From: Octopus vulgaris
Lineage: Eukaryota
Assembly: GCA_951406725.2 (NCBI GenBank)
Contig: OX597816.1
Span: 78,244,001-78,308,000, forward strand
Length of the DNA stretch: 64,000 bases
Reading direction: 5' to 3'
A program made the translations under genes and the position numbers. Positions 1-64,000 of the stretch are shown in pieces. The notes under the pieces were generated by a model. It searched no databases, was not told where the DNA came from, and saw only the letters and a program-made list of their open reading frames with translations. How positions within the stretch are numbered: the stretch's first letter is position 1; each line of letters starts with the position of its first letter.

Positions 1-1033
1 GAGGGGAAATGAGATTGTGACGTCCACGCTTTACTCAAGGACATTTGTGAAGTAAGTCAATCCCAAAGTCTATAGTGAGTAAATATATATTGAGTCAGAA
101 GTATGTCGCCCTAGGATACGATTATCATAAAACGAGATCAACCGTACAGAATCCGGATAATAATTAATATAAACCCAACTATCTATCAGCTGTCACAAAA
201 TTATTTTAATCAGCAAGACTAATTTATTTCACTGACTCTCACAGATTGAGACAGATTTTACCTTGAATACATTCCTTTATATTATTATTATTATTATTAT
301 AAACCAGTATTAAAGAGTCTCAGCGTGTATAGGATTGGTTAAATCTAACAAGAAAGTTTAAGCCGAAAACTGCAGGCCTAAAATATTTTATGTATATATT
401 AATAGTATATATGTATTCTAAGTGAGTCAATGTTTTATGGACAGAAATTGTCCGCGAATTCCGAGAGATTAAATCACACCACGACAAATATATTTTCTGA
501 TTTAATAATAGAAATTTAGAATAGTGCTTTCTTCGAGAGAAAACACTGACAAAGCTTACAAACTCAGTTATTTAATATTCATATAATAGTTTTGTAAATT
601 ATAACTGTAGTAAATGTTTCAACAAAAAATGCTTTAAGAGATATATATTCAAGATCGTCGGCGATAAGTTGCGGTGATTGAGATAATTTGGAGACCGTCA
701 ACTCTCAAGGTATTCACACTTCAAACAGCACGATTGTAAGGAAAGAAGTCTACAAGGTACACTTTCTAGAATACGAAAAAGGGTGTGGCTGGCAGTGGAG
801 TAAGACATAAATCTTAAGCGGAGTTGTTAGTCCCCCCCCCCACCTCGTCCCAACTGGCTCTAACTGAGCAGACTTATAATCAGAAACATTACATATACGA
901 ATACTGTTGTGTTCTTCGATAATATTATCCAAGTCTTTTTTTTTTTTAAACTATAAGTTATGGATATTTAGCTCCTATCAAGTTGAGTGATCACGTAAGA
1001 CACTCATTTATTGGCTTGTTAATTGTGTAAGAG

Positions 1034-1075
<42 letters not shown>

Positions 1076-1106
1076 TTTGTGAGGTCTTTGCAGCTTTATT
1101 AATAAA

Positions 1107-1156
<50 letters not shown>

Positions 1157-3741
1157 GCATGTTGGTGCAAACAGGAAGAGTAGATCTGAAAATATGAGTA
1201 TATGTATATTGTGTTTTCTGCCAAATATTAATATACCAATATATATATATATTGCAGTGTCATATGACATTGCAAGTTTATATACTTTTATTTGTATGAC
1301 AAATTGAACAAGACAAAAAACAAAAAGGTCCAGATCAAAACGTTTGGCAAAATATTACATTAAATAATCTATTAGTTGACAGATATATAGCCGACTTAAT
1401 AATCCTTTCTACTATAGGCACAAGACTAAAAATTTTGTAAAAAAATACTTTTTAATTCAAGGTGATACAATGTGCAAAAGGTATGCTAAAATCGTCCAGT
1501 TATACCGATGTATTTATATTACTATGCACTGCATTTACAGAATATTTTTCCCCAAAATTAAGAAGAAAATAAAACATTACTTATTAAAGCAATATAGAAT
1601 TTTGAGCTTGTTTAAACGAACTATATCTGAAGCAAAAGTTCCTCAAATAGTTGTAGAGACGATATAAACAGTTACTGAGGAATTACTAGGATATGCCTCA
1701 GCAGTCTAAATGTCACGTAACGCGTTTTACTAGACACAGGTGTATATAGTGAAGGAGGAAGGGAGCCGAAGACCCTAATAGGATGGCTAAAAACAGATGT
1801 ACAGTTAGAGCAAATACACACAAGGTGTACTATTACAATAATCTTAGATACGAATTAGTGACAAGAAGGTATATCTGTATGTATACAATTTATGAATATT
1901 ATAACTTTTAAGTCACGAAATATGCTAATTTTCGTTTATAACCTCAAGAATCTACGATCAAAGAAAGCTTCTCAAACAAGTATAGTATTACCTATGACAT
2001 AACTTAGATGGAATATATATATATAAAACGCTTTTTGATATTTTTAAACTATTGTCTGGGTTTTGAAAACAACATTTATATTGCAGCAAATATTATAAAA
2101 TTCAAAGTGAGGTTTATTCAGAAGAAAAGTATTGTTTTAGATTAATATTGTAAGACTACAGGTTGTAGGCATAGAGAGAAACAGAAATACGTAGAATTAT
2201 TTGTGGGCGAAAGAAGAAATGTAAGGTAGGAGGTTAAAATTAGGGCAAAACGAGAAAATAAATAGTACGTTTTTCAGAACAAAAAATATAAACACAAAAT
2301 TTTAACTGTAAATAAAGATGAAATGTAATAAAGTTATAGATGTACTTACTTAGTGATCAGCTTATATAATATTTATATCTATCTGTATCTAGAGATAGAT
2401 ATATATTTGTAGAAGTTGGTTTGTAAATATATCAAAATTAATCTAAACCAGAAAACACAGTCATTTCCATCCTCAATAACTGAAGAGTTCGTTATTTGTT
2501 TTCTTAACAGGGATCGCTTGTTAATTGTAATTCTTAAATATCAAGAAAAACAGTACAAAACACACATTTAAGTCATTCTTAAAAGGTAAAAATCAAATTA
2601 CTTAAAAGCAAAAATAAAAAAAATAATTAAATAGGAACATCTTGTTTGGTAAAGAAGTACTAACACCTAAAACACTGCTAATTGTTACACTGTTGTTTAT
2701 ATGCAATGATCGCTCCTAAATCAAGTGGTCGGAGCTGTCAAAGAAATGTCTAAAAATATATTTGGCAAAATAGATATAAATTATTCTATATTATTATTCG
2801 TGTATTTTTTTGCTATTTTATCTCTGGGTATTTTATACTTGTCTGAAACAATTTTATGTAAAAAACTTTTTTTTTAAAACTACATTATTTTTACCTACAA
2901 ATCAAAAGAAAAAATAGAATAGCTTCATATATCCGTATAAAGATCAAAGGTAAATCTAGAATCTGAGAAATGGTGTCAGGGCCATTAGAAAAAAATTATA
3001 TTTTGTCAGTTTCTTCAAAATGTTCCTGTCCGAAACATCAGCACTTACATCTCTTCACTGCAAACAAACTTCGATTATCTAAATAAGTGTTTTCTCAATT
3101 ATTTTAATGTTGAATTTAACAGACAATCCCATTTTAAAGAGCAATAGCTATTAAGGTGTGGTGAAAAAGCTCTTGCTAACTTTCAATATTTGTTTCAGCG
3201 TAAAATACTCTGCTTGAAGTTAATTTTAGTTGTAGAGAATCATTGTTGAAGTTTCTTTTCTCTCCAAAAAAGCTAAGCTTCAAAAACCATATCGAAATCA
3301 GGTACATACAAATATACAATATATTTGTAACAACAGTTGAAGAAGTTGCGTTTATATTTCATATTTATTATGGGACGGGATGCTTAGAGCATTCATTTCT
3401 TTTTTAAACGATAGTTAGACGTTATATGAAATGATATTCGGTGGAAATGTAACTAATTCGCTTATGCTGTTTACTTCGTGAAATGTGATGGCGCCTGTCC
3501 AATTGATTGCAACTCTGAAGGAGGTACGACAAAGTCGCGATTTTCAGCGGGGGAAAAAAAAGGAATAAATTTTATAACTTCTGTCATATACAAGCGATCT
3601 CAGATGCATTTACTTCTTTTGACGTTTGTTACGAACCCTCGACAATATTTTTTAATTATTTTATCTGTTCATATATACGTATATAGGTACATACGCACTC
3701 TAAAATTTCTTTGATTTTTTTATCGGAATAAATGAATTGAG

Positions 3742-4961
3742 GGATCTTTTCCTTTTGAACGGCACTTTTCAACACAATTTCTAGTTAACTAAACACTTTT
3801 AAACTTCGTATACTGGTAGAATGTGTTTATAAAACATAATTTTTTCTTGGCTTTATTGAGAAAATTGTATATGTTGTAAGATATTTCGTCTTTAATTTCG
3901 AGCATTTCGAGCATTTAACCAATCGCTGGAGTTCATTTAAATAAATAACATTCTGTGCATAATGAATATGTCCCTCCTTTAAGAAACAGATTGGGTTTAT
4001 TTACATTTGTGAAGAAAAAAGATATCCTTTACCCACCCTTCACCCTAACCCTAAATCTAAAATAGATTGAAATGCAATAGATCGATACTAGGGCCATAAT
4101 TATGGGTGACAATTTCATGCGACACCGCTACGGAAAATGGGATTTTTTTTTCCAGCGGTGTCAAATGAAAATGTCACCCATAATTATGGCCCTAGTATCG
4201 ATCTATTGCATTTCAATCTATTTTAGATTTAGGGGTTGGGGAAGGGTATCTTTTTTTCTTCACAAATGTAAATAAACCCAATCTGTTTCTGGATCTTTTC
4301 CTTTTGAACGGCACTTTTCAACACAATTTCTAGTTAACTAAACACTTTTAAACTTCGTATACTGGTAGAATGTGTTTATAAAAAACATCATTTTTTCTTG
4401 GCTTTATTGAGAAAATTCTATAGGTTGTGAGATATTTCGTCTTTAATTTCGAGCATTTCGGCAATTTTAACCAATCGCTGGAGTCCATTTAGGTAAATAA
4501 TATTCTGTGCATAATGAATATGTCCCTCCTTAAAGAAACAGGGATCATTTCGGTTTGAACGGCAGTTTTTAACATAATTTCTAGGTAACTAAAAAATTTT
4601 AAACTTCGTATACTGGTAGAATGTGTTTATAAAACATCTTTTTCTCTTGGCTTTATTGAGAAAATTCTATAGTGTGTAAGATATTTGTTGTTTTTTTTCT
4701 TCAATTTCTGCAATTTCAACCAATCAGTGACGTCTATTGAGTTAAAAAGCATTCTGTGCCGTATGAATATGTCCCTCGTTTAAGAAACAGATTGGGTTTA
4801 TTTATATTTGTGAAGAAAAAAAGATACCCTTCCCCCAACCCTAACTAACCCTAACCCTGAAAGAGATTGAAATGCAATAGATCGATTCTAGGGTCATAAT
4901 TATGGGTGACAATTTCATATGACACCGCTAGAAAAAACTGCCGTTCAAACCGAAAAGATCC
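3742..4961. mobile_element. Cluster of related MITE / non-autonomous DNA transposon copies; complete copy at 4542-4961
   Basis: 4542 GGATCATTTCGGTTTGAACGGCAGTTTTT is the reverse complement (1 mismatch) of the end at 4933-4961. Related copies start with GGATCTTTTCCTTTTGAACGGCAC at 3742 and 4291. ~4155-4290 is an inverted partial copy of ~3983-4130. Confidence 0.8.
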
Positions 4962-5034
4962 TAAGATTGTACTAATGCAAGAATATAATGATTAAAACAC
5001 GAAATTTAGAAAACAAAACAAAAATATATTTCAG

Positions 5035-5804
5035 ATATTTGGCGTTTCGATAGAAGCGCACCTCTCCAAGAAAATGACGCCTAATTTCTAAAAAAATTAT
5101 GAAAATGAGAAATATATCCAAAATATATGAAGTATGCAAAAAATTAGGAAGATTCATCTAATTTTAAATATTTTATACTAAAAAATAAAACATGGAAAAT
5201 GGGCACTCGCGAATATAAACAAATATGTCGGACGACACAAGGGGCGGTAACTTGTATCAAATATCATTAATGATACAAGGGGCCCGTTTGCAAATTCTTG
5301 ATTGTTTTTAATCAGATTTTTTACTGCGCACACTGGTTAGGGTTAGGTCGTGCACACTCGCTTTACCATCGCCAATTTTATGATATGATGATATTCGACA
5401 GAAATAATTATAAAACAGTAAATAGTAAATATATTAGTTATAAACTAACTTTTAAGAAAAAGATTGTGAAACGGTCTTCTTACAATTCGCAGATGACATT
5501 GTCAGGCCCCTTGTATCAATAATATCTGACTGGTAAAAGTAAGTTACCGCCCCTTGTGTCGTCCGACATGTTTGTTTATTTATTCGCGAGTGCCCGTTTT
5601 CCGTTTTTTTTAATTTTCTGATAATCGTAACGCCCTATATTAACCCTATTATTTTTTAGTATAAAATATTTAAAAATTGATGAATCTTCCTAATTTTTTG
5701 CATACTTCATTTATTTTGGATATATTTCTCACTTACCTACTTTTTTTTTTACAAGTAAGCGTCATTTTCTTGGAGGGGTGCGTTTCTAAAGAAGCGCCAG
5801 ATGT
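5035..5804. repeat. Foldback/MITE-like element with ~250-300 bp imperfect inverted arms
   Basis: 5035-5285 is the inverted counterpart of ~5504-5804, e.g. ATGTCGGACGACACAAGGGGCGGTAACTT vs AAGTTACCGCCCCTTGTGTCGTCCGACAT. GGTTAG repeats lie in the spacer. Confidence 0.75.
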
Positions 5805-6225
5805 TTTGTAGAGCTTTTGGGCACAATAGTTTCAGCTAGTTAATTCAATGGGTTAAAAGTTCAACTATATTGTCCGTGATGAAGATGTTTAACTCTCGTT
5901 GATTTGGTCTCTCTTGCAGTAATTAACTACAAGACAATGTACAATTTACTATTTGATTTCTTTTCGATTAACAAAATATAATTACAGGGTTGTTTTTTGT
6001 TATACGACCTAACCCATATTTAAGTGGAGTGCAGGCATCCACCACTTTGTGGATATACAAGGATCTTTACGTGCCTGTGAAGGAGCCACTATATGTCTGC
6101 TCGACCGACTAGAAAAAAACATCTGAATCTCCCTCAAATCACACCTTACTATCCTAAAAAGAGAAAGAAAGGATGGTCACTGCTGAAAATAATTTGACCA
6201 TAGGTTAAGTATTATTATTATTATG

Positions 6226-6820
6226 AGGCAATCGATCGTTAGCATTCCGGGCAAAATGCTTAGCGGTATTGTGTCTGCCGCTACGTTCTGAGTTCGAATT
6301 CCGCCGAGGTCGACTTTGCCTTTCATCTTTTTGGGGTCGATAAATTAAGTACAAGTTACTCACTGGGGTCGATATAATCGACTTAATCCATTTGTCTGTC
6401 CTTGTTTGTCCTCTATGTTTAGCCCCTTGTGGGTAGTAAAGAAATAGATATTTCATCTGGTGCTACGTTCTAAGTTCAAATTCCGCCGAGGTCGACTTTA
6501 CCTTTCATCCTTTCGGGGGTCGATAAATTAAGTACCAGTGTAGTACTGGGTCGATGTAATCGACTTAACCCCTCTCCCCAAATTTCAGGCCCTGTGCCTA
6601 TAGTAGAAAGGGTTATTATGAAGTAATCGAGAGTAGCAAGTTGACAGACTTGTACTGTACCGGACAAAATGCTTAGTGGCATTTCGTCCGTCTTTATGTT
6701 CTGAGTTCAAATTCTACTGAGGTGGACTTTGTTTTTCAACTTTTCGGGTCGATGAAATAAGTAATCTGCTTAGCTTCATCCCACAAAATTGCTGGCCTTG
6801 TATCAATATTTAAAACCATT
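6226..6820 (+). mobile_element. Tandem tRNA-derived SINE copies (Nin/Deu-domain-like)
   Basis: Three units with a B-box-like GAGTTC(G/A)AATTC followed by GTCGACTTTGCCTTTCATC..GGGGTCGATAAATTAAGTAC, which resembles the Nin SINE core. Confidence 0.7.
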
Positions 6821-7711
6821 ATTATGAGTCAACCTGTAGATAAATAAACAATAGAGAACTTTGCAACCAAAGTATCTTCCATATCTCGTTAACAGACATC
6901 TTTTCTACAAGCTGATTCTTGAATTTTTTAATATATATATTTAGTTTTCATTAAGGTCACTGACCTTAGAATGGTATGAATGTCATATAATCAAAATGCC
7001 CCTCACTCAAAAATTAATATTCTTGTTCCTTATAAAGGAATAAATCAATTTTTATGATAAAAGGACAATGTTTATTCGTCATTTGTAACTTGGGTTAGGC
7101 ACACCAATCATACATAATAGTTACATTTAGTTTGCTTATAAATTGTTATTTCCAGAATTATCACTATCTGCATGAGTATCCCTCAAATACTTGAATTGAA
7201 TATTGTTTCTCAATTCTGTATTAAACTTTTCTAAGCCATTAGGGAGTTCATAGTAGAGTTTGATAGCTTCTACTGGAGTGAGGCAATTTTCCTTGCTGCA
7301 GATCAGCTAAGAAGAGATAAAACTAATGATACATTTAATAAAACCTGGCTTGTACTTTATTCTGCTGATCCCAGAAAGATGAAAGGCAAGATTTGAACTC
7401 AGAATGTAAGTAGAGAGCTAGCGGAATTAAATTTCCACTTAAAGCATGAAAAATTTACATGAAGTACCACTACACTACTTACATTATGTTTCAGTGTTAT
7501 TAAATTACAACACATTAATGATGACAAAAGACTGAGACATCTGGCGCCTTGCTGTGCTTGAGAAGACCAGTCCACAACAACTTAATTGTTATCCTAAAAC
7601 TGCCTTGGTACATAGTTGAACCTGCAGAGCTCTGCCCACCTCCATTCTCACTGCCCTCTCAAGCCTCCCCTATGGCTCATTCTCTGACACTAATCACTTC
7701 TTTATCTGATA

Positions 7712-8645
7712 TTAGTTAAGTTAAGTTAATTTTTTGGCTCAAAAAGTAAAAAACAAGGCCATGTAGGGGGACATGGAGTTTATGTACAGAGTGGTGGTCT
7801 TGCAAAGAGTTCAGGCCATTTCTGGTCCAGAGAGACTTTGAATCGAGCGGTTGTCGGCATCTTCACTATCTCGTCCGGCAGGTTATTCCACGGATCCGCA
7901 ACCCGGACGGAGAAAGCCCCTCTACTTCGATTGAGATGAAATCGTCGCAGATAGAGCTTTTCGGAGTGACCCCGCAGCCAATGCTCTGGAGCAGGAGTGA
8001 AGAACAGCTCTTTCGAGAGGTTACACTTTCCACTTATGATGTTGTGAGCAAGAATGAGATCACCACGGTGTCGTCGTTTTTCTAGAGAATAAAGGTCGAG
8101 TGTCTTCAGCCTTTCTTCATAAGACAAATGCTTGAGACCAAGAACCATGCGGGTAGCCAGCTTCTGGACTCTTTCGAGACGATGTATGTCTTTGAGGAGA
8201 TAAGGAGAAGAGGCTTGAATCCCGTACTCCAATATGGGTCTCACCAGCATGACATAGAGCGGTAGGAATATGGCTGCTGTGAGCATTCTGAATGACCATC
8301 GAATCAAAAACAGAACTCCCGCATGCTTTGTTGGCAGCATGGACGCACTGGGCCGAAGACGAAAATGAAGAATCCACCAAGATACCCAGGTCCTTTACCT
8401 GGTCGGTCCTCTCCAGCAGCAGACGACCCAGCTCAAAATCAAGTTGAGTTGCAGGAGAAGAGCCAACAGGCAGATGACAGCACTTTGACACGTTCAGGCA
8501 CAGGTCCCATTCATTAGACCATCTCCAAATTTGGTGGAGGCATCGACGAAGATCATCTATATCACCACGAGGAGCAACCAGTTTGACATCATCGGCAAAT
8601 AGAAGGGTGTGTTGTGTGAGGTCGTCGGGCAAGTCATTTATTATT
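7712..8645 (-). mobile_element. CR1-clade LINE, 5'-truncated, frameshifted RT C-terminus
   Basis: ORFs 8117-8740 (INDLP..LLFADDVKL, VKDLGILVD) and 7780-8340 (LVRPILEY, LERVQKLATR, LSYEERL, LRGHSEKL, WNNLP). The 3' tail is a tandem (AACTT)n at ~7712-7729. Confidence 0.92.
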
Positions 8646-9259
8646 CTGTTACCATAATCTCCTGTCAGCAGAATAGGTACATACATCACCTCCCTTTTTT
8701 TGCCTTCCTCTACTCTCCTCAACCATAGAACAACTTCCATTCCTCATTATTCTCCTCCAGCCATGCTCTCTCTCTCTTTGCTATACTTTATCCATAACAC
8801 CTACCTCTTTTATTCCAATACTGGCACATATCTAACATAGCCTCTCCCACTGAGCTACACCTATATTTCTCATCATTAATCATACAGTCACCTCTATCTC
8901 ATCTAACCATCTTTCCTTGTGTTCTTATGAAATTTTCTCCTCTCTCCCCTGCCCTGCCCATTCATCCAGTCTGATCCTCTGTACTACTTCACCTATATTT
9001 ATCCTCACACCTGTTCCTTGAGGGTATGTCCTGACACCCACCCACCACCATCTCTCTCACTCTCTCCATCTCTGTCTTTCTCTTGATGTCTCTTTCTCTC
9101 CTTTCTCCAACTGGGTTATCCTTTGTATTTCTTCTACAACAAGACACCTATTGCTATCCCTCTCTATCTTTTGATCACTCATCAACTGGCACAAAAACCC
9201 ACGTTACTCAATACTGTTCCCCCTCCCAGTTGAGGGAGCTTTGTCTTTTCCTCCAGGTT

Positions 9260-9930
9260 ACTTGGTGATCCCATAGGTGCTAGTACCTTGAAAAAAGCAC
9301 CAAATACACTCTATAAAGTGGTTGGTGTTAGAAAGGGCATCCAGTTGTAGAAACATGTCAAACAGACAATAGAGCTTAGTATGACCCTCTAGCTTGCTAG
9401 CTCTTGTCTAACTGTCCAACCCATGCCAGCATGGAAAATGAAAGTTAAATGATGATGATAACACTGAAGGAAAAAATAGAATCAACCATATCTCAAAGCT
9501 ATCTTACTTCAGTATTTAGTTACTATTTCTTAAAGCTGTTAATAGCACCTACAACATTTGGTTCTTTTTTATGCATGTTATTATTTTAATATATTAAAAT
9601 TTTTTCAAACCAAGACACCTGTTTCTTTGTCTTGCAAATTCCTTGGTGCATCTGCTGGTGCTTGTGCCACATAAAAGGCATCCAGTCCACACAGTAAAGT
9701 GGTTGGTATTTGGAAAGGCATCTAGCTGAAAAAAAACATGGTAAAGCAGATCTCACTGATGCTGGTGCCATGTAAAAAGCACTCAGGCCCTTTTAAAAGG
9801 AAACGCATCTAGCTGCATAATCCATGCCAAAACAGACAGTAGAGCTTGGTGCAGTCCTCTGGGTTGCCAACTCTGGCCAAACTGTTGAACCCATGTCAGC
9901 ATCAGAAACGTTGAATGCAGATGATGATTC
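9260..9930 (+). mobile_element. Two degraded RTE 3'-UTR/SINE-like copies
   Basis: AAAGCAC..GTGGTTGG..AAGGGCATCCAG..CCAACCCATGCCAGCATGG motif ending in GAT repeats; CpG-decayed. Confidence 0.65.
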
Positions 9931-10704
9931 ATTTGACTTTTAGACTCCATTCACAATTTATGTCTGATTTGTAGACTTAAATAAATATTCTCTTGATTAT
10001 ATGTAAGACATTTACTTTATAAAACAACGTTCAAGTTTACATTATGCTGATGGTATCCAGTCCAACCTGTTTCAAAAGCCATGATGTGTCAATATTCATC
10101 AATTCTGAATAATTTTATGTTTTTTACATAAAACCAGAGCCTAACTGTGTTTTTCTGCCTTTCTGGACTGTTATCTTTTATCTATGTGCATATTCTTTTT
10201 TGTTTGTTGCAGCTCTCAGTTTTGATTTGATCTACTGCATTTAGATTTCCCATTTAGAACCACAGCTTGATTATATCACCATAAAAGTATGACAGGTTCT
10301 TCGAGAAAGCGGAACACCCACATAATTGTTTTCCAGCCAATCAGTACCAGCTGGTATGTATCAGTCAACAGCAGCAAACCATAAAGAAACATTACGTATA
10401 CTTCCTGCCAAATTATATTTCAAAGGTTCTTGCCCAGGGTTATAAAAGTTGGTGATTTGAACTCCTGAGCAGAGCCAATTCAAATTCCTCACAGAACCAT
10501 GTCACTTTGTTCTGCAAGATGTTCTTTCATCACCTTTAACTTGTCATATAATATATGCTGAAAATACATGTTTGATGTGGTAAAATTAAACTTGTGTTTA
10601 ATGTTGACATACATGCATCTAGCTTTATTTTCTGTTCTTCCTATAGTAATAATGGATACATGTCTCATAACAGATTTAACTGGAACATTCTCTTTATCTT
10701 ACAT

Positions 10705-11137
10705 ATTGTAGCGCTAAGAGTACCATACAAGTGAGATCGTTGCCAGAGCAACAAGCTGGCCTTCGTGCCGATGGCACGTTAAATACACCATTTGAGCGTG
10801 ATCGTTACTGCGTTACCTTACTAGCACTTGTACTGGTGGCACGTGAAACATTCGAGCGAGGTCATCGCCAGTGCTGCTGGACTGGCTCCTGTGCAGGTGG
10901 CACATAAAAAGCACCATTTGGATGTGGTCGTTGCCAGTACCATCACACTGGCCCTTGTGCCGGTTGCACGTAAAAGCACCCACTACACTCTCGGAGTGGT
11001 TGTCGTTAGGAAGGGCATCCAGCTGTAGAAACTCTACCAGATCAGATTGGAGTCTGGTTCGCCAGACCTCAGTCAAATCGTCCAACCCTTGCTAGCATGG
11101 AAAGCGGACGTTAAATGATGATGATGATGTTGATGAT
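10705..11137 (+). mobile_element. RTE-family 3'-UTR copy with internal tandem units and (GAT)n tail
   Basis: Repeated GGTGGCAC(G/A)TAAAAGCACC units, then the conserved TTAGGAAGGGCATCCAGCTGTAGAAAC block and GATGATGAT tail. Confidence 0.8.
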
Positions 11138-11207
11138 TGTAAAGTTTAAAGTATTATATCCATACAGAAATATTTTTCAATTTTATATATTTTGTACATA
11201 GGTACAT

Positions 11208-11660
11208 GGTGCAGGTGTGGCTGTGTGGTAAGAAGTTTGCTTCCCAACATATTTTCAAGTTTAGTCCCACTGCGTGGTACCCTGGACCAGTGTCTTCTAC
11301 TATAGCCTTAAACTAACTAGAGCTTTGGGAGTGGATTTAGTTGGTGGAAACTGAAAGAAGTCTGTTATATATCTATCTGTGTGTGTGTGAGTGTATGTTT
11401 GTGTATGCATGAGTGTGTGTGTTACTGTCTCCTACCATGACATCATGTAATAGTTATAAGCTAGTATCACTGCCATGCAAGTGGTGTCTTTCATTTCCAG
11501 TCTTCTGTGGAAACATGCTTGGTCATGGGTAAATATTACTTTGCTTGGAAACAAGTAAGGGCTGGAGACAGGAAGGGTATCTGCCTGTAAAAAACCTGCC
11601 CCAACAAATTCTGTCCAACCCATTCAAGCATGGAAAAGTGGATGCTAAAACCATGATGTT
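11208..11660 (+). mobile_element. Degraded tRNA-derived SINE plus second SINE-like segment
   Basis: GGTGCAGGTGTGGCTGTGTGGTAAG..AGTCCCACTGCGTGG..GGAAACTGAAAGAAG, the same family as 38565 and 44871. Confidence 0.65.
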
Positions 11661-12568
11661 GATAATATGTAAAATGCCACTCAAGTAAATAATATCTTTC
11701 AGAAGTTGATATATATCATCATATATCATTTTATTTACACAATGGGTGTTGTGTGCTTGAATAGTTGAATGAAATATTTTAAGTAGACCAGCTGTCATAC
11801 TTGGACAATAGAAGAATGTCAATAACTGTTTGCTTTAGTTTTTATTGTCATTGTTTATCAGCCTGACTATCCCATCTTTTGGAAACAGAGTTTCTACAAC
11901 TAGTTTGTCCCACCTATTCTTCCTTTTAAAAGTCAACAGGATATATTTTATGAAAATTTTGGTTGCCATTTCTTGCATGTCAAATAACCATGTAAGATCT
12001 CTCTCAGCAGCTCATGTTCATTTGTGTGTGTGTATGTTATGTATGTATTTGAGTTTTATTTAAGTTCTTGAGATGGTTCAAAGCAACAAAGCATTTTAAG
12101 TAAAGAAAGTTCTTATTGTTTGTAAATATGTAGTTGAGTTGGTGTGTTGGTTGAACTGTCAATGCATACACTCAGGTGTGTGCATCTATTCACATAAGAA
12201 TCTCAGACAGAATTTTTAGAATAACTTACAAAATGTTTACTATGTCACTAATAGATTGAATTTGGAGAATCTGCGTCATTTTTTTTTTTTTGCTTTCTCT
12301 GTGAAGTCAAGTATTTCTAGATTTTTGTGCTAATTTGTTGGTACATAACCTAATGCACCTATGATGATAGGTACAAACAATAATTCATAGTCAAGGTAAA
12401 AGAGCTTTAAGTTCTGCATTAATTAACCAGAAATGTTCCCTGGACAGCTGACCTTTACAATAGTGCATGACTTTTGTTCCCTGCCCCATATGCATGCATG
12501 CATGCATGCATGCATGCATGTATGTATGTATGTATGTATGTATGTATGTATGTATGTATGGTTGTATG

Positions 12569-14057
12569 TATCATCATCATCATCATCATCATCGTTTAAT
12601 GTCCGTTCTCCATGTTAGCATGGGTTGGACGGTTCGACCGGGGATCTGGGAAGCCAGAAGGCTGCACCAGGCTCCAGTCTTATCTGGCAGTGTTTCTACA
12701 GCTGGATGCCCTTCCTAACGCCAACCACTCCGTGAGTGTAGTGGGTGCTTTTTACGTGCCACCTGCACAGGTGCCAGGCAAAACTGGCAACGGCCACAGT
12801 CGGATTGGTGTATTTTACGTGCCACCGGCACGGAAGCCAGTCGAGGCGGCGCTGGCATCGGCCACGATTCGGATAGTGCTTTTTATGTACCACCATTCCA
12901 GGGGTCCTGGCATCTGCCGGATGCCAGTCATAGGATTGGTTCAATTTCGATTCCGATTTTGATTTCACTTGCCCCAACAGGTCTTCACAAGCAAAGTGGG
13001 GTTGGCATGGGTGCCTGTCGTCGGATGAGGTTTGATATCGACTTTGCTTGCCTCCACAGGTCTTTGTGTGTCCAAGGGAGGAAAGGCATGCATAAGTAGG
13101 CTGGACTCACTTGTCCTGCCTGGTCTTCTCACGCACAGCATATTTCCAATGGTCTCGGTCGCTGGTCATTTCCTCAGTGAGGCCTAAAGTTCGAAGGTTG
13201 TGCTTCACCACCTCGTCCCAGGTTTTCCTGGGTCTACCTCTTCCATGGGTTCCCTCAACTGTTAGGGATTGGCACTTTTTCACACACCTATCTTCATCCA
13301 TTCTCGCCACATGACCATACCAGCACAATCGTCTCTCTTGCATACCACAACTGATGCTTCTTAGGTCCAACATTTCTCTCAAGGTATTAACGCTCTGTCG
13401 AGTATGCACACTGACATTACACATCCATCGGAGCATACTGGATTTATTCCTCGCGAGCTTACGCATGTCCTCAGCAGTCACGGCCCATGTTTCACTGCCA
13501 TGTAGCATGGCTGTTCGTACACATGCATCATACAGTCTGCCTTTTACTCTGAGCGAGAGGCCTTTAGTCACCAGCGGAGGTAAGAGCTCCCTGAACTTTG
13601 CCCAGGCTATTCTTACTCTAGTAGTTACACTTTCAGCGCACCCACCCCCACTACTGACTTGGTCACCTAGATTACGGAAGCTATCAACTACTTCTAGTTT
13701 TTCCCCCTGGAAAGTGACGGAAGTTGTTTTCTGCAGATTTTCAGAGTTTATTGCTCCTGAGCATCTGCCACATACAAAAACTATCTTCCCAGTTAGCCTT
13801 CCTTTGACATTGCTGCACCTCTTATGTGTCCATAGTTTACACTGGGTACATCTTACAGAGTTTCTACCTACACCTTTTCTACAGATCGAGCAGGGCCATC
13901 TTCCTGAATACATTTGTGGTTTGTCTACCTTCCTACTTATTAGTACTTTGGTTTTAGCTAGGTTGACTCTAAGGACCCTCGATTCTAATCCCTCCTTCCA
14001 CACCTGGAACTTCTCCTCCAGTTCTGATAGTGACTCAGCAATTAGAGCAAGGTCGTC
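12569..14057 (-). mobile_element. RTE-clade LINE, 5'-truncated at the YADD motif; ORF2 C-terminus (13107-14003), 3' UTR and (GAT)n tail
   Basis: DDLALIA at the truncation point, VNLAKTKV, an inserted PHD-like Cys cluster (CSICRKGVGRNSVRCTQCKLWTHKRC..CGRC), LHGSETW, GRGRPRKTW. (CAT)n at 12569-12592. Confidence 0.93.
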
Positions 14058-14094
14058 ATGTATGTATGTATGTATGTATGTGTGTGTGTGTTAC

Positions 14095-14885
14095 CATTAT
14101 TTAGTTCTATTTAAAATTTTCTTGCCAATAAAGAGCCAGTTTCTAACCAAGATCCAAGGTTTCTTCATTGGAATTTCAACATCAACAGGGTATTAGTGCA
14201 TGTATGTGTGCAGAATGTGGAGTCTGTGCACGTGTAAATTTGTATGTTTTGTTAAAAATATATGTATTCTCATGCATATAGTTGCATGTCTAGATATGTG
14301 CATATATACTTAAATGATAAACTTCTGGAAAATCTTACAAACTTTTATAGTTCCATTGATAGCTTGAATTTTTAGTCTTCAAATTAGCTTTCTCCTTTCT
14401 AGTTGTGAGAAGCTTAATTTCTCACAATTGGTACTTAGGCAGTGTGTTATATATCCCAGTGCTCCAGAAATTACAGGTATAAACCTGAACTTGTAATCCA
14501 AGTAGAGTAACTAAGTTTCTTGATAGTCCAGGGTAGGTGTTTTCATTTTTACCTTTATGTTTGTCTGTCTGTCTGTCAGTCAGTCAGTCTTTATTCAGTT
14601 TTTTTTTCAAGATTTTTTGCCAATAGCAAAAGAGTCGGTTTCTAACCTAGATCCAAGGCTCCTTCATTGGAATTTCAATAACACCAACAGGATATTTTTG
14701 TATGAATGTATGTATATGTGCAGATTTGTATGCTTTGTTTTATATATGTATTCTCATGCATATAGTTGCATGTCTAGACATGCTCATATATACTTAAATG
14801 ATAAACTTCTGGAAAGTTTTACAGATTTTTACCATTCCAGTGATGGCTTGGTTCTGTAGTTTTCAAATCAGCTTTCTCCTTTCTG
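14095..14885 (-). mobile_element. Two tandem 3' fragments of an RLE-endonuclease non-LTR retrotransposon (R4/Dong/NeSL-like)
   Basis: Minus strand ~14330-14540 reads YKFRFIPVISGALGYI..INGTIKVCKIF, like the IPVxxGALG C-terminus of RLE elements. 14095-14405 is duplicated at 14590-14885. Confidence 0.6.
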
Positions 14886-15737
14886 TCTGTGTGTGTGAGA
14901 GAGAGAGAGAGAGAGCATACGTGCGTGGGTTTGGGTAGGTGGGTGCTTTGCAGAGATTAATGTATGCATAATATATAGTTGAATAGGCAATATATGCCCA
15001 CCACCCACTGTTGTTAAATGACTAAAACAACTGATAAGAAAACCCAATAAGTCTGTTAATCAGAAAATGGCCTGGCATGTCTATATCAATAGCCTTTCTG
15101 GCAACATTTTATCTCCTGTCTGTTAAATGTTAATTTCGCCCATGTGATGCCAAATCTAAACTGCTTCTCTAAGTTAGTGTAGTCACTAACCATCTCCATA
15201 ATGATGAAGTCTGTCAAGTTTTTAATCCAGAAATGTTACATATAAAAGTTGCATGTCTCTGATGAGTCAACATTATGCCTTGATTATTCAATTTATAATA
15301 ACTACCTCATGTTAATGAAATGTAAGATGGTATAACTAAATTTGTTATAAGCAATCTCTCATGTTTTGTTTTGTTTCCTACATGTATTCTAAGTAACATT
15401 TAAACCTGGGTCTCTTAACAAAGGATACAGTTGTGAAACATAAACTGAAATAAACATGGAGTTCTAAGTACTGGTTATTTGTTGCACAATTTAAGTTTTA
15501 AATTGTATTAGATGAACCAACAACTATACGTTGCAAACTCTCATCTGTCTCAGCAATATTGGAAAGGAATAACATGACAGGTTTCTTTCAGATTCCATTG
15601 ACCAAATTCATTCACTGAGTTTATAGCAGGATACACCTGCCCAAGGTGCTACATGTTGGATTTGAATCTGGAATCATGTAGTCAGGAGGCAAACATCTTA
15701 CCACATAACCATGTCTGTGCCTATATATATATATATA

Positions 15738-17180
15738 GCAGTTGAGGGAACCTGTGGAAGAGGTAGACCCAGGAAAACCTGGGACGAGGTGGTGAAGCAC
15801 GACCTTCGAACTTTAGGTCTCACTAAGGAAATGTCTAGAGACCGAGACCTGTTGAGGCAGAGGCAAGTGTGTGACACTTGTGGTCCGAACGTGGCCGTAG
15901 CCAGTACCGCATCGACTGGCCTCTGTGATGTGGGCACTTAACAAACACCATCCGATCGTGGCCGTTCAAATCAAAATAGATGAACATCAATGGAATTTGT
16001 ATCTTTGTGGTACCAGTGCCGGTGGCACACAAGAAAACCATCCGAACGTGGCCGTAGCCAGTACCGCATAGAAGATCTGACTGGCCTGGTGCAGCCTTCG
16101 GGCTCCCCAGACCCCAGTTGAACCGTCCAACCCATGCTAGCATGGAAAATGGACGCTAAATGATGATGATATATATATATATATATAGGCTGGGAAAAGT
16201 TCAGAGAGCTCCTACTCCTGCTGGCAACAAAGGGCATCTCTCACAGAGTGAAAGTGTTTAATGCCCATGTGCAAACAGCTCTGCTACATGGCAGAGAAAC
16301 ATGAGCTGTAACAGCCAAGGATATGCGTAGGATTGAAAGAAATGAGGCTGGATGTGCAATGTCAGTGTGCATGTTTGTCAGAGTGTAAGCATCTTGAGAG
16401 AAAAGTTAAGCATAAGAGGTATCAGATGTGGTGTGCAAGAAAGACAACTATGCTGGTATAGTGATGAGATGCATATGAATGAGGACAGCTGTGTAAAGAA
16501 GTGCTGATCTCTAACTATGGAGGGAACTTGTGGTAAAAGTAGACCCAGGAAGACATGGGACGATGTGGTGGAGTATGATCTTTAAACTTTGAACCTCAAG
16601 AGGCAATGACTAGTAACTGAGACCTTTGGCAATGTGCTACACTTGAGAGGACCTGGCAAGCCAAGTGCACCCATGCTGGTGTCACATAAAGAACACCTTT
16701 AAAACATTGGGCCTCACAGAGGCAAAGTGACTGAGTTCCTTTCGAGCACTGGGCCTCATGGAGGCAAAGTGGCTGAATTCGTTTTGAGCGTTGAGCATCA
16801 CAGAGGCAAAGTAGCTGAGTTCCTTTCGAGTGTTGGTCCTCATGAAAGCAATGACCAAGACCTTTGACATTATGTTATGCTTGAGAAGACCCATCAAGCT
16901 GAGCAAAATTACGGTCATGGCAGATACTAGTATCACACAAATTGGCACCTGTGCTGGTGGCACATAAAAGTACCCCAGTGTCATACAAATGGCACCCATG
17001 CTGGTAACACATAAAATCCCCCATTACACTCTTGGGGTAGTTGGTATGAGGAAGGGCATCCAGCTGAACAAAACCATGACAAATCAGACTTGACTCTGAT
17101 GCAGCCTTCAAGTATGCCAGTCCGGTGAAACCATCAAATCTATGCCAGCATGGACAACGGACATTAAGTGATGATGATGA
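15738..17180 (+). mobile_element. Composite of RTE LINE fragments (ORF2 end and 3' UTR pieces)
   Basis: VEGTCGRGRPRKTWDEVVKHDL at 15738-15845. An older ORF2 copy lies at 16188-16660. 3' UTR blocks with GAT tails end at ~16170 and ~17180. Confidence 0.85.
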
Positions 17181-17433
17181 TATATTTATTGTTTTATTCT
17201 TTTACTTGTTTCAATCATTTGACTACAGCCATGCTGAAGAACTGCCTTAAAAGGTTTCTTAGTCGAAGAAATTGACGTCATGACTTACTCTTTGTATGTA
17301 CTTATTCTATTGATCTCTTTTGTTGATCCACTAAGTTACAGGGACGTAAACACACCAATATCAGTTGTCAAGCGATGGTAGAGGGACAAACATAGACATA
17401 AAGACACACATACATATATACATACATACATAC

Positions 17434-17588
17434 ATATAATTATATTAAGGGAGAAAGTTGAAAATTAACTTATCTCCTCCATACTGAATTAATGTCTAAA
17501 ACATTACGAAGCTACCAAGAAATGTAATGTTTTAGGCATTAATTCCGTATGGAGGAGATAAGTCATGTTTCAACTTTCTCCCTTAATA

Positions 17589-17597
<9 letters not shown>
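17434..17597. repeat. Palindrome with ~74-bp arms and 16-nt spacer
   Basis: 17434-17507 is the reverse complement of 17524-17597 with a few mismatches; flanked by TA microsatellite. Confidence 0.9.
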
Positions 17598-17620
<23 letters not shown>

Positions 17621-17760
17621 ATCATTAATTTGATATATAAATTGCTTATTTCCATGCTGACTATGTGATAATTATCATTAATGTGATTTTTATCCTTATT
17701 TTATGTATGTATGTATATATATATATATGTATACACACACACAAACACACATATATATAT

Positions 17761-18454
17761 ATGGTGCTTTTACATGCCACCGACACGGGGCCAGACAGAG
17801 CTGGCAAACGGCCACGAACGGATGGTGCTTTTCCGTGCCGGTGACACGTAAAAGCACCATCCATTCGTGGCCGTTTGCCAGCTCTGTCTAGCCCCGTGTC
17901 GGTGGCACGTAAAAGCACAATCTGTTCGTGTCCGTAGCCAGCCTCGCCTGGCCCCCGTGCCGGTGACACATAAAAGCACCATCCGTTCATGGCCGTTTGC
18001 CAACTCTGTCTGGCCCCCGTGTCGGTGGCACGTAAAAGCCCCATCCATTCGTGTCCGTTGCCAGCCTCGCCTGGCCCCCGTGCTGGTGACACGTAAAAGC
18101 ACCATCCGTTCGTGGCCGTTTGCCAGCTCTGTCTGGCCCCCGTGTCGGTGGCACGTAAAAGCACCATCCGTTCGTGTCCGTTACCAGCATCGCCTGGCCC
18201 CGTGCCGGTGACACGTAAAAGCACCATATGTTCGTAGCCGTTTGCCAGCTCTGTCTGGCACCTGTGCAGGTGGCACGTAAAAAGCACCCGCTACACTCAC
18301 GGAGTGGTTGGCGTTAGGAAGGGCATCCAGCCGTAGAAACACTGCCAGATCTGACTGGGCCTGACGAAGCCTTCCAGCTTCACAGACCCCAGTTGAACCG
18401 TCCAACCCATGCTAGCATGGAAAGCGGACGCTAAATGATGATGATGATGATGAT
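17761..18454 (+). mobile_element. Young RTE 3'-UTR copy with ~8 tandem ~61-bp units and a 5' inversion
   Basis: AAAAGCACC-type units at ~17850, 17911, 17972, 18034, 18095, 18157, 18217 and 18280. 17761-17832 is the same unit inverted. (GAT)n tail. Confidence 0.88.
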
Positions 18455-18455
18455 G

Positions 18456-18612
18456 GGCGTCTTTCAGTTTCTGTCTACCAAATACACTCGCAAGACTTTG
18501 GTCAGCCTGCGGCTATAGTAGAAGACACTTGCCCAAGGTGCCACACAGTGGGATTCAACCTGGAACTATGTGGTTGGGAAGCAAGCTTCTTACCACACAG
18601 ACAGCTGCACCT
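18456..18612 (-). mobile_element. tRNA-derived SINE (CORE-like)
   Basis: Reverse complement of the 38565 family, including ACCTTGGGCAAGTGTCTT. Confidence 0.75.
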
Positions 18613-18649
18613 ATACATATATATATGGGGTAAAATTTCTACTAGATGG

Positions 18650-19520
18650 AGAGTGACCTGGTGGTGGAACAGTGAGATAGGTGGGGCCATAATAGTAAAG
18701 AGTCAGGCTTGGAAAGACTGGAGAATTGGAAGCAGTAAAGAGCTATATCAGGCAGCCAAGAGTGAAGCTAGTTAACAGATTTATCAACCAGTGGGGAAAC
18801 AGAAAGGAAGAGGTTTGCCAATGTCATACAGCATGAAGATCAGAGGTGTTCAGGATTGCTAGACAGTGTGTCAGAGAGAATTGAGGTGTTGTGGGAGAGA
18901 AGTGTGTCATCATCATCGTTATTTAACGTCTGCTTTCCATGCTAGCATGGGTTGGCCGATTTGACTGAGGACTGGCCAACCAGATGGCTGCACCAGGCTC
19001 CAATCTTGATCTGGCAGAGTTTTACAGCTGGATGCCCTTCCTAACGCTAACCACTCCGAGAGTGTAGTGGGTGCTTTTACATGCCAGTGGCACAAGGGGC
19101 AGTCAGGCGGTACTGGCAACGGTCATGGAAAATCATATTTTTTTTGTATGCTTGCACTCAGTGACTCCGAAAAAAAAAAGAGGTGTGGACGGGCTATTAA
19201 ATAAGGAGAATGAATGGGAGAAAGAGAACATCCTCTATGTGAACCCAACAGAGTTGACAGCAGTATGATAGATAAGGTATGAAGACAGAGGAAGCCCCTG
19301 GCTTATCAGGAGTCACTGATGAGATGTTTAAGATATCTGGTGCAATAGGCTTAGTCATCTAAATAGTTAATCAGGTTATTCAGGAAGGTGTCATCCCTAG
19401 TGAATGGTGTAGCAGTATTATAGTCAGCTGCCACAAGAGTAAGGGAGATGCCTTAGATAGAGGTAATTACAGAGGCATCAAATTGCTGGACCAGGTCATG
19501 AAAGTGACAGAAAGAGTATA
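18650..19520 (+). mobile_element. Degraded RTE ORF2 segment interrupted by an inverted 3'-UTR copy (18908-19130)
   Basis: TWWWNSE, KAPGLSGVTDEML, KGDALDRGNYRGIKLLDQVMKVTER motifs with stops. Confidence 0.8.
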
Positions 19521-19539
19521 ATGGGACTAGAAGGTTCAT

Positions 19540-20095
19540 GATACCTGTGGAGTATCTACTTCTCCCATTACAATTATTTTTTGTAGTCTTAGGTCAGGTC
19601 CCATTACATCTAGATCTCAGCCTTCGAAAGGATTTTAGGTGGGTTTTTTGTTATAGCAGATCTACCATATCCTATTCTGGGCATGGACTTCTTAAACCAT
19701 TTTCACTTATTAGTAGATGTCAGGTGACAGAGACTCGTGAACAATTCTACGTCTTTGTTCAAGCCTACTCGTATTACTTCTAATGCTATTTTCAGTCCAT
19801 CATTTTTTGTCGCCACTGCTGGTGACCAGTTCCGCTCCCTTTTAGCTTCTTTCCCAGTGCTGGTGGATCTGACTTTCACACACTCAACTCGCCATTATAT
19901 CACTACTTCTGGACCACTTGTTTTTTTGCATCCACGCCGACTCGCTCCTGATTGGCTCAAAAAGGCTCATTCTGAGCTCGGCCTTATTCACCCCCTCCAC
20001 CAGCCCTTGGGCATCTCCTCTACATTTGGCAAGGAAAAGGGATTCAGAGGTTTGCCCAGTGGGGGATTACAGACATTTAAATGCTACGATGACAA
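19540..20095 (+). mobile_element. Ty3/Gypsy pol fragment (protease end to RT start), degenerate
   Basis: LDLSLRKDFRWVF, ADLPYPILG, HYITTSGP..PRRLAPD, STSPWASPLHL, GDYRHLNA. Confidence 0.85.
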
Positions 20096-20973
20096 TGATG
20101 ATTAGGCAAAATATTCTTTTCTATTCTAAGCACAAGACCCGAAATTTTTGGGGAGGGGGTCAGTCAATTAGATTGACCCCAGAACGCAACTGATATTTGA
20201 TTTATCGACCCTGGATTGGGCATAATATTAAGTTAGGTAATATTGTTCTCCTGCTAGTGAAGCAAGGGAGGTAACTAGAAAACCATTTTCTTCCATTGAT
20301 TTACTCAAGGCTGAGCGTGTGTTAGATAATGGTTGGGTAAGTGTTGGATGACAACAATTGACTATGTAAACTATACACTAGCTTTGTAGTAAACTTGAAA
20401 GCTCAATATCTAATATTGTTGCTCTATTTAGTCTGACTCAAAATATAAATGTGAAGAACCCTCACCACCAATATAAATAGAATAAAGACAAATTATTTTT
20501 CTCCTTAAAATTTAATCAACTAATCTGCTTTCCACATAGGTGACTTTTTCTATAGTCTTTGGGGTTAGTAAATTAGCTGACCTAAATAGTAATATTTTGG
20601 TAATACTTGGAATATATATTAGGCTTAGCTATTTTTGACTTGTTCAGTAAATGTTTAACCACTGTAAGAAGTCTTAATATAGAATTCAATACCACCTCGA
20701 TTTTAGTTTATTTACTTTTTTAATGTTTATATGTCCTCTCACTCATTGTTGGCTTTGGACAACAATGGGCAGTTTACTACTATATCCTGATGGTTCTCTG
20801 CATTAACTGTAAATAAAATGAAAGAAATTAAGAGTGCATTCTATATCAGGCACACACACATTGGAAAACCTAGAAGTGCACTGGTCAATAAGTGTAGAGC
20901 ACCACCTGACCCAATGAAAACTCGTCAAGAGTCACCTCAACAACCCGTGAGCCAGCAGTGAATAGCATCTGCT

Positions 20974-21496
20974 TTGGTTTCACCATCTGACCTCATTCCA
21001 ACCAACCCTACCTCAGTAAGTCGGAATTCACGGCAACAGACTACTATCATTACAGCAGATCAGAATTTGCTTCAACAACAACGGTCTTCTACTACCACCA
21101 CCACTACTACTACATTAGGAACATTGACCAAACGGTTCTCTTTCCACCCCACATGCCAATATAGAAAAACTTCTTTCTGTTGTTATCATTCTCAAGATAT
21201 TTGAAGATTTGGATCCAGCAACACCAACAACAAAGGAATCTGCCCTTTCTTCCATTCTCCCTTATGCAGTACACTTATAAAGGACACCTGTCCATATGGT
21301 ATAACAGGAAAAGACTGTTCCCATCTTCACCCTAAATGCTATCCAAGATACAAAGTCCATGGCCCTGACCCTAGGTATGGATGCACAAAAAGCAATAGGT
21401 GTGCCTTCTTCCATTTTAAACTATGCCAGAATTCTGATTCTAAGGATATGCCCAAGCTTGGATTGCAGCTACCACCATCTGAAAGGCACAAAATGA
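20974..21496 (+). pseudogene. Degenerate multi-CCCH zinc-finger ORF, probably LINE ORF1
   Basis: From 21241: CPFFHSPLCSTLIKDTCPYGITGKDCSHLHPKCYPRYKVHGPDPRYGCTKSNRCAFFHFKLCQNS, frameshift, ICPSLDCSYHHLKGTK*. In-frame stop at 21202-21204. Confidence 0.7.
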
Positions 21497-22299
21497 ATGC
21501 AAAATAAACAGCAACAGGGCAGTGCAACAAAAACAAAATCAAAATACAACCGCACTCCACTTACTAACACCAACCAACGAAGAATCCTATCCATCAGAAG
21601 GAACTGTCATGAAGGTGTAGGGGATGGCTGTAATGATAGACAAAGGATAAATGATATGAGATGCTGGTAGGTGAATTGAAATTGGGCTGTGTATAATGAA
21701 TGCACAACACACATGAACAATTAACAAAATTTTATTTTATCGCACAAATAATTTATGTTGGTCATGAATTCGAACAAACTACAAAGTTTATATGCTGGGA
21801 AGAATATTATGTAGCTCTTACAAATAGTTGATTAAAAAGGCTTTATAACCAAGCTGCCAAAACAGGAGAAAATATACAGACTGGATTTATGTCGGCAAAC
21901 TGTAGTGGCATATCTAGGTTCAGTAAGGGCCATGATGACGACAATTAAACACAGCAAAATGAGCATGTGGTTAGCTTAGCTGTAGGCCACCATATGTGAG
22001 ATGTGTGAACTGAGCTGGTCTCCACAAATAAAGCAGGCAAGAGTGGGGACATTTTCTCAGAAGTCTTCAACATGTCTGTCAAGTTGGTGCTAAAAATATG
22101 CCTATTTATAAGTCTTGATAGAGACGTTCTGCAGGCTTCTAGAATGATCTATCATATGATATCTGGCTGCTGATTGTGCCCTAACTCAGCTGCTCACATG
22201 AAAAAGCTGTTACTAAAACCCTGATTTTAACTTGGCAATTTGTTGATTCAGTTTCCAATCTTACTACAGAACTAAGAGAAAACCATAACAGCTTATAAA

Positions 22300-23430
22300 A
22301 TAAACAAGCATAGCACATGACGTTATCAAATGACTAACCAAAGATGTAATTCTTTTTTACTGACTTATCTGGAGAATATGAAGGCTGGTCTAAGCCTGGC
22401 AACTCAGCAGGCTGTCAGCAGCTTTATATCTAAAGCTTCTCTGAACTCCTAAACCATGAGTCAGTTGTTGATGAAACAGTGATTGATACTATGCAACAAA
22501 GACCTATCATTGACTCCTTAAATTCCATGCCCTCAATAAATGAGGTAATGACAGCAATAAATAAATTGGATCTTGGTAGGGCACCTGGAAAGGATGGAAT
22601 TTGTGCTGAGGTCTTGCGATTTGGTGGTGATTAAATCATACAGTCCCTTCATGAAATTATTAGTGCAGTCTGGAGGGATAGTGCAATGCCTAAGGACTGA
22701 AAGGATGCAATTATTCTTCCTCACTATAAAGTAAAAGGAGCCAGAACAATGTGTGGAAACTACAGAGGTATTGCTCTACTATCAGCTGCTGATAAGGTTC
22801 TGGCAAATATTCTTCTTACCCGCCTGAATGAGTATTTCATAAATGATGTCCTGTCTGAATCTCAATGTGGCTTCTGATCTGATAGAGGGACAATGGATAT
22901 GATTTTCACAAGACAGATGCAGGAGAAGTGCTATGAGCAGAATGTGAATCTTGTTCAGGTATTCATTGATTTAATGAAAGCCTTTGATACTGTGAATAGG
23001 GCCTTGCTATGGAAAATACTTAGCAAACTTGGATGTCCAGCAATATATTGTGAGCATGGTGCTTTACAGCCAGTAGTTGCTGAATTTCAGCATCATTTTC
23101 ATCAAACCAGTCTCTGTGTCTGGTAGTAGTATATCCCAGTGTTTCAGCAGCACATTGAAGAACCTGGTCTCGAAAATCTTCCCATGCTGGACAAGCAACT
23201 CTGAAGCTCTTTCCTCTACACAGCATCATAAATCTTGTGGATGCCGACTGGCGCACTTCTCTTTCACTCTACTCATCATCTGGGACCTTGCTCATACCAG
23301 ACTGTGGTCTGTCCAGCATTCTGATCCATGAAAGGACCCATTCCTGTAGAGAATGGTGTCAAGCAGGGTGACATCCTTGCCCCAACTCTCTTTTCTTTGT
23401 ACTTTGCTGCTGCTTTTACTCATGCTTTTG
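22300..23430 (+). mobile_element. RTE-BovB-like LINE RT fragment with an internal inverted segment (~23041-23325)
   Basis: APGKDGI, CGNYRGIALLS, ESQCGF, FIDLMKAFDTVNR, NGVKQGDILAPTLFS on +. RHRDWFDEND, an upstream ORF2 motif, is on - in the middle. Confidence 0.88.
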
Positions 23431-23512
23431 TTAAGGTTAGCTCTCTAGGAATATATGTCAGTTTTTATAAATATGTTTAATTTTGGAGAAACTTTTTTAT
23501 TTCAATACTGTG

Positions 23513-23544
<32 letters not shown>

Positions 23545-24776
23545 CTTATCTTACACATATATAAAAGAAAGTTGTCTGTTTGTGTCAAGTTGCCATCTAC
23601 ACCTGTTAACAAATTTTCGTGAAACTTTGCAAACATGCTAAAGTAACATCCAGTTTGTTACTAAGCTCATTGAAGTTTAATAAGAATCTATAATTGGATG
23701 GCTAGGGCTTCTGGAAGGGATCCACATAAATAACTATTAATAGCCAAGGGAAATAACCCATTCATTTTCCTATCCAAGGGATTTTCTTCTTACATTTCAC
23801 TTCCACTAGATATATCTATTTCCAAGCCTTTAAGCTTTTATTTTAATTCACATATCGCTCTATATTTCTCCTTTATTAGTTTTCTGCTTATTTCTTTCTT
23901 TTACCCCTTCTCTTTCTATAGGCTACCTTTGACATTATATTTATGAACATTAAAAAAAAAAACAACTTAATAGCGTTCTGTTCAGGTTCTGGACAAGCAC
24001 AAACACACAGCTATTTACACCCACCCACTCACACACACAATGGGCTATAGTAGGAGACATTTGGTGTCACACACTGGTGCTAAATCCAGAAGCATATAGC
24101 AAAGAAACAAAGTTCTTACCACACAGACAGGACTGTGTCTTACAACAGAGCTTATAGAAAAAAATAATTGGTAACCAGCTTCTGAAAAATTCTAATTAAT
24201 AATTATTATTAATTTGCATTTTATGTATATTTCTTCTAGCGTAACAAGCAACAAATTAAAGTTTCTTTGGGATCTTGTTATATTACTTTCCGACTTTTGC
24301 CAGAATATTTTTAAAAGGCATAGTTTAGATGTAGCTTAAATTTATAGTTTAATGGCACCCAGCTAATGTTTTTTCCTCATTTTCCTTTTTCTTGTGCTAT
24401 CAACTAATCTCCACCAAAATCGGAGGTGGGTGGGCCCTCGGAATCCACCCCACCACCTCGCCTCGGAGTTATTTTTTTTAGTATCACCTTTTTTTTTCAT
24501 GTGCTATCAACTAATCTCAGCTCCTAGTATACTGAAAACGATTTTTTTCCCCTTTGTGGAGTATTAGGAGATCAGAATAGTGGCTGTTTTCTTATGCCTA
24601 ATAACTACTGTTTCTAGCATATTAAACAACCACATTGAGGTCCAGCAACCTTTGAGTTTATCTAAAAGAAAGAGAAAAATGCTTTATACAGCAAATTCCG
24701 ATATAATCGTAATCTACACCATCTGAGATATATATGTAGGAAATTTTATTAAATTATCCATGTTCTTGAAAGTTAC

Positions 24777-24814
<38 letters not shown>

Positions 24815-25836
24815 CATACATAATATGTGTATGTATGTATATGCATAAGATCATCATCATCATTTAAACTCCGTTTTTGATGCTGGCATGGATTGGACTG
24901 TTTGATGGGGGTCAACAAGCCAGGGGCTACGTCTGGCACCTGTCTGGTTTGGCATGTTTTTTGTGGCTAGATTCCCTTCTTAATGCCACCATTTTACAGC
25001 GTGGACTGAGGGTTTTTACGTGGAACCGCATGGTAGCATGGTTTTAACAGCTGGACGTCCTTCCTAAACCCACCACTTTACAACATGGACTGAGTGCTTT
25101 TACGTGGCAACACATGGAAACATTGTTTCAATGGCTGGATGCCCTTCCTAACACCACCACTTTACAACGTGGACTGGATGCTTTTATGTGACACCAATGT
25201 GGTGCCATTGGAGTCTGGTGCAGCCATCTGGTTCGCTGGACCTCAGTCAACTCGCCAACCCATACTAGCATGGAAAACGGACGTTAACCGATGATGATAT
25301 ATATATATACATATACATACATACACATATACATCATATACACACACACACACACACATTATACTCTGTTTTAAATAAACTGAAAGGCAGCCAGTCCTTA
25401 ACATGGCTGTTTAGTATACTAGAAATAGCAGTTATTAAACATACAAAACAACCACTATGTTGCAAAGGGCGAAAAAAAAAGTCCTCTGTAATTTATTAGG
25501 AGGCAAGATTAGTTGATGGCACCTGAAAACAAATTGAGGTAAAACAAAAAAATAACTCCTAGGCGGGGGAAAGGAATTTCTGAGGTGCAAGTAGACTGGG
25601 AACCTGGGGCCCACCAAAATTGTTCTGAATTGGGCCCCATATCTCGTAAGACCGGCTCTGTCTGTGTGTGTGTCTGTATGTATGTATGTACGTATAATAA
25701 TGAAATTATTGTATACAGTGCTCAGGTGCACCACAACTTGTCAGAAAGTGCGTATAAAGTGTATGCAGTAATGTACAAATGTCTGGAAAGCGAACAATGT
25801 ATGAGTCAGATACATGCTTGTGTGTGTATGTATATA

Positions 25837-26348
25837 CAGTAAATCCTCGAGTATAGTCCGCCCTTGAGTATTATACGTAGGGGAATTTTAGGGGGCTGTA
25901 CTTCTGAAAAACCTAAACCTTGTGTATAGTACGCACCCCTTCTCTAACTTGAGTCAAGGCGGTTATTATAACGTCCTTGATTTGTAAAAATGTATACGGT
26001 AACGTCCTTTATTATTATTATATATATAACATAATGCAAACGTGTAGCGTTTTTTGGCATTTTGTTTGCAGAAAATAAAGAAATAACAGTAATAACGTTT
26101 AATAAATGTTGCTTACTGCAAGTTATGGATGATTCTTTTATGACTTCATTGCTTTCAGGCGTAGCTTAAGGTATTTTCGTACCCGATATCACAAAATGTG
26201 TCTGAATAAACATTGCCAGACAGCAAATAGAGACTCGGACATTGCTTAGAAAATATTTTTCCTTTTTAACCTCGTATATAGTACGCACTAGGGGTTTTGA
26301 CCTTTAAATTTTGGGGAAAAAATGCGGATTATACGCGAGGATTTACGG
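25837..26348. mobile_element. Non-autonomous Tc1/mariner-superfamily (pogo/Tc2-like) MITE
   Basis: TA|CAGTAAATCCTCGAGTATAGTCCGC ... GCGGATTATACGCGAGGATTTACGG|TA: imperfect TIRs, TA target duplication, subterminal GTATAGTACGCAC repeats. Confidence 0.85.
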
Positions 26349-26744
26349 TATGTATGTTGACAAACCGCAGGTTTGCCAAGTTCTGGCAATGAAGCCGAAC
26401 AGAGTTGTTTCGCCTTGTATGATATATTAGGAGTTTGTCTGCTTGTATGTATATATGCATTTGTTTCGGAAACTACATGAGTATGTGACATTGACGAGTC
26501 GTAAAAACGGCGAAATGTGCTGCACATTGCTCTCGTGGTCATTTTCAGGAAAGTCTTATATTTTTTTTCTCAGAAGAAAACTGCAGCTTTTCGCTTTTTA
26601 ACCATACTCATACATTAAGCATGTCACACATAAAGATATATATATGTTTATGCGTCTATGTGCGATTCTGTGTGTGTGTGTGTGTCCATCCGTGCATGTA
26701 TGTGTGTGTCATCGCATTGACACTACTTCAGTGCTCTTTTACAC

Positions 26745-26931
26745 GTTTCAGTCATTTGACTGCTGCCATACTGGAACATCGCCCTTAGTCGAAGAAATCG
26801 ACCCCAGGACCTATTCTTTGTAAGCCTGGTACTTATTCTATAGGTCTCTTTTGCCGAACCGCTAGTTTTGGGGCCATAAACACGCCAACGTCGGTTGTCA
26901 AGCGATGGTGGGGGGACAAACACACAACCCC

Positions 26932-26979
<48 letters not shown>

Positions 26980-27143
26980 CATACACAATGAGATTCTTTC
27001 AGTTGCCGTCTACCAAATCCACTCACAAGGCTTTGGTCGGCCCGAGGTTATAGTAGAAGACACTTGCCCAAGGTTTCACGTAAGGGTACTGAACCCAGAA
27101 CCATGTGGTTGGGAAGCAAGCTTCTTACCACACTGCCACGCCC
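26745..27143 (-). mobile_element. Bipartite tRNA-derived SINE with internal microsatellite
   Basis: Reverse complement of 38565-38965. Confidence 0.8.
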
Positions 27144-28348
27144 GTGGAGAAATTATTTATATCTTCTGTTAATAAAATACCTGACAACAGTTTGATGTGT
27201 AACGAATAGAATGCTTTACTTCTAAAATCAAGTAAAGTTACATCTGGCTGTAGAACGCTGCCTTAGAAGTCTTGTCCAATTTATACTGGTACAGATAAAG
27301 CAGACATAAATACAATAATGATGATTATCAGGAAAAATATTAAGAGCACTAAAATAAAAACAAAAATAAAACTGAAGTGAAGAACGAATACATAGTGCGT
27401 GTGTTTATTTGGCAAGTAAAAAATGACTGTCCCGAAATATAACAGTACTAAGGATTCTCTCCCTCTATCCGCTCAGTCGAAGTCGACTCTCGGTCACTCG
27501 TTGGATAAGTGTCCTCCAGTCATTCTATCCTTGCCGCTTCCTTCGGACTGGTCATGTCCATTCCGGTTAGCTAATATTATTAACTAGCTGGCTATGTAAG
27601 GGAGATAACTGGGAAAATAATTCCATAGATAAATATTACCCTTACTTTATAGTTGCTAGATTAGCAAGAAAAGGACATCATCGTTGATTTAATGTTCCCT
27701 TTACCATGGTTGAATGGAGTTTATTGAGGCAGATTTTCTACGGCTGGATATCCTTCTTGTAGGGAAGTAAGGTAATATTTCCCTACCGTCAGACATTTTC
27801 ATAGAATATTGGAAATGAATGACACAACAATTACGTGAAGTCAAGACAAAGAGACACAAACATACAAGATGCATGCACGCGTGTGCACACACGCACACAT
27901 CCGGATGCTTCTTTCAATTTCCTTACAAGGCTTTGTTGACCTGGGGCTGTTGTTGAAGACACTTGACTAACTGAACTTGGAATTATGTGGTTGTGAAGCA
28001 AACTTCTTGACCATATATCTAACAGTTAAAACCATGGTCCACCAAACGGACTATCCCATACAATTTACTCAGACACAGAAAAAATCAATTAAAACATTAA
28101 AAAGAAATGGTTTAATGAATATGATTTTTTACTATGAAAGGTTTAACTGTTAAGATTTTCAACATTAAGTGCTATTAACCATTATAAGCTCTTTGATGAA
28201 TCAGAAAAGAGAAACAGGTGCATTAGTGGAATATGAACCATATTTCTATCAACTGCCAAATGATTACTGAATGCATTATAGAGCAGCAGCCAATACCTCT
28301 ATAATTCAATACTAATTTAAATAATTTTATATCAACATTATAAACAAA

Positions 28349-29660
28349 GAGTGTCATAGCCCATCTCATTAGGGAAAGAGTCTGCTTAGATGAGATGCAG
28401 TTCAGTTTTGTTCCAGGTAGAAGCACCACTGATGCCATACTCCTGGTTCGACAACTGCAGGAGAAATACCTAGCTAAAGATAAACCCCTCTACTTAGCTT
28501 TCGTGGACTTGGAGAAAGCCTTTGACAGGGTCCCCGATCCCTTATCTGGTGGGCAATGCGGAAACTGGATTAGTAGTGGAGGTAGATGCTCAGAGAGTGT
28601 CACCACTAGAATACGAATAGCCTGGGCAAAGTTTAGAAAGCTTCTACCCTACTGGTGACAAAGGGTCTCTCGCTCAGAGTGAAAGGTAGATTGTACGATG
28701 CATGTGTGCTAACTGCCATGCTTCACGGTAGTGAAACATGGGCTGTGACTGCAGAGGACATGCATAGGCTTGAAAGAAATGAAGCTAGTATGATCCGTTC
28801 AATGTGTAATGTCAGTGTGCACACACAACAGAGTGTAAGCACCCTGAGAAAAATGCTGGACATAAGAAGCATTGGATGTGGCATGCAAAAGAGACGTTTG
28901 TGCTGGTATGGTCATGTACTATGGATGGATGAGGAGAGATGTGTGAAGAAGTGTCATTCCCAAACAGTTGAAGGAATCTGGGATAGAGGTAGACCCAGGA
29001 AGACATGGGATGAGGTGGTGAAGCATGACCTTTGAACATTGGGCCTCATAGAGGCAATGACGAAAGACCAAGATCTCTGGAGATAAGCTGTGACTGTGGA
29101 GACCCGACAAATAATGTGAGTTCATGGCTGTTTCCTGCACCTGCTTCACATAGCAGCCCCAACCCATCCAAAGTACCTTGGATTGCAGGACGGCCTGCTG
29201 TGCTTACCCTGGATCATAGGGTGACTTGCTGTGCTTGAGGAGACCTATTGAGTCAAGTACATCAACATCAAATGGAAATTGTAGCTGCGATACCTGTGCT
29301 GATGGCATGTAAAAAGCACTATCCAAATGTGGATGATGCCAGCGCTGCCCTGACTGGCTTCCGTGCCGGTGGCACATAAAAAGCACCAACCGATCCTGGC
29401 CATTGCCAGCCTCCCTTGGCACCTGTGCCAGAGGCACATAAAAAGCACACACTACACTCACAGAGTGGTTAGTGTTAGGAAGGGCATCTAGCTGTATAGA
29501 CACTGCCAGATCAGACTGGAGCTTGGTGCTGCCTCCTGGCTTCCCAGACCCCAGTCGAACCATCCAACCCATGCTAGCATGGAAAACGGACAAAGAGTGA
29601 CCTGGTGGTGGAACAAGGAAGTTGACAGGCCTGGAAAGACTTGAAAAATGGTGGAAGCAG
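28349..29660 (+). mobile_element. RTE LINE with internal deletion: RT fragment, ORF2 end and 3' UTR
   Basis: QFSFVPGRSTTDAI, FVDLEKAFDRVP joined directly to SSGGRCSESVTTRIRIAW; LHGSETW; RGRPRKTW; 3' UTR block to ~29592. Confidence 0.92.
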
Positions 29661-29689
29661 ATAATTATGTCAGGTAGCCAAAAGGGCAG

Positions 29690-30120
29690 CTAGGATAATG
29701 CAAGTAAGACTCAAAAGAGATCTAAAGAAGAATGTAACAGTCAAGAAGGTGAATGACAATGACCTTTTTGTGTGCAATATCTGTAACAGACCATGCCTGT
29801 CTTTGGCTGGCCTCAAATTGCATCTGCGAATGCATGGAAAACGAACCTCCATCATCTATTCTGACTATATGTCTGTGAACACCTTTGAATGCAGTGTATG
29901 CCAGAAGGTTTGTAAACCCAATGGAGGCCTCGAAAGACATGTTAAGATCCACAAAAAGCAGAACTTATCTGTAGGTATTGGTGGTCCAAATCAGAGGTGC
30001 AATCTATGCGAGTGTCTTTTCAGAACATTGTCTGGTTTGAAAAGCCACATCAGACGCCATGATGGTGATAAGGTGTAGGTACAGGTGGTCAAACTCTGTA
30101 TACGGAGTAGACAACCACCA
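29690..30120 (+). mobile_element. 3' end of an RTE-BovB-like LINE encoding three C2H2 zinc fingers (ORF 29698-30078)
   Basis: CNICNRPCLSLAGLKLHLRMH, CSVCQKVCKPNGGLERHVKIH, CNLCECLFRTLSGLKSHIRRH with SxxGLxxH signature and no TGEKP linkers. A short hairpin 3' UTR (ACTC-TGTATACG-GAGT) and microsatellite tail follow. Confidence 0.7.
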
Positions 30121-30157
30121 TGTGTGTATGTATATACATACATACATACATATATAT

Positions 30158-30698
30158 ACTAGCAGTATAAGCCGACTTTGCCCGGGATTAAGTTAGGATT
30201 ATTAAGCTAATCAAGTTCTTTATTTCAAACCAAGCTAAGTAACATTGACATCAAATTTGGGCAAAATCTGTTGAAACTGGTTTATATGTATATATATATA
30301 TATATATAAATATATGGGCAACACACATACACACATGTATGTACGTACACCTATTGCATACATATTTTTTGCATGCATATATGTTCGTGTGTGTGTGTGT
30401 GTGTTGCCTGTATATCAACAAAACACTTTTTTCCTCGATGGAAAAAAACCAACAAAAGTCTTAACAAAAACTTATTCGTCGCTAGAAGGGGACTTAACTC
30501 CTGTTTGCAAACAATGGTGATTTCTCTGACTTGAACATTGTTAAAAGTTTTGGTTGAAAATTTATTTTTACTGCTTTTTGCTGGTGCCTCTGGTAAAAAT
30601 AAGTTGACAAAAATACAGCTAGGGTCATAACGAAGGTTCTCCTAAAATTGGAGCGACATGCATGCTAATTTGTGGACGTGCATAAATTACATTCATGT

Positions 30699-30700
<2 letters not shown>
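30158..30700 (-). mobile_element. Helitron-like non-autonomous remnant
   Basis: Minus strand ends CCCGGGCAAAGTCGGC..CTAGT (GC-rich hairpin plus CTAG); CAAATTTGG..AAAATC and (CA)n internal motifs. Confidence 0.45.
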
Positions 30701-30734
<34 letters not shown>

Positions 30735-30767
30735 CCTGCCTTTTATATATACATATATATATATATA

Positions 30768-31320
30768 TATCATCATCATCATCTTCATCTTTTAACGTCC
30801 GCTTTCCATGCTAGAATTGGTTGGACAGTTTGGTTGAGGACTGGCAAGCCAGGAGGCTGCACCAGGCTCCATTCTGATCTGGCAAGGTTTCTACAGCTGG
30901 ATGCCCTTCCTAACCCCAACCACTCTGAAAGTGTAGTGGGTGCTTTTTACATGCCACCGGCATGGGGTTCAATCAGGTGGTACAGGCATCGACCATGCTC
31001 AAATGGTGCTTTTTATGTGCCACCAGCATGGGAGCTAGTCAGGAGGCACTGGCATTGACCACACTTGAATGGTGCTTTTTATGTGTCACTGGCACAGGAG
31101 CCAGTCAGGCAGCACTGGCAACGACCATGGTCGAATGGTGCTTGTTATGTGTCACTGGCATGGGGGCCAGTCAGGTGGCACTGGCATTGACCATGCTTGA
31201 ATGGTGCTTTTTACATGTCACTGGTCACGAGGGCCAGTCAGACGGCACTGGCAATGATTACACCATTCAAATGGTAGCTTTTATGTGTCACTGGCACAGA
31301 AACAGTCAGACAGCACTGAC
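30768..31320 (-). mobile_element. RTE 3'-UTR copy with ~6 tandem units
   Basis: (CAT)n, conserved block, then repeated AATGGTGCTTTTTATGTG units about every 66 bp. Confidence 0.8.
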
Positions 31321-31384
31321 ATACACACACACACACACATATATATACATACACACGCACACACAACACACACACACACATCGG

Positions 31385-31708
31385 ACCATTCTGTTGGTTA
31401 TGACAATGAGGGTCCCAGCTGATACAATCAACAGAACATCTTGCTCGTGAAATTAATGTGCAAAAGGCTGAGCACTCCACAGTCACATGTACCTTTAACG
31501 TAGTTCTCAGGGGGATTCAGTGTGACACAGAGTGTGACAAGGCTAGCCCTTTGAAATACAGGTAGTACTTATTTTTACCAGCTGAGTGGACAGGAGCAAT
31601 GTGAAATAAAGTGTCTTGCTCAAGTTCACAATGCATCACCGGGAATTGAACTCACAATCTTAAGATCATGAGTGGAATGCCCTAACCACTAAGCCATACG
31701 CCTTCACT
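31385..31708 (-). mobile_element. tRNA-derived SINE (Deu-like)
   Basis: Minus strand: A box TGGCTTAGTGG, B box GAGTTCAATTCC, then TTGAGCAAGACAC and CCACTCAGCTG. Confidence 0.7.
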
Positions 31709-32199
31709 TATATATATATATACTTGGGACGTATTTTGAACTATAAAACTGCTTGCTGTAGTGAGAAATTTTCACATGAGTTAGTAGGTGCTAAAATACC
31801 AACAACAATGCATTTCTAGCTTCTTGGCTATGGTCATTTATGTGCACCATTAGAGAGACAAGTCTGAAATGATTCAGAAAGTCTTCACTTAAGATAAATC
31901 TGTATCAAAACATGAACTGACTATATGTGACACAGGCCTAGACTATAACAAAATATTGTAATAGGCACATGAAAGCAGTGTTGTGAGTAATTAACAGTCC
32001 ATGATGACAATGAGGCAATTTTTGTAACACAATGCTTTGATGTTATTAGGAGATAAATATAGCTTTTATAAGTAGAATAAATTATAGTTCAGTAGTTTTG
32101 CAATTCTGGTTCGAATGTTATGAATGTGTTTTGATTTTGAGAGAAAATAAAAGAAACCAGGGTCATTAGTAGTGTGTTTTATCATTTGTTGCAGTTATC

Positions 32200-33760
32200 T
32201 TCATCACTACTGCCTGAAATATCACTTTCACCATCACTGACGCTATCTTTGGATTCTTCATCATCTTCAATGGCTCTAATATGCTCGTAAAGCTTGTTCA
32301 GATGTGAATTAGCCTTGTTAATGCATCCTTGGATTGTTTTGCGCTCCAGATTCTGAAATGATGCATACAGTCATGCCAGCACCTGCTCGATGATGGTGTT
32401 CATGGTGTACTATATTCCCACTTCATCCTTGACAACGACCCATATGAGCTCAATCAGCTGCAAATTGGAATGATGCAGTGGAGAAAAGATGACCTCATGA
32501 CATCTTTCTCTTGCCATGGAACAAACGACTGGAAAGATGTGTAGTTTGTTGTACTCCCTCAGCTTTTCCCAAAGCACACACTTCAGGTCTACTTTGAATG
32601 GAATCTCTCGTTCTTGACATGGCACCTGCATTTGAGCCTTTTTCCACCATCCTTCTGATGTTGATTCAGGGAGATTAGAGTGATGTTTGGCATTGTTCAT
32701 CACAATGATAGCATTTCTAATCCCCCAGTCATCAAGAGCTTTGAAGTGCTTCTCTATCCACTCAACAAAATACTTGTGGTTGAACATCCCATGGTAGTCT
32801 TTTGTTTGCTTTCCTCCTACAAAGACATGCAGAGTGTCCACCATTAAGTGAGCCATTTGATTTTCATTTTGAGCTTCTTCTGGCACAGTGGAGTCAGCAT
32901 CAATAATGGCTATGATGAAACAGTATTGTTTCTTTTGTGTTGTGTTTTCACTTGTTGGTCCTGCTCATCATTCAGATTATACAAACTATCATCTTATTGA
33001 GCATAATTCTTGTAAATATAGCTCTCATCCATGTACATAATTTGTCGCTTCTTTGCTGCATTGAGAGAAACTGATCTGACTGTATAGAGACCTTGCTTAT
33101 GAATGTTCTTGACTCGGAGCTTGTAGCACATTATTCCTTTCTTCTTTCCATGATGGTAGTTGTTTCACTTCAGTAATCTTAGCACAGATCTCAGAGATGC
33201 TTGGACTTGCTTTAGTTGATCACAGTTAATAGCAATAAAACTATTTTTGATACAACAGTCCACCACATCCTAAGCAACAGTCTTAGTGTGAATTGTCCAA
33301 CGATCTCTGACAAATTTCTGGATTACGGAAGTCAAATGATGAAGATCAAGAACTACCGAAGTCTATGGATTTTGATTTCCAGTCATCTTCTGCTCAGAAA
33401 TTTCTTCAGTCTTAACAAATTTGGTCTACATTTCATTGCAGAGCTTATTACTTCAATCAAGGACATTTGCAGTATGGTTTGTGGCATCTACATTCTTCTT
33501 TTTTCGATCAGGTTTCTTATTACTGAGCAGCACATGTTCATGACAAAATTTGGCTTGCACAGAGAGAATATCCAACTTCTCCTCTTTGGTAAGGTTCCTA
33601 GGTCAATTTTTTTTCACAAAACTCTCCACAGATTTGAGAAATTCATTATCTACAACCTTTATGCATCTTCTTGACATTTCCCTGTCTTTTGTTTCTTCTT
33701 GGCTCCAAAATGTGATCTTCAACTTGGCCCTTTTCTTCATTTCTTTCCATAACTTTTGAT
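32200..33760 (-). mobile_element. Degenerate IS630-Tc1-mariner transposase with long D-E spacer (Sailor/DD82E-type)
   Basis: YMDESYI (~33015-33036), DYHGMF, IVM(D>N)NAKHH, PLHHSNLQLIELIW; 81 residues between the second D position and E; acidic tail; stops and frameshifts. Confidence 0.8.
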
Positions 33761-34100
33761 CTGGAGGGGAGAGAAAAATAATGGTGCAAAATAGATTTCA
33801 ATCATTATTTTTTTTTTTTTACACAGAAATCAATTTTTTTCAATTGCATGGCACTTCACCTGTTAGCATTTTTAAATGCAAAATTTTGTTGTCCCTTGAT
33901 ATCTCAGGTTGATATTTGGGTGCTTGTATAAATTAAAGCAAAGCCAAGACAAAAATAACAACAACAACAAAATAGTTTTTGGATTTATATTCTTTCATAT
34001 AAAATGGAAAATAAGAACTGAGCATAATATAAGAAAAGCATTAAAAAATATAGATATATACATACATACATAATTCCTGATGTGAACTTGTATGTTGAAA

Positions 34101-34605
34101 CATCATCATCATCATCATCATTTAGCGTCCGCTTTCCATGCTAGCATGGGTTGGACGGTTCAACTGGGGTCTGTGAAGCCAGAAGGCTGCATCAGGCCCA
34201 GTCTGATCTGGCAGTGTTTCTACAGCTGGATGCCCTTCCTAACGCCAACCACTCCATGAGTGTAGTGGGTGCTTTTTACGTTCCACCCGCACAGGTGCCA
34301 GATGGAGCTGGCAAACGGCCACGGACGGATGGTGCTTTTTACGTGCCACCGGGGGCCAGTTGGGGCAGCACTGGCAACGGCCACGAACGGATGTTGCTTT
34401 TTACGTGCCACCGGGGGCCAGTTGGGGCAGCACTGGCAACGGCCACGATCGGATGGTTCGCTTACTTGTCACCGGCACTGGTATCAGAGCTGCAATTTCC
34501 ATTGATGTTGATCGACTTCGATTTTCGTTCTGCTTTCTGATATCTGATTTGATTTGGTTTGATTTTGATTTTGATTTTCACTTGCCTCAACGGGTCTTCA
34601 CAAGT
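34101..34605 (-). mobile_element. Young RTE 3'-UTR copy
   Basis: (CAT)n tail, conserved block, tandem GGGGCCAGTTGGGGCAGCACTGGCAACGGCCACG units, (GATTT)n. Confidence 0.82.
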
Positions 34606-35059
34606 GGACATACATATAATTTTTGTATTTGAGAATGGTATATGACAATGATTTTTAACTTTGGTACTAGGACACTTAATTTGTAAAGCAAGTTGATTTT
34701 GGATACAGGCAAAGTTTATGCTGATAGAATTTTGACTCAGGACATAAAGAAACACATTTAAATGTCACAAAACCTTTAATCTGACTGTTATCGTTTTATC
34801 AATGCATCAACCTCAAAGAATATAAAGACATAAGACTGGTTTCAGTATATGTTAGGATTTTTGAACACTTTTCATTCCATAGGGAATCCAGTTGTTGTTG
34901 CTTCTGTCCTGGCTGGGAAAACTTATAGTCAAAGCTATTCCAGCTATGACTACCTCACGTTTATTTTTTTGGTATCTCAGGAGAGTTGTTATAAAATAAT
35001 AATAATGAACCTACTGTATACAATGTTCAGGCACATTACAAATCATCAAAAAATGTAAG

Positions 35060-35850
35060 CAAAATTGCATCAACAGTACATAGAATATGCATAGAATGTG
35101 ACAGTAAATAAGTTGTTAGCCCCCTCCCCACAAAAACGGGGGTAGGGGACATCTGGTGTACTGTTGGTGAATTTCAGGAAGCATGGAAGTTTTGAAAGAT
35201 GCAGTGTCTCAACAGCTAACAACTGATGCAGATAGTTTACTTCACGCTTCCGCAATTCTGAGCATGAAAATATGTTTCTGAAAGTCATGGCTGCTGTGTT
35301 GTTTTTCAATTTTGTAACCATGTCCACATGTGTTAGACATATGAAATTCAAAAAAGTGCCCAAGGTAGTAGTTGGAAAGCTGGTGGACAATCTTGTGGGT
35401 GTCTACCAAGTTAGTTGTTAGATGTTGGAACTTCCCAAGCCAAAGGAAATGAGACATTCAGAGTATGGTAGATACCTGACATTAGGTATTCATCTGGTTG
35501 CACATTTCTCAACACTTTCCAAGAGATTGATATGCTGAGCAAGATAGAGCTTCTAGACTGATGATGTAAATTCTAAGTGTGGATGTACCATAGCCATATA
35601 CAGCTTTAAATAGATAGCTGGAGAGTGGCAAACAAAGGTCATACTGAGTGATGCTAAGACACCCTCAGTTTTCTTGACAATTTTAGAGATGTGGTTTCTT
35701 CAACACAAATCACTGTTGGCAATAATACCTAAGTCATGTTCATTAACAGATTTCTTAAGATTGGTGTTGTTGAGGAAGTATGTAAAAACTGGGTCTTTTC
35801 TTCCCAAAATGCATGGTGATGCATTTGTCCACAAACAGCTTATGTTAATA
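35060..35850 (-). mobile_element. Degraded CR1 LINE 3' fragment
   Basis: KCITMHFG, EHDLGII, LYMAMVHPHLEF, LLESVEKCATR, LPYSECL, TCGHGYKIEKQ with many stops. Confidence 0.85.
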
Positions 35851-36439
35851 ATAAAGTCCTTTCTATTCCAGGCCTACTTCAGGTCTATCTGTTAAACCTA
35901 GTTAACTTGGTTAAGTGTTAAAAAATTGACTAATAATAATAATAATAAAAGAAGTGGAAGAGAACCACAGTGTGTCTTAATTATTGATATAATGACCCTT
36001 TTGAGATACAACAAAATATGTTTCAATGTACATGTTCACATCAAGAATCTTCCAAACTAAATTTTAAAATTCTTCCTTTTTCAGCAATAGTGTAGCTTGA
36101 ACAGGTTGAATGATCACATAAAGTCTGGAATGGCACTACACAACAGTTGTTATTGGTGGAAGTGAATTTAGTGAAATAATTATAACAAGGATAAAGCAAA
36201 AGACAATAATTTCTAGTAATTATCACCAGGATTGGAAGCAAATTGTTCAGATGCAAAAGGAATTCTCCATTAAAAATATGTAGGAAATATTATGTAACAT
36301 GGTAGTGTGATATGAACACTGAATACAGAAAAATTGTGAATTATGGAGAATTTGTTAAGAAAGATGTGAGAAGGATACAGAGGAGTTTAAGTGGAGAATG
36401 ATCTGCGGATGGCAGCTAGCCATAAAAGGTACAGTTAGG

Positions 36440-39300
<2,861 letters not shown>

Positions 39301-39510
39301 TATGTCTATAAAGTCACGGTGGGATTTCAAAACTATCTATCGATGTAAGTTGCAAAGTTTCATATACATTCTGAATAAGTGATCAAGTATTAAAGTTTAT
39401 GTACAGTTTAGTGCAGTTCAATGTGGTTTGCCTGAGATGGGTAGTGTCCTGTCTATTTTCCAGATTTATGTTTTCTACAAACTATATATATATGTATGTA
39501 TTTATACATA

Positions 39511-39546
<36 letters not shown>

Positions 39547-40059
39547 TTAACACACACACACAAATAATAATAATAATAATAAAAACAAAATTGCATAAAC
39601 ACATGTAACAGTTTTTAAAAATATTAACATATGCATGTGCACATAACTAAATGAATATTAATGTTAATAAACTGAATCGGTCAGTGATCAAACACTCCAT
39701 TGAAATGTGATTCCTTCTTTATCAATTTTTAACCCTGATAAAATACTCAATTTACTACATTCAAATGCATCTTAGAGATTATTTGAATTATAGGTATGGA
39801 AACAATTGCAGGTTGTAAGGAATTGAGATTATTCGGAATTGTGTGTGTGTAAAAACATATTTACTAACAGAAAAGCGTGCTATTAAAATAAATCATGTTT
39901 TACATAAATCATCTTTTTTTTAAATCACTCTGTCACGCTAATGAAATTCCTGATGCACATGCATACACACATACTGACAAACGCACACTCAGCATGAGTG
40001 ATATACTTTTATAGAGAGTGAGAAACTTTACCATGAGAAAATGAAAGAGATAGACAAAT

Positions 40060-40123
<64 letters not shown>

Positions 40124-40865
40124 TTTCTGTTGCTGTTATTTATTTTGAAATTTTAAAGTGAACTGAAAATTTTCAAATTTGGTATATTGATATATTTTTT
40201 CACTCTGAATCCAATTTTGTGATTCATTTATTCCAGAAAAAGTTTAGAAAACTGTTACAGAGGCTTAAACTTTGGACATTTTTACCCAATCAGAAAACAG
40301 GATTTGTACATGATAGCTGTCATATATTAAAAATAAACATTAGAATACAAGGTTTTAAACAAAATGAAAGTAATGCATGAGCGTTAACACATATACAGAG
40401 AGAGAAAGAGAGAGTGTGACAAAGTGTGTGATAACTAATAGAGAGTAATAGAGTGATGGTAGCATAATAAAGAGTGTGAGATTTGTAGATATAAAACTGG
40501 AGTTATTTTTCATAGCAAATTATATTTTTTTAAAGTTATTTACGGACAACATTCTCTTTAGGATGTAGATTTCGAAAAACGAAATTGTTTTTCTCAAGGA
40601 GAACTGTTTCAGAATTTTTCAAGGCTAAACTGACATACATAACCACATACTTGCATTTACATAGTAGAAGATATATATGTAGATAGGTGAGGTAAAATCC
40701 CAGCTGTTTCCTCTTGAAGCACATCTGCTTATTCCATTATTATGATATAATAAGAAGTTGGTGTCGTTGCAACATATTAAAATTGAAAAATTCTGGAAAT
40801 ATTGTTTGCATAGTTATTGTATAACAAAACAAGAAGTTGGAAAATTTATTGAAATTATTATTCCC

Positions 40866-40963
<98 letters not shown>

Positions 40964-40965
40964 CA

Positions 40966-40996
<31 letters not shown>

Positions 40997-41121
40997 TATA
41001 TATATGTATGTATACACACACACACATACACATATGTATACATATGTGTGTGTGTGTGTGTGATGGATGTGGGTGCTGGTTCGTGTATGTGTATTTTGCT
41101 TATTTGTGTATGTTTAAGGAA

Positions 41122-41311
41122 TTAATAATCAGTATCCAATTGAACAATACTAAGGTAAGCTGCCTTCTGATTTTGTGTATAATTTACCTTAGAGTTGTGT
41201 GGTGATTTTGCAATTCCAATTTGGTCATTTGTGCTGATATGATGTATAACAGAATGTGAGAGGGTATCCTCAGCATATTTTTCTGAATGTAGTAGGACAA
41301 TGATGTTGCCT
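41122..41311 (-). CDS. TNF-superfamily ligand, terminal coding exon
   Basis: Acceptor TTTATTTTCTTTGCAG; phase 2. Reads (R)GNIIVLLHSEKYAEDTLSHSVIHHISTNDQIGIAKSPHNSKVNYTQNQKAAYLSIVQLDTDY*, matching THD strands F-H (DQI, final YLSIVQL). Confidence 0.75.
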
Positions 41312-41619
41312 CTGCAAAGAAAATAAATATATTAAAAAAATTTTGAAACAACTTAAACTATTCATATCTAAAAATGGTTTCTGATATGATTAAAGTATGA
41401 TTGCCATAGAAAGGTACTAACATCATGACAAAATAAACATGTGATACAGGATCTACGAAGATGGATAAAAAGTTTATAAGCTGACAATGAAAGATTGATG
41501 CTAGTGATGTGAAATCTTGAAAGCATCTATTCATTCTCTTCTTATTAATCATTGTATTGTTTCTTGCCAGATAAACTAACATCTGACTGTTCATAGGGCA
41601 TTTCAAAAGTAACTAGTAG

Positions 41620-42447
41620 TGATGTCTCTAGAAAATGGACAAAATCTGGCATCATAATGGGTTTAGTCCCCAGGGGATGATGCTCCAGTTTTATCAACAG
41701 TGTAAAAGTAGACATCTGAATTTAGAAGGGAAGGGAGAGTGTTGAAGAAGACCTGAAGTCTAGACATCCTGCAACTGCCACCACCAAGAAAAACATTGAT
41801 TGTATTCACCACATGGTGATGGATGACAGGTGATTGACTATAAATCCAATAGCCAATGATATTAAAATATCTTGTGAGAGAGTTGAGAATACTCTGCACA
41901 ATAAACTTGGCATCACAAAATTTTCTGCTTGGGGTGTCATATTTTCAAACATCTGATCAAAAGTGCACTAGGCTGATCCCATCACGGAAAAATCTGACAT
42001 TGTTTCAGACAGATCCATCTGGTTTCCTTGAACATTTCCTGACCCTGGATGAGTGTTGGCTTCACCACTTTAAACCAGAGATAAAGGGACAATCCATGCA
42101 GTGTAAACACCCCTCCTTGCCTGCTGTTAAGAAGGCCAAGTTTGTTTCATCTGCAGGGAAAATTATGGCCTCAGTTTTTCCAGTTACAAAAGGTATTGTG
42201 TTAATTGACTATCTTCAAAAGAGCCACATCATCAATGAAGAGTATGTCAATTATTGAGGCAGTTACAAAAGGCTATCAAGACCAAATGTCCAAGAAAACT
42301 GACAAAGGAGTCTTGTTTCATCAGGGACAATGCTCCAGCACACAAATCCTTGGTTTCAATGGCTGATATGCATGACTGGCTTTGAACTGGTTGACAACTC
42401 TCCCTATACTCCTGATTTGGCTCCATCTAACTATCATCTGTTCCTCA
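41620..42447 (+). mobile_element. Degenerate mariner transposase (in TNF intron)
   Basis: TLDECWLHHF, SAGKIMASVF, LIDYL, DNAPAH, YTPDLAPSNYHLF. Confidence 0.9.
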
Positions 42448-42570
42448 AGGAAGTATCACAGTAATAGTTATTTAAATTTTATAACTATAAAATACCTATT
42501 TAAATGTTGAAGGTATAAGAATTTAAAGAGAAATATTTTGTATTTGAATAGAATTATGAACAAAGTTTAC

Positions 42571-42666
42571 CTGTTTTCCTGTGTGATATAGCTAGACATC
42601 AGAATTTCTTCAGTTCCTGTACTTTTGATGAGTTTTGTTTCATAGCCATAAACTAAGTTTTGGAAT
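42571..42666 (-). CDS. TNF-superfamily ligand, internal exon (96 nt, phase 2-2)
   Basis: TGCAG| ... CAG|GTAAAC. Reads (E)FQNLVYGYETKLIKSTGTEEILMSSYITQEN(R), THD strands D-E. Phases match both neighbouring exons. Confidence 0.75.
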
Positions 42667-42689
42667 CTGCATATTACAGAACATCATGT

Positions 42690-43260
42690 TAATTTACTAG
42701 AATTATGGTATGGCTTATCAAAAAAATTAATTAGACAATTCTTTTTTGACAATATTGTGACTGATCTCATTTACTTCAACTTAATGTAACAAGCTGTCTC
42801 ATCAAGCATTCAAGATAACTTTGGAAACATGGAGTTTTATTTCCATCAAAATGAGGCACCCAACACTATCACAATAATGTAAAAGCCTACCTTGATGAAA
42901 TTTTGCCAAAGATGTGGATTGGATGAAGAAGTTCAGAATACTCTTTATATACACTAGACATTTTTCAAAGGGATAATTAAAAGATGATATTTACAGAATG
43001 AAACCAACAATGGTTGATGAATAGAAGACAGCCATTGATAGAGAATGTACACAAACACCAAGCAGAAAGTATCTTGATGTTTGGGATTCCATTACTTTGC
43101 ATTATCAGTAGTTCATCAGTTTGAAATGTTTATTAGTTTGAAATCAGGCTTTCATAGAAAAAATTAAATTCTTTCAATCAAATTTTGAAAATGAATTGTA
43201 TGTTAATAAACACTGACAGTATAGTCACTCAAAATGTGTATACAGTTTTTTGGTCACTCT
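42690..43260 (+). mobile_element. Degenerate Tc1-like transposase 3' part
   Basis: YFHQNEAPQHYHNNVKAYLDEILPKMWIG, LKDDIY; ends TTTTTGGTCACTCTTTA, a TIR-like end. Confidence 0.65.
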
Positions 43261-43329
43261 TTATGTATGTATGTGTGTGTATGTGTGTGTGTGTATATCA
43301 TGTCTATCTATCTATCTCTCTGGTTCTAT

Positions 43330-44285
43330 ATTTAAAAAATGAGGAATTATGTACATTATTTACATTTGACGGATATTTGTCCTCATCTTGTTTGTTGTTA
43401 ACACAATGTTTCAGCTGATATACCCTCCAGCCTTCATCAGCAGTTGTGGGGAAATTTTGAACCTGCGATGTCATTCCTAAGGTATTATTATTATTATTAT
43501 TATTAAGGTCACTGCCTGGAATCGAACTTGGAATCTTGGGGTTAGTAGCCTGCGCTCTTAACCACTATGCTCGTGGGCAATTATGGAGTGAATTTTAGGG
43601 CTTATAAATCTAATATTCTCCTATCCTTCCTTAATACCAGTTCCCATATGCTGTTCATATCTGCATTCGATCTGCTTAGGAGGTTGATGTGTCCTAGCAT
43701 ATGTGCTGCTTCTTTTAGTTTTCATATTTTCCAGTGGAGTTCTCTGTCTATTATCTTAACTTCATCCCACAGGGGGAGGTGGTCTCCATTTTTCCATACC
43801 CGATTTATCAATATCTCCCCGTGTCACAGCTTTGTGATGTTCCTCTACCCTTATTTTGAGTGGGCGGCATGTTTTGCCTTTGTATAACTTACCACAGCTG
43901 CATGGGATGGAGTACACACACTTCTTGGTCATATTCTCTTCTATTGGTGGTTTTACTCAAAGGAGATATTTGCAAAGTGTTGTATTACTTTTGAATACTG
44001 TCCTGATGTCATATGGGCCACATATCTTTTGTATCTTTTCGGAGAGGCCTTTCTCATAGGGTAGACAGTCTGTGGACCGTTTATCAGTTTCATCCTCCCT
44101 TTTCATCATAACTGGAGTGGAGAGTATGCTTTTGAGGTAGTTGTTACTTAATAGATTGTTACTGAGCTTGATTATTTTTTTGTGGTGGGTATCAAGATCG
44201 CTACTTATATTCATTGCTCGATGTTTTAGGCACTGAGCAATCCCTCTCTTTACACTGTATGGATGGCGGGAGTTGAAGTTGAGGT
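43330..44285 (-). mobile_element. Penelope-like element: RT thumb, GIY-YIG remnant and pseudo-LTR
   Basis: YLNFNSRHP, LPYEKGLSEKIQKIC..VFKSNTTL, VYSIPCSCGKLYKG; hammerhead core at 43401-43440. Confidence 0.85.
43401..43440 (-). ncRNA. Minimal hammerhead ribozyme core of a Penelope pseudo-LTR
   Basis: CTGATGA-A-GGCTG-(10 nt)-CAGCT-GAAAC on the minus strand. Confidence 0.6.
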
Positions 44286-44289
44286 ATAG

Positions 44290-44860
44290 TCCAGGATGTT
44301 ACAGTAACTGGTCCTAAGTGCAACAGCATTGTTGGAATCTTTGGCACTGTGCAGTGGTGACCCATTTTGGCATTTGTGTAGCTTTCAATGCCAAAATTTG
44401 GCACAATCTCTTCCAAGATCTTCCAAATAATCTTCACCCCAGGAAGTAGAGTCTTAGCTGTTTCAGCCTTTCCCAGTAGCTGAGCTGTTACAATGAGACA
44501 ATCTTTGTGAAGCTTCGCTGGATTGCTTCATGGTCCGCTGTTAATTTTACACTGTTGGGTGATTATAACCAGGAGCAGTAGTCCAAGTGACTGAGAACAA
44601 ATGTCCTCCAGAGGACCATCATGGTTCCCTACTCTCTAGTTTTGAAGGTTCTCAGGATCTGGCCAGCTAGCCATCTGCACTTTGTCGCTAACTTGGTAAT
44701 GTGCAATTGGAAAGAGGCATCATCACTCATGTCAATATCCAGGTCTTGCAATGATTTAGGTTCTGGGATTGTAATCTCCTGTAGGTCAGTGTACCCTGTA
44801 AGTTTTACATTCAGTTTGGGCACTGGTAGTGCAGGGCTTGGAATTTTACAGTATTAAGCT
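44290..44860 (-). mobile_element. Degraded CR1/L2-group LINE fragment
   Basis: QDLDIDMSDDASFQLHI, ILRTFKTRE, SHLDYCS, LSYWERLKQLRLY. Confidence 0.8.
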
Positions 44861-44870
44861 GCATATTATA

Positions 44871-45035
44871 GGCGCAGGAGTGGCTGTGTGGTAAGTAGCT
44901 TGCTTACCAACCACATGGTTCTGGGTTCAGTTCCACTGCATGGCACCTTGGGCAAGTGCCTTCTACTATAGCCTTGGGCTGACCAAAGCCTTGTGAGTGG
45001 ATTTGGTAGATGGAAACTGAAAGAAGCCCGTCGTA

Positions 45036-45088
<53 letters not shown>

Positions 45089-45172
45089 GTATGTATGTGT
45101 GTGTATATATTTGTGTGTCTGTGTTTGTCCCCCAACATCGCTTGACAACCGATGCTGGTGTGTTTACATCCC
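44871..45172 (+). mobile_element. tRNA-derived SINE (38565 family), 3'-truncated
   Basis: Near-identical head to 38565. Confidence 0.85.
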
Positions 45173-45616
45173 CTGAAGGTGAGAAAGTCTTTTTCGAGCC
45201 TACGCTTTTCAACAGAAGGGAACACAAGAAAATAAATAGAGAGATTAAAAAAAGAAAGCTTTAATAGCTAGCGGTCAATCATGGCGATGGCTGGACAGAG
45301 GTGGTCAAACAGGAGAGTTAGGAAGGAGGGGCGATAATAAAGTGGTGGTGATCCCAAAATGAAGGTGCACATGTGTGTTTGTGTGTGAGAGCATGTGTGT
45401 GCATATGGTTAGGGACTGGTGACCTTGACATGTGGGTGTGTGCATGATGGTATGGGTGGTGGCATATAAATATAAAAATGGGACAAAAACGCAATAGAGG
45501 AAAATAAAACATTTGGACAGATAGACGATAGAAAGGTGGACAAGTGGAACAACAATTAGAAGGACAGGCAAAAAAAGATGGGTCTCACACACACACACAC
45601 ACTATATATATATACG

Positions 45617-45705
<89 letters not shown>

Positions 45706-45708
<3 letters not shown>

Positions 45709-46996
45709 TCATCATCATCATCATCATCATTTAGCGTCCGTTTTCCATGCTAGCATGGGTTGGACGGTTCAACTGGGGTCTGGGGAGCCCGAAGGCTGCA
45801 CCAGGCCAGTCAGATCTGGCAGTGTTTCTACAGCTGGATGCCCTTCCTAACGCCAACCACTCCGAGAGTGTAGTGGGTGATTTTATGTGCCACCGACACA
45901 GGTGCCAGACGAGGCTGGCGAACGGCCACGCTCGGATGGTGTTTTTATGCCACCGACACAGGTAGGCTGGCAGACGGCCACGCTCGGATATGTGCACCGA
46001 CACAGGTGCCAGACGAGGCTGGCAGACGGCCACGCTCGGATGGTGTTTTTATGTGCCACCGACACAGGTGCCAGATGAGGCTGGCGGACGGCCACGATCG
46101 GATGGTGTTTGTTACGTCCCCAAAGCACGGAGGCCAGTCTATGCGGTACTGGCTACGGCCACGTTCGGATGATTTTCTTGTGTGCCACCGGCACTGGTAC
46201 CACAAAGATACAAATTCCATTTATGTTCATCTATTTTGATTTGATTTGATTTGATTTTCACTTGCCTCAACAGGTCTTCACAAGTGTCACAAGAAGGAAG
46301 GTATGCACAGGTGGACTGTCTACGTCGCCGGGTCTTCGGATGGTGTCTTTATGTGCCACCGACACAGGTGCCAGATGTGGCTGGCGAACGGCCACGATCG
46401 GATGGTTTTCTTGTGTGCCACCGGTACTGGAACCACAAAGATACAAATTCCATTGATGTTCATCTATTTTGATTTGGTTTGATTTTGATTTTGATTTTCA
46501 CTTGCCTCAACAGGTCTTCACAAGTGTCACGCGTGTCACACACTTGCCTCAACAGGTCTCCACAAGTGTCACACACTTGCCTCTGCCTCAACAGGTCTTC
46601 ACAAAGTGTCACACACTTGCCTCTGCCTCAACAGGTCTTCACAAGTGTCATAAGAGGGAAGGTATGCACAGGTGGACTGACTACGTCGCCGGGTCTTTGG
46701 ATGGTGTTTTTATGTGCCACCGACACAGGTGCCAGGTGAGGCTGGCGAACGGCCATGATCAGATGGTGTTTGTTGTGCCCACAGCACGGAGGCCAGTCGA
46801 TGCGGTACCAGCTACGGCCACGTTCGGATGGTTTTCTTGTGTGCCACCTGTACTGGAACCACAAAGATACAAATTCCATTGATATTCATCTATTTTGATT
46901 TGGTTTGATTTTCACTTGCCTCAACAGGTCTTCACAAGGGTCACACACTTGCCTCAACAGGTCTCCACCAGTGTCACACACTTGCCTCTGCCTCAA
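45706..46996 (-). mobile_element. RTE 3'-UTR copy with heavily expanded nested tandem arrays
   Basis: (CAT)n tail, conserved block, CCGACACAGGTGCCAG units, CACTTGCCTC..AACAGGTCT units, and higher-order duplications. Confidence 0.85.
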
Positions 46997-47018
46997 TATA
47001 TATATATTATATATATAT

Positions 47019-47082
<64 letters not shown>

Positions 47083-47872
47083 AGATAAGAAAATGGAGAA
47101 ATACATCTAAATCAAATATCAATTACCAGATAATACTCAATCACATACTTTATTAAACCACCACATAAGAGATTGTAGGGTTAAATATAAAAAGCAGAAC
47201 AAATCAGTGTACATAAAGGAATGTACATAAAAAGGTGTACATAAAAGAGTAATGTTGTATAATAAGTAGAATATATATAAAAGAGAATATAAATATAAGT
47301 AAATATAAATATAAGTATAGATTACATCTTACAGCTGTTTTGGCCATGTAGATAAGTATGTCTCATTTTACCAATATTAGCCTTTTATGGTAGGTCAATA
47401 TATAGATATAAATGAGACATTTACAAAAATATCATAAGGCCTCTTCGGAGATTATGTAATATAAATCAGTCTACATATATACCCACATGGGTGTGGGTAC
47501 ATACCCATAATACAACATATACATATACATATGAGTGCATATACTCACACTCCTATACATATAAAAATATACATATACATAATGATATAAATAAATAATA
47601 TAAATTAGTAAACATATATATGTGTTCCACATTCAATGTCTCAGTTTTTCGACTTAATATTGTGATAATAAACATACACAAATTAGTACATAGTCAATAG
47701 TACATTATATTACTTCATACTAATTTCTGAAGTGTCATTAAAGTTAGCATCATTATCGTTGTCAATACCATTAACGTTACCATTATTAGAATTCATAATA
47801 TTATTAATAACGCTTACATTAGGATCCAGAGTGGTACATATGTATGTCCGGGTTCAAGTTAGTAATTTTCTG

Positions 47873-48326
<454 letters not shown>

Positions 48327-48849
48327 TTCTGTTTGACAGAAGATTAGAGATTAGATTTCTAATCATTTTTCAGCTACAATATATATCATCATCATCATCA
48401 TTGTTTAATGTCCACCCTCCATGCTGGCATGAGTTGGATGGTTTGACTGAAGACTGGCAAACCAGGAGGCTGCACTAGTTTCCAGTCAGATCTAGCAAGG
48501 TTTCTAAAGCTGGATGCCCTTCCAATGCCAACCATTCCAAGAGTGTAGTGGGTGCTTTTTACGTGCCACCAGCACAGGGGTCAGTCAGGTGGTACTGGCA
48601 TCAACCACACTCAAATGGTGCTTTTTATGTACCACTGGCATGATATATATATATATTTAGGTTAGTTGAAATATGTTTGTCACACATTTCAACTGCTAAA
48701 GGCAAATACACTGCAGTTACCATGGAGAAAAAAATCTCCCTTATGGCAAAAAGGTGTGAAAACACCCAGTTCGTGTCGCCATCTCTCGGGAATCTCAGAT
48801 ATCGATGTTTCAAGTTTATTGTCTCTTGTTGATGAGATGTATCTAAGAG

Positions 48850-50720
48850 ATGATTCTTTATTACGATAATTATTTTTTCATACAAAGATAGGACAATACA
48901 GGACATTACAAACAAATAGTGTGTTTATGAGTTCTTTTTAAAGTGGTTTTACAGATTTTACAATTTACACTTGTCTGTGAAGCCCAACAGTTGCACCATA
49001 CTTTTTTTTTTATCAAGGATGAGATTAAGTAGGGTCATTCACACCTAACTTCCTTGCTACATCCTTCCATCTTTTCCTGAATATAATTTGCGACAGGTGT
49101 CTCCTCTCCAGCCCTATTTTGCTCTTCAGATGATATCTGAAGTAATATAGCAAACCAGGGTTGGAGATAAAAGTTCCCGTCATGACTCCTTTCATTCTAG
49201 AACTAGAACTCTTTCAACACTGTGACTGTACACAAAAACATGCCGCATCTTCCTTTGATAGTCCGGGTGGCGGTACAATCTTGATCATGGACTCAGCATA
49301 TAGCTGTACTCGTCCTAGATGCAACAGTATGTGTTCTATGTGAATTATCAAGTCTGAAAGCTCCAGGCACTGTACAAGAATGTGCAGAACAGTTTCATCA
49401 TCCTGCCCATACCTTGGGCATGCTGGTGGCACAGACATTCCATGCCTAGACAATTTGTCATGAACAGGTAATGCACTCCTATAGCACTGCTAGGTAAGGG
49501 ATTTCTGGTAGTTATCAGGTACCCTGGCCTGAAAGGTCTTTGAAACAGGTTGGCTAGCTGGCCCTCATTGAGTCCGTCTTAAACTCTACCATCTCTCTAT
49601 AGAATACCAAGGTGATATTCCCACTACCGGCCTTATGGATTAGCATGAGTGCCTGTTGGCACTCTTTTTGCCATTCAGTCATGTTGTATCTTTTAATGAA
49701 GTCAGGTTTGAGTCCCTCCAAGGAGGCCAGTCGTGGAAAGAATTCCTCCACCAGCGAATTCCATACCTGGTCACCATTCAAATAGAGCCAGAGGTGCCTT
49801 AGCCTCAGCGCATGCCTGTACATCATTAGCCATGGCATTCCTAACCCACCCTTTAGTGGTCCTTGGCAGCAAACAGAGCACTTCACAGGCAGTTTTCCTC
49901 CCCTCCACAAAAAGCAGAAGAGAAAGCGTGCCAACTTGCTTAGCCATGAATCAGAGCAAGGGACAATGGTCAGATGGTAGGTAATAAAAGATGCAATATA
50001 CACGTGCACCACCTCTTCCCTCCCTTTCAGGGATAGTGCCCTTCCAGACCAGGTCTGGATGAGGGCTTCCACCCTAACCGCCACCTCATACCAATTCTTC
50101 TGTCTGGGAATCTGGTCCAAACTAGATTCCAAACAACTTAACAGGACCATCCGTCCAGTGCCCCATGTCGCTGGACGTTATTGTCTTGCCACTCTAGGTG
50201 CCAAGTCACAAGCTGATGGACTTATTCTTGTTAATTTTCGCTCCTGCTACCACCTCATATCCTTTGATTGCATCCTCTACACAATGTAGCTGAGCTTCAT
50301 TGGACACGGTGATGGTGACATCATCCGCATATACCAAAACAGACTTATTATATCCCAATTCATTGGAGATGCCGCCCCACAAACTCTCCAGCCTCTGCAG
50401 CAATGGCTCATGGGCCAATACATACAGAAGTGGAGACAGTGGGAACCCTTGATGAACTGTGCACTCGATCCTAAATGGCACTGACTGTTTATTGGGACTG
50501 TGGATTTGATACTGCCAAAAATGGCAGTGATCCAACCACAGAAGTCCGGGCCTAGCTCAGCCACCACCAGATACTGGTGTTCTACTCTATCAAAAGATTT
50601 ACTTTGGTCTGAATGGACCAGTGCCCCACCTTTACCAGATAGTTTACCAATCCTCTCTAAGGGGTAGTGCAGGAGATGGAGATTATCCTAGATTGACCTG
50701 CCTGGAATGGTGCATGTCTG
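48850..50720 (-). mobile_element. Tx1/L1-clade LINE, degenerate RT and zf-RVT
   Basis: DQSKSFDRVEHQYL, HQGFPLSPLLYVL, YADDVT, LSLKGR, KGGLGMP, CPRYGQDDETVLHILVQC. Confidence 0.9.
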
Positions 50721-50905
50721 TGCCCTCCCAACAAAATTCTCCGTGGCATGGCCAAAGAAAAGAAACTCTGAATGAACTAAATAAAGCTTATAGCTTTATA
50801 TATATTTCAGCCAGCATGTTGACTGATTTGTGCTAGTAGATTGCCCAATCAAGAAAAAATATTGGAGTAACGTCACAAAGCAGTGTTTACATATAATCAC
50901 AATTT

Positions 50906-51210
50906 TTTTTTTTGTTCCTTCTCGAGCCATGCCTGGCTCATAAGGGCCGGTTTCCCGGTTTCTTGCCGTATAGGTTCCCCACCTGGACGGGACGCCAGTC
51001 CGTCACAGGTGAGCTGCAAGATGCAGGAAGAAAGAGTGAGAGAAAGTTGTGGCGAAAAAGTCAGCAGAACTTCGCCATTACCTTCTGCTGGAGCCGTGTG
51101 GAGCTTAAGTGCTTCGCTCATAAACACACACATCGCCCGGTCTGAGATTCGGACCGGTGATCCCTCGACCGCGAGTCCGCTGATCTAACCACTAGGCCAT
51201 GTGCCTCCAC
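50906..51210 (-). mobile_element. Young full-length tRNA-derived SINE (Meta/V-domain-like) with 14-bp TSD
   Basis: TATAATCACAATTT at 50892-50905 and 51211-51224; A box TGGCCTAGTGG; CTGTGACGGACTGGCGTCCCGTCCAGG core; poly(A) tail. Confidence 0.88.
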
Positions 51211-52248
51211 TATAATCACAATTTAGGTTAGTTGAAATATGTTTGTCACATATTTCAACTGCTAAAGGCAAATGCACTGCAGTAATCATGGAGAAAAATC
51301 TCTTTTATGGCAAAAAAGGTGTGAAAACACCCATCAATGCCTGAGATTCCTGAAAGATGGCGACACTGAATGAACTGGGAATGTCAAAGAACTGGTGATT
51401 TGTTATCCTTGAGTAGACCTGTCCAGCAAAGTAAAATCAAGGCCATAAAGGCATGTCCTTAATGTCTATGCCCCCTTACCACACACAATCTGTCCCCTCA
51501 CCCAACAAACCTCCATGACCCAAATTCCCAAAGCCCTTTTCTCTTACCCATGCTCACCACCCACTGCATTCCTTTCTATTCTCCCTTCTGTACCTACCTG
51601 CACACAATATGTCTCTGTTGAATTACTTCCCCCCCCCCCCTTGCAACGTATCCTCTACAATACACCTTTCCTCCACCTTGTGCCCACTCAACAAATCACC
51701 TCCCTCCCATCTACTACCCCCCTTTCACACAATCTCATGGACTCACCCACTCGCACTCTTGAATCCCTAGTCCACTCACTCTCACCATCATCTCCCTGTC
51801 ACATCTTCACCATCTTCTCTCTCTCCACTCTTTCCCTATGTGAGGCAGCCATGTGTATCTTCTAATGCAAAACATTTTTTTTCTGTCCCTCAATACTACT
51901 CCCACCTCAGGTGAGATGTCATGCCTTGCAAGTTATTTGGTGACCTCACTATTGCTGGTGCCTTGTAAAAAAAACACCCAGTACACTCTGTAGAGTGGTT
52001 GACATTAGGAATCAACAACCAACTGTAGAAACCATGCCAAAGCAGGCAGCAGGGACTGGTGAAGTCTTTTGATTTGCCAGTTCCTGTCAATCCATCCAAC
52101 CCATGCCAACATAGAAATCAGATGTTAAATGATGTTAATGATGATGAGGATGATGATGATGATGGTGATATGTATTAATTTTTCTCTGACCCAGCATTGA
52201 ATGTCTAATAACTGAAAGAAATAGAAAAATAAAAAAAATTGCAATTAC

Positions 52249-52381
52249 TCGCTTTGTCCTCTAACAACGATCTGTGACATAATCAGAAAAATCCCACTTG
52301 TCTGAAAGGTAAGAGTTCCGTTTTCGTTGTATGCTATTTTACTCTGAGTTCCAATAGATGAAGGGTCCCATCTAAAGAGCC
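52249..52381 (-). CDS. TNF-superfamily ligand, internal exon (133 nt, phase 1-2)
   Basis: Acceptor TCTTTTTTTCCAG, donor GA|GTAATT. Reads LFRWDPSSIGTQSKIAYNENGTLTFQTSGIFLIMSQIVVRGQS, the W..Y..G-L...G-x-aromatic-xx-SQ..RG pattern of THD strands A'-C. Confidence 0.8.
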
Positions 52382-52984
52382 CTGGAAAAAAAGATCAGAA
52401 AAGCAACAATATATTACATATGATAATAAAATAAATGACATCAGGTTTTAAAAGTGAAACTACTAGAAAATTTTAAAATTTCTAACGATGCCAGAGGGCT
52501 ACATGTTAGTGACTTTAAGGAAATAATAGATTAGATTTATTTTTGTAATCTGCAGGCATTTATTTCATTAACCTTGGAAGAACAATAGACAAAGTTAACC
52601 TTGACAGAATGTAGCTACCAAATATAAAATTCTTGAATTTGAAGAAATATTTATATATAACATTTATGAAATTGAAGAAATATTTGTGTATTATATGATG
52701 TTAATCCTATTTTATTTTGAAGTTCTCTAAAGTTAAAAGATACTTACTATATAAATAAAGTAGGGACTGAAGTACTAAATCGTGTATATAAAATATTCAC
52801 AATTGAAATTTCATTCTTTGTAAGAGGAAGAATCTAATTACGATTGTCAGCAGATAATTTCAAGCAATTAGGAATTAATTTTACAGGTAAAATGTGATCT
52901 TTATTTGCAAGTATAGAGACAGTAATGGATATATTCTGATCTCTTCCATTAAAATAAATCAGGGCTGCTTATATAATGTATGCA

Positions 52985-53345
52985 ATGGCCCTGTTCAGGC
53001 ACTACCTTGAAGGGCTTTAGTCAAAAGAATCAACCCTAGCATTTATTTTTAAAAAGTTTTGTACTTATTCTACTGGTCTCTTTTGCCAAACCACTAAGTT
53101 ATGGGGATGTAAACAAAGCAACACTGGTTGTCTTGCAGTGGTAGGGGACAAACACACAGACACATGCACATATATACATACACACATATACTTATGATAC
53201 ACACACACATATATACTTCCAGTTTCTGAATACCAAATCCACTCACAAGGTTTTAGTCAGCATGGGACTATAGTAGAAGACACCTGCTTAAGGTGCCATG
53301 CAGTGGTACTCAACCCAAAACCATATGATTAGGAAGCAAACTTCT
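52985..53345 (-). mobile_element. Degraded bipartite SINE (38565 family)
   Basis: Reverse complement similarity, CpG-decayed. Confidence 0.7.
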
Positions 53346-54449
53346 TATATCATCGTCATAGTTGTATGTTTGCTTTCCATGATAGAATGGGTCAGACAGG
53401 TCACCTTAGTTAAAGTCAGCACATATTCAGAGAAACTGCTCAACTAGATGGGTCAGAAGACAGCATCACATTTGTGTACTTTATTTTTGGCTTGGTTTCT
53501 ATGACTGCCAGCTCTAGAGGGGTGTTATGTCTGAGACAAGACTAATTGTCTTTACAATTTCACACTTTACAGATTATATTACATGTATTTTCTTGTGGCA
53601 TCAGCATTAAAGAGATAAGCATGTGAAGGACATGGCTAAATGGATCTCAACGATCTCAGTAATATACATATACTTTCTCATATGGTAATACTCCTATAAA
53701 TGTAAGATAACACACATACAAGCACAGTCATGGAGGCATTCAGTAACTAAACCTCTCTTCCAGAGAGCATTAGATTTCAGTGACAATTCCAATATGTCTA
53801 GTGATATGGACATTGATGTGATCATACATACTAAAAAAACCCACTTCTATTCTTTAATAACTCATTCTTGGGTCAGTTTTAATGAGATAGAGCTATTCAA
53901 TATCCTTATGGAATGCTTTGATGGAATTGAAATAAGTAACTTAATTGGATTTATATTAGATACTCTCCTGACAAAATAATTTAAACTAGAGCTAGGGCTT
54001 TACGTCATCCACATAACCATTTTATATCTGTTTTTCTTTATGCAAGCATGGTTTGGACAAAACTTTGTTGAACTGGTATTCTATTCTAGACAAGAAAAAG
54101 ATGACAAGATCATGTGAGAATTGTATACCCAAGTTTCACCAGTCACTGCATTCTCCCCCTTGCCCTCTCTTTGTATTCACTTGAACTCCCTACTCATGCA
54201 CTCTAGGCAATGCTCTGCCACCTTATTCATATTCTCATTCCTATACTTTGAAAGTTTACCCTAGCACATTGCCACCATCTTTCTTGCTCTCTCTCACCCT
54301 CACTCTTGCTCTCCCTCTCTGACTGGAGTAACATGTATCTCCTCTATAGCAAGACACCTGTTTCTGTCCTTCTGTTAGACTCATATGCTAACCCCTCATC
54401 ACCTGGCACAAAGCCTCCAAATCTTTTTCTAAACTCCAATACCACTCTC

Positions 54450-55203
54450 CACCTCAAAGGATTTTTGTTTTGTGAGTTCCTTAGTGACCTCATCTGTGTT
54501 GATTCTACATTAAGAGCACTCAGTCCTCTCTGTAAAGTGGTCAGCATTAGGAAGGGTATCCAGCCATGGAAATCCATGCCAAAACAGACCTTGCCAGTGC
54601 AGATGTCATGTGAAAAAAAACCCAGCCCATTTTGTAAAGTGGTTGGCATTAGGAAGGACATCCAGCTGCGAAAACCATGGCATAATAAACCTTGCTAGTG
54701 CTGGTGAAAAGCACCCCATCCACTCTAATAAAGTGGTTGGCTTTAGGAAAGGCATTCAGGTGTAAAAACCATGCCAAAACAGTGGAGCTTGATGCAGTCC
54801 TCTGGCTTACCAGCTCCTGTCAAACCATCCAACCCATGCCAATATGGTAGACAGATATTGAATGATGATGATGATATATATATACATACATAAATAAATA
54901 CATACATATATATATATATATATCGCTGGTCACATATACACATCGCTGGTCACAATGCGCTTCGCATTGTTTTAGCTTTCAAATGACACCACCCAGGTGG
55001 CTAAGCGAGCAGGCCAACAGAAGAAAGAGTGAAAGAAAGTTGTGGCCAAAGAGTACAGCAGGGATTGCCACCATCCTCTGCTGGAGCCTCGTGTAGCTAT
55101 AGGTGTTTTCGCTCAATAAACACTCACAACGCCTGGTCTGGCAATCGAAACCACGATCTACAACCGCAAGTCTGCTGCCCTAACCACTGGGCCATTGCGC
55201 CTC

Positions 55204-55205
<2 letters not shown>
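54450..55205. mobile_element. Degraded RTE 3'-UTR tandem (+) followed by a tRNA SINE (-, ~54940-55205)
   Basis: Repeated TAAAGTGGTTGG..TTAGGAA units with GAT tail. The SINE head is related to 50906-51210. Confidence 0.7.
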
Positions 55206-55251
<46 letters not shown>

Positions 55252-55294
55252 GCAATAATAATTCTCTAAAAGAGATATAGACAGTAACTGCTCG

Positions 55295-55567
55295 ATAACA
55301 TAAGGGACTAAAGCCATCTGAATATGGCTAGGGACAGGGCAGGGTGGTGGGGGTGTTACTGTTGCATTTAGCCCCAGGCGAACATCGACGTCGCTAGATA
55401 GGCTTGACACCGTCACGGTGTCCTTTAACTTTGCAGGTTAAAGGACACCGTGACGGTGTCAAGACTATCTAGCGACGTCGATGTTCGCCTGGGGCTAAAT
55501 GCAACAGTAACACCCCCACCACCCTGCCCTGTCCCTAGCCATATTCAGATGGCTTTAGTCCCTTATG

Positions 55568-55571
<4 letters not shown>
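55295..55571. repeat. Near-perfect palindrome: 135-bp arms, 7-nt loop
   Basis: 55295-55429 vs 55437-55571, with one mismatch seen (GATAGGCTTGAC / GTCAAGACTATC). Confidence 0.95.
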
Positions 55572-55627
<56 letters not shown>

Positions 55628-56276
55628 TACATACATACACACACATACAAAATAGAAAACCCTTGATCAAGGTGCCATGCTGTAAGACTGAGTCCCAAAC
55701 CACATGATTGCAAAATTTTTATAACTGTACAGCCAAGCCATCAACTACAGCCAATCTTTACAAACTCATCTCTCCACCTCTTATCGACTTTGTTGTAACC
55801 ACTCCTCCAGGCCCTGCACTAACCATTGATATGCCAAGTCATTTCTCTTTGGAAGATCATTTCTCTGGAATCTCTTCCTTGTTCGTGACTTTCAGAAGTT
55901 GGTGCTGATTTGCAATAGTGTAAGTAGAACATTTACATCAGTCTCACCAGTTGACTGACAAGGGTCGTGGGCTCTGTTTCTTTCTTCACATGTAGAAAAA
56001 AAAAAAAAATTTCGAGGCACCTTTCTTGGAATTCAGTCTAGAATGTCTGTGTGTTCTAAATATATCATTGATTTAATTTTGCTTTGATAAATAAAATTGC
56101 AATGACATAAATTTATTTATTGTCCACCACCACCACCACCACCGCCATCCCAACCATATCATCATCGTTATCGTCACCACCACCACCACCAATACGTTTT
56201 TTTTAAAGCAATATATGATGCTGCTATAACAGAGTTTGGTATACAGTGGTCAAATTGTTTATCATTAAGCAAAAAG

Positions 56277-56335
56277 TTGGCGAGAACTGCCTGTTCGTTC
56301 ATGGAGTGCAGTTATTGCTTCGGCTATCATTTCCT
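56277..56335 (-). pseudogene. 59-bp inverted fragment of the adjacent histone H1 CDS
   Basis: Reverse complement matches 57911-57969 at 58/59 nt (EMIAEAITALHERTGSSRQ). Confidence 0.92.
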
Positions 56336-57729
56336 AAGTGAAGCTCCGATAATATTGCTAGAGATGAAAAAAGGCGCTCATTATTTGTTTGTTGTTTTTT
56401 CTGATTCTCATTTACCAAAACACTGTTGTAATCAATTCATGGCATTTCTTATTATCGTTATAAATAAACATTATGTAAAAGTAAAAGCAGACGATATCTA
56501 TTACACACTGAAATTGACATTGACAGGCAATTGACACGATTTCATTTTCATCTGTGACAATGACGGGAGCGATGAGAGAGCCCCTACGAGGCCACTCACC
56601 CGCCTAGAAATAATAGCCAAATATTCTATTTTCTCATAGTCTATAAAAAAATGAGAGCATATATTGGATGATGTAATCTTAAATAAATATTGTCTGAAGA
56701 TGGAAAATATTTGTAGGGTCTCCTCGATCACGACAGACTTGGAGCTCAATACCTCCAATAGTGTTGTTTATGACGATGATGTCGACGACAACAATTCTAA
56801 AAATTATGACGATGGTAATCATATTGGCCATAATAATTCAAACTTTGTTGACTGAATTTAATTTGTATAAATAAATAAAATAAACAAAAATTGTTTAAAA
56901 GGAAGGAACCGCGGTAACTTATATTGAATAAGCATTCATTATCATCATCATCGTCATTATTATTATTTGGTCCATTGTAATAACCTATTTAGTCCATTGT
57001 AATAACTTAATTTGCATATTATATTGTATTTCACTTGATATATTTTGTATTGAGTGATTTGATTTATTGTCAATGATGATGCACTCATAATAAATGTTTT
57101 AACCACCAGCTTATAATTCCTCGTAATTATTTCGATATTTAAGAAAAATCGTTTCTGCGCGAACTGAAGTGAAACATTCTACACTTAGAATAGATATATT
57201 TTAACAAAAATATCCTATAGATAAGAATCCATTGATTTTTTAGGTGTGATATAAGCCTTTTTTACAGTTCTAATACAACCACTTATTTCTTGGTTTATCC
57301 CAAATGTATGTGCGTCGCATCTCCAATGTGCATGGTTTTCTACAAAGCCATTATGCATGAAAATACCCAAACCAAATTAATTATTTAAGAACAAAGAATG
57401 GATTTCTATATATTACCAATAAATTTTATAAAAATTCAAAAAATAAGTTATAAAAAGGTATTTTTCAGATGGGCTGTAGTAATCTGCTTACCAACATGTC
57501 AAAGAAAAATTGAATGAAAATTGTAACAACAAAATTTATTGATTATTAAAGTAGATTTTAAGAAAGTACCATTAATGTAAAATAGAATTATAAAAATAAA
57601 AATATTTGTTCTATTCGTCATCAATAAAAACTAAGCATTTTTTTGAACAGTCTAAGCACATTCAAACATCTTTCCCCATAATACCCGCTGTAAATTCGAA
57701 TTTGTCTACTACTACGTCCGCGAAAGCAT

Positions 57730-57766
57730 TATAAATACAGCATCAGTCAGTCACCCTGCATCAGTT
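57730..57766 (+). promoter_or_regulatory. H1 core promoter: TATA box and initiator
   Basis: TATAAATA at 57730-57737 and TCAGTT at 57761-57766 (canonical ~30-bp spacing), about 30 nt before the ATG. Confidence 0.8.
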
Positions 57767-57795
57767 ATCTTTCATTCATCACTAACAAGTTAATC

Positions 57796-58368
57796 ATGCC
57801 GGACACTGAAGCTGCTGCTGAGACTGCTGCTGCCCCGCCAGCTACTCCAGCTAAGACGAAGAAAGCTGTAAAAGCGAAAGCTAGAACTACTAAAAGTCAT
57901 CCTAAATACAAGGAAATGATAGCCGAAGCAATAACTGCACTCCATGAACGAACGGGCAGTTCTCGCCAAGCTATAATCAAGTATATTAAAGCCAACTTCA
58001 ATCTCGGAGGTGGCGATAAAGTTATTGCTAACAACGTAAAGCAATCATTGAAGATGAGAATTTCCTCTGGCGATATTGTCCAGACAAAGGGTGTTGGAGC
58101 ATCGGGATCTTTCAAGTTGGTTGCTGCAGGTAAATCTAAGGCGAAAGCTACCAAGTCTAAAACCAAGAAAGCTAAGGTGAAGAAGCCTGCTGCTAAGACA
58201 GTAAAAAAGACACCCAAAAAATCTCCTAAACCTAAGAAAACTGTTAAAGCGAAGAAAGTTGTAAAGGCAAAGAAACCCGCCAAGAAAACTGCTAAGCCTA
58301 AAAAGGCCCCTGCCAAGAAGAAGGTTGCTAAAAAACCAGCCAGCAAACCAAAGAAGGCTAAGAAGTAA
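57796..58368 (+). CDS. H1: Linker histone H1, 190 aa, intronless
   Basis: Globular domain HPKYKEMIAEAI..GSSRQAIIKYI..QTKGVGASGSFKL; Lys/Ala/Pro-rich tail with TPKK and SPKP sites. Confidence 0.98.
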   Translation: MPDTEAAAETAAAPPATPAKTKKAVKAKARTTKSHPKYKEMIAEAITALHERTGSSRQAIIKYIKANFNLGGGDKVIANNVKQSLKMRISSGDIVQTKGVGASGSFKLVAAGKSKAKATKSKTKKAKVKKPAAKTVKKTPKKSPKPKKTVKAKKVVKAKKPAKKTAKPKKAPAKKKVAKKPASKPKKAKK

Positions 58369-58391
58369 ATTGTTCGCATTTTATTTCAAAC

Positions 58392-58407
58392 GGCCCTTTT
58401 AAGGGCC
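58392..58407 (+). terminator. Histone 3' stem-loop (SLBP site)
   Basis: CAAAC-GGCCCT-TTTA-AGGGCC-AACAA, 23 nt after the stop. A possible U7-binding element (TTGAGTTGG) lies just downstream. Confidence 0.95.
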
Positions 58408-60229
58408 AACAAAATTTTTGAGTTGGTCGCATTTCGATTATGAATGATATCTGACTTGGTCTAATGGCCGATTACCAAGTGTTTTGATCTTTGTCTCTAT
58501 TGTAATCTTGTAAATATTTTCCTTACGTGCTTTTGCTAATGGCATACTTACTCAAGTGTGTTCCACTCGATATTTTTTTCAACTTTCAGAATTTTCTATA
58601 CATTTCAATTGGTTGATTTTATATCAATTTGGAAAGAAAAATTAGGCGCGCAATCTACATTTCGAGAATTTCGCGCAATCTACACCATCTGAGGTATTAT
58701 AAAATTTTATAGGTACCCATTTTGGGTGCATATTTTACGCATCTTACCCGTGTTTTTGCATGTCCCTCAGCGCTCTAAATAATGAATAAGTTACTTATTG
58801 TAAGTCATTTGGCTAGTTTGAAATGCATTCCTGTGCAGGAGTTAGGCAACAAAGTGAAACCACGGAACGGATTACAATTTTTCCAGAACTCATTCGCTGC
58901 TATTTCCAGTGTTAGACATGACAAATTGAAAGTAAAATATACACTATCTGAAGGGCGTTTGTAGAAAATTTCATTAAATGTACGCTTTAAAATTATAGGG
59001 AAACAGTTAAGCCATGTGAATATTTCTTTAATTTTATGCCTGTTTTCCAACCAGCCCAGAGTGCCAAGCATCTTGCTCTCAAATTCTTCCGCCTCGTTTT
59101 TGAAAGAAATTTAGCTATGATTGTAATCTACACCATCTGAAAGGTATTTGCCAAGCGACCCACAAACATTTTAGGCATTCTGTGTTTACTTGGCAAGCAA
59201 TTTAGAATGATCAGTCATATCCACATTTGATTTTATTTATAGGGACTATTAAAATGGATCAGTTGCGAGTGAGACTCCTTGTTGGCTGACCGAAGCATTC
59301 AATTACTGCCATTGGCTTACAAGAAAAAAAGAACGGTGGAAGTGTGAAGGCGCGAAATACGAATTCGGAAACTAGTAGAAAGCTACATGCAACCATTTTG
59401 GCGCTTTTTCGTTGCGTCCATGGTTTCCGTGTTTTGAAGTGTGGGATATTAAAATTTAGAAAAAAACTCGGAGGTCAGTTTGAATAATAACAATGGTATT
59501 GATATTTGAATGAGGCTTACTTCCTGAGAATTATAATATGCAACAATCATGAAAATGTTTCATGTTTCGCAGATATATTTCCATGGACGTACTCTGGAGG
59601 CTGATCGATTGCTAACAGCTAGGCATAATTTGCATTTTCTAGTTATTTTTTAAAATGTATATTAGTATCAGCCGATTCTCTTGGTGTTTTTCTCTAAAAT
59701 AACCAGCCTTACGGAGCGATAAAGTATCCCCCGGTTTGATGTTTCTAGCTCGTTTTGTTTCGCTGTTATTTGCACAGCATTCAGTCAGCTCTTCGAGACT
59801 AAAAAACATAACGACCATAACTATCCTAATTTTCTATGTTTACTTAAAAAAAAATATGTCGGAGAGATTTGGCTTTCTAGAAGGCAGATCGACTACGTTG
59901 AGATTGCACTGCTGGTTGTTCTGGTGTGGTGGATCTACAATTATTTTCGGAAAGACTTAGTAGCCACTCGATCTTCCACAAACATCAAAAACTTTTTAAA
60001 ATAATTGAAACGTGACTAGGCAGTAAAGGCATTGCAGAATCCATACCGAACATTCTAAGTGCCGTGCTGGCAATTTTTGTTGATATTTGGGAGAATTTTA
60101 AGTTAGGCTCTTTTGTTCTGAGGCTCCTAATATACTAAGAATTTAAATCAACCATATAATGTAGCCTAACGGAACCAAATCCTTAAGTATCTGGACTTGT
60201 CGATAACCATTTCTTCCAGCCATTAGGGT

Positions 60230-62650
60230 TTGAGACGTTTGAAGGGGCAAGGACCGTTTTTGGGTATGGAGATTCCGATTCTAAAAGAAAATTGGCAAAA
60301 ATAGCAACTTCAAAATTCCACCCCATTTCTTCATTTTTCACTTTTTCCAAATTTTTTTTTGGCGAAATACGGAGATCAACTTTAAAAATTACCTAAACCC
60401 TCTCCTCTCCCGATTCTACGGCCAGGCTATCCACATCTCACAATCTTTTTGGCACATACGTACATACCGTTTCGAATGCCTTTTATTGTGTATTCCCTAC
60501 ACCAGTGTACCCTTGTGTTTTCCTTTTAACTTTCAGAAAAATTGATATTTTTAAATAAAATTTTCGGTCAATATAAAGATCCTCACTCGGGAACCAAAAA
60601 AAAAAAAAATTAACCAGCCGGGGGTGTGGAAAACTAAAATGAAAAATGCGCGCTGACGTCCCTGGGGGTGGAAAGGGGACTTTCGTAAAATTCACAAGAT
60701 CCGATTTTTCAGTCATATCTTCCGGTGAAATGGATATATATTGATCTTTTTTGCGGATTCCCACGTTTTTGGTTATGGAGGATCCGATTCTGAAAAAAAT
60801 TGGTTTGTAAAGTTTCAATTTTTCAAAACTCACACATACACATTTATACCCTCAGGCCTTTTACTAGAACGTATACAGACAACAAGCGTTCATATTCACA
60901 TTTAGACAGCGGGATGACTGGGGGGATTTTGGGTAGGAGTTTTTCATAAAAAGGGGCGATCTTTCGTCTCCAGTAGACCTTTCCGTCGATTTCCGTAAAA
61001 AAATTTTTTTTTTACATATGGGCTTGTGGGAACTTTTGAAGTAATATACATACATATACACATACACCGAGTAAAAAATTTCAGTTATCTCTCTCTTTCA
61101 CACATTACTCTGTCTCTTCACACACACTAACAGAAGCACTTCACTTACACAACATACTGTCTCCCACACCCCATCAAAACACACACACATGTACATCAAT
61201 GCTTCCCATGCACGGTAACTTCAAAAGAATTTCCCTCGTCATACAATCGCTTTCTCTTAGTCTCTTTCGCTCTCATTACTTCAAAAGTTCCCGCAAGCCC
61301 ATATGTAAAAAAAAAAAAAATTTTTTTACGGAAATCGACGGAAAGGTCTACTAGAGATGAAAGATTGCCAAAAAGTCCACTAATTTCACATGAATATTTT
61401 GTCATTGCGAGAAATTACTCTGAAAGAAAGGTGAGTAGATTGATTGCATTATGTTATCGAAGTTTTGTGAGATTTGGCTGTTATTTTTAGCATGTGGATG
61501 GCCTGCTTGAAGGCCTGAGGGTATATATATTTTCTTTTTGAAAAATTGAAATTTTACAAGCCAATTTTTTTTCAGAATCATAATCTTCGTATTTTTCTAC
61601 GTATTTAGCAAAAGAAAACAAACAAAAAAAAAAACATTCTGGGAAAAGTGAAAAATCGGGAAGGAGGGGAAAGGAAATTTTGAAAATGCGATTTTTTAAA
61701 AACTTTCTTTTCAGAATCGGATCCTCTATAACCAAAAAACGTGGGATTTCGTAAAAAAAAGATCAATATATATCCATTTTACCGGAAGTTATGACGGAAA
61801 AGTCGGATCTTGTGAATTTTCCGAAAGTGCGCATTTTTTTTCATATCCGTTTTCCACATACTTCTTAACACCTCCCGGACTGGTAAATTTTTTTCCGGGT
61901 GAGGATCTTTATATTGACCAAATTTTCGACATATACGTTTCAAAAGGTGTAGTTGCTGATTATGTCGCAATTTGGGGGGAAAAAGTATTTTTTCGGGGTG
62001 GGGAAGAGTTTCGAAAAATTCCCATATTGGCAGGCTTTGTTTCTTCGTATAATTTTCGGTAAATTTATAGTTTTACACCAGACCCAATATCGGTACTAAA
62101 TAATTTTTCCCGCGTTTTTTCTTTTTTTGGTGCAATCGTCTTAGTTGATCTCGTAAGCTGTTGGAAAAGTAAGATTTAAAGGAATGGGTGAAAAGGCCAG
62201 GTATTTATTTATCTCTGCTACAGAAAACAAACAATTGCATGAATTTCTTATTGAGGCAGCAAAATTACATACACCCCTCCCGGATCGCCAGTAAGGAATC
62301 AATCCCAGCACAAATCCGGAGACAAGATATACAGGACTGCCCTAGGTTCTGCCTCACCCCATCCCCTCCGTTTTCCACAGACAAAATGCATTCCCCACAC
62401 TTCAATTAAGACGATTGCAATGAAAAAAAAAAAACGCAGGAGCCTGGGTTGGGAAGGGGAATTTTCGAGGTTCTGCCCCCACCCCTTCCGTTTTTTGTGG
62501 GAATAATGCATTTCCGACTGCTTATGAGGTGAAGTAAAACGATTGCACCCCGCAAAAAAAAAAAAAAAACTGGGGAAAAAATTATCTCTACCGAAATCGA
62601 GTCTGGTGTGAAACTAAATTTACCAAATTTTCTACATATATGCTTCAGAT
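60230..62650. repeat. Cluster of nested foldback/MITE-like inverted repeats
   Basis: ~60560-60860 inverts to ~61510-61920; 60960-61045 inverts to 61276-61363; ~62050-62167 inverts to ~62510-62630. Confidence 0.75.
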
Positions 62651-62949
62651 AGTGAGTGTATGTTTTCATTATGTAGGAATTTGTTGGGTGAAATAAAAAA
62701 CTGGTAAAATAATGAAAGAAATATGTAATCAATCTACTGTCTATACACACACATGCATGCATATATATATATATATAAACATATACAAAACAATCATGTT
62801 CATCATTGCCTTGTCATCATCAACTCTGAGTGGTTATTTTTGTTATATTCTGGAACATTTTCACAAAAATTATAAACATCATCGTCATCTAACATACATG
62901 TTCCTTGCTGGCATGGGGTGGACAGTTTGAAAGGATCCAATATATCCAA

Positions 62950-63360
62950 GGACTGTAGCTGTGGTAAGAAGCTTGCTTCCCAACTACATGGTTCCAAGTT
63001 CAGTCCCACTGCGTGGTGGCACCTTGGGCAAGTGTTTTCTACTATAGCTTTAAGCTGACCAAAGCCTTGATAGTGGATTTGGTAGACAAGCCTGTTGTAT
63101 ATATATGTAAACACACCAATACCGGTTGTCAAGTGGTGATGCAGGGACAGACACAAAGACACAGTCAGATACATACAGACACATATATATGTGTGTGTGT
63201 GTATCTGTCTGTACCTGCATCACCACTTGATAACCAGTATTGGTGTGTTTTTACATCCATGTAACTTAGGCTTAAAAAATAAGTCTTGGGGGCGATTTGT
63301 TGACTAAAATCCTTCGAGGTGGTGCTTTAGTATGGCCACAGTCAAATGGCTGAAACAAAA
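62950..63360 (+). mobile_element. Degraded, rearranged bipartite SINE (38565 family)
   Basis: GCTGTGGTAAGAAG..CAGTCCCACTGCGTGG..CCTTGGGCAAGTG; internal segment 63105-63180 is inverted relative to 63190-63260. Confidence 0.7.
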
Positions 63361-64000
63361 GAATAAAAAAAAAAGTGTGCATGGTGATCCTTTAGAGATG
63401 GTACCACCAATCTGAAACTAAAACTTGTGCTATTTTACCCATTTGGCAATCTCTGTAAAATTTATTTTCAGCTATACATACATAAATATGCACACACATA
63501 CTTTTTTGTAATACTGTAGTGTTTGAAGCTGTTGAATTTGTTCCAATTTATACTAAATCATTCGTTTGGAGCTGAAGTCATTCTGTTTATTTTTTGCATT
63601 TGTTTCATAATGCTTAATGAAATAGTTTAAAAATTTTTTCGAACGAAGAATGCTGAAGGATACATTTCTGTTAGCATATTTTTACAAAACAAATTATCAA
63701 AGTGTTTCTACTCTCTTGATACAACTGTCTCTACTTATTCTGTTTATCTTTGTATGTGAAAGTTCATTCTTAATGCTCGACTAATTTTATCTTGCATATA
63801 ATGAAATACAAAGTGTTTCACATAGATTATGCTAGCAAAAGGAAAATAAAACTGGGAGTGAGTGACAGAGATGCTAAATGCAGGCAAACTGTGATATGTT
63901 TTGCTCTGAAGTGGTTGGTATTTTTAATCAAAATGAAACTCAATTTTATTGTAAAATATATTTATTTTATCAAATAAACAATAGTTGTGAGTGTCACTGT

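Follow-up and report, generated by a model that had tools for sequence, protein, structure and literature searches.

Results

Gene structure and transcript support

The window, the whole 64-kb stretch of Octopus vulgaris DNA analysed here, holds on its minus strand the last three of seven coding exons of a gene for a TNF-like protein. The features are given below in window positions, except for exons 1-4.

52381-52249, minus strand: coding exon 5 of 7, 133 nt, codons 132-176, phase 1 in and phase 2 out; predicted TNF strands A' to C
42667..52248, minus strand: intron 5/6, 9582 nt, GT-AG, phase 2, at codon 176 in the predicted C-D loop
42666-42571, minus strand: coding exon 6, 96 nt, codons 176-208; predicted strands D and E, with the motif common to oyster and snail relatives
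41312..42570, minus strand: intron 6/7, 1259 nt, GT-AG, phase 2, at codon 208 in the predicted E-F loop
41311-41122, minus strand: coding exon 7, 190 nt with stop TAA, codons 208-270; E-F loop and predicted strands F, G and H
41097..41121, minus strand: start of the 3' UTR; contigs reach 41097, followed by a skipped simple-repeat zone, with the first AATAAA near 40850
G000:C3:78341143-78340880, 78327628-78327589, 78320972-78320941 and 78311928-78311871: exons 1-4, outside the 64-kb window

A sequence-only reading of this DNA had joined three minus-strand exons with GT-AG borders, matching phases (1 and 2, 2 and 2, 2 and stop) and introns of 9582 and 1259 nt. Coordinates, phases and protein match all reproduce; AG precedes each of the three exons and the donors are GT. 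Seven GT-AG coding exons together encode 270 residues that are letter-for-letter those of RefSeq XP_029633980.1 (P0001; Octopus sinensis, 'uncharacterized', LOC115209654), and the 138 residues joined from the window are residues 133-270 of this protein. The gene is therefore not hidden, as had been claimed, since the identical protein stands in RefSeq and UniRef names its O. bimaculoides orthologue 'TNF family profile domain-containing protein'. The TNF domain had been placed over at least three exons; the split is real, and the domain covers four exons, with its first strand in exon 4 beyond the window. Genome searches with P0001, exon 7 and P0004, whose counts are lower bounds, found no second copy and gave three weak C9 matches with stops (E 0.25-2.7), and by these searches the gene appears to be single-copy.

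The last two junctions are spliced. The joint 41311/42571, which skips 1259 nt and reads CT..AC on the plus strand, is bridged by one contig in each of four of four RNA-like runs from four studies, their RNA status being the tool's guess and none of the runs listed being recorded as RNA. At 42666, a contig of run X13 carries, among the loose ends listed, one that is identical to window positions 52249-52278; support for the 42666/52249 junction consists of this one loose end and the lengths of contigs, exon 5 and the long intron lying outside contig coverage. Both junctions had been named for checking, and the shorter one is thus bridged in all four runs while the longer one has an exact loose end in a single run. 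A pseudogene is ruled out by the junction data. Contigs of all four runs also read through exon 7 to 41097, and an internal donor is unused there.

A dispersed repeat fills about 1 kb (~41454-42448) of the shorter, 1259-nt intron (4156 candidates, of which 40 were scored, at 73-82% identity), for which terminal inverted repeats were not found. In the 9582-nt intron, 3112 bases (about a third) match elsewhere within the ~0.2 Mb of DNA compared.

Protein layout

The features of a type II layout are present, namely a single N-terminal hydrophobic anchor, a stalk and a C-terminal domain, and the orientation would be that of the family. The hydrophobic segment lies at about 22-41 of the 270 residues (Kyte-Doolittle peak 2.14 at 23-41, positions 1-60 scanned), the segment before it has about 21 residues and no Pro, and the full-length AlphaFold model (three sequences, pLDDT 34.6) has a helix at 17-53. 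Anchor and domain are ~75 residues apart; this spacing fits the 50-100 residues used to filter invertebrate TNFSF members in bioRxiv 2024.07.27.603686, and speaks for the TNFSF reading. A furin-type polybasic motif, R-F-R-R, lies at 93-96 in both octopus species as a putative cleavage site, and P0008, P0009 and P0013 have polybasic stretches in a comparable position. A Gly-X-Y collagen stretch is not present in the anchor-stalk-domain protein.

The sequence-only reading rightly described the recovered 138 residues as without Cys, with two N-glycosylation sequons (N152 and N251) and as highly divergent. The domains of P0001 and P0002 both lack Cys, identity to solved TNF ligands in the fold searches is 9-18%, and the family signatures GLY and FFG are here G-I-F and Y-L-S. 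The His cluster that had been pointed out does exist (five His, at 216, 227, 231, 232 and 246), but the count gives no support for a special feature, as relatives and paralogues have 1-8 His.

Family assignment by sequence

TNF is the sole Pfam family at E<=10 for P0001 and for P0002. P0001 matches Pfam TNF (PF00229) with E 1.9e-4 over residues 136-266 and profile positions 3-127 of 127, at 21.8 bits, which is under the 23-bit cut-off, and C1q (PF00386) is unmatched by P0001 at E<=10. Exon 5 by itself gives Pfam TNF at E 0.027, exons 6 and 7 individually give no Pfam family at E<=10, and PDB sequence searches returned no match with exon 5 alone or with a 3-sequence profile. In the PDB, a 7-sequence profile matched RANKL (E 4e-5), TRAIL and Eiger, and FasL weakly (E 0.12); C1q was absent from the 60 of 75 matches listed. 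In the Atlas, the best matches are TNF at 0.91 and 0.90 (196-200 of 256 features), with C1q at rank 13 and 0.84, an entry that is a cluster with 13% C1q members. A profile of 13 octopus paralogues alone gave the protein 6.3 bits, a score that 21 of 1000 shuffles also reached, and so does not pick it out. The genome-wide Pfam TNF search returned five matches and missed the gene itself; L008, L010 and L011 are weak or have stops.

Predicted structure and trimer

AlphaFold modelled residues 113-270 with pLDDT 80.0 and pTM 0.78. Octopus TNF-like paralogues made up 13 of the 22 rows of the alignment behind it, so that the model could lean towards the TNF fold. All rows listed by Foldseek with this model are TNF ligands (E 4e-9 to 7e-8). 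VIA-align, over 48,161 chains, gave EDA-A1 a Z of 16.3 (rmsd 2.6, 135 aligned), APRIL/BAFF 16.0, FasL 16.0 and Eiger 15.2. Ranks 1-18 are all TNF ligands (Z 13.5-16.3), and the first C1q stands at rank 19 with Z 13.5, a gap of 2.8 Z from the top. The domain is predicted to be a jelly-roll beta-sandwich nearest to TNF ligands. The special tie to FasL that had been proposed is not supported by the fold searches, where FasL is level with CD40L, TRAIL, TNF and EDA.

A trimer prediction had been suggested as a check. Predicted without an alignment, the homotrimer scored 0.83 against 0.09 for the best control (contact agreement between runs at least 77%, pLDDT at least 75), a score that may come from the predictor's memory because TNF trimers are already solved. 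Among solved microbial pairs 21 of 30 attain the mark that was set, as against 0 of 23 single chains; in eukaryotes 17 of 29 do (7 of 16 in animals), but only 1 of the 7 that lack an older solved relative, and none of 30 single chains. Seven subfamily-invariant residues, Q168, S201, I203, T204, Q205, D223 and Y260, sit in the predicted trimer interface.

Relatives and the octopus TNF repertoire

XP_014789043.1 (UniRef A0A0L8FKF9) is the O. bimaculoides orthologue, with 86% identity and 132 of 158 domain residues identical. Both this protein and XP_029633980.1 are automatic models named 'uncharacterized' in RefSeq, and both show the anchor form. No paper on LOC115209654 came up in a literature search restricted to texts with this locus number and four further terms. 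Four further relatives were recovered among 1.84 billion proteins, all four matching Pfam TNF and three of them over the cut-off, and word-indexed homologue searches (alignments A1 and A3) gave nothing new beyond octopus and Physella. In the tree, which is midpoint-rooted, has no outside TNF sequences and leaves out the near-duplicates P0004, P0005 and P0010, the gene clusters with proteins of oyster and snail at 98/95 support. XP_062567512.1 (Saccostrea), XP_059164203.1 (Physella), P0008 and P0006 likewise have the anchor-stalk-TNF layout, the strand-E motif L-x-x-S-x-I-T-Q and D223, but they differ in their domain identity of only 22-37%, in keeping two Cys within the compared columns, and in last strands closer to canonical.

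Identity to the 13 octopus paralogues is 10-21%, and both phase-2 introns of the gene are missing from the 13 other octopus TNF-like loci. Our searches suggest about 16 TNF-like loci in octopus, compared with the six reported for O. vulgaris in bioRxiv 2024.07.27.603686. TNFR-type repeats gave eight matches in the octopus genome, five of them over the cut-off, and these are candidate receptors; TNFR-like ectodomains lie at C3:106.66 Mb, C7:2.37 Mb and C7:57.6 Mb.

Discussion

We put at roughly 70% the probability that this gene encodes a membrane-anchored, protease-released, trimeric signalling ligand of the TNF type. The 270-residue product would be a type II membrane ligand of the TNF superfamily, with a topology taken from the family, and its C-terminal jelly-roll domain likely trimerises. 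A furin-type cut would likely release it from the membrane, shedding being expected from the family, and the ligand would then bind a TNF-receptor-family protein and signal, with a putative role in cell-death, stress or immune signalling. We infer the term cytokine from family membership, and that membership itself is almost certain.

An alternative that we regard as rather unlikely is a protein with the TNF fold that is not an autonomous homotrimer, and that would act as a heterotrimer partner, a decoy or a membrane-only modulator of other octopus TNF ligands. The strong divergence, even from the 13 paralogues, the altered family signatures and the many other TNF-like genes as possible partners agree with it, whereas the predicted homotrimer (with the memory caveat), the subfamily-invariant residues in its interface and the polybasic site kept in O. 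bimaculoides weigh against it. A C1q-type or lectin-like jelly-roll protein is very improbable: C1q heads do share the fold, as the structural hit at rank 19 and the mixed Atlas cluster show, but the absent Pfam C1q match, the 18 structural rows of TNF ligands above it and the lack of collagen Gly-X-Y speak against it. The proposed comparison of TNF with C1q favours TNF, with support from Pfam, from the search with a sequence profile, from the Atlas and from both fold searches. The Usp-TNF fusion of GenBank CAI9719519.1 (P0003), without the anchor and the last strands, is still less credible as the product of the gene. This model is present in NCBI and UniRef, but its Usp exons lie ~50-100 kb upstream and its tail ~60 kb downstream, its residues 122-168 come from a repeat matching dozens of places, contigs of all four runs pass the internal exon 7 donor, and the anchor is present in two RefSeq models; the chimeric model is very likely wrong. 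Chance or pseudogenic exon fragments, suggested by exons that are individually weak (one of three with any Pfam match at E<=10), can be dismissed in view of the spliced contigs, the intact 270-codon frame and the domain conservation in O. bimaculoides.

The TNF-type ligand is a divergent but ordinary member of its family, because a split TNF domain has precedent, and our understanding of the family is unchanged because split domains and His-rich invertebrate ligands have already been described. What is modestly new is the oyster and snail grouping of a single-copy gene together with two phase-2 introns that are absent from its 13 paralogues and differ from the Eiger intron. An 'uncharacterized' octopus protein receives a name, and since cephalopod cytokines are barely studied, a conserved, apparently single-copy ligand that is likely shed offers a concrete starting point for receptor pairing. 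We speculate, at less than even odds, that cephalopods may have in this gene their one representative of an old mollusc TNF subfamily, as yet unnamed, that predates the cephalopod-bivalve-gastropod split, with a trimer core rebuilt on polar and His residues (Q168, S201, T204, Q205, D223, H227 and H231), with all domain Cys lost in octopus, and with two loop introns gained independently of Eiger and EDA. If this is true, octopus would have three TNF lineages, the other two being the TRAIL-like gene and a tandem array expanded to at least 12 genes, and the present lineage might have a trimer sensitive to pH and a receptor of its own.

Arthropod Eiger (SfEiger 6I50, Drosophila 6ZT0) is, like the octopus protein, an invertebrate type II TNF ligand with a jelly roll (Z 14.9-15.2). 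In moth Eiger, three exons encode the TNF domain, strand A is followed by a phase-1 intron, and the surface is His-rich (PMC6684607); the multi-exon domain and this phase-1 intron are common to both genes, and a split TNF domain is not exceptional. The second SfEiger intron is phase 0 and directly follows the strand-C Y-x-Q (by-eye reading of PMC6684607 Supplementary Fig. 1), unlike the octopus introns, which are both phase 2, one of them eight codons past Q168 and the other within the E-F loop. TACE is the protease that sheds Eiger (PMC8024323). Eiger also has the strand E-F disulfide that defines the EDA/BAFF/APRIL/TWEAK/Eiger group (PMC6684607), whereas the octopus domain has no Cys. R-X-K/R-R stalk sites characterise BAFF, APRIL and TWEAK (PMC2193079), and the octopus protein has such a furin-type site in common with them. 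EDA, BAFF, APRIL and TWEAK give the best or near-best structural scores, with FasL, TL1A and CD40L tied within 1 Z. Their TNF domains are multi-exon, and vertebrate EDA and BAFF share a phase-0 intron after the strand-C Gln. The octopus protein differs from them in lacking the E-F disulfide and an EDA-type collagen stretch and in an identity of 11-14%. Membership of the E-F-disulfide group was rejected on the missing Cys and on the missing phase-0 intron after the strand-C Gln (intron at codon 176, Gln at 168).

FasL, TRAIL and RANKL are the best sequence-profile matches of the octopus protein, and its identity to these and to L007, a TRAIL-like octopus locus (hhalign probability 94%), is 15-21%. 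FasL has a proline-rich cytoplasmic tail. Orthology with FasL was rejected, given its ties with other ligands, its profile E and the Pro-free segment before the anchor. Vertebrate conventional TNF genes run from the conserved Trp to the stop in one frame. L007 does so as well, whereas the present gene has two more introns there. The two octopus genes share a predicted phase-1 acceptor shortly 5' of the conserved Trp.

Results

The three short minus-strand exons that the sequence-only reading had joined are the last three coding exons of a seven-exon gene, and their coordinates, GT-AG borders, phases and intron lengths are all present in the sequence as claimed.

Coding exons of the gene inside the window
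52381-52249, minus strand: coding exon 5, AG acceptor and GT donor, phase 1 in and 2 out
42666-42571, minus strand: coding exon 6, AG acceptor and GT donor, phase 2 in and 2 out
41311-41122, minus strand: coding exon 7, AG acceptor, phase 2 in, ending in the stop codon

GT-AG introns of 9582 and 1259 nt separate exons 5/6 and 6/7. A query with exon 7 retrieved the 270-aa Octopus sinensis RefSeq protein XP_029633980.1 (P0001; 100% identity, named 'uncharacterized'), a GenBank model of 397 aa from O. vulgaris, and an O. bimaculoides orthologue whose UniRef name is 'TNF family profile domain-containing protein'. Within the window and 50 kb of adjoining DNA, seven GT-AG exons that spread over 56 kb, four of them outside the window, reproduce the 270-aa protein exactly. 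The GenBank model (CAI9719519.1, 397 aa, G000:C3:78225140-78438903 in genome numbering) was rejected as the real product because parts of it are drawn from distant or repeat DNA, namely exons of an upstream Usp gene about 50-100 kb away, an exon derived from a repeat, and a tail that lies about 60 kb downstream; it is very likely a chimeric mis-prediction that fuses these to the gene. Ahead of the annotated ATG, an in-frame upstream ORF of four codons begins 30 nt upstream (G000:C3:78341144-78341173) and an AG lies 4 nt upstream; an additional exon there is conceivable.

The joint between 42571 and 41311 is present in contigs of all four public runs, from four studies and presumed to be RNA, and the exact skipping of a GT-AG intron by a contig is hard to account for except by splicing. 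For the upper junction (52249/42666), the rows listed show a loose end of the contig from run X13 at 42666 that is identical to window 52249-52278. The X13 contig carries 545 letters beyond 42666, compared with 527 for exons 1-5, and the contig from run X1 extends by exactly 133, as many as exon 5 has; both lengths fit this junction too. The analysis as a whole shows the gene structure, the splicing of its last two junctions and its conservation. The X1 contig stops exactly where exon 5 begins (window 52381, the exon 4/5 junction), a possible sign of branching, for example through alternative splicing or unspliced RNA. Most of the 1259-nt intron is occupied by a 1-kb dispersed repeat (window 41454-42448) whose candidate copies number in the thousands, with identities of 73-82%; a search for terminal repeats of this element found no clear ones.

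TNF, and not C1q, is the sole Pfam family matched by P0001 (E 1.9e-4), at 21.8 bits against a cut-off of 23. Among 1.84 billion representatives searched exhaustively, six proteins reached E<=0.001: two are octopus entries, and the remaining four (oyster, snail and two further proteins) all match Pfam TNF, three of them over the cut-off. PDB matches of the seven-relative profile include RANKL, TRAIL and Eiger, and TNF clusters rank top in Atlas. The oyster-snail profile, with rows picked by similarity, recognises P0001 at 65.3 bits (best shuffle, 12.5); a profile of 13 paralogues alone does not, 21 of 1000 shuffles scoring as high.

With an alignment of 22 rows, the structure model for residues 113-270 attained pLDDT 80, although the 13 paralogue rows may have biased it; an earlier full-length model from a 3-row alignment failed. 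Foldseek returned only TNF ligands among the matches listed, and in VIA-align 18 TNF ligands rank first, led by EDA-A1 (Z 16.3, rmsd 2.6, 135 aligned), while C1q stands at Z 13.5. APRIL/BAFF, FasL, TL1A, CD40L and BAFF all lie within 1 Z of EDA-A1, and with FasL alongside these others FasL orthology was rejected. Alignment-free prediction gave a homotrimer at 0.83 against 0.09 for the best control (contact agreement at least 77%, pLDDT at least 75), a pass that may stem from solved TNF trimers already known to the predictor, with a small calibration (microbes, 21/30 pairs and 0/23 singles; eukaryotes, 17/29 pairs, including animals 7/16 and 1/7 without a solved relative, and 0/30 singles). The unusual F strand, H227 and H231 among its residues, belongs to the predicted interface, as do the relatives' invariant residues Q168, S201, I203, T204, Q205, D223 and Y260. 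Confidence is low for the long, hydrophobic E-F loop at residues 206-221 (window about 41270-41311 plus 42571-42577), where a short helix is predicted; a Cys pair spans this loop in P0008, a relative grouping with mollusc proteins, and is absent from octopus.

Outside the domain, a segment whose hydrophobicity peaks at 2.14 (23-41) follows about 21 N-terminal residues, and the stalk carries R-F-R-R at 93-96 with more basic residues up to 101. The protein as a whole has six sequons and a single Cys, located in the anchor; membership of the E-F-disulfide group was rejected because the domain has none. By its predicted fold and its layout the protein is a TNFSF member; the jelly-roll fold and the homotrimer are predictions of the models.

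In a 19-domain tree, P0008 is the first to join the gene and its orthologue (100/99), and the proteins from oyster and snail come next (98/95); L007 and the 12 cluster genes stand separately. Such a subfamily is a lead rather than a result, because the relatives were selected by similarity and outside TNFs were left out. L007 (G000:C3:15797761-15798147), which we call 'TRAIL-like', is a canonical TNF domain exon that scores 89.3 bits in Pfam, and searches found it as a single copy. Twelve TNF-like single-frame domain exons lie within about 0.67 Mb on C24, and C28 has two further places, one in two pieces (L017-L028; G000:C24:29827268-30492999, C28:10094086-10806651). These cluster exons are 31-43% identical to L009, another octopus TNF-like locus, and of 12 fetched, 10 match Pfam TNF at E<=0.1 and four reach the cut-off. 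They outnumber the six O. vulgaris paralogues that bioRxiv 2024.07.27.603686 reports in one lineage-specific clade. Invertebrates are described as having 1 to 24 TNF genes, with poorly resolved relationships to those of vertebrates (PMC7674686).

Discussion

Our results identify the gene as a new, divergent member of the TNF ligand family. A literature search that demanded the locus number plus four further terms found no paper, and, judged by title or abstract, broader searches on octopus or cephalopod TNF listed no study of the gene. By analogy, the protein may work like a shed TNF ligand: it would insert as a type II membrane protein, be cut by a furin-type convertase, as PMC2193079 describes for BAFF, APRIL and TWEAK, and be released as a glycosylated trimer lacking disulfides, which could bind a cysteine-rich receptor 3:3, as Eiger binds Grindelwald (PMC8024323). 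Candidate receptors, judged from TNFR cysteine-rich repeats, lie at G000:C3:106656566-106657030 (four repeats in one open frame), C7:2365884-2366003 and C7:57613707-57613820.

The first predicted strand (116-124) is encoded in exon 4, so the domain occupies four exons.

Introns within the TNF domain (minus strand; positions on the model)
Codon 132: phase 1, after strand A
Codon 176: phase 2, C-D loop
Codon 208: phase 2, E-F loop

In all 13 other TNF-like loci examined in this genome, a single frame continues from the conserved Trp through to the stop codon, with a candidate phase-1 acceptor 11, 20 or 29 nt upstream of the Trp (three loci by eye from the flank). Thus, the first domain intron looks shared with these loci, and the two phase-2 introns look particular to the gene among them. 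Conventional TNF ligands have a single large last exon, and BAFF and EDA are multi-exon.

The exon assembly and the family call of the sequence-only reading were right, and its split over at least three exons holds. The surprise is nevertheless less than it claimed: the gene was not hidden, since a model was already in RefSeq and the family label in UniRef, and neither the split domain nor the His cluster is exceptional beside Eiger of S. frugiperda, for which PMC6684607 gives three coding exons in the TNF domain and 30 surface His per trimer. The TNF domain is multi-exon in both. Eiger has a phase-1 intron after strand A and a phase-0 intron directly after the strand-C Gln (PMC6684607 supplement, by eye), and in this second intron it differs from the octopus gene.
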